DNA of 64,000 nt from Tubiluchus corallicola. Taxonomy: Eukaryota > Animalia > Priapulida. The DNA is taken from NCBI GenBank assembly GCA_030141605.1, contig JAQGDQ010000162.1, positions 372,001 to 436,000 of the forward strand, read 5' to 3'. The notes below the pieces were generated by a model. The model did no database searches. It was not told the DNA's origin and saw only the letters and a program-made list of their open reading frames with translations. Made by a program: the position numbers and the translations under genes. Shown piece by piece: positions 1-64,000 of this stretch (its first letter is position 1; the number at the start of each line of letters is the position of its first letter).

Positions 1-61
1 CTATAAGCTACATAATGCTGTGTATGTATATCAGCACAATTGTTCCGCAGGAGTTTTAGAC

Positions 62-735
62 ATGCAGAAGAAAAATTTTCGGGTTCTCGTTTGTGTTTTC
101 TTTATTGAGATCTTGTTAATTGTTCCCACCAACTCGAAATGTCACTTGAAAGGTGCAGAATACAGAAATGGTGAAAGAATGCCTGATCCCGATCCATGCA
201 ATCAGTGTTTCTGTGATGAGATCACAATGAATTGCAAGAGAATAGTCTGCAACAAACCTAAAGTTCAACTTGATGCATGCGAACTGAGAACAAAGCCAGG
301 ATTTTGCTGTCCAACTGAATATGTGTGCCCGTGTAAGTAAACATTATTTTGCATAATAATGGCTAGTAATAATTAAATATAACACATCGTGAAATTTGCA
401 TTCATCGTGAAAGGTTAAAAATAAAAGCCAGCCTCACCAACAATTTTAGCAAAAGTTTGAAGAACACGTGTTGAAAAGACATTTCCTTTCCTTTTGTAAA
501 CTAGTTAAGTAATTATATAAAAAATTTAATGGCTTTACTTACCCCAATTGCTGCATTGATGACATTTAGGCAGGAAACTATAATACCTCGTTTTACAGGC
601 AAGAAGTCATTGCTAGCCGTTTCTGTCTACTTCGGGGTCGGGAACTCGGGGTATTTTGCACACGTGTAACACAAAAACAAACTTCTGCAGGGTGTGTGTG
701 TGTGTGTATGCGCGCGCGTGCGTGCGTGCGTGCGT

Positions 736-770
<35 letters not shown>

Positions 771-1008
771 ACAGGCAGGCAGACAGACAGGCAGAGAGAC
801 AGACAGAGAGACAGGCAGAGAGACAGGCAGAGAGACAGGCAGAGAGACAGACAGACGGACAGAGAGACAGACAGAGAGACAGACAGAGAGACAGACAGAG
901 AGACAGAGAGACAGAGAAACACAGAGACAGAGAGACACAGAGACAGAGAGACAGAGAGACACAGAGACAGAGAGACACAGAGACAGAGAGACACAGAGAC
1001 ACAGAGAC

Positions 1009-1039
<31 letters not shown>

Positions 1040-1071
1040 CAGAGAGAGAGACAGAGAGAGAGACAGAGACA

Positions 1072-1118
<47 letters not shown>

Positions 1119-4100
1119 GGAGAGAGAGAGAGAGAGAGACAGAGAGAGAGAGAGATCACTTAATGCATTTTTGTTTTTCTTTCTCTAATTTGAAATTTAC
1201 TATTAATCTGGGCAGCACCAGCACACGATTTTCCTTCTGGTGCTGTCCAGAAGCAAACCAGTAGCCTCAATAAAAACTATATATTACCTTTACTGTGTCA
1301 ACATTTGTATTAATTTCATGCTTTCTGTGTAAATTATCATTGTAAATTTGTGTGCTTATGGTAAATCTAGCAATAAATTCAATATATAAAAATCATTTAA
1401 TAATGCTTCTCGCACAAACCTGCTGTGGCGTCATTCACAATACGCAGCCGAAGTTTGACGAATGTATACACAGTAAATGTTCAAAATGATGAAATCTGAC
1501 AAATTTTATGAATTAATTCATGTAGTTGGCTTGCGCGCATAAAAAACTGGGGTATTCGACTTAATTATTTATTTTCTGCTCAAGTTGTTGGCTTTTATAA
1601 TTATAAAAATTACTGGGCATGTATTTTAAAGTAGAGTTCCTTGCCAAGAGTCAGTAGGGCATTTACTCTTGTGAGTAAGAAATTCCCAAGGTTGTAGTCC
1701 TGGCTGATAAACATACAGTGTTTGGGCATTTTTCAGCTAATTAATACTCATCACATTAATCTAATTAATTGTGAAATATAATAATTTACTTAACGTCTGA
1801 TTTTATGTGTGACAAAATGATTTTGCTTCTTAGAACAATTAACATTAAAACTATATTAAACTGTATAATTGCTAACACAAATTGGCTAAAGGTGTTTGTA
1901 ATGCTAATATACGTTCAGAAGTGATAACAATTCTTATTTTCAGCAAATTTTAAATCTTAATTTTTCATTGCCAGCAATATGTTCTTCCATAGTAGAGAAA
2001 TATCTTATGAAGTTTAAATATTTTCATATAAATACCCTCAGTATTAGAGGGTACAGTAATGCATGTGTAATGTATGTAAGCAAAATGGTATATTATGGTG
2101 TTTGCTACATAGAAACATTGGCATAGTGTAAAAACCAAGAAAATGGGAATTCATCAAGACCATAAATAATTGAATTTGTTCAGCTTCAGACTGCAAAAAA
2201 GACGAATTTGACTGCATGACCCGAGGTTCTCTTAAAAACAGATGTATTTCCAAAAACTATTTGTGTGACATGTTTCCTGATTGTACCAATGGCTATGATG
2301 AGATTTACTGCACCGTTGATGAAAACGGGAATTGGGGTAAGATTTATAAAAGTTTTTGCACATGATGGTAAGAAGTCTGAAATACTGAGACCTCTCAAAT
2401 CTTTTTAAAAGGGATTTTCTCAGTTGAGAAATCGATCGTTTGCCAATGAAGTGAACTGTGTTGGTTCCCTTATGTTGGAACTGAGAACGTATTATGCTGA
2501 AGATGTAGGCTGATGTTAATAGAAAATTGCACCCCGTCTTAAATTATAATTCAGAACAATCTAATCTGCATATTAAAAAAACATACTATTTTTTCAAGAA
2601 TGGCTTAACTGAAAATATTATTACCACAGTAATGCTGCAGTTCCCTCATCGGTTCTTGGGTGTTACATTCGCTATTTAGGTGGTTACTAGTACCTGCATC
2701 TATGAAACGCGTTGAATAAAAACCAGGCGCAGTACCAAAACAGCCAATCAGATAATTGAAAAGACGCATCAATGTAATGTGTTGAACTACAGTTTAAATA
2801 AGTTATCGTGACATTTAACTGCATCTGAAAGCTGCAGTTCGTCAACGTTTTTCCACCCACTAGACTTTTCTTCATTCAAAATGTAAGTGATGTTAAATTC
2901 TGGCCTATGAACGCGTTTTAAAGTTTGGAAAATTAAAACTTTTTAAGTGGAATGTAGGCTGCAATGCACAAAGATGGAAACATGCTAGAATTATTTATGG
3001 TTGTGCATCTACCATATTATCCAGGTTATACTTCACAAGAGAAGGAAGTAAATTCAGTGTAAACAGAATAGACCTCTTGTTACTCCACGTTAGTTAAAAT
3101 ACTAGGAACTTCGTTTGGAAGTTCTTACTCGGCCCCTCTGCCCGAGCCTCTTTAAGGAACATTATCTTTTTTGTAACACTGTATTAGGATTTCAGTATTC
3201 AGAGCAGGACATACTCAACGAGATGTTGGGTGGCTTGACCATAAACTAGTTCATTCTCTCCAAGTTGAGCTAGTAAACTGATAGAGGTCATGCTTGAGGC
3301 ACGTTCAGGTGTGAATGTGATCTTTCTTTGCTAAGTAAAATGCCAAGGTTTCCTAGTGATACATACTGGCTGGAGCGAGTATCGACTAGACGACTGGTCT
3401 AGGCAACCAGACGTTACTCACATGAAAGCTCATACTATGTAAGCTTTCACTCTTCACTTAAAAGGTAGCAGAGGTAAAAAACAAAACAAAAAGGTTAACA
3501 GAAACAAAAAGGCATCACGCCAAACGTGTCAAGTACTACAATGTTCACGGATTGATGCAGTATACTATAGATACACATCACTTCCATAGAAACGTTTATG
3601 TCCTTTGCAAAAAATTGTTGCAGGAGAAAAGTGCTGACTAAGTGATCATTTTATAAGCTGGTGTTATTTTGGAGGCTTTTCTGTTATCTAGTTCATCGCA
3701 TTAGACTTGCATACGATAATCTCAAAAACGATGCTAGGTATTTCAGAAATTTCGTCAGAAACGATGGCAATTAGTAGTAGGTCAAAAATAAGAAAACACA
3801 ATGGTACAGACTGGTCTCTTGTTTCGTCAATCTATTTCAGTTTATTTGGGCAGGATTTATTGTGAATACATAACGAAATATGGTCATTGCAGTAATCTTG
3901 TAAAGGCTGATAAAGTAAATAGTCTGTAGTTTTCTTTAATATAATATTATTTAGCAACTTATCTTTTTGTATGTTTCAACAATCTTAGGTTTGCCTTCAA
4001 CTTTGTCAACTGAAGCAGGAATGGTCTCAGAAGCATCTTCAGGGTCAACTACGCAAACGATGACAGCTACAACTTCAACAGTGTTGCCTACAACAAGTAC

Positions 4101-6134
4101 TAGAACAAGCAGTAAAACGTTTATTATTTAGTAGCCAACGTAATGGTTTTTACTATATTTTACGGGGGGATTATTACGAGATTTTTTACAATGCTTAAAA
4201 TGTAAATTTTGATATGTTCTCCTTTTTTGAGGATTCACACTACTTTAATTGTCACGTCTTTACAAAAATGATTTTAGACTGAAAATACACTTACAGCTTC
4301 TGGCAGCAGCACATTTTTCTTAAATATTGTAGGTTGAAAAGATATCTGTGCGTTATGTCTACCCTCCGAAGGCAGGAGGTCGAAAAAATAGGTACAGAAG
4401 TGACTCTGCAGCATGTAGTGTTCTGTAGTGTATCGTTTTCCAGCTTATATACCTGCTCCGTAGCTGGAAATGACTTGAGGCAGTTTGATAAGTGAAACCA
4501 TTCGTCCACTTACGAAACCAAGCTTGGCATTACTCATCTTTGATCTCTAAGCTGTGACACTATAACTGCTCACTAATGTATATAAATTTCTATTACATAT
4601 ACCTGTAATGGCGTGTCAAAACTTGTAACAAGTTTTGCTAGGCCAAATTCGTTATGAACTACATTTGGTCTGTAGTTGTGTCTCCACTTGACTAAGATCG
4701 AGATTATCCTATAGAGTAGCATGGGCTGCAGCTATTCTCCCTGATGCAAGCTTAGGGGAGTGGATCAAGCTGTTCACTGCAACTGTGCTGAAATAATATT
4801 ATGCGCAATAAATAGTAAAATAGTGGCATTTCTTAAAGAATATTTTTATTGTCGAACAAAAGTCATTCTAGTGTATTCAAAGAATTTGCAATAAGTTTTA
4901 CTTCAAGCTATGCAAGTGTTGCTAAAATATATTACCAGTAAAATATATTCAAGACAGGAAGAGCCACAATTTCATTATCCTTGGGGGATCCAAAAGGTCT
5001 TAATCTAGCACGTCTATAGCCATTGGCTTTTTGTGTTCACCTAAATTAATTACTTCTGTTTTTTTACTTCTTGCACAATTTTAGCTCCATTGTACGCATG
5101 TGGTTCAGATGAATTTGACTGTAAGATGCCTCTCTTCTGGTTGCCTGACCCTTACTATAATTGCATTTCAAAGGAATTCCTATGCGACGGCAATTTCAAC
5201 TGCGCAAATGGACGTGATGAAACTGTAGAAGCGAACTGCAGTAAGTATCTTAGTTATACTTTACGTTCTTCAGATCGAACAGCATGAAATTGCAGCTGCT
5301 CATACAAACGTGTTTAATGTCTTACACTGCCGTGACTGCTCATAGTAGTGAAAACACAGATCTTTCCAATAACTGCAAACGCCGGCTTTGCATTAAGGCT
5401 AAAGGTTTTCACTGTAAATGTTTTTACACTATTTTCTGCACAGTCTAAACTAGCATTGAGAGTTTGTTGCTAATGTTAATAGAAATTGCACCCCGTCTTA
5501 AATTATAATTCGGAACAATCTAATCTGCATATTAAAAAGAAACATAATAATTTTCAAGAATGGCTTACCTGAAAATATTATAACCACAGTAATTCTGCAG
5601 TTCCCTCATCGGTTCTTGGGTGTTACATTCGCTATTTAGGTGGTTACTAGTACCTGCATCTATGAAACGCGTTGAATAAAAACCAGGCGCAGTACCAAAA
5701 CAGCCAATCAGATAATTGAAAAGACGCATCAATGTAATGTGTTGAACTACAGTTTAAATGAGTTATCGTGACATTTAAGTGCATCTGAAAGCTGCAATTC
5801 ATCAACGTTTTTCCACCCACTAGACTTTTCTTCATTCAAAATGTAAGTGATGTTAAATTCTGGCCTATGAACGCGTTTTAAGCTGATTTCAGTAACTGCA
5901 CTTCAGAAAGTCTAACTGATTGCAAAAATGTTTAAACGATCAGGTTTGTTTTTTTCTCTATTGTAAAGTAAAATGCATCTCAGCTAGGATATGGCAAGAT
6001 AAATTCACAGCTAATTATAGAAGAATTATTTATAGGAAAAAAAATAAAACATGTATGCTTCTTTTCTATGGTATTTTCTGCATTGATTTCCAGTTCTGAG
6101 ATTAACGCCCCTCCCCGGAAGAAGCAAACCTTAG
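62..6134 (+). CDS. Predicted secreted protein: signal peptide, VWC domain, LDLa, Ser/Thr-rich linker, LDLa (exons 62-332, 2184-2336, 3989-4111, 5085-5240, tentative last exon 6094-6134; about 247 aa)
   Basis: Exon 1: hydrophobic leader then C..YRNGE..PDPCNQCFC..CKRIVC..C..PGFCCP.YVC (VWC spacing). LDLa repeats CKKDEFDC..CISKNYLCDMFPDCTNGYDEIYC and CGSDEFDC..CISKEFLCDGNFNCANGRDETVEANC. All introns GT-AG and phase 1. Terminal exon is uncertain. Confidence 0.8.
691..1156. repeat. Compound microsatellite (GT)/(GCGT)/(AGGC)/(AGAC)/(AG)
   Basis: Directly visible; source of the six low-complexity ORFs at 593-1264. Confidence 0.97.
2513..2921 (+). repeat. About 410-bp interspersed repeat, copy 1
   Basis: Nearly identical to 5473-5881; ORFs 2687-2875 and 5647-5835 are near-identical translations. 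Confidence 0.92.
5473..5881 (+). repeat. About 410-bp interspersed repeat, copy 2
   Basis: Direct repeat of 2513-2921 with a few substitutions/indels. Confidence 0.92.
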
Positions 6135-7794
6135 ATCTGAAAAGCATACTCAGATTAGTCTTACAGAGTAGTAAGAATAATTATTCAAAATTTGTTATTT
6201 ATGATGAATCATATGAATATAATATGGGAGTATATCTGTTTTTATTTTTAGCCAAAGAAAATGGATACAAATGGAAGTGATAGGTAACCTATTACCTAAT
6301 TATATTGATTAACAGTCTTGGCTCTCTCTCAAGTGCTCATCTCCATGTAAATTTAGCTGACTTCATATTTAGTAAATAGTTTCTGTTTTTATTTATTGAC
6401 TGATGAATTCAAAACGTGGTCTCACTGTCAGAGGCTAACATAGCCTATACGCAATTTTATTTGCTGTAAATGCGTAAGCTGACTGTAAGTAATAAGTAAA
6501 GTTTAAAGGAAAGTTTTGTGTAAGAATTGAAGAAGTCACTTAGCATGTTAGAATTATTTTATGTTATCACTAATGTTGTCTCTAAAGCGTAAAGTCAATC
6601 TATTCTAACATTGTACAGAAATTTTCAGGTGGGAGAATGGGCGTTTTCCATTGATAAGTGAATTGACAAAATTGTTTTAGAGGTCGAAAAGCTGCACGTG
6701 GTACTGCTGAAATAGATACCTTCTTCATATCATGTTATGCCAGTGTATTACGAGAACTGAAGCACTAAAACGGAAAACACACTAAACAGCAAATGTGCGT
6801 ACAACTTTTTGACTAGATTAAATGATTTATAATCAATCAGGTGTTGGAAAGAAATCGCTATCACATTGAAATATATAAATATTGTAATCAATTGTCACAA
6901 GTGAATGTTTTTTTTTTTGATTATGTAACTTTCTTGGCATTCGTGATAAGGTTTAGACATTCCACAATTAAATTGCATCAAAATCATTGGCAACTTTATT
7001 AAACACTAAACAATCTCAACAACCAATACTACAGCCAGGTCATCCTGCTCGACTTTTGCAATGTTTTGTTTAAAACTGGTACATTCTGACCAGTTATGGT
7101 AATGTTCACTCAAAAATCCGTCCAAATAAAAATAGAGGGTATAAAAATTACAAAAAAATAATTTTGTGATAATGAAATATGACATTAAATTGTAAACTGA
7201 CGGCGATGTAAAGCCAAATAAAGCGAAAAAATCAAGCCAAAAAAATAAGGTTATGTCACTCCAACAAAATTCATTCTCTGACTAATTAATGTAAGCAGTA
7301 AGAGAAACCTTTGAACAAACATGAACAACACTGTAAGCTAGCAGGTAAGAGAGACAAATTAATCTATATATATATATATATATATATAGATATATATATA
7401 TATATCACTATTTCACTACTAAAAATAAAGATTAAATTAATCGCACACAGACACATAATCTATGTATTATATAGGAGACTTGTATCAGCAGTAACCCTGT
7501 ATAAAACATGTAAATTTAAATTCCCGCAATGACCGTTAGCGCAGGCATTTTGACGACAGGTCATCAAACACTCTCAAACTTATAATCTCATACACATTCA
7601 CTTGCTCACACTCACATACAATGCAGTCAATTCATGCGCCGTGTTTGCACACATATTGTCTACATACACATACAAATGAGCAACAAGCACACGCACAAAA
7701 CTAGATATACAAACACTTACTCATACACCCACACACGATGTTATCAGTCATTCTATCATGCACGCAATCACATTTATTATTTTAATTGTGCGAG

Positions 7795-8420
7795 TATATA
7801 CTAAAGATATGTTTCTTCAATTTTTTTTGAAAGATGTGAATCGAGTTAGCAAGTTTTAAGCCATTGGGTAGCGAATTCCAAGTTCTTGGCCCAGTATTAG
7901 AAATGAATTATTTTCCATCATCGGTTCTTAACCGAATATTGATTAAGTCGATTGATGTCTTTATTGTTTATTTTAATAGGATTTTCCAAAAACGTGGGAA
8001 AAAGTTGAAAGTGAGTGTTAAACATAAAAATTGAAACCTTATAATGTACTAAATCATCAAATTGTCAAATTTTACAGTTTAAAAAAGCGGCTGTTATAAA
8101 TTTCTAAAATGTTCAGCGAGGTTACATACAATTTGGATAAATTTTCTTTGCAGTTTTTTAAGATTCTTTTAAGATACTAGTGGGGTAAGTTAAATCCCAA
8201 ATGACAACTGAATAACTTAAATAAGGAAGTACTACTGAATTATATAGTAGCAGATAGAATTTGTCTTGTTAGGGAAATAATTCCAATATTTTTGTAATTT
8301 TTGCGCTAATCAAAATTAATATGAAGATTCGAGCTCAAATTTCCATTAATTATCACCCCAAGAAACATTATTAATTTTGGAAAACACGCTCAATGTAAGT
8401 GTTACCAATTATAAGCTGTA
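7795..8420 (-). mobile_element. Decayed non-LTR retrotransposon (CR1/L2-like) ORF2 3' end
   Basis: Minus-strand fragments FLGVIINGNLSSNLHINF...KNIGII and ISNTGPRTWNSLPNGLKLANSIHIFQKKLKKHIF resemble the post-RT FLGV and G..WNSLP motifs; stops and frameshifts in between. Confidence 0.75.
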
Positions 8421-8660
8421 TACTTGTTGGAAGAAGTTTTTAGAAGTAATATAATCATTAGAAATACGGAACAGAGTTGACCAACAAAATAGAATGAATA
8501 TATGTATCACATTCTAAAATAGATTTGATGTACAAATTAGAACGATTAAAAGTCGACTGCTAAAGGAAAAATACAAACTTGAACATAAGTACGTCAAAAT
8601 TAACTATATAGATAGTTAAACATATATATATATATATATATATATGTGTGTAGAAATAGT

Positions 8661-8780
8661 CTACAGATTTTGGTGAAAGACCTCTCTGTATTTTGCAATT
8701 GCATTTTCATATTCGTTTAAGTACTCAACAAAGTGTTCGTTTAAATAAGCGACGCTGTCAGAGTTTTCGTAGTCAGCCAT
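8661..8780 (-). pseudogene. Orphan copy of methyltransferase exon 1
   Basis: MADYENSDSVAYLNEHFVEYLNEYENAIAKYREVFHQNL* aligns with MASCENFDSTAYLNEYF..YENVFTKYREVFHQ; splice donor lost and no downstream exons seen. Confidence 0.85.
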
Positions 8781-9700
8781 GATGACACCCACAGTGCACT
8801 ATGCATTCTCGTCGATGTTTTTTAGATTTCAGATATGAACAATATGAACAAATACAGCTTAATAAAGTAACATAATCAATATTGAACTTGATCTTACCCC
8901 AATGTATGCGTTTTGTATGTTTTTTGCATGCGTATGGTTAGGTTAAGTAAATATCGTATCCTGCTGCTGTGTTTTTTCTGCAAACAGCTCTGCAAAGATT
9001 GGCTTCGAGGTGCAAAAATTTCGGTCTGTGCAGTTTAGTATTTTTGTTTATTTATATGACTTCCAATTGTGCACTCGTATTATTTGCTGTACGTTTTGTA
9101 AGGTTCTCTGATATTTATTTCTTGGTTGAACCAGTAATGCGTTTTGTAAACTTGTTTTGTTGAATTTCTGACTTGCACGAACTTAAAGCAAGCAATAACA
9201 AACAATAAACAACCTATGCAATTTGCAAATAAGAACAAACAATAAACAACCCATGCAATTTTCAAATTCTTCATAGCAAGATCGTCATCCTCTTGTTAAA
9301 TACCCTCAGTATTAATGATTTTTTAAAAAAATTGGTAGTAAATAGCTTATATTATTAGCTGTTTAACAAACAAAATAAATAATCTACAAAACAATATGCA
9401 ATATTACTAACAAGAGAAAAGAACTCTGCAAGCAGGAACCGCTCATTAACTTATTAGTATTAAATTAATTCATTAGTATTAAATCTACAATTGAGGTTGT
9501 CAATTGTGACAGGACAAAGAACAACATATCTGATTTCTAAGGATAAGTTTTCAAGACAATGTTATCAGACGACAACAGCGCTATCATAGCCACGTTTTGG
9601 TCCTGTGCAGGCCCAAAGTCTATTCTGTTTCTCAGAAATTACTTCAGTTTTATTAACAAAGTGTAGAACTAGAAGTTACTCCACGTTTCAGCAAATGTTG

Positions 9701-10114
9701 TTACGATTTAGTTGCTGTAATGACTAGATAATATTTGCCATCAGAAAAATCCAAAGCCCATGGTGAAAGTTGTGTGGTCTGTACCTTGACTTCAGTCATC
9801 CCAGCGCCATGTAGAGCATCAAGGACACTGTCAATAGCATCAAGAACACTGTCTGTAGCATCAACTGGCATGCAGTGCAGCCTCTTTCTAGCGACATCAC
9901 AAAAATCTTCCATGCATACTGTCGTCAATACTAATTTGCTGCACGATTTAAACAGCGTCATTACTTTTTTTTAAGTATTGTTTATACTCAGCGGGGGTTT
10001 TACAGGCGACTTTTAAGGCAAAATTGGAAACGACAACGTCAAAAGCGCCCCGGTGAGGAGTTACTGGATCATGTTTACGTAAGAAATGCTGTTAAAGTTT
10101 TCACAGCTTGCCAT
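9701..10114 (-). pseudogene. NNMT-family pseudogene: exon 1 start fused by deletion to exon 3
   Basis: ATG at 10114 gives MASCENFNSISYVN, then jumps to DPVTPHRGAFDVVVSNFA..; SAM-binding exon 2 is absent, +1 frameshift in the A-run at 9965-9972, 21-bp internal duplication (DSVLDAI). Confidence 0.88.
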
Positions 10115-11390
10115 GATGAAAATAAAGCAGCCCATGTGGGAAGTATACTGCTTGCTGGTTAGGACGTTACCTTTGTTTGTACATAAAGTAATGCAATATC
10201 ACCATTACTACAATGGAATCCTGACATTGTAGAAAAATTCTCGGTCTATTGTTTGTCTGTTTTTCTTGCAAAACTAGCAAAACAAATGGGTGAACATTTT
10301 TTACATAACTCAGCGTCCTACAATCCAGTGTTTGATGTCAGAAGGAAAATGGAACGTAGTAGTAAGACGATTTCCTGACACATTATCGAGCCTGGCGCCT
10401 AGGATAAGCCACTGAACCAGCAGAGGCATTTCAGTCCAATTCAGATGTGTACACAATACAGCCTTCCTCCACGAAATCAGCAGCCAAAATCAGCACGGCA
10501 AGTGAAACCGCCCAGAGACAGAATCGAAGTGGTTCATAGTATCACTACAACTGAAGTCAGTAATACTGTTACTGTTGTCAGTACCCTTAAGTTAACATGA
10601 CTGGGTGTAATTATATAAGATGGCGGCTGAATACTGACAAATTGCAAAAACAAACACGTCATAACTTCACTTCACTTCCTTCTCTTTTTAGTTTTTTTAT
10701 TACATTTATTCACTAAGATTGTTTGCCACCAAAAAAACAAAAACAACCAAACATTTAACATTCTAGTAAATAATAAAATGATAGTAAAAATTGGTTAAGT
10801 GCCTAGCTGGAGAAAATACTTCTTCAACCTTCACAATCATTTAATAATGTTCTTTTTAACATACAAGGTCATAAATAAGTGGTTAGACAAAGTTGAAGAA
10901 ATTATGACTTGGAAAGTTATTTCTCTAAGTTAAATAATAATATTAAAGTTGACCAAGGTTTAAGGCTAAGTCTAAGAGCCCGAGTTCAATTCTTAATGGA
11001 GTCAAGGTTTGAATGAATGAATGAAGGTTGTGTGAATCGCCTACACGAAATGCTAATTCAATCAATGTTTGTTAGCACAGGTTTCTAGCTCTGCCCGCAA
11101 AATAATTACAACTAAATTTTCCACAACATACGTACATATAAATGTATATAATTATACACATATGTAATAACTTATTTATGGCCTTGCGAGAGGCAATCTA
11201 TGTGAGGACGACAATTACGACAGGATCAGAACACATAATTTTTAAGTATTAGTTTCTAAGATAATGAACCAATAGAGTCACGTTCTGATTCTAGACAGGC
11301 TGTTCAGCAGATATTACTCTGGCTTGCTTAAGAAAGTGTAGAACTAGATTTTATGCCAATTTGCTGTTCTTGTAACAAAACTTAATGTTT

Positions 11391-14300
11391 TTACAATTTA
11401 GTTGCTGTAATGACTAGATAATATTTGCCGTCACAAAAATCTGCAGCCCACGCTGAAAGGTGAGTGGTCTCTGTCTTCACATCAGTCATTCCAGCGCCAT
11501 CTAGAGCACCAAGAACCAACTCTTTATCAACTGGCATGCAGTGCAGCCTCTTCCCACCGACATCCCAAAAACTTTCGTCGCATACTGTCGTCATTACCAA
11601 TTTGCCACCTGGTTTAAGCAGCGTCATTACGTTTTTTATGCACTGTTTATAATCGGCGCGAGTTTTAGGGGCGACCTCTATGGCAAAATTGGAAATGAGA
11701 ACGTCGAAAGTGCCCCGGTGAGAAGGAGTTACCGGATCACTCCTGTTGGCATCACATTGCAGGATTTCCTTTACATGGTTTCTCACTTGCTTCAGACGTG
11801 TTTCGTATTTTTCCTCCAGTTCACTGAATTTGTAAAAAAATTATTTAAATTAAAATAGTTTAAATTTTAGTGGAGTGTTGTATGTGCATTTTGGGTTTGT
11901 ATGCTGCAGTCAAGTGCGTTAGTGTAATCAGACATACTGGGCGTGTACGACAAACACTGCAAGTAAAACAATTCCTACGAAATTTCAGCAAAGCATTCGA
12001 TAGGTAATGACAGAAATCATCGTGAAATTTTCTCAGTTGGCAAACAGTTTATTCTTCTGTTTACTCATTTATTCATTCTTTCGTCTTCCTATTTGTTAGT
12101 AAACTAGGGTAACGCTTTAGATCATTTTTACAAATATTTGACCCATATTTGAGTTAATAGGACAAGATTTGTTCCCCATCTCTGTCAAAGATGCTCCTAT
12201 TATTTACTGAAAGAGTTACGTTGAGTTGGTAGAGATAATCTTAGTTACCGAAAACGATATTTCAGTTGCATATATTTATAGGTACAAAAATACACGTCAA
12301 ACGACTTATGCAAGACCAATTTAAACGGATTACGTAAACACTAACATTCAATTTTAAACAACATTTTTTAAAGCCGCTCAGGCTAAACTTTATGAATATA
12401 ATAGTTAAAATGGTCTAGCAACTATCAACCTAAATAAGCACTATTTTCTTCTGTAAAATAGCATTCGATAACCTCCTGCTGTGTATATATATTACAGAAG
12501 TCGATATGTTACATTCCCACGTTATAGAACAACGCCAAATTTCAATTTGAAACAATAGATTTCCGCTAGATAATTTAACTATGTTTTACTGTGAGCAGGT
12601 GCCAGGGGCTTCATAACCTAGAAACCTTTCACATATTTGTCTGACTGTGTTTTACTATGAGCAGGTGCCAGGGGCTTCATAACCTAGAAACCTTTCACAT
12701 ATTTGTCGTAGCTCTTTTTATAAGCTAGATTGTTACACCTCAAGTGAAATACCACGTGCAAAAAACATGCAACATGTTTATACCTTTTATTCGAAGATTG
12801 TATGATGAGATCATAATAGTTGCTCCAGTCAAAATGATATTCTCCTGTTTCTTTCCATTTTTGCAAAACTCTGACGTTTGATTCTGCATAATCTGCCATG
12901 ACAATATCGGTGAAATTGTCACTCACAGCCAGCACGTAGGCCAAAGTAGGGCCACATCCGAAGTCCAAAAGTCTGCTACCTGGCAACCCATCTCCTGTTT
13001 GCATACAATTACTATTATTGTTGTTGTTGTGGTGGTGGTGGTGGTTTATTGTTACTTACTTTTGCTGCTGCTGCAACTGCAACTGCTACTGCTGCTGCTA
13101 TTGCCACTGCTACTGCTACAACAACAACAACAACAACAACAATAACAACAACAAAAACTACTACTACTACCACTACCACTACCACTACCACTACCACTAC
13201 CACTACCACTACCACTACCACTACCACTACCACTACCACTACCACTACCACTACCACTACCACTACCACTACCACTACCACTACCACTACCACTACCACT
13301 ACCACTACCACTACCACTACCACTACCACTACCACTACCACTACCACTACCACTACTACTACTACTACTGCTACTACTACTACTACTACTACTACTATTA
13401 TTATTATTATTATTACCAATAAAATTAATGCACTTGAAATGTGTACTAGAACTTCAAAAATAATTTATAACACGTCGTATAGTTCTTAAAATTCTGCGTG
13501 GAAATCGAAATTTGTTGAGTTAATTTGATTTGGTCTCCTATCTTGAACTTCTTTTAGCTGTTTTCATCATCATTGTCATTATTATCATCATTGCTATCAT
13601 TACATATAAAGCGTTTTTATTTAACCACATAGACAAACAAGAGTGCATCTGAATGAAATATAACTGTATAGCCAGCATTACGCCACTTCATACCGGTTGC
13701 TTTGGGGGCGAGAACCTAGGACCAGAATCATCAATGATCTTACGAAACGGATCATTTATACGATCGTTGCAAAATTAAGTGGTATTTATCAAGCTTCTCA
13801 ATTTTCTCGTTCTCAGCATAATTTACTGAATCCTTGTAATGCGTTTTTGTTGTAGTAAACAGTCATCGTTTTAGTGAATTAATTTTGTTAACACTGTCTT
13901 TTTGTATATAATTATGTAAATAGCGTCTCCTCTTTTATGTGTGTTTTTGTAGTTGTAGGCCCTTTGCTCTGTTTTATTGGAATTTTAGTAATTGTAGTCT
14001 TATGTGCAGTCTTAACGTCTTATACATGTGTGTTTTATTTAGCTTATGCGTGTATTTTATATGGATTTTAAGTCTGAAATAAAAGTGAGAATTGAATTGA
14101 ACTTTCGTAGGATGTTTTGCAAAGTTTCATTAGCACGCTTGACAAAAGTACCTAGGATTTTCTCTTATAAATTTGATACGTTTTGCGTAAGATCGTTTTT
14201 ACAAATGTTCCTGCGAACTCGTTGATAAATCAAACCTCACCCTAGTAATTATCTGCTATTTCATTATTGTACACAACATTATCATTAACTTATCATCATT

Positions 14301-14454
14301 GCGTACTGTTAGACAGCTAGTGACTGACTCAAACATCTAACTTACCTTGGTGAAAGACTTCTCGGTATTTTGTAAACACGTTTTCGTAAAAGTCTCTTAA
14401 CACAAAATATTCGTTTAAGTAAGCGGTGCTGTCAAAGTTTTCACAGCTAGCCAT
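11391..14454 (-). CDS. NNMT/PNMT/TEMT(INMT)-family SAM-dependent small-molecule methyltransferase, 250 aa (exons 14454-14346, 12994-12784, 11823-11391)
   Basis: F...AYL..YF N-terminus, motif I LLDFGCGPT, IVMADYAESN, FDWS, CDAN..DP, FDVLISNFAIE, LLKPGGKLV; GT-AG introns of phase 1 and 2 give an open frame. Confidence 0.93.
12578..12707. repeat. Two-copy tandem duplication of about 65 bp in methyltransferase intron 2
   Basis: TGTTTTACT.TGAGCAGGTGCCAGGGGCTTCATAACCTAGAAACCTTTCACATATTTGTC occurs twice. Confidence 0.9.
13010..13416. repeat. Compound microsatellite with a long (CCACTA)n tract
   Basis: Directly visible; abuts the exon 2 acceptor. Confidence 0.97.
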
Positions 14455-16034
14455 GATGAAAATAGCACAGCCCGAGAGCAAAATGTATTGCGAGCTTTTC
14501 AGGCCTTTCAACTTTGCTCGTATGTACAGTAACGCAGTATCACTAAGAGTGGGATAGAACCCTGACCTTGTAGAGATTTTTCCGGTCTACTGCTTGTTTG
14601 TCTCTCCTATTGCTAGTAAAATACTCGCTTTTTTCATTTTCACGTTTTATGGTGGCCATTTTTTAAGTTTAATATAGTGTCCTACAACCTGGAGTCCGGT
14701 ATTCGATATCCTGATCTACTCCTAGTGAAGTGTAGTGACCAGGCCGGGGCCTGTCTCATTATCAAGCCTATCGTCTAAGATGAGCCATGAGCCAGCAGAG
14801 GTATTTCTGTTATGGCTGGATATGTACACAATATGTCCTTCTACGAGGTGAACAGCCACAATCAGCATGGCGAATGAAACTGCCAAGTATGAATTTAATT
14901 GGCTCAAAATATTTTACAGCTTTTAACTATAGTCGTAATACTGTTATTGTTGTCAGTACCGTTAAGCTACCGTGATTGAAGTAACTGTATAAGATGGTGG
15001 CTGAATAGAGACAAATTGCAAAAACAAACGTGTCATAACTTGACTTCCTTGTTTTTAATTTCTTTTCATTACATTTATACACTAAGATTGTCTGCCAGCT
15101 AAGCAACAAAAACAACAAACTGTGTAACAGCCTAGTAAAATATCACATTTTGTGAGGAACATTGTTTTATCTCACAAGCCGGAATCCAGTATTAAACGTC
15201 AATTTTATTCAAAATAGAACGTAATACCGAGACCATTTCCTGACTTATTATGAAGCCTCTCGTCTAGGATGAGCCACTAAACCATTAAAGGTTTTCAGTT
15301 CCATTCAGATGTGTAAACAATACGTAATTCGTCTACCTGGTAAACAACCAGGAACAGCATGGCGCGTGAAACCGTCTAGAGCGAGAATCGAAGCGGTTCA
15401 AAATATTTTATAATTTTTCACTGAAGTCAGAATTACTGTTACTGCGGTTAGTACCATTAAAGAGCTATGATGATTGGGGTAACTGTATAAAATGGTGGCT
15501 GAATAGTGACAATAGTGTCATAACTTCATTTCATTCTTTTTATTTTCTTTTCATTGCATTTATTTACCATCACCTAACCAAACAAAAACAATAAAATATT
15601 TAACGTTCCAGCAAACAACAGCATGAATAACATAATAGAGAACACGATAGAATATAATGACAGAAAAAAATATGTCACGTGCCAGGCAAGAGAAAAATTT
15701 TCAACTTTAATGAAATCATTAATGTTCTTTTAACTCTCCTTGCCCAAAATAAATGAATAAACAAAGTTGAAAAAAATCAGCACATAGTTCAAAAGTATTG
15801 CCTTTCCGATCTCCTAATAAGTGACATCTTATAAATAATTTCGGTGGTATATCGATATATATAAATGTCGTCTCATTGGTTCGTTGATGGTTTATTTTTC
15901 GAGGAGCCATCGGGCGGAACGGGGGACGAGAAACCTTCAAAAATCCCCCTTTTTACCATTTTTTCGCAAAACGTATACCACTTATTTCTAGAGAATTTGT
16001 TGCGAGGCGAATTTTTTTCAGTGGAAGTAGAATG

Positions 16035-19000
16035 TTACATAACGTCCATAGGCACCACATCTCTGTCTAAATAGCCTTCCATTTTTGCAACGTCTGACAG
16101 TACTTCCACCAGATCCTTTTCACCTTCATTTATTGCGATATCAAGTAGCCCATACTTTACTGACTCCACGTAGAGAGAATACAAACTATCTTCTGGAACT
16201 GCCCGGCTGGTGGCGCTGTCTAGTACCACTACTTCCTCGTCGTCACTGTCATGATCACTCGCTTCTCCCTTTCTTAACTGTCTGGCTAATGCGGCTCTGG
16301 CTTCTTGTGATCTTCTACGGAGTGCCACCTGTTCGCTCTCCGGCAGCTTCTCAATGCCTATGAGTGATAAAAGTAAAACAATTGCATTAGTGTAATCATC
16401 CAGGGGCCACGCTATTAAATGTAAGAGATATTTACTTTTGAACTACACAATTTAATTACTTTTTACTTTTGAACTACACCCTTTAGGTACTTTCGAACTA
16501 TACCCTTTAGGTCCTTTGGAACTATTCCTTTTAATTACTTTTGTACTATACCCTTTAGGTACTTTGAAATATTCCTTCTAGTTACTTTTTAACTACACCC
16601 TTTAGTTACTTTGGAAGTATTCTTTTTAGTTATTTTTGAACTATTAATTAAAATTATAAATTAAATACACACCGAACATTGCACAAGAATTCTACCGCGA
16701 AGACGTGCAATTTAGAGTTAGGAAATCACAGCTTTGAGACCAAGGACAGCCTAAAGTGTGACTGAAATTGAAACTAAATATGAGAATAAAAATGCAAACT
16801 GTGGCTTGAATATTAAAGTCTATAAAGCGTGGCATCAACAAGATGTCTGACATTTGAAGACTCTAACCTTTCTCAAGCCAGGCAATTTCTCTGTTTATTG
16901 TTTGTGTCATTTCCTCCTGGTCTAGCTGTAAAGACTGCTGGAAAAGCTGCAGTTCCTCTTCCTAAAAAAAGAATAAACTTACATTACATACTTAACTCCA
17001 TCAAATACATCTAATATTATTGCATAATTAAGTAATAATTAATCCTGCATTGCCTGGGCACACAACGACGGATTTAGCAGTGACATTTATTGCACATCCA
17101 AAGAAAATGGGCCTCAACTGAGTGCTATAAAGAAGGTAAAATTAGCAATCCATGGCCCGGCCCACGTATAAGACAAGTCGCAATTACAGGAAACCAATTA
17201 AAGACACTAGGCCTATAATTATTATAATCTTAAAGTCAAAATATTTATTAATGATGTTAAAAACACACAATTAATGGAATTTTGATACCAAACATGAAAC
17301 ACGGGTGTATTAAACTTAAAACAGGTGTGTTTCAAGTTTGGTATCAAAATTTAATTAACTGTGGGTTTGTAACATTATTAAGCCCACAAGGTATGTCTAA
17401 TTACCAGTAATTAATATTTACTTCGATACATACAGCTGACGATGATTCGCTTATTGTACGACGCCCAGTTTCGTGGTCTGCAGTCGTACGTAAAATGTTA
17501 ATGGCTTCATTAAGGTTGGTGCGAAGTTCACCAAGACGCGTCCTGAAATTAAATCAGCAACCATAATCATCATCGATCGGTGCATGTATGATCATTGATC
17601 ATCGATGCTGTCCTTCTATTTAAGTGCACTGCTTTCAAGGTGATTTTCCAAAACCACAGCTTACATGTATATTGCCATGTAAACCACAGTTACACCAAAA
17701 AGTGTGCGCATGTTTAGGAAAAGAGTGCTTACGAACGCAAACACAGTGTGCTGATTGGTTAGCAAGGAAAAAATCGTATGCCTTTTTTGAAAGTATGCTT
17801 AAAAAGTTTAATAGTGTATGGCACGTTTTGGATCCCTCCAGTATAACCCCAACTTCAATACTTACTCAGTGTCGCCCACGGAGACAATCCGCCTTATCCA
17901 AGAGTAATTGCCAATTTTTTCCAAGAAAGCCAAATATTCTAAAACAAGGGAAAATATTTAGTCGAATTTGCAAAACCACAAGTAGACATATACTAAGTTG
18001 GAAGTTTAAGCTCTGTAACGGAGCAATGGTTCAATAGTATACGGACAAATAGGGCCTAACTGCTACTACAAGTGAATGGGAGAGAAGATAGAGAACGGAC
18101 CAGAAAATCATTTAATCAGCTTTTATTATGTTAAATAGAACATGATCACAATACAGTGCATATAGAACAAAACATTGGTTTTCTAAAAGGAGCATTTCGA
18201 CAAGACACTGTTGCACTACTGAGTGAAACGTTCCTACAAAACTAACGAGCCACAAACATACTAAATATAAGTTACACTAATAATAACAATAGCAATAATA
18301 ATAAAGCCGGTGAATATTTGCAATGATCGTGTAGAGTGTAAAACGCAGGAAAACGAACATACCTTTAATTACCACCTGACAGTTTTTCAAAGCGTCGTGG
18401 TGCAGACATTCTGTCGAACCTGTCTCCTCTAAATATTTAAACAGCGGCTGTACTGAAATTACCAGACGAGTCGTTGCTTCGCAACTTCTTTTGTAAGTTT
18501 TAACCTGCAAAAACGGTCTTACTACTGTCAATGCGTTCGGAATCAATCCTGCAAACCTTTGTTCATTGAAGGTCAGTTACTACATTAAGCCTCACTTATT
18601 GCTACTTCAACGGAAGATGTTCTCAGGACCTGGTGTAGTTTTTTCCCTCGCGGTTCTTCTCTGTGGAATTTTTTACCAGAGAATTGCTTTTGTCTGAACT
18701 ACGACCTCATTCCAGTCAAGAAGCAGATTAGTAGATGCCTCCTATCATTTCTATGATTTCTACTTCCCTGGACAGTATTCATATTTTGTTTCTCTGTCAT
18801 ATTTGTATATTTGGCTGTATTCGCTTTGTTTTGGGGCGACGTGTATATAACAAAAATCATAAAACAGTAGTCGCCGCTTAATAGACTCAGTTTAGGACCG
18901 ACTTGTTTTGACCCAATTAATCGATTGAACCTATAAACCGATGGGTGTAGTAATACTGCCATAGAAATATGATTCATCAGCTTGCTATGCACTGCAAGGG

Positions 19001-20111
19001 CTTTTAATCAATTTACTCATTTTGGTTTGCTGACTGCTCAATTTCAGAACGTTTTGCAATATTCTGCGAAAGTACTTTGTGAAATTTTCGACTGCACTGC
19101 TGCACACCTCTGCACCATCTTTGGAAGTTTACCGGACTGCTCTAAAATTTTCAGTTTCTCCTTAACTGTTAGATTTTTACGCTTATGCTCCATGTTTCAA
19201 ACTTCTTAACTCTATGCTCTTATTTGCTGTAACTATGATGTTTACTCTTCTAAGTCACAAGGAATACTGACTGATTACTGTACCTGCATTTTTGACTATT
19301 AACTCATTAAGCACGAAAGCGTAATTTGCGACTAGAGCATCAAAAGGAAACTGCTAGGCAAGTGATTAAATATTTAGCTTCCAGAAATTCTTTGGGTAAT
19401 GAGGTTAATTGCAGTGGGCGGGGTAAGAGATTCAAAGCAAAACCGCTAGGCTAGCCTATTAGCCCATGATAAACGTACCTGTTTACAAACAAAACGGTAC
19501 TTAACATGATTGTTTCTACATATATAATGCACATAAGGAAAGTAAAGATGACATAAAAGTAGGAAAGGCTGTTTGGGCACATACAAATGTCTTATTTTAA
19601 GTACGTGAAGGAAAAACATTGAGTCAATTAACCACACTTATTTGAGTCAATTACCGATAGTTTTATGTATATTTGAATAAAAGCGGCCCGTTCCAATCGT
19701 TTTTGAGTCAATTAAGCGATTGAGTCTATTAACCGCGAGTCTATTAAGCGGCGACTACTGTAATAGTTAAAATAAATAAATCGTTATAACGCTAAATAAA
19801 CAATCAAAAGATTCAGATACTTTTGACTAGAACATTTTAGTGTATTACAACATTCTGTTAGAATTAGAAAAATGCAGGTTAAAAGGGACGTTGAAATCTG
19901 CTTTTATTTTTGACCGTTTGTTAAGCTACAAATTGTCTTAAATTCGTAGGTAATACACTAAAAACCATATGACAAACGAAGCTGTTCCTCGACAGTAAAA
20001 ATATATGAATAACTCAAATTCCTTACCCAAGAATAGGTAACTACTCACCCTCTTAGAGGCTTCGATAAGACGAGTGACTTGTTTTGGTATTTCTACAAGT
20101 AGCACAGCCAT
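16035..20111 (-). CDS. MLKL N-terminal four-helix-bundle (HeLo-like) domain protein without pseudokinase, 267 aa (exons 20111-20049, 18504-18363, 17938-17866, 17542-17434, 16961-16868, 16357-16035)
   Basis: Six GT-AG exons (63+142+73+109+94+323 = 804 nt; intron phases 0,1,2,0,1) join into one stop-free frame: [113 protein letters not shown]... AATAAA on the minus strand at 15891-15896. Domain call by eye. Confidence 0.8.
16410..16645. repeat. Degenerate minisatellite of about 31-33 bp (TTACTTTTGAACTACACCCTTTAG core) in the last intron of the MLKL-like gene
   Basis: About seven imperfect tandem units. Confidence 0.8.
17248..17381. mobile_element. Small fold-back MITE-like element with TTAA ends
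   Basis: Arms 17248-17302 and 17327-17381 (core AATTTTGATACCAAAC.TGAAACAC / GTGTTTCA.GTTTGGTATCAAAATT). Confidence 0.65.
18865..19760 (-). mobile_element. Non-autonomous pogo/Tigger (Tc1-mariner superfamily) deletion derivative
   Basis: Perfect 24-bp TIRs CAGTAGTCGCCGCTTAATAGACTC (18865-18888; reverse complement 19737-19760), TA at the right flank; from ATG 19193 a frameshifted CENP-B-type N-terminal HTH remnant MEHKRKNLTVKEKLKILEQSGKLPKMVQRCAAVQSKISQSTF. Confidence 0.88.
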
Positions 20112-20479
20112 TATCTCATATCCATACATTCACTAACATAAACTTTGTGAAAAATAACTTCTCGTGGTGTGTGACTGTAACAATTACAACAACAAGTAAC
20201 AGTTGACGTTTATATAGGCCTTATGTTTACATTGTGATGCTGTATCTAGCGGACATGTAAACAATAGTGATTTCTGTGCATAGCGCAAAGTAAACTTGTG
20301 TGACCATGATTATGATTAGGCCTATATTTTATAAATATTAATGATGTCATATGATCATATGCAACACCATGCGTACTGCAACGATGGCCATGCATAGATT
20401 AGAAACCTTGCTGTTTACAAACATTGTTGTTATAATTTAGTTAGAAAGATAATGCGACCGCTCATCAAATATTGGTTGC

Positions 20480-21345
20480 TCTCACTTTGTCACAAAGTCA
20501 ACGGCCTTCACAACATTCTGGGAATCCCCATCACTTTGGGGAAAACAGATTGTGATATGGAACGTCCTTCAATGCTTAGCTTAGGTAAATGGTGGTGAAA
20601 TGTATGTATAAACTATAAACTAATGCGCAGAAGATAAACAGGTACCTTTATTTCAGACTTCTCGTGCATATAGCATAAAATACAATTATATAAAAAATTA
20701 AAACTACAAATTACGTATCAATATTTACAAAGACTAATCACAGAGTTAAAATAAAACAAATATACAAATAGCTTGTCTCTCCACTTGGTCCAAAGAATGC
20801 AAGTGTACGTTACGTTTAAAATATTGGCTATAACAGAATTGCTTACTTTTATTGTATTGCACATGGTACTATAAAAATATAAAAAAATAAAAACATTATT
20901 GAAATGTTGCGCTTCAGCGGATCATTGGCGTTACCTCACACTCCCATGGGCCTCGCTGTAATGTTCTGGGAATCCCCGTTTCTTCTGGGTGCAGATTGTG
21001 GTAAAGAATGTCCTTCAATGTTTAGCTTAGGCAAACGCACCGCAGTTTGAGAGTACTGAATTATAGCTATACAGCAGATCAGTTACCTCACTCTCACGTG
21101 GACCTCGATGCAATGTTCTGGGAATCCCCGTTTCTTCTGGGAACAGATTACCCTTAAAGAATGTCCGCCAATGTTTAGCTTAGGCAAACGCACTGCGGTT
21201 TTGGGGGTATTGAGTTATAACTCCACAGCCGTCACTGGTGTTACCTCACACTCTCACGTGGACCTCGATGCAATGTTCTGGGAATCCCCGTTTCTGCTGG
21301 GAACAGATTGCGGTAGAAAATGTCTTACAAGGCTTAGCTTAGGGA
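20480..21345. repeat. About 155-bp repeat: three tandem units (starts 20930, 21082, 21240) plus a detached partial unit near 20480-20590
   Basis: Recurrent GTTACCTCACACTC...AATGTTCTGGGAATCCCCGTTTC...CAGATT...AATGT...TTAGCTTAGG. Confidence 0.9.
20516..21289. promoter_or_regulatory. Four composite GAS (TTCTGGGAA) / kB (GGGAATCCCC) motifs upstream of the MLKL-like gene
   Basis: TTCTGGGAATCCCC at 20516-20529, 20964-20977, 21116-21129, 21276-21289; extra TTCTGGGAA at 21135-21143. Motif match is exact; function is inferred. Confidence 0.5.
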
Positions 21346-21529
21346 GATGCACTGTTACTACAGATTGTGAGCTATTGTTGCACTGGAGCAATTATTCTAA
21401 ACATTTTACATTATGCATTTTTAACAAGTGAATATAGACTATTAGACGAAAAACCGCCGTCAAATGGTCTGGGATTAAAGCATTATTCCCATAAAAAATT
21501 TCCCGAACCCGTGCACTTTCAATTTCAAT

Positions 21530-22128
21530 AGCAGTGTCCATTTTTTGCTGAATTACTGCTGCGTTTACTTGTCTTGAGGGCAGATTTCTTTCATTTTACA
21601 ACCTGCCTGCCCACAATGAACGTAATGTGTGACGTATTGTGACGATGACAATAAAGTGCGACGTATTGTGACGATGACAATGGTTGTTTTATAAATTTCC
21701 AATACAGATCTGTATTTTCTTCTACAGGTTAGCTGCTGTGTGAAATGGCAGTTCCCAATAAACTATTTCGTTGAGAATTTTTAATTTGCAAACATTAGGT
21801 GGGTGAGCTGGTTGACGTACCTTTATGTTGCGAAGTGCAATAGAAGGGTCGTTCTCAGACGTTTCGAATGCTAACAGTTCAATGTTTTCCGTTTTCTTTA
21901 TGCCTTTAGATTATACACCATCTGTAAATAGTAGTTAAACAGGAAAAATAATAGCGCAATTCAAAACTTCGTAATCAAAATTCTTTTTCCTGTCTTGCCT
22001 TCAGTTTTAATAGTTTTTGTTTATTTATTTAGTCATCATTATTTGTTTATTTATTTATTTGTGCGCTTTTGTTTCTTTAACAACTCCCCGGCACAAGGCT
22101 TGAGTCACGAAACTCAGAGTCACTAGTC
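21530..22128 (-). pseudogene. Inverted, decayed duplicate of GABA-B-like exon 4 with flanking intron sequence
   Basis: Reverse complement aligns with about 29710-30265; exon copy (about 21821-21921) keeps AG/GT ends but has a 1-nt deletion producing an in-frame TAA. Confidence 0.88.
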
Positions 22129-22134
22129 AGGGCA

Positions 22135-22312
22135 TATGATGACGATGATGATGATCATGATGATGACGACGACCACGACAATAATGATGACGTTGATGAT
22201 GATGACGATGACGACGATAACCACGACAATGATGATGCTGTTGTTGGTGATGATAATGACGATGACGACGGCGGCGGCGGCGGCGATGATGATGATGATG
22301 ATGATGATGATG
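22135..22312. repeat. (GAT)/(GAC)/(GGC) trinucleotide tract
   Basis: Directly visible; lies at the edge of the inverted duplicate. Confidence 0.93.
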
Positions 22313-22649
22313 TAGTAATAGGACCAATTGCTGCACTAACAGAGAAGACCGTAACCATCTACACCGAGTAGAAAATGATGCTGAATTTTAAATAACGAGT
22401 CTTAACGACTTGCGAAAGGCATTAAATCGTGACATCTCCTCTTTTTCTTTTTATTTAAATGAAATAATGAACTCTAAGAAGCTCGGCCTGCTGCCGGTAG
22501 TCTGAGAACTGGACAAATGTAAGTGTTACAGACAAGATGTAAATTAAGGCATTCTATGCTTACACATTTTATGGAGTATTAAAACAAACCAGGTAAAGCG
22601 TCTAATATCATACACTTTTTCCAGGCATGATATATAATGCGAAAGGTTT

Positions 22650-23130
22650 ATTCGACTAAACGTTCGTTTGTTCCTAGGCATTTTACAAAATGCTGAATAA
22701 ATTTTAGGTAATGTGAAAGCAAAACAAATTGTTTTGATAAAATATTATCAGACATTTTAGTACAACGTTCAGGTTGTGTAATGTCTAAATTAACACATTG
22801 CCTGTGACAACTACAGGCTAAAAGCAGCTGTTTTTCAACGACGTAACATTATAATACAGACGAATCGTCAGAACGGGTAGGAAAACTGCAATAGCAAAGT
22901 GAAACTAATTGAAACATACTGAAAATGGTATACGAATTATCTTAAAAAAGTCCAATTCAAAATACACATATGATATCAGTTCTTTTGGGAACTTCTTTCC
23001 TGAAAATTGTCGAGAAAGGAAATTAAAAGCTGAATATAAAAATCGAAATCTGTATACTTTAGTGACAAAGTTAATAAACTTCAGAATAAGCTTACATCAA
23101 TTGAAAATTGAAAGAGGCAGCTATTTATAC
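22650..23130 (+). mobile_element. Highly decayed LINE ORF2 C-terminal remnant
   Basis: KLINFRISLHQLKIERGSY resembles the common L.KFRIS.H.L.IE.GRY motif of invertebrate non-LTR elements. Confidence 0.55.
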
Positions 23131-23646
23131 TGTTCAGCATTTTCAGGTTCACGCAGACCAGAGATGGTGTGCAAAAATGATGAGACGATAAACCTGCTAA
23201 GACTTACTTGGTCGAAGGTGGTTGCCTGAATCTCCTAAAGGATTAAATAGGTTGAATAACTTGAATAATTCTATTGTAATATAAACTACACGCAAAAACA
23301 GCTGAGGCGATAAATAAATCAGTAGAGTTAAATTTACTGCTCTGTGTGCTACAATTGCCAGTGAGGCCATTGCTATTCCATATGAATCTAAAAGGATGAT
23401 CACGAAGGACGTAGGCTGAGTTATCAGAATGTTCTCTGCGCAATTTGCTCCGAAATGCCTGCCGTTTTTCTGCGTCTGCCTCCTAGTCTACCTCTTGGAG
23501 CAAGCTGATGAAGCCGGACAAGTATGAAAGTGTGACCCTGCTATTTAATATTGTCATGTCTTGATCGTCCTCCACATAAGAAGCTATGAAAACACTGATG
23601 AAAATTGCAGGTACTATAGTTAGTTTATTTCTATAGTAATTTATCT

Positions 23647-24419
23647 TTAAAGGAAAACAGGATGATTTTCCATATCCTGTCCCGTTTTGAAGTACGGTAA
23701 AAAGTATACATTCTAATACTTATAATAATGCAAATTGTGTTTTTCGTAATTAAATAATAGATTAAAAACTTCATTGTGAGGAGAGTCCTCACACTTATGA
23801 AGTCATAACTGGACATAGTCATCAACAGCAGAAACATTTCATGAGTGTGTTGCACGTGTTTGCAAAAGCAAAAATTAAATCATGGTGATAATAGTCAGTG
23901 TAATAAAAAACTCGGCAAATTTTAAGTTTAAAATTTAAATTTCAAGTTTACCGCTGTGCTTGCGCATGAGCTCTCGAACAGGTGCAGTCGGTCACAACTG
24001 AACAACATCTGAACTAAACGGTACAGCATCTGTTTATCCGCAATGCGTTTTCGAGATGCATGTGCTGGTGCCCATCTAACTAGCGAATGCCGAAATGGAC
24101 GTAACAAGGAAGAGTTAGCCGCGCCAAGGCGAAATTAGATTTCTGGTTCAATAATTCTTTCACGAAAGTTATTCTTGAAAAATAATATGTTGCTTGTGAA
24201 CAGTTTTATGGGTTAGGTTATTTTGCGCTGTAGTTTAAGATCGGGTTCGGTTTTCCAGTAACACTTTACTTCAGTTTTTGCTTTTGCAAACACGTGCAAC
24301 ATGGTCGCTCATGGAATGTTTGTGCTGTTGAATATTATGTTCAGTTGTGTTAATATGTATACTCTTTACAGTTCTTCAAAATGGGGTAGCATGTGAAAAA
24401 CTATCCTGTTTTCTTTTAA
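23647..24419 (+). mobile_element. TTAA-flanked MITE family B (Kolobok-like ends), followed by an inverted partial copy
   Basis: Begins TTAA-AGGAAAACAGGAT; 24270-24419 is an inverted copy of the left part ending ATCCTGTTTTCTT-TTAA; homologous to 52290-52917 and 60275-60874. Confidence 0.75.
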
Positions 24420-24686
24420 CAGATTTTTAAGGCCAGTGCTATCTCACGTTGCTTCCTCTTTGTGATCGGCAACATTGCCTGTTACTGTAGGCTTGATCCT
24501 GTCTTCGTCTTCTGACCTGCATCAGATTTATTTGATGCCTCACAAAAAGGGCTTTCTAGATAGAGAGACAGATAGTAATTTTTTATTGCTAATGGCAGCA
24601 ATATAATAATTGCGGCAGATAATGAGGCGACGTATCAATCAGTGATTTTAAATTTGTCTAGATTGCATGTTAATTGGCAATAATAG

Positions 24687-24719
24687 CATGAATGAATGAA
24701 TGAATGAATGAAAGATAAA

Positions 24720-24751
<32 letters not shown>

Positions 24752-24852
24752 ATGAATGAATGAATGAATGAATGAATGAATGAATGAATGAATGAATGAA
24801 TGAATGAATGAATGAATGAATGAATGAATGAAAGATAAAAAGAAAGAAAGAA
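24687..24852. repeat. (GAAT)n/(GAAA)n microsatellite
   Basis: Directly visible. Confidence 0.95.
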
Positions 24853-25248
24853 ATTGACTGAAAATATATGAATCATTAACAAGGAAAAATAAACTAGGAA
24901 AAATTATATGAACAAGCTGCTGTAAAAGTTAGGTACAGATAAAGAAGATGCAGTCTCTTTCACAAAAATTGTAAGGATAAGTGAGCATTTTTGAAACTTG
25001 AGTTTATTTGAATACAAAAATTTCTATGATTTTTTTACATTACTCCATTTAGACTCAGTGTACAGCTTCCCCAGCTATTGTGGAATATTTTTCACATTTT
25101 TGATGCAGTCTTGACTTTATAGATCTGTACTTGACGATACTACTACTGTACTACTACTGTACTTATATAAGTACTACTACTGTACTTATAGATCTATAGT
25201 CTTGACTGTAAATACCTATCTAAAATACACAAATATCTATGGAAAAAT

Positions 25249-43866
<18,618 letters not shown>

Positions 43867-44104
43867 ACGTGCGTATAGGTGTTTATTCTGTTTATCTTTT
43901 CTTTTTCTTCCTTTCTCTTTCCTGTCGTCATTCTTCCAACGACCATCACCTAATATAATATTAATGATATTAAAAACTACAAACGTTATCGCTTGATTAT
44001 AAATAGGTGTTTATCGTTTGACTCTGTTATAGCTTTTCAGGTTTTCTGGCTATTTTATTCAAGCCTAATTTATCCTTTGGGTGTTTTCTTTAGAAACAAT
44101 TTAA

Positions 44105-44773
44105 AGGACGAAAAAAGGGGTGCCTGAAGTAGGTTTCAGAAAATCGCCTTTAAAAATTATATTACTTCATAGCAATTTTATGCGTATATCGCGTTAAAAG
44201 GCACTTTTTGTTTGTTCTCATTTTAAATCTCCCTTTCCCGCAATACTAGTACATGACGTCATATACGCACAGTGTTAATCAGGCGAAGAAAAGGAAATGT
44301 TAAACTTATGTCCCGAAAAACTTTCCATGCAAAGTTATATTATATAACATTTCGCTTATCTGCTTGGAAGACTTATGTAACTAGAAAGGAAAATTATTAA
44401 CTATTTAAAATATTTTCAGCAATTGGTAAAATGTTGTTAACTCACCCTCCAGGATGCACCACTCACTAACCAAAAACGTATTTTTAATCTTACGAATGTA
44501 CAGAAAATATAGTAGTTAAAAATTTTACTTAGTTAGTGACTTGTACGCTACGAATACTCTGATTATTTCTCAAACTTTACTCAGTGCAATCCAAACTTGT
44601 TTCAAATGACCTATTTTCAAAATGGCTGCGTCTAACAGTTATTGCGGGAGTTCAAATTTACACGTTTTATACAACGTTACTGCCGACGCTGTTGCAAAAA
44701 GGTAGTATGTAAGCAGTATAAAATTTCATGACGAATTTTTAAGCTTTATGTAAATGGATGGTTTTCTTGTGCT
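44105..44773 (+). mobile_element. MITE family A copy
   Basis: TTAA|AGGACGAAAA start, TTTCTTGTGCT end, internal homology to the other copies. Confidence 0.82.
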
Positions 44774-44984
44774 AGCAATGTTGCTATAAGCAAACTAGCT
44801 ACGTTTGCTTTTTGCTGTCTTAGCTAAATGTTTGTCTGTCTTAGTTAAATACAGAAAAACACATATTTTTCTGTATTTTTTTCAGGATTTTTATGTATCT
44901 GCTTATCTGCCAACTAGATTTCAAAAGTTGCTGGGTAACCTTTGCGTAAATCATCATTACGGGGTTTTAAGCCGGTGACCAAGG

Positions 44985-45275
44985 TATGTGCTTAGCACTG
45001 AAAGTTAAGCGACACTGAACCTGTTTACTAATTGGATGGATGTTCACTAGGAAAATTCCTTCTTGTAGTTTCATCGCCCGTACTGCTTACGTTTATGTGT
45101 TGAGTTGTAAAGAGTTTTATGGAGTTGTGTGGAGTTGCACGGAATTTGTATATCGGTCTACAGCTGAGTTTGGCAACGACGCTTCTGTCGCTTCAGAGGC
45201 TTATCCTTCATAACGAGACAGATGCCGGTCCTGCGTTAACCATCAACATAATCACTAGGCGTTGACGTTCAGTGA
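44985..45275 (+). mobile_element. Possible 5S rRNA-derived SINE remnant
   Basis: GAAAGTTAAGCGACACTGAACCTGTTTACTAATTGGATGG...TTGTAG resembles the 5S internal control region (AGYTAAGC..CCTGGTTAGTACTTGGATGGG). Confidence 0.45.
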
Positions 45276-48041
45276 TGGATTTTCAGCTTGGAGAGTGGTG
45301 AACTGCATAAAAAATAAAGTCTGTTTCTACAATTATGTGTGTGCGTGACATGAATTTGTCATTCTATGCAGAATAAAATTTTTTGTATATAAATGTGTTT
45401 TTAAAGAATTCTGTTAGTTGTACGTCATTGATTCGATGTTCAAACGATGCTCTTTATCCACAAATGAAAATGGACCTCAAATTAGACTGAGATGCCTACC
45501 AACATCTGTTGTGACCAGCAAAACTGATGGTCAAAACTATTTAGTGAAATTTTCAAAAAACAGATTTAAAGCTCAGGACTGATATTATAGGGTAATATAT
45601 CGTAATGTAATGTAGTGTAGGTGTAGTTTAGGCTTGGTGTGATATGGTGCAATGTAGTGTAGTACAGAGCAGTGTAGGATAGTATAGTGTAGTGTAGTGT
45701 AGTGTAGTGTAGCGTAGTGTAGTGTAGTGTAGTGTAGTGTAGTGTAGTGTAGTGCACTGCATTGCATTGCTGTGCAGTACAGTGCAGTGCAGTACAGTAC
45801 AGTACAGTACAGGGCGGTGCAGTAATGTGCAATGCAGTGCAGTGTAGTACAGTATAATATATATATAACGTGCGTGTCATGTTCATGAGGTGTCACAGGA
45901 AAACGTCCTGAACGTTTAATCACGATATCACAAGAAAATAACGAAATCGGCTTGAAAATCACTATCCTAGTGATAGACAGACGATTTACAATTACACCAG
46001 AAATTTTAGGTCATTTCCTTGGCTTCCTCCAAATTAATACAGAACATTTTTAAATGACGTCAGGTGCTTTTAAATAAAAATAAATGCTGGAAACAAATTT
46101 GTCAGTTTTGTTAAAATTAACAGCAAGGTAAAATTTACGTGTTCATGATTTTCACCGCTAGACGAATGAGTTCCTTTCAGCAACTGACACAGTTTCTTGC
46201 TTCTTTGACGTACCAGCAGCCAGCGAATTTTTGCCTTTAGTTCTCTATGTGTCCATTGTACACTTTCATCAAATGAATTCCAAGTACCGTAGGCCTAAGT
46301 TCCATTTCTACTGATAGCAATTTTTCATCACTGCTTCATTTTTTGTGGTGAAGACCACGATGTAACTTGGTTGATTTGCCTTTTTCATTGTTTTGTTAGT
46401 TGTTCATAGCCACTAACTAACTAGGTCAAAATCAAATTACAGAATTCGGTGAGAAACTAACCTGGAGCACAAATTAGAATCAGCCAGCGGATTCATAACA
46501 CTGTCATGTATTAAGTGGTTTAGGCCTTTATATCGACATGGCTGTTTTTCAGCTGATGGTTAGCTGACATTGTTTCGGTATTTAAATATTTAATACAAAC
46601 GTTTGTTTTTGCTTAAAACCCGCTAACGCTGTATAGCTGTAGGTTTCATAGCTAAACTGTAATGCATTGTAATTTGACGTTGTGAAATTTGTGCTTTATC
46701 GGGTTCTTGCTTCTTGTATTATTATTATTACACAATCTAAATTTGGGCACATTTGTTGCGCCGTCCGGTATAATCGAATTTGTCACGTACTATGTATGTT
46801 TGCTTTTCCATTTTTATTTTTTCGTTATTTGTCCCAAATACATTAAATCCATTGGAAAGTTGCTTTGTACTTCGCCGAGTTCGATCAGTTTATTTGTGAA
46901 ATCATCTAATCCATCAACCATAAGTCTAACCACAACCATGACCATTAATGAAATCATAACATTTTATCTGTTACACAAGCAAACAGAAATTGTTTTTAGG
47001 TCAACAGGTTCATAGAAAATTACTTAACTTTAACTTTGCAAAAATAAGATCGTAAATGCAGTCATCTTTGCCTCCTTATCTGATTCAGACCATTATAGTA
47101 TCCCAGTTACATGTTTCATTCAAAAATTTAAACCAAGTTAACATTCAGTAATTAATAAACTAACATTTAAGAGCAGTTTTTGAACTGAAAGGCTTTGCAC
47201 ACGTGTGCAGTTGGTTAAGACAGGTGCCACGGGTCATGTGACTTTACCTGTTCTACAAAAAGTCTAATCAAAGTTTCCACCAGGAGATGGAGCCACGATG
47301 TAAATATTCATCCTATAGTACGAGAAATATATTTCACTATTTATTGTAAGCATGTCTTGTATCACTGTAATGTATGTTCTTTTATATGGTACTTTTTGTA
47401 GAGAAATAAAGATATAAATAAAACCAATGGACAAAATAAAAGTTTACGACATCTTGAATTTTATGTGTAACACTGACTACAATGAATATGACAAATTTTA
47501 GTAATCAGTTACACGACTTACATCTTAGCTTACTTATACTTGACCTTCCACACTTGAAGATGTATCAAAAGTTAATAAATTGTGTAAATAATACTTCTAA
47601 TTACGAAATTAATATTCCAACTATCACTTCTGAACATGGATAAAATTTTGCTAGAGAACAATAAAGTGGATTTGTGGGATTATAAATTCTAATTACGGTC
47701 CTGGCATTTATTTGAAAAAAATTTGTAGAAATGCGGAAAAAATCAAAATATTTGCTGGATTTCGATGTTGAATAATAGGTTTACATACTTATTAATAAAA
47801 CTGATGTTAAGAAATCGATAATTTTTTCCCTTTCACAAATTAACTCTAACATGAAAAACATACGTATGATATTTACCAGACGAATTTGAAATACCATAAC
47901 AAACTAGAAAACGACCAAAACTGCATTCCTTATGACTGTCTTCAAAACGTCCTGCCCACCTTGTGAGTTGTATTTAGGGTAAAAGTGAGGAAATAATAAT
48001 TTCTGTTATGTAGGTGTAGTTTGTTGTTTACAGTGGGCGAC

Positions 48042-48283
<242 letters not shown>

Positions 48284-49402
48284 AACTCACAGTTGATTAA
48301 ATTTTGATTCAACCGCAACTACAGGCCCGGATGTGAACCAAGGAGGTCTGCGTAAACAAGACGCCCACTAAACTACTGGTCCACTGCAGTGTTATTAATC
48401 AACCTGGTCAAATGTTCGTCCCTTCTGGCTAGACTATTGAATTCAGCATCTTCAACGTGAATTCTCCGCTCACGCTAATCAAATTAAAAATGATAATCTA
48501 ATTAATTAGAATCACACTAGAGCGAGCGATTTAATAGTGGATTTGCTGAGTTTGGTTAGCCAGCTATTAGCGATAACGATAAGTATTGGACTGCCATGAC
48601 GACTATTTAGTTTGTTATATATATATAGAGGTCTAGGCGTGTGCCTTATAAACAGAAGATGTGTGGTTCAAATACAGGACGTATTCCAACTTTTTCACAT
48701 TTGTTGTCTTTGAAGTTCGGTATCAAAATTAATTGCGAGTTTGTTCCACAAAATTTATTATTATTTATTATTTTTAGCTACACAATTAAGTTAAAACTAA
48801 CTTCTGTATATTATAGAGTGGTATATTATGTGCATTAACGTTATTCAAAAACAAAAATATAAATATTCAACCAACTGCAGCCCTCAGTAATGATGAATAG
48901 CCAGCGCCCTCATATGAAGTTACCATGTGGGGCAAAAACTTATTTTGAGCTTGCCTCATTCCATAGAACCTTTTGGAGCAAAAAGAACATATTCCTGGCC
49001 TATCAGCTCAGACATATATTTGTAGCAACTTTGGCGACTTGGCTTCGTTATTAGTTCTTTGAGTGGGTAATTATAAATACAGAAGTGGGAAGAACAAATT
49101 AAGTTCATGATTCTCAGTTTCTTCTCTAATCTCTCCAGATTTCTCTGACATCAGTCCTTCAGCATAGCAATTCACCTATGCAGCATAGCAATTCACCTAT
49201 GCAGCATAGCGTAGCAGCATAGAATGTCTTACCCTGTTGTCTAACTTGCCCCAAAGCCTTCTACATAATAAAGTCTGTTTCTTATTATTCCTTCTTTTTC
49301 TCGTAAGTTCCATACAGAATATATCTGAGCAGAAAGCATTAATGTTCCTCAGTGTCAATGCCCTACAAAGAACATGTAAAGGTCGGTTGCTCTATGTTAT
49401 CT

Positions 49403-50317
49403 TCACTGGTGTTGAGATGTTCTTCTAGCGGTGTCAACTTTGTCCGTTATTGACATTTTATCAAACAAAAGTTTTTTGAAGGCCGTTCTGAAGTCTTTGC
49501 TTGAGAATGCGTATATGACTGGATTAACCGCACTATTGGTGAACCCAAGCGCAAATAAAAGCGCGGAAGCCTCGTAGTTCCACGCGTAATTACCTGTACA
49601 ATAACTCCAGGCTTCGTACAAATACGCAGAACCCCAGCAGAGCACAAAAGCAAATGTAACAATGGCTAGGATTTTCGTTGCTTTCATCTGAACCATGCTG
49701 ATCTCGTCTCCTTGGCCTTGGCTATGTATCTTCAGGACTTGCTTCCTTGCGATTCTCCAGATCAATGCATACAAGACAAAGATCACGAGCATCGGCAAGA
49801 AGAAGGCTATAGTGATGTCGAGTATCATCAAATTGAACATGCCGTACATCTCTCTCAAGACGCAAATAGCAATTGCCTCAGTAATGGCGAAGAACCAAGT
49901 GAAACAAAGTGCCACAGTGATTACAGTCTTGGTTACAATAACTGAGTACTTGAATGGATAGGCGACACCTACGTATCTTTCAGCAGCTATTACACACAAG
50001 TGAAATGCACTTGCATTTACCATTGCGTACATATAACTGTACCTTATCACCAGGAACGCTGTGTCACCAAGGGCTTCTTGACTGAACAATGCTGCAATCT
50101 CAATCGGTGCAGAAAACGCAACTGCTAAATCTGTTACTGCAAGTGAGGCAACAAGAGCGTTAGTTTTTGTTCGTAAACTCGGATATTTATACATTGAAAT
50201 TACCACTAACAGGTTTCCAGGGATTATTAAAGTAGCTGATAAACCGAGAATAAAGACTGTCAGTATAGCTACAGGTTTGTATAAGTTAACTAAGTAACTT
50301 GCTGTGTGATTTAGCAT
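49403..50317 (-). CDS. Intronless rhodopsin-family (class A) GPCR, 304 aa
   Basis: GNLLV (TM1), SLAVTD (TM2), AERY, W4.50, FFLP, KATK..FVLCWGS, NSAVNPVIY, helix 8 FRTAFKKLL. Confidence 0.95.
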   Translation of the reverse strand: MLNHTASYLVNLYKPVAILTVFILGLSATLIIPGNLLVVISMYKYPSLRTKTNALVASLAVTDLAVAFSAPIEIAALFSQEALGDTAFLVIRYSYMYAMVNASAFHLCVIAAERYVGVAYPFKYSVIVTKTVITVALCFTWFFAITEAIAICVLREMYGMFNLMILDITIAFFLPMLVIFVLYALIWRIARKQVLKIHSQGQGDEISMVQMKATKILAIVTFAFVLCWGSAYLYEAWSYCTGNYAWNYEASALLFALGFTNSAVNPVIYAFSSKDFRTAFKKLLFDKMSITDKVDTARRTSQHQ

Positions 50318-52289
50318 GCTTATTGCATCATTAATATATTATTTAGCTGAATCACACAAACTGAGCAACAAAAATAGTCCTAATGAAAAGATTCCCTTTT
50401 CACCATTTTGAGTTTCACCATTGATGGAAATGTCATTAGCGCTTTTAAACAATGAAACGATCTTCCAACATGAAGGTTCATTGCAAAACACCATCACAGT
50501 ATCTCCACTTTCACAATATATGCGGACTCTTTTTACGAAGCGTTCTGAAACTTTTTGCTCTAAATTATCATCTTAAATTTACCATCATGAATTCCGAACG
50601 TCTCTCCGCAAACTTGGATTTTACAGTCGAGCCATCACTAGCGCGCATGCGCCAACACCTCCACGGCGAGCCGTCATCATCTTAATGCCCATCACGCTTG
50701 CTGTAGACATTGGCAGGCAGAATTCTAAAATTAAAGAAATCTACCTTTCAGACAGGTAAACACAGCAGTAATCTAGCAAAAACTAGACGCTGCTATGCCA
50801 GTGGTTTGTCAGCATTACTTCTGCAGTGAGTATTTGCCGTTCATTACATCTCACTGATGAATCTAAACCTTGCATACGTCTCATAAAACATGATTGGCTA
50901 AGTATAGAAAAAATTGCCACCAAATGCCCCACCGGACACCGGTTTGGATACCGGGAAGCATAATGCTGCTAATTAGTATAAAATGCACTCATGCATATTC
51001 CATCCTATTTGCCGCCAATATATTATGCCATTATAATTCAACGCTTTTAGTTATCCAATCCACCTTGCTGATAGGAGCTTATAAAACGTTTGCTACTTGA
51101 TCAGACCCGATTGTCCGGGGACTACAATATAAGCTGTTCTTGAACTGATATTGCTCTGTAAAACTCAGATCGTTTCCTAGTTTCTGAGTTTCTATCGTAC
51201 ATGAAATGGTGATTATTCTGATCTCAATGTTAACACAATTTATAGAAGCACTTTTATATCTGTATCTGCTATGTTAACTGCAGACATGCTAACATATCCA
51301 AGGCACAAGATAGTGTCACTATATGCCGGCAATCTTGTCAGAATATTGACAAACAATGTTTTCAAAAATGTTGTGCCATTTTGAAACAGTGTGTCTTATT
51401 TTTGTCCAAAATGGGAACCTTCTTAGTACAACATTGTACAACAATATTTTATAACCATTTTCAGGCAAGATTAATATAGTAGTCATGGCAACGGCAATAA
51501 TAAATAGGAATTAAAAATTCAAGAATTAAAAAACAAAGAAAAAAGAAAGAACAAAATATGATGTTTCAAAGTGCCACTGCCGTTTATCTTCACGACAAAG
51601 AACAAAAGAATCACATAAAATTACCAATACTAATTTCGTGGGGAATTTTTTATCGTACATAGTGTACTGACCACCCCTTTCACATTAAATGGAAGTTTCT
51701 GTCGAAGCCGTATAAAATCGGTCTTCTCTGCTCTTTTACTGGTCCAGTTAGTTTAATTCACGACCGTGTAAACTCCATTTCATCATTATTTTTGAATCTA
51801 CTTCATGTAATTTTCCAATAAAGGTGTCGTTTCTCTCACACGTCATTGGATGGATGTCACTAATAGACTGTTTGGCTCCGCATCTGCTGGTACCGAACCA
51901 ACCTGGGTAGTTTTAGGCCTTGTCGGCCAGGTACCGTCACAGGCCTCAGTCACAGAAAAGATTGGGACACAATCAGAAACTAACGTGTTCGCTTGAAATG
52001 TCGTATGTTTGCTTTTTTCCTTGTTTTTAACTGTGAGATTTTTAGCATTGAACAGTAATAAAAATACGTTTTAATAATAACGTTAGCATCTTTCATAGAG
52101 GACCAGTTTACAATGAACGTGTAAGCTTAATTTTTGATATATGATAGCTGAAAGAGAATAATAACATAGACCTGCAATACCTTTATTACAATACAACACA
52201 GTACCATACAACACCTACTATATTTAAAAAAAATTATAGGTAAATATATTAAAATTCTTACGCCTAATAAAATTCAATACAACACCTAC

Positions 52290-52917
52290 TATAACATGAA
52301 CGAAAACTGGATCCCAATCTTAGACTGCAGCTCTAAACAATCTACCTCTGAAACATAGAAAGAGGACATACTGTTTTTTCAAAAATGATTTACGTGAAAG
52401 GATTACTACCACAGAAACCCAATTCCGCCTTCGCGCGGTTAGTTCTTCCCTGTACACGCGCTTCGCCCTTCGTCAGCTAGATAGACACTAGCGCCTGCAT
52501 CTCGCAAACGCGTTGCACAAAAACAGGTGCTGTACCTTTCAATTTAGATGTGTTGATGTGTTTAGTTCTGACGTGGTGCAGACATTCGACAGCTCATGTG
52601 TGAGCATAGCGATAAATATGAAATTTACTTTTTAAACTTGCCGAGTTTTTGTATATCACACTAAATGATGTACAGTTGTACTGTACTCCAATTTCTGCTT
52701 TTGCAAACACGTGCAACCCTCTCATGAAATATTTGCGCTGTTAAAAGTTGTGTTCAGTCTTGATGTCGTCATTAGTTGGGCTCACGCGCCGTTAACTATT
52801 TTTTTAAACTATTAATTGATTATGAGAAACGCTTTGGCAGCATTATAGTTGTTAAAATGTATACGTCAAAATACTACTTCAAGATGGGGTAGGATATGAA
52901 AATTTGTCCTGTTTCCT
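52290..52917 (-). mobile_element. MITE family B copy
   Basis: Reverse complement of the 23650-24260 element; ends GTCCTGTTTCCT|TTAA (52918-52921). Confidence 0.75.
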
Positions 52918-52921
52918 TTAA

Positions 52922-53559
52922 AGCACAAGAAAACCCTCCACATAAATAAAGCTTAAAAAATTCGTCTTGAAATTTTATACCGCTTAGACACTGCCTACAG
53001 GGCTTAGAACTCCCGCGATAACCATTAGACGCAGCCATTTTGACAGTAAATCTTGTGAAACAAGTTTAGATAATATTGTGTAAAGTTTGAAAAAATAATC
53101 AAAGCAATTGTTGCGCACACGTCGCTAACTAAGTAAAATTTTAGATTGCTGTATCCTGTCAGTAAGATTAAAAATACGTTTCTCGGTTAGTGAGTGGTGC
53201 ATCCTGGAGGTGAATCAACGACATTATACAAATTGGTGAAAACATTTTAAATAATTAATATTTTTTCTAGTTACATAAGTCTTTGGAGCAGGTAAGCGAA
53301 AGGTTAAGTAACATAACATTGCATGGAAAGTTTTTTGGGACATAGTTTAGCATTTTCTTTTCTTCTCCTGATTTACGTTGTGGGCATATGACGTCATGTA
53401 ATGGCGTGGTCGGAACAGTAATTGCTGAGACTTCAAATGAAAAAAAAACAAAAAATCCTTTCAACGCGAGTACTATACACGCATAAAATGCAATAAAGTA
53501 GTATAATCTTTTAAGGCGATTTTTCTGAAACCTACTTCAGGTACCCCTTCTCTTGTCTT
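52922..53559 (-). mobile_element. MITE family A copy, full length
   Basis: TTAA|AGCACAAGAAAA ... TCTTGTCTT|TTAA. Confidence 0.85.
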
Positions 53560-53844
53560 TTAAGTAAGAAGCACAGTAAGAAGTAAGAAGTAAGTAAGTA
53601 AGAAGTGCTTGTGAAAGAACACTTAATAGCTAGCAAACTTCAAATCAATGAAGCTGGAAAATCACAAAAATGCCTTTCAAGGAGCAGCACCTATTAACAA
53701 TTCAAATTACATTGATCTACTGAGTTTTACAGTCGGATGCACTGTATAATGAAATATGTTCTAAATAACATAAATAGATAAAAACAATTAATAGATTAAA
53801 CGTTTACAACATTTAGCTGGGAATGGTCAGCTGGAATTCTTAAT

Positions 53845-54332
53845 TCAAAGGGTAAAGAAAAGGCAAATTTAAAGTATGTCCAAAAACATTCCACACAAAG
53901 TTACATTTCGTGGCATTAGGTTACCTGCTTGAAAGACTTATGCTACTAAAAAAGAACATTCTTAATAATTTAGACTGTTCGCGCCATTTGGAGAAACGTC
54001 GTTGACTCACCTTCCCAGTGTGCATCACTGGCTCACCAAAAAACGTATTTTTAAACTTATTGAGAAGAGAAAGTAATTTATACCTTTTCTTCGTTAGTGA
54101 AATATGCAGTACGAATGCTATGATTAGTTTTCAATCGTTACATAATGTTATCTAATCTGCTTTCAAACGACTTAAATTAAAATTGCTGTGCCGCACGGCC
54201 TTCCCAGAAGTTCTAATTTACAAGTTTTATACAACGTTACTGCTACTACAAGCTCTGTGCACAATAAGGCAGCATTACTGGTTGATACAAAATTTCAAAG
54301 TGATTAATGAAGAGTGTTTTCTCGTTCTTTAA
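53845..54332 (+). mobile_element. MITE family A, truncated copy ending 10 bp from the GPCR stop codon
   Basis: TTACCTGCTTGAAAGACTTATG, AAAACGTATTTTTAA, TTTACAAGTTTTATACAACGTTACTGC, terminus TTTCTCGTTCT|TTAA. Confidence 0.72.
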
Positions 54333-54341
54333 CTTACAATG

Positions 54342-55271
54342 TTAACACTTATCATATCTCAAAATTTCCTTAAAAGCTACTTTAAATTTTCTATTTGTCA
54401 ATGCGTAAATGAAAGGATTAATTCCGCTGTTGCTAAATCCAATTGAAAACAAAAGATATTTAAAAAGTGGCATGGATTCAAATGAAATATTAAACATAGT
54501 ATTATGTATGTATAAGCAAATGGAATATATACGAGATGGACCCCAACATATCAGAAAAGCAAGAGCAACTATGGCTAAAGTTTTTGTAGCTTTCATTTGT
54601 ATCACCCCTGTTCTTGACTTTGACCTTCCTTGACCTTCGTTGTGTATCTGTAACACTTGTTTCCTTGCAGTTTTCCAGATCAGGGCATACAAGACTAGTA
54701 TGACTAGCATTGGCAAGTGAAAAGCTCCTACCACTTCGGGCACCATTAAGAAGTACATCTTATTCACATTGATCAACGTGACAACTGTGGCTGCTTCACC
54801 TATAGCAAAAATCCAGCAAACGCAGATTCCAAAAATAACGGTTTCCTTTCTCACGATAACGTGATACTTAAATGGCTGCATGACGGCAACGTACCTCTCA
54901 GCAGCTATCAAGCATAAATGAAACGAACTGGTGTTTATCATTCCGTGCTGGAAACTGCCTCGTATCACGTTAAACAGCAGGTTTGAGCTAACCTTTACAT
55001 TCAGCAGTCGTATGATTTCGGCTGGTACTGACATTCCAACTAACAGATCAGCCACTGCTAGCGACGCAATAATCGCATTGGTTTTGGTCTGCAAATATTC
55101 AAACTTGTAAACAGCTATTAGCACTAACAAGTTTCCTGGAATAATAACGATGCTAGACAACAAATACACGGACACTATCACGGCTACCAGGGTATCGTCA
55201 AACGCACAGTGATGTACGTTATCAGCTTCAATAGGGTCTTCTATGTCTGTAGCATTCCATACAGAAGTCAT
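54342..55271 (-). CDS. Intronless rhodopsin-family GPCR, paralog of 49403-50317, 309 aa from the first ATG
   Basis: MTSVWNAT (N-glycosylation site), IPGNLLV, SLAVAD, FHLCLIAAERY, FHLP, QMKATK, CWGP, NSGINPFIY. Confidence 0.95.
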   Translation of the reverse strand: MTSVWNATDIEDPIEADNVHHCAFDDTLVAVIVSVYLLSSIVIIPGNLLVLIAVYKFEYLQTKTNAIIASLAVADLLVGMSVPAEIIRLLNVKVSSNLLFNVIRGSFQHGMINTSSFHLCLIAAERYVAVMQPFKYHVIVRKETVIFGICVCWIFAIGEAATVVTLINVNKMYFLMVPEVVGAFHLPMLVILVLYALIWKTARKQVLQIHNEGQGRSKSRTGVIQMKATKTLAIVALAFLICWGPSRIYSICLYIHNTMFNISFESMPLFKYLLFSIGFSNSGINPFIYALTNRKFKVAFKEILRYDKC

Positions 55272-56309
55272 GGTACTTATAGACCAATAATGACAAGCTG
55301 AGTGTGACAATTGCACTTCTTTTAACTTGTGTAGATGAATCTGGCAAAGACGTAGCCAGTGATCAAGTGAGGCCTCAGCTTTGTTTCGCTTTTCTGTTTA
55401 GATATGCTTTGTTCACTGCATTAAGTGCAATCGCTACGCATTGTTTTCCCACCTGCGCAAAGTTGTTTCACCTGCAACTGACGTGTCGCCATTTTTATTT
55501 GCAGTTTCCAATAGAGTTTTATTTGTAGAAGCCTGATGGAATAAAAGATAGATCACATTTAGTGTCAACTGTGGTTTTAGCTTAATGAATGGCACAGTTT
55601 CAACAGATATTTAGTGTTTAATGTCAGATGGGAAACATTAGCGACATGCATTATAGTAATTTCCTGTCTCATTTTTGTAAGCTGAGAGGTTGATTAGTAT
55701 GGCGTCCATGAAAGCAGAGCTAATATGATGTCAGTAGAACTTGTTGGTTAGTCATTTGGACAACTTGGCTATTTGATTAGCGGTTAGTTTTTCGATCACG
55801 CAGGCCGTCCGTCTAATGTGACGTCTGCATGTTTGTCTATTTTTCAGTGATTTGATTGGCTAAACAATGAGTTCTAAAAATATTGTCGATAGTCTTGTAA
55901 CATTTAATCATGGAATTCATTTGTTCTGTAGTTCAGAAAAAATACTTGAAGTGTACTAGAGGCTAGCAACTAATGAAATTTCCATACAATTGCATAATAG
56001 CAGTCAAACTGTATAAAAAATTACAAAGGTTTATGCTTGTAATCTCGTTTGCAAAAGGTTTAAGCGCTGGAAAACATTGACAATTTATTGGAGATCACTT
56101 ATTGGTCACTGATAAGTTTCTAAATTGGAGCTGTTTGTAGAGGGTGCCCCAAAATTAACCTCCCACAAATCAATTTAAATTACACTTTCGCCGCATCTGT
56201 GAAACTTTGGTCCTCCATCCTGGACGATCTTTAATCCTTGGTGAATAAAGATCCTTGCCTTATAAATAATAAACTCCATCATGAATTCAAATAACGAGTA
56301 AAACTAACA

Positions 56310-56341
56310 GTAACAGCAGCAGCAGCAGCAGCAGCAATAGC

Positions 56342-56400
<59 letters not shown>

Positions 56401-56458
56401 AAACAACAACAGCAGCAACAACAACAGCAAAAACAACAACAACGACTACAACAAGAGC

Positions 56459-56537
<79 letters not shown>

Positions 56538-56539
56538 GC

Positions 56540-56580
<41 letters not shown>

Positions 56581-56752
56581 AAAAACAACAACAACAACAA
56601 CAACAGCAGCAACAGCAACAGCAACAAAAACAACAACAGCAGCAACAACAACAAAAACAACAACAACAACAACAACAAAAACAACAACAGCAACAAAAAC
56701 AACAACAACAACAATAAGAACAATAACAGCAACAGCAGGAACAACAGCAACA
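56310..56752. repeat. (CAA)/(CAG) trinucleotide tract
   Basis: Directly visible; intergenic. Confidence 0.96.
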
Positions 56753-57542
56753 CATGCTTGGCAGTTGCAATTGAAACCATCATGACCATGAATTTCGACT
56801 CAAGAATTTACCAATGAAAATCCAAAAGAACTAAACAAATCAGCATGAGGGAGGGGAAAATGGCCGCATAACAGCTTACAATAACTAAGACAAACTAGAT
56901 CTATTCACAGATCTATCTATTATTCAATGCTGCTAGGTTGTACTTGCTTGATACCGATAAATTCGTGAAAGCCACTGAACAAGGAAAGCGGGGATGTTTG
57001 AACAGATTTTCTGTGTGCTCAGCTTTGCAAGATGAAAACAATTGGCTAGCTTTATTTCATCATACATGTGTGCGCATACTATAACCTACGTGCTTCGTGA
57101 GTTTGAGGGAAACTAGTGTTTCAATTAAGCTAACACCTGCGTTCACTGTTCTAGTGACTACAGTTAGAGAAGCATTACAGTTTTCTGTTTACCAACTGTG
57201 CTACTGCTAAGTTAACCAAGCATTGGAAATTGTGTACCTGTACTTAAAAACCACACCAATTTTGGATGAAAGGCGTTATATTGGTGAATAAATCATGCAT
57301 AGTTCTTGCTTTATGGGCCACATGTATTGTGTCACCACAAGTCGTAATTGTCGTGCATAACCTCAAAAATGGTCAGTGCCAAAACGAGAAATAGGCAAAA
57401 ACTGACAATAACTAACTAAGTTCATGCGTTCACCATTTGACCATCTCTATAATTTTTATTACTGTAATCTCAGCGAAGCCTGAAGACGATTTTTTACAAC
57501 GGGCAGCAGTAAATATGGTGTTTAGACAGGTCACGTGATCAA

Positions 57543-60500
57543 ATGAGAAGCCATAGTGGTATGATGGTGGTTACTTTCATTGTTATCTTGCTTTGCTGTA
57601 TTTTTCCAGCTAGAATAGACGGACGAAGCTCTTCGCCAGTAGTAAATATATGTAAGCGGGAATATTATTTTTCTTTTTTGTATCCATCCATCCGTCCGTC
57701 CGTCCGTCCGTCCGTCCGTCCGTCCGTCCGTCCGTTCGTCCGTCCATCCATCCATCCATCCATCCATCCATCCATCCATCCATCCATCCATCCATCCATC
57801 CATCCATCCATCCATCCATCCATCCATCCATCCATCCATCCATCCATCCATCCATCCATCTACACCTGTAGCATATAGTGTTTATATTTGATAACTGGTA
57901 CAATATTTGGTCTTTACAAAATTTCATCAACGCTTATGATGAAAGGCAAGTTTTTAAATCTTTGATACCCCTGTTGTACCTTTTTAAAACGTTCCTTGTA
58001 CAAACCCAATTTCAACAGAAAACAAGTACAGCTCGCTTAGAGAATTTCTTTTTCATGTGATTCACAGCTAAATTATCTAAATTTAATATGATGTTGTTAT
58101 GCGCCACCTGACTGCCTGCTTCTATTTAAACATCTAAGCAATCGGCAGCACAAGTTGTGGGTGTTCCACTTACGTCTTGTGACTTTGGACTAGAAAAACG
58201 GGACTACATAGGAGTCAATATTTCCTCTTGGGGATTTTACGTTTGTTTCAATTTTACTTATTTGACATGGAAGCGAATACATATGTGGTCTATAATTATT
58301 ATATTATAGTATATAATCGATAACTAGCTAATATATTAGCGATTCGCTTTTATTATTTTTGTGCAAGGAGTTCAATATTAACCTGCACGAATTGAAAGTT
58401 CAGTCAATACCAGTCGATATTCCCGTCTATGTACCACCAATTTTGAAGTATTGCTTCTCCTAATCGTAAAAGAAGTCAAAATGCCCATAAATCTCAATTT
58501 TTTTTTACTTTTTCAGGAGGTTTCGTCCTCACGAACTTGATCAGCTGCACAGAGAGATACAATAATAAAAATTTACACATGAAATTAGCTATAAAATGAA
58601 GGTATGCAATGTCAGTAAAATTATGGATACAGACAGCATGAAGAGGTTAAATTAAAACTAAATTAAAAGAAGAAGTAAAATTACTAATTAAGAAAACAAA
58701 ATTACATTGACAAACCTACCTGACATCCAATAGATTTCAGTATATTCTAATTTTTGTTTCCAAAGAAATCTTCCTATTCTCAAAAACTTTTGTGAGTTTC
58801 GAGTAAGCTGATAATGCCATTATCTTCCGTCTTGATATGTCTCTTAATGAACACCATATGCTTGCAAGGTCTAAGGTGCGTTAGTTGAACAAATATTGAA
58901 CAAAATTGATGTGAGATATAATTCAGCCTGTTCATGCTTTTTGTATCCATAATTTTACTGACATTGCGCACCTTTATTTTATATGTAGTTTCTTCTGTAT
59001 TTTTTATTATTGCAGCTTTCTATGCAGCGACGAAGAACTGAAAAAATAAAGAATTTTTGGGCATATTGGCTCCTTCTTTTACGATTATGACTATGGCAGG
59101 TCTCACAAACGCACTATCTGATTTTCAAGATTATTGCTTTTCCTGGTTAAGTGGCTGGAAGCGAATAAATATTTCTCAGTATTCAGAAGTCCGGTCAAGT
59201 CGTCATCGAGACAAACTTCTTTACGACTTATAATATTTCGTTTTATATCCTACTTAGGTCAAACCATGCACTTTGAAATTTCAGGTATCATTTTTGATCA
59301 GACTGCTAATATTTCACAAGAAAGTTTGGAACAAATCGTCAACAGAACCCGAGAATTTACCAACCCACGAATGAGAGCGTCTTACTTTAAAGTGGACAAC
59401 TCAAAAAAGTGGACCGCGTTGGACCAAACAGGTTGCTGAATTACAATGATTGTTAATGAATATTCAGTTATAGCCACACTATGAAAAATTTACTTTAGTT
59501 ACTTGAATAATAGTTCACAGTATTGGAAAATAACTTGGTCAGTATAGCTATGTGCTTGAATCCGTGACATTAATACTCGCTAAAATGTTCGAAACATTTT
59601 TCGGGCGGAGCAGTCCACGGATAAGAAGCCCGAAAGAAAAAACTGGACATTTATAATTTTTTAGTATCTGTGAATGTCCGGGAAAAGGATGTTAGAAGTA
59701 ACAGAAGGGCGTGGACTACGACAACGTTTTAGGTCGGCGTTTAGGAACCAGTAAGGAGATGTCCAAAGAACATATGCATTAGAATGAGGGCCAAAAGAGA
59801 CTTAAAAAAACTTATGACAAGCAGAGAATTGCAGTGGTGACCCTCCCCCCTCCAAGTTAGACCCAATCAGATTGACAGTATGATTTTGCAAGCTGTCAAT
59901 TGGGTTGAGGTAACAAGTTGAGGCACCAACAGAAATGTGACTGCAGTATATTTGCAGTTTTTTATATTAATTTAAAATTGTACAGCCCATGCGTTTACGT
60001 GACTCATATGCCTTTGTTTTCATTTTACTAACGTAATCAAGCAAAATAGGCAAACGTAGGTAATTTATATTTAACATTTCAGTAACTCGGCTAAATGCGT
60101 CTGGTAGTCTGGTAGGTTTGCTATCAATCACGTCGTGCTCCGTCCTGGCAACACTAGAACTGCTAGCTGAGAACTATGGTCTTCCTCATCTAGCTCTGTA
60201 CACAGGTTACTGCTCATTAAAAACTACGCCAAGAAATGGAGGTTTGCGAATCTATGATTTGTTAAAAAACATGTAGTTTTTTGTATGATACCCGATTTTG
60301 AAGTACGGTAAAAGGCACACATTTTAACACGTATAATAAATGCCAAAGCGTTTTTGATAATTAATGTGCTAAAAACGTAATTAACAGCGGCGAGCCCAAC
60401 TAGTGATGACATCATAAGTGAACATAATTTTCAACAGTGCAAACATTCCACGAGCGTGTTGCACGCGTTTTCGAAAGCAAAAATTGAAGTACACTGCTAT

Positions 60501-63090
60501 TGTACAACAGAAAAACTCGACGAATTTTAGGTTTAAAATTCAAATTACAAGTTTACTCACGTGCTCTTGAATTTGTGTACTATATCTACATCACAACCGA
60601 GCACCACTGAACTGAGAGGTAGAGCACCAATTTTTTGTGCAACACGTTTCTGAAGTGCAGGCGCTAGAACCCGTTTAAATAGCGAACGGTGGGATGCATG
60701 AAATAACGAAGAATTAGCCGTACGAAAGCGAGATTGTTTTTCTGTGGCAATAATTTTCTCACGTTAAGCCATTCTTTAAAAATAGTAGGTCAATGTGCTT
60801 TTTCAAAATTTCGTAGGGTAAACTGTTTTGAGTCATAGTTTAATGTTTTAAATGGTGGTCCGATTTTCCTTTAAGCGCTAGGTTTCATCTTAGACCTACG
60901 CTAGTTTTTCTAATTTCTTTCCTTCAATAATCTGACAATGTCAATGGTTTCTTGGAGAACTTGATCATAGCTCAAATCATGGGTGCTGTAATAATTGTTA
61001 GGCACCCGAAGATTTATCTGCAAGATTGCTAATTGCAAGAACCGTTTAACTGGATTCAGCTTGCTAGAACTGAATCTTGATTTTCTGACAGCAAAGCTTT
61101 AGAAGAAAACTATTAGCCACCATGTTGTCTTAACCATAGTTCTAACCAAAGGCTTAACTGCAGTGAACAGTTTTTACTTTCAGGGTTTACTCTCAGCTTG
61201 AGACCACATTTCAAGCACTTGAGCCAAGCTCTAATGAAAGTCTTTACTGATTCTAGAGACTGGGAGAAAGTTGTTTTACTTTATGACAGTCAAGGTAGAA
61301 GTACTTTAAAATAATAATTCTATATTCATGTCTGTACTGCATTCTCTAGTCACATCTGCACTGCATTTTGCATTCACTTCTATACTACATTCTACGTTCA
61401 CATCTGTCCCGCATTCTATATTCACTTCTGTACTACATTCTACGTTCACATCTGTCCCGCATTCTATATTCACTTCTATACTACATTCTATGTTCACATC
61501 TGTCCCGCATTCTATATTCACTTCTGTACTACATTCTATGTTCACATCTGTCCCGCATTCTATATTCACTTCTGTACTACATTCTATGTTCACATCTGTC
61601 CCGCATTCTATATTCACTTCTGTACTACATTCTATGTTCATATCTGCACTGCATTCTATATTCACTTCTGTACTACATTCTATATTCACATCTGTACTGC
61701 ATTCTATATTCATATCTGTACTACATTCTATATTCATATCTGTACTACATTCTATATTCATATCTGTACTACATTCTATATTCATATCTATATTTACTTC
61801 TGTACTACATATTCACATCTGTACTACATTCTATGTTCACATCTGCACTAAATTCCATATTCATGTATGTTTAATGATTAGTAAACATCTCTCAAACGAC
61901 TTTTAAAAAAGAGCAAGTTTTTTTTGTTAATAATGTTTCACACTTTTGCTTCATAGGGGACGTATTTTGGTGATTTATTGCATGAAAATTTGTTTCGTCT
62001 GCAAGTCTGTCTTTGTCTGTTCTTTCGTTTGCTTATTTCATGTGTATACGTTCATTCATTCATTCGTTCGTTTGTTCGTTCTTTCGTTCATTCGTTCGTT
62101 TGTTCATTCATTCATTCGTTTGTTCGTTCGTTTGTTCGTTCTTTCGTTCATTCGTTCGTTCGTTCGTTCGTTCGTTCGTTCGTTCGTTCGTTCGTTCGTT
62201 CGTTCGTTCGTTCGTTCGTTCGTTCGTTCGTTCGTTCATTCATTCATTCATTCATTCATTCATTCATTCATTCATTCATTCATTCATTCATTCATTCATT
62301 CATTCATTCATTCATTCATTCATTCATTCATTCATTAACTCCTTCCTTCATTCGTTCGTTCGTTCATTCATTCATTCGTTCATTCATTCATTCATTAATT
62401 CATTCTTTTATTCGTTTATTGATCCATCCATCCATGCATTCATCCGTTTATTCATTCATTCATTCATTCATTCATTCATTCATTCATTCATTCATTCATT
62501 CATTCATTCATTCATTCATTCATTCATTCATTCAAGTCCTGATCTCAATTAAGCCGTGGAGGTGTCTCAAGAAAATATATCCTTCTTCTACGAGTTAAAT
62601 AGCTTGAATCGGTATAACAATCAGTGAATGAAACTACAATCAAACAAAAGCAGTCACCAGTCAGCTCAGTGAACAACTTTAGCATTGCTTAACTTCTATC
62701 GTGACCACTCAGCTACATATCACGCTTCGTGCATGCATTGATTCATTCGAGCAAGTTATAGTGTTCAATTCACACATCCTCACGTACATACACCCCCACC
62801 CAGTCCCTCACTCACTTACGCTACCTTTTACCAAGTCGCATCACATAACGCACGTCACCTATTGTCACACATCACTCGTTAACTCTCTCACCATTTCAGG
62901 TTACGAAGTTCTGCGTTACATACTTCCCGTAATTTCTCGAGACAACACTAAGTTTTCCATGTGGAGTGTGAGAGAAGGGGAGGGAATCATGAAAAACTTC
63001 AGCGAAATTCTAGGCGATGTTTACAGCTCACTAGCAGACTTCATCTATGTCTCATCCGACGTGAACTTATTCATGAATTTTCTTCAAAAG
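57543..63090 (+). CDS. Ionotropic glutamate receptor, 5' part: signal peptide and amino-terminal domain, delta(GluD)-like; continues beyond the window (exons 57543-57651, 59285-59431, 60083-60205, 61184-61294, 62900-63090)
   Basis: Phase-compatible GT-AG exons: VVNICIIFD..., [50 protein letters not shown]...[12 protein letters not shown], matching iGluR ATD motifs (IPHL, YTL..RP, W.K....YDS). Confidence 0.78.
57682..57860. repeat. (GTCC)n(ATCC)n microsatellite
   Basis: Directly visible. Confidence 0.96.
58460..59090. mobile_element. Long inverted repeat (arms about 58460-58652 and 58921-59090) enclosing an RTE-like LINE fragment
   Basis: TAATCGTAAAAGAAG and GCAATGTCAGTAAAATTATGGATAC pair with their reverse complements; the spacer reads (minus, frameshifted) [26 protein letters not shown]. 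Confidence 0.72.
60275..60874 (+). mobile_element. MITE family B copy
   Basis: TTTTGAAGTACGGTAAAA, GTGTTGCACG.GTTT..AAAGCAAAAATT; terminus GATTTTCCT|TTAA. Confidence 0.75.
61318..61866. repeat. 24-bp minisatellite with a 48-bp higher-order alternation
   Basis: Units TCTATATTCACTTCTGTACTACAT / TCTATGTTCACATCTGTCCCGCAT alternate; starts about 25 bp after an exon donor. Confidence 0.93.
62050..62533. repeat. (TTCG)n/(TTCA)n microsatellite
   Basis: Directly visible. Confidence 0.96.
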
Positions 63091-63455
63091 GTATTGACCT
63101 TAAAGTTGTTTGAATCAGGAGAATCTTTTATTTAACGTTTGTCCTACAAAGATTAGCTGTTTCGTCCTATGTAGTTCGAAAGATCCTAAAGTACGAAAAT
63201 AAAGGTTGAGGTTTTATTAATGTGTGTAAGTTACCTTTTAGGTAAAGTTTCTAGCCTATATTTACAATAATCTTACGTTACAAAATCAAATTGAATGTTG
63301 AAACAAAATACCATTTGAATCGAATTTTCGAATTTAATTTAAGCCTTTATTTCAGAATTTCTTCTACAAAAAACAGCAGTTAAAACGTACAAAATAAAAG
63401 AAAAACAATATTACATAAAAAGCGCGAGTGCGTTTTAAAAACATCTAAAAACTCG

Positions 63456-63793
63456 TATCCTATCCTATCCTATCCTATCCTATCCTATCCTATCCTATCC
63501 TATCCTATCCTATCCTATCCTATCCTATCCTATCCTATCCTATCCTATCCTATCCTATCCTATCCTATCCTATCTTGCCTTGCCTTGCCTTGCCTTGCCT
63601 TGCCTTGCCTTGCCTTGCCTTGCCTTGCCTTGCCTTGCCTTGCCTTGCCTTGCCTTGCCTTGCCTTGCCTTGCCTTGCCTTATCTTATCCTATCCTATCC
63701 TATCCTATCCTATCCTATCCTATCCTATCCTATCCTATCCTATCCTATCCTATCCTATCCTATCCTATCCTATCCTATCCTATCCTATCCTAT

Positions 63794-63825
<32 letters not shown>

Positions 63826-64000
63826 TATCTTATCTTATCTTATCTTATCTTATCTTATCTTTTCTTATCTTATCTTATCTTATCTTATCTTATCTTATCT
63901 TATCTTATCTTATCTTATCTTATCTTATCTTATCTTATCTTATCGTACCTTATCGTACCTTATCGTACCTTATCTTATCTTATCTTATCTTATCTTATCT
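63456..64000. repeat. Pentamer array (TATCC)n(TTGCC)n(TATCC)n(TATCT)n
   Basis: Directly visible; runs to the window end. Confidence 0.97.

Follow-up and report, generated by a model that had tools for sequence, protein, structure and literature searches.

A locally repeated, overlapping STAT/NF-kB-type element upstream of a predicted MLKL-like gene in the priapulid Tubiluchus corallicola

Why should a 14-bp sequence, TTCTGGGAATCCCC, have stayed the same in each of four repeat units that have otherwise drifted apart, just upstream of a predicted MLKL-like gene? The locus lies in a stretch of 64,000 nucleotides of the Tubiluchus corallicola genome (contig JAQGDQ010000162.1, positions 372,001 to 436,000; hereafter the window, in whose numbering all positions are given). 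Because the 14-mer is constant while the rest of the unit drifts, and because it fits the STAT and NF-kB patterns, the units are likely to act as an immune-responsive enhancer; judging from the sequence, we put at roughly 0.6 the probability that they represent a STAT/NF-kB enhancer that was multiplied in place and is kept by purifying selection.

The repeat units and their constant blocks

There are indeed four units, as the initial annotation described, but they do not form the single tandem array of 155-bp units that it envisaged (Table 1). The starts of the 14-mers are 448, 152 and 160 bp apart, the one array found by TRF comprises 2.7 copies (20926-21343), and the uneven spacings, together with the limited part of unit 1 that can be aligned with the other units, therefore indicate three tandem units and one older, displaced unit. 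Units 2-4 (periods 152 and 160 bp) show 82-87% mutual identity, whereas unit 1 reaches 64-67% in a wider alignment and 65-71% in a narrower one. The units are 300-1060 bp upstream of the TATA-like box, and the 14-mers are 405, 853, 1005 and 1165 bp from the ATG at 20111, which agrees with the 0.4-1.2 kb given at the outset. The repeat had no match in Rfam at E<=1, its consensus folded at -6.9 kcal/mol with a covariation term of 0 (so that it does not qualify as a structured non-coding RNA), and no match to its reading frames on either strand was found in Pfam, giving no sign of coding use. A short high-copy dispersed element lies 190 bp beyond unit 4 (21541-21598).

Table 1. Coordinates of the repeat units, their motifs and the predicted gene
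Feature	Position	Strand	Remarks
Unit 1, proximal, most diverged copy (aligned core)	20475..20591	.	64-71% identity to units 2-4
AT-rich spacer between units 1 and 2, ~322 bp, GC 0.27	20592..20913	.	likely low-copy dispersed element (contig depth)
Unit 2, approximate bounds	20914..21065	.	
Unit 3, approximate bounds	21066..21225	.	
Unit 4, partial	21226..21354	.	
14-mer copy 1: GAS-type 9-mer and kB-type 10-mer, 5-bp overlap	20516..20529	+	exact match
14-mer copy 2	20964..20977	+	exact match
14-mer copy 3	21116..21129	+	exact match
14-mer copy 4	21276..21289	+	exact match
Second GAS site, perfect, TTCTGGGAA, unit 3	21135..21143	+	mismatched versions at 20535, 20983, 21295
Second invariant block TTAGCTTAGG	20576..20585; also 21022, 21175, 21334	+	exact in 4/4 units
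TATA-box-like TATATAAA, predicted core promoter	20209..20216	-	~100 bp upstream of ATG
Predicted coding exon 1, ATG 20111	20049..20111	-	weaker in-frame ATG at 20129
Predicted exon 2	18363..18504	-	AG/GT ends, frame kept
Predicted exon 3	17866..17938	-	AG/GT ends
Predicted exon 4	17434..17542	-	AG/GT ends
Predicted exon 5	16868..16961	-	AG/GT ends
Predicted last exon: long helix, acidic linker, two helices, stop codon	16035..16357	-	
AATAAA, predicted polyadenylation signal	15891..15896	-	139 bp past stop codon

The 14-mer occurs at these four places and, at up to two mismatches, nowhere else in the window; shuffled sequences held 0.12 copies on average, and none of 100 shuffles reached four. 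Scanned with the consensus patterns TTCNNNGAA for STAT-binding GAS sites and GGGRNNYYCC for kB sites, the window has four distinct kB sites, all of them inside the 14-mers and fitting on both strands, where a Markov model of the window would give about 1.3. This fits the motif assignment made at first. GAS matches are commoner (23 in the window, of which five are within the repeat, the fifth being the perfect second site already noticed in unit 3). An overlapping GAS and kB pair is expected in 1.2 kb with P of about 0.0008 under the Markov model, a rough figure that comes from two events in 3 Mb simulated.

Two further features had not been described. Exactly 10 bp after the first GAS-type site, in every unit, there is a second GAS-like 9-mer, with 1, 2, 0 and 1 mismatches in units 1 to 4, so that it is degenerate in three of them (of all 9-mers in the window, 0.6% have at most one mismatch to GAS). 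In addition, the 14-mer is not the sole invariant block of the diverged unit: TTAGCTTAGG, at 58-60 bp counted from the first base of the 14-mer, is likewise unchanged throughout, and the window has no copy of it outside the units. In three of the four units its edge is overlapped by a C/EBP-like 8-mer, but the block as a whole fits none of the consensus patterns scanned, and its conservation cannot by itself tell which factor would bind. There is also a 6-bp invariant run, CAGATT. The units have no ISRE-type match, the nearest being at 21517.

How surprising is the constancy of the 14-mer? The invariant run covers exactly what the two motifs span jointly, from the first base of the GAS site to the end of the kB decamer, and outside it 41-45% of columns are invariant. 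Column permutation of the two alignments gave P = 0.0008 and 0.0026 for a run of at least 14, and P = 1-2.5e-5 for runs of at least 14 and at least 10 together. We also simulated divergence under four neutral, indel-free models, with CpG hypermutability and rate variation among the features covered, tuned to similar or slightly higher identities. In these, P was 0.015-0.052 for any invariant run of at least 14, the fair figure if the motif is ignored, and 0.0002-0.0012 for invariance of this 14-mer, the fair figure if the motif names the place beforehand; about eight changes would be expected in the 14-mer, and none is seen. The 14-mer is thus conserved in excess of the rest of the unit, although it should be borne in mind that it was chosen post hoc out of a large scan.

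Might the unit be a common dispersed repeat? Contigs of public sequencing runs were aligned to the window at a threshold of at least 80% identity, and at that level they revealed no high-copy dispersed family: the units behave as a single locus and were amplified locally. Relatives as old as unit 1 fall below the threshold, so that more diverged copies may exist elsewhere. In one run (X1), summed contig depth over units 2-4 was 173-346, against 177-311 over most exon bins; two spacer bins (20523-20924) reached 1353-1594, against about 140-350 in neighbouring bins. Over a MITE in intron 1 (18865-19760, bounded by perfect 24-bp terminal inverted repeats) the summed depth rose to 437,031, about a thousandfold above the units, depth not being the same as copy number. 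Only 11 contigs of this run, at that identity threshold, fell on 20870-21420, eight of them at least 99% alike.

The same run hints at variation in the array. Records listed at depth 94-108 do not differ from the window over 20914-21278, whereas those listed at depth 85-91 do. One of the latter, a haplotype-depth contig, joins the tail of one unit to a head like that of unit 2 and to the body of a further unit, and then exits into unrelated sequence. Nine of its 12 differences are listed, and the one among these that falls in the 14-mer is T>C at position 4 of the GAS site, where the consensus leaves the base free and which the kB decamer does not include, so that both patterns are kept. Another comes out of unrelated sequence and differs at four of the eight bases before copy 4 but shares the 14-mer itself; it overlaps by 30 bases a shared record (depth 158) that runs into unique flank. 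The differing contigs appear to come from a second haplotype, in which the array has been rearranged and sequence has been inserted; the first of them could also come from a second locus at half depth. The same contigs recur in X2, from the same sample. A run with the same species label (X5) had next to none of the sampled words in common, and its piece over exon 1 showed 28 differences in 144. Its one contig on 21094-21140, at depth 3, has four differences (the one listed is outside the 14-mer), and its loose end looks by eye like a unit head, a weak hint of conservation across lineages. Another run, X3, was left out (one contig over 20606-21010 in one alignment, none in another), and a run guessed to be RNA aligned to repeats alone and was uninformative on expression. 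The two-block pattern of 14-mer and TTAGCTTAGG had no match in viral and metagenome contigs.

The gene downstream and its neighbours

The predicted gene has six minus-strand exons with AG/GT ends, joined in an open frame of 267 codons. Three out-of-frame upstream ATGs at 20119-20139 (minus strand), one with a stop overlapping the main ATG, could damp basal translation. The initial annotation called the gene MLKL-like. Residues ~1-114 of the predicted protein seem, by eye, to follow the pattern of the MLKL N-terminal four-helix bundle, and on this likeness the gene is a likely candidate for the MLKL type, although single-exon searches gave no match that would confirm it. None of the six exons matched Pfam; homologue searches found none among 2291 and 5 candidates; an atlas search gave no usable match, and none at 0.9 or above; and a PDB sequence search gave nothing for exons 3 and 4 and two designed repeat proteins only for exon 2. 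The single exons queried were of 21-47 aa, and pieces so short often give no match. Three matches in a search of representatives were to long repeat proteins, whose scores sum over repeats, and were rejected. Two matches of exon 6 to viral contigs (29% identity, one 8-mer seed, E-values against 21 candidates) were put down to chance. In MLKL a two-helix brace follows the bundle; here, structure prediction gave a long helix (pLDDT ~70) at the opening of the last exon and a tail of two helices at modest confidence; the exon-2 model (pLDDT 48) was unusable, and the exon-6 model had no fold match at E<=0.001.

What might control such a protein? The kinase switch was said to be missing, and no kinase-family match was in fact found in 121 minus-strand frames of at least 38 aa between 1200 and 25200. 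It does not follow, as had been proposed, that the gate is transcriptional, because a lock at the level of the protein could come from the ~150 residues that follow the putative bundle. These include an acidic linker (residues 191-215, net charge -7) and the helical tail (-9), and the putative bundle (residues 1-114), at +4, is only compatible with a lytic role. The sequence SDHD/S in the linker resembles a caspase-type Asp site. In the part of exon 6 that encodes the linker (16196-16262), four of the five allelic differences listed change a residue, a raw count and not a dN/dS ratio.

A short high-copy dispersed element lies in intron 4 (17326-17381). Next downstream are NNMT/PNMT-type methyltransferase copies (9700-15340, minus strand), of which one is apparently intact (exons near 14460, 12995 and 11822) and one broken (near 10130-9704); their upstream flanks have been duplicated as well. 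On the other side is a multi-exon class C receptor gene (25192-43132, plus strand), GABA-B-like by eye and with an ANF_receptor match on one exon. A tandem repeat of 89 bp lies at 35441-36024 (6.6 copies, 95% matches). Also in the window are two GPCR genes of the rhodopsin family, each with a single exon (minus strand, 49406-50338 and 54345-55397), and, on the plus strand, exons that encode VWC and LDL-receptor class A domains (2-337 and 5045-5284).

How might the repeat act, and what else could explain it?

Could the conserved blocks be real but serve other factors, or another gene? They might be bound by TGGGAA-binding proteins and a factor for TTAGCTTAGG, or act on the receptor gene, with a tissue-specific or repressive output; we regard this as unlikely. 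The second block and CAGATT lend themselves to such a reading, and p50-type dimers, which are able to repress, favour G-rich symmetric kB sites. The receptor gene, divergent from the MLKL-like gene and starting about 4 kb across from the repeat, could be a target. Overlapping STAT3 and NF-kB sites, moreover, have been reported to be competitive (PMC3316628). Nevertheless, the invariant run stops exactly at the joint boundaries of the GAS and kB sites, the CSL consensus YGTGRGAA is absent from 20112-21600, and the allelic change listed alters the base before GGGAA with both patterns kept. The TATA-like box and ATG nearest to the units, moreover, belong to the minus-strand gene.

An improbable reading, in our view, is that the units are a neutral tandem duplication or decayed minisatellite, in which the 14-mer survived by chance or through short gene-conversion tracts, the coincidence with the motifs having been picked out afterwards. 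The simulated frequency of any 14-bp invariant run leaves room for this, as does the instability of the array between haplotypes, and in the promoter of shrimp ALFPm3 the repeat was dispensable and it was a single kB site that mattered (PMC5627258). Such a run would, however, have had to land exactly on the only kB-type sites of the window, with GAS sites overlapping them; chance would also have had to produce two invariant blocks, for which the permutation probability is very small, and the further copies of the other haplotype retain both consensus patterns. Least convincing, and in our judgement very unlikely, is the view that what has been duplicated is an alternative promoter, or a first exon that is non-coding and spliced to an acceptor just before the ATG, with the 14-mer at or inside the transcript start: minus-strand donor-like 9-mers (7/9) do lie 20-30 bp past 14-mers, at 20485, 21086, 21097 and 21257, and splicing to the AG at 20133 would eliminate one of the upstream ATGs, but the spacer has similar donor scores (20645, 20846), the acceptor has just 53% pyrimidines, and the units are without a TATA-like box whereas one sits 100 bp before the ATG.

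We therefore return to the immune-responsive enhancer, for which the following course of events can be proposed. Unit 1 and the forerunner of units 2-4 would be the two products of an old duplication; unequal exchange would afterwards have multiplied the distal copy, and may still be reshaping the array between haplotypes. STAT and Rel/NF-kB proteins would bind the 14-mer and raise transcription of the MLKL-like gene. A single 14-mer would have room for a dimer of STAT or of Rel but not for both, and for that reason an array of copies would allow the promoter to be driven by one of the two pathways or, from separate copies, by both, while the second GAS site would permit STAT tetramers. Induction would prime the lytic effector. 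The bundle may be kept closed by the acidic linker and the helical tail until the protein is cleaved or binds a partner, and because of this possible lock induction alone is perhaps too little to kill.

A bolder version would have a kinase-less pore former gated mainly by dose, with the 14 bp as an either/or switch, GAS sites spaced for tetramers and a haplotype-variable array that tunes the lytic threshold; this we hold to be a long shot. Taken together, the original observation was confirmed with the corrections given above, and the interpretation placed on it was partly supported. If the enhancer reading is true, the locus would provide a ready-made footprint of STAT and NF-kB control on a gene for lytic death in an animal outside the usual models, its natural alleles would form a series in which to test how site number and STAT/Rel competition set output, and it would point to a kinase-less MLKL-like architecture.

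Comparison with known systems

Each of the ingredients is known (overlapping STAT3/kB sites, tandem GAS pairs, clustered sites, STAT-induced MLKL), and the value of the locus therefore lies in their combination and its testability. Such an array, or a kinase-less invertebrate MLKL, was not found described in the literature searched, which consisted of main texts and included few subscription journals. Overlapping STAT3/NF-kB elements in vertebrate genes were reportedly described by Zhang and Fuller in 1997 (PMID 9266835, as summarised in PMC3316628). Several genes have such sites, for which the factors have been suggested to compete, and here too a GAS-type site overlaps a kB-type site (PMC3316628); the accessible part of another paper (PMC4856808) holds nothing on site overlap. 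Unlike the vertebrate elements, the predicted sites described here are in an AT-rich invertebrate genome, locally multiplied, apparently polymorphic between haplotypes and placed before a likely lytic effector. A 2xGAS probe, with its two sites 10 bp apart, is bound by STAT1 tetramers (PMC4284922). The spacing is matched by the two 9-mers in all four of our units, but the second site is perfect in only one of them, and the spacer holds the rest of the kB site.

In human MLKL, STAT1 and IRF1 contribute to induction by interferon, in line with the initial annotation's statement on mammals, and promoter sites have been predicted (PMC6310689); the gene considered here likewise combines a likely MLKL-type product with predicted STAT-type promoter sites. 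Since the human protein is both induced in this way and gated by phosphorylation, induction does not exclude a protein gate. Human MLKL, however, keeps its pseudokinase and requires phosphorylation, whereas no kinase was found in our frames, and no ISRE-type match in our units. MLKL occurs in deuterostomes and a rotifer, and invertebrate N-terminal domains alone, of the kind that residues ~1-114 seem by their pattern to resemble, kill human cells (PMC11476962). The 12 MLKLs compared in another study all keep the kinase domain that we failed to find (PMC11507063), and in a sea cucumber the switch is reportedly caspase cleavage near the N-terminus of MLKL, not phosphorylation (PMC11932488). Finally, the promoter of ALFPm3, in which the tandem repeat is dispensable and the kB site is not, resembles this locus in that a kB site adjoins a tandem repeat and lies some hundreds of bases before the gene for an immune effector (PMC5627258), but the shrimp repeat is itself without a kB site, whereas in T. 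corallicola every unit carries one.
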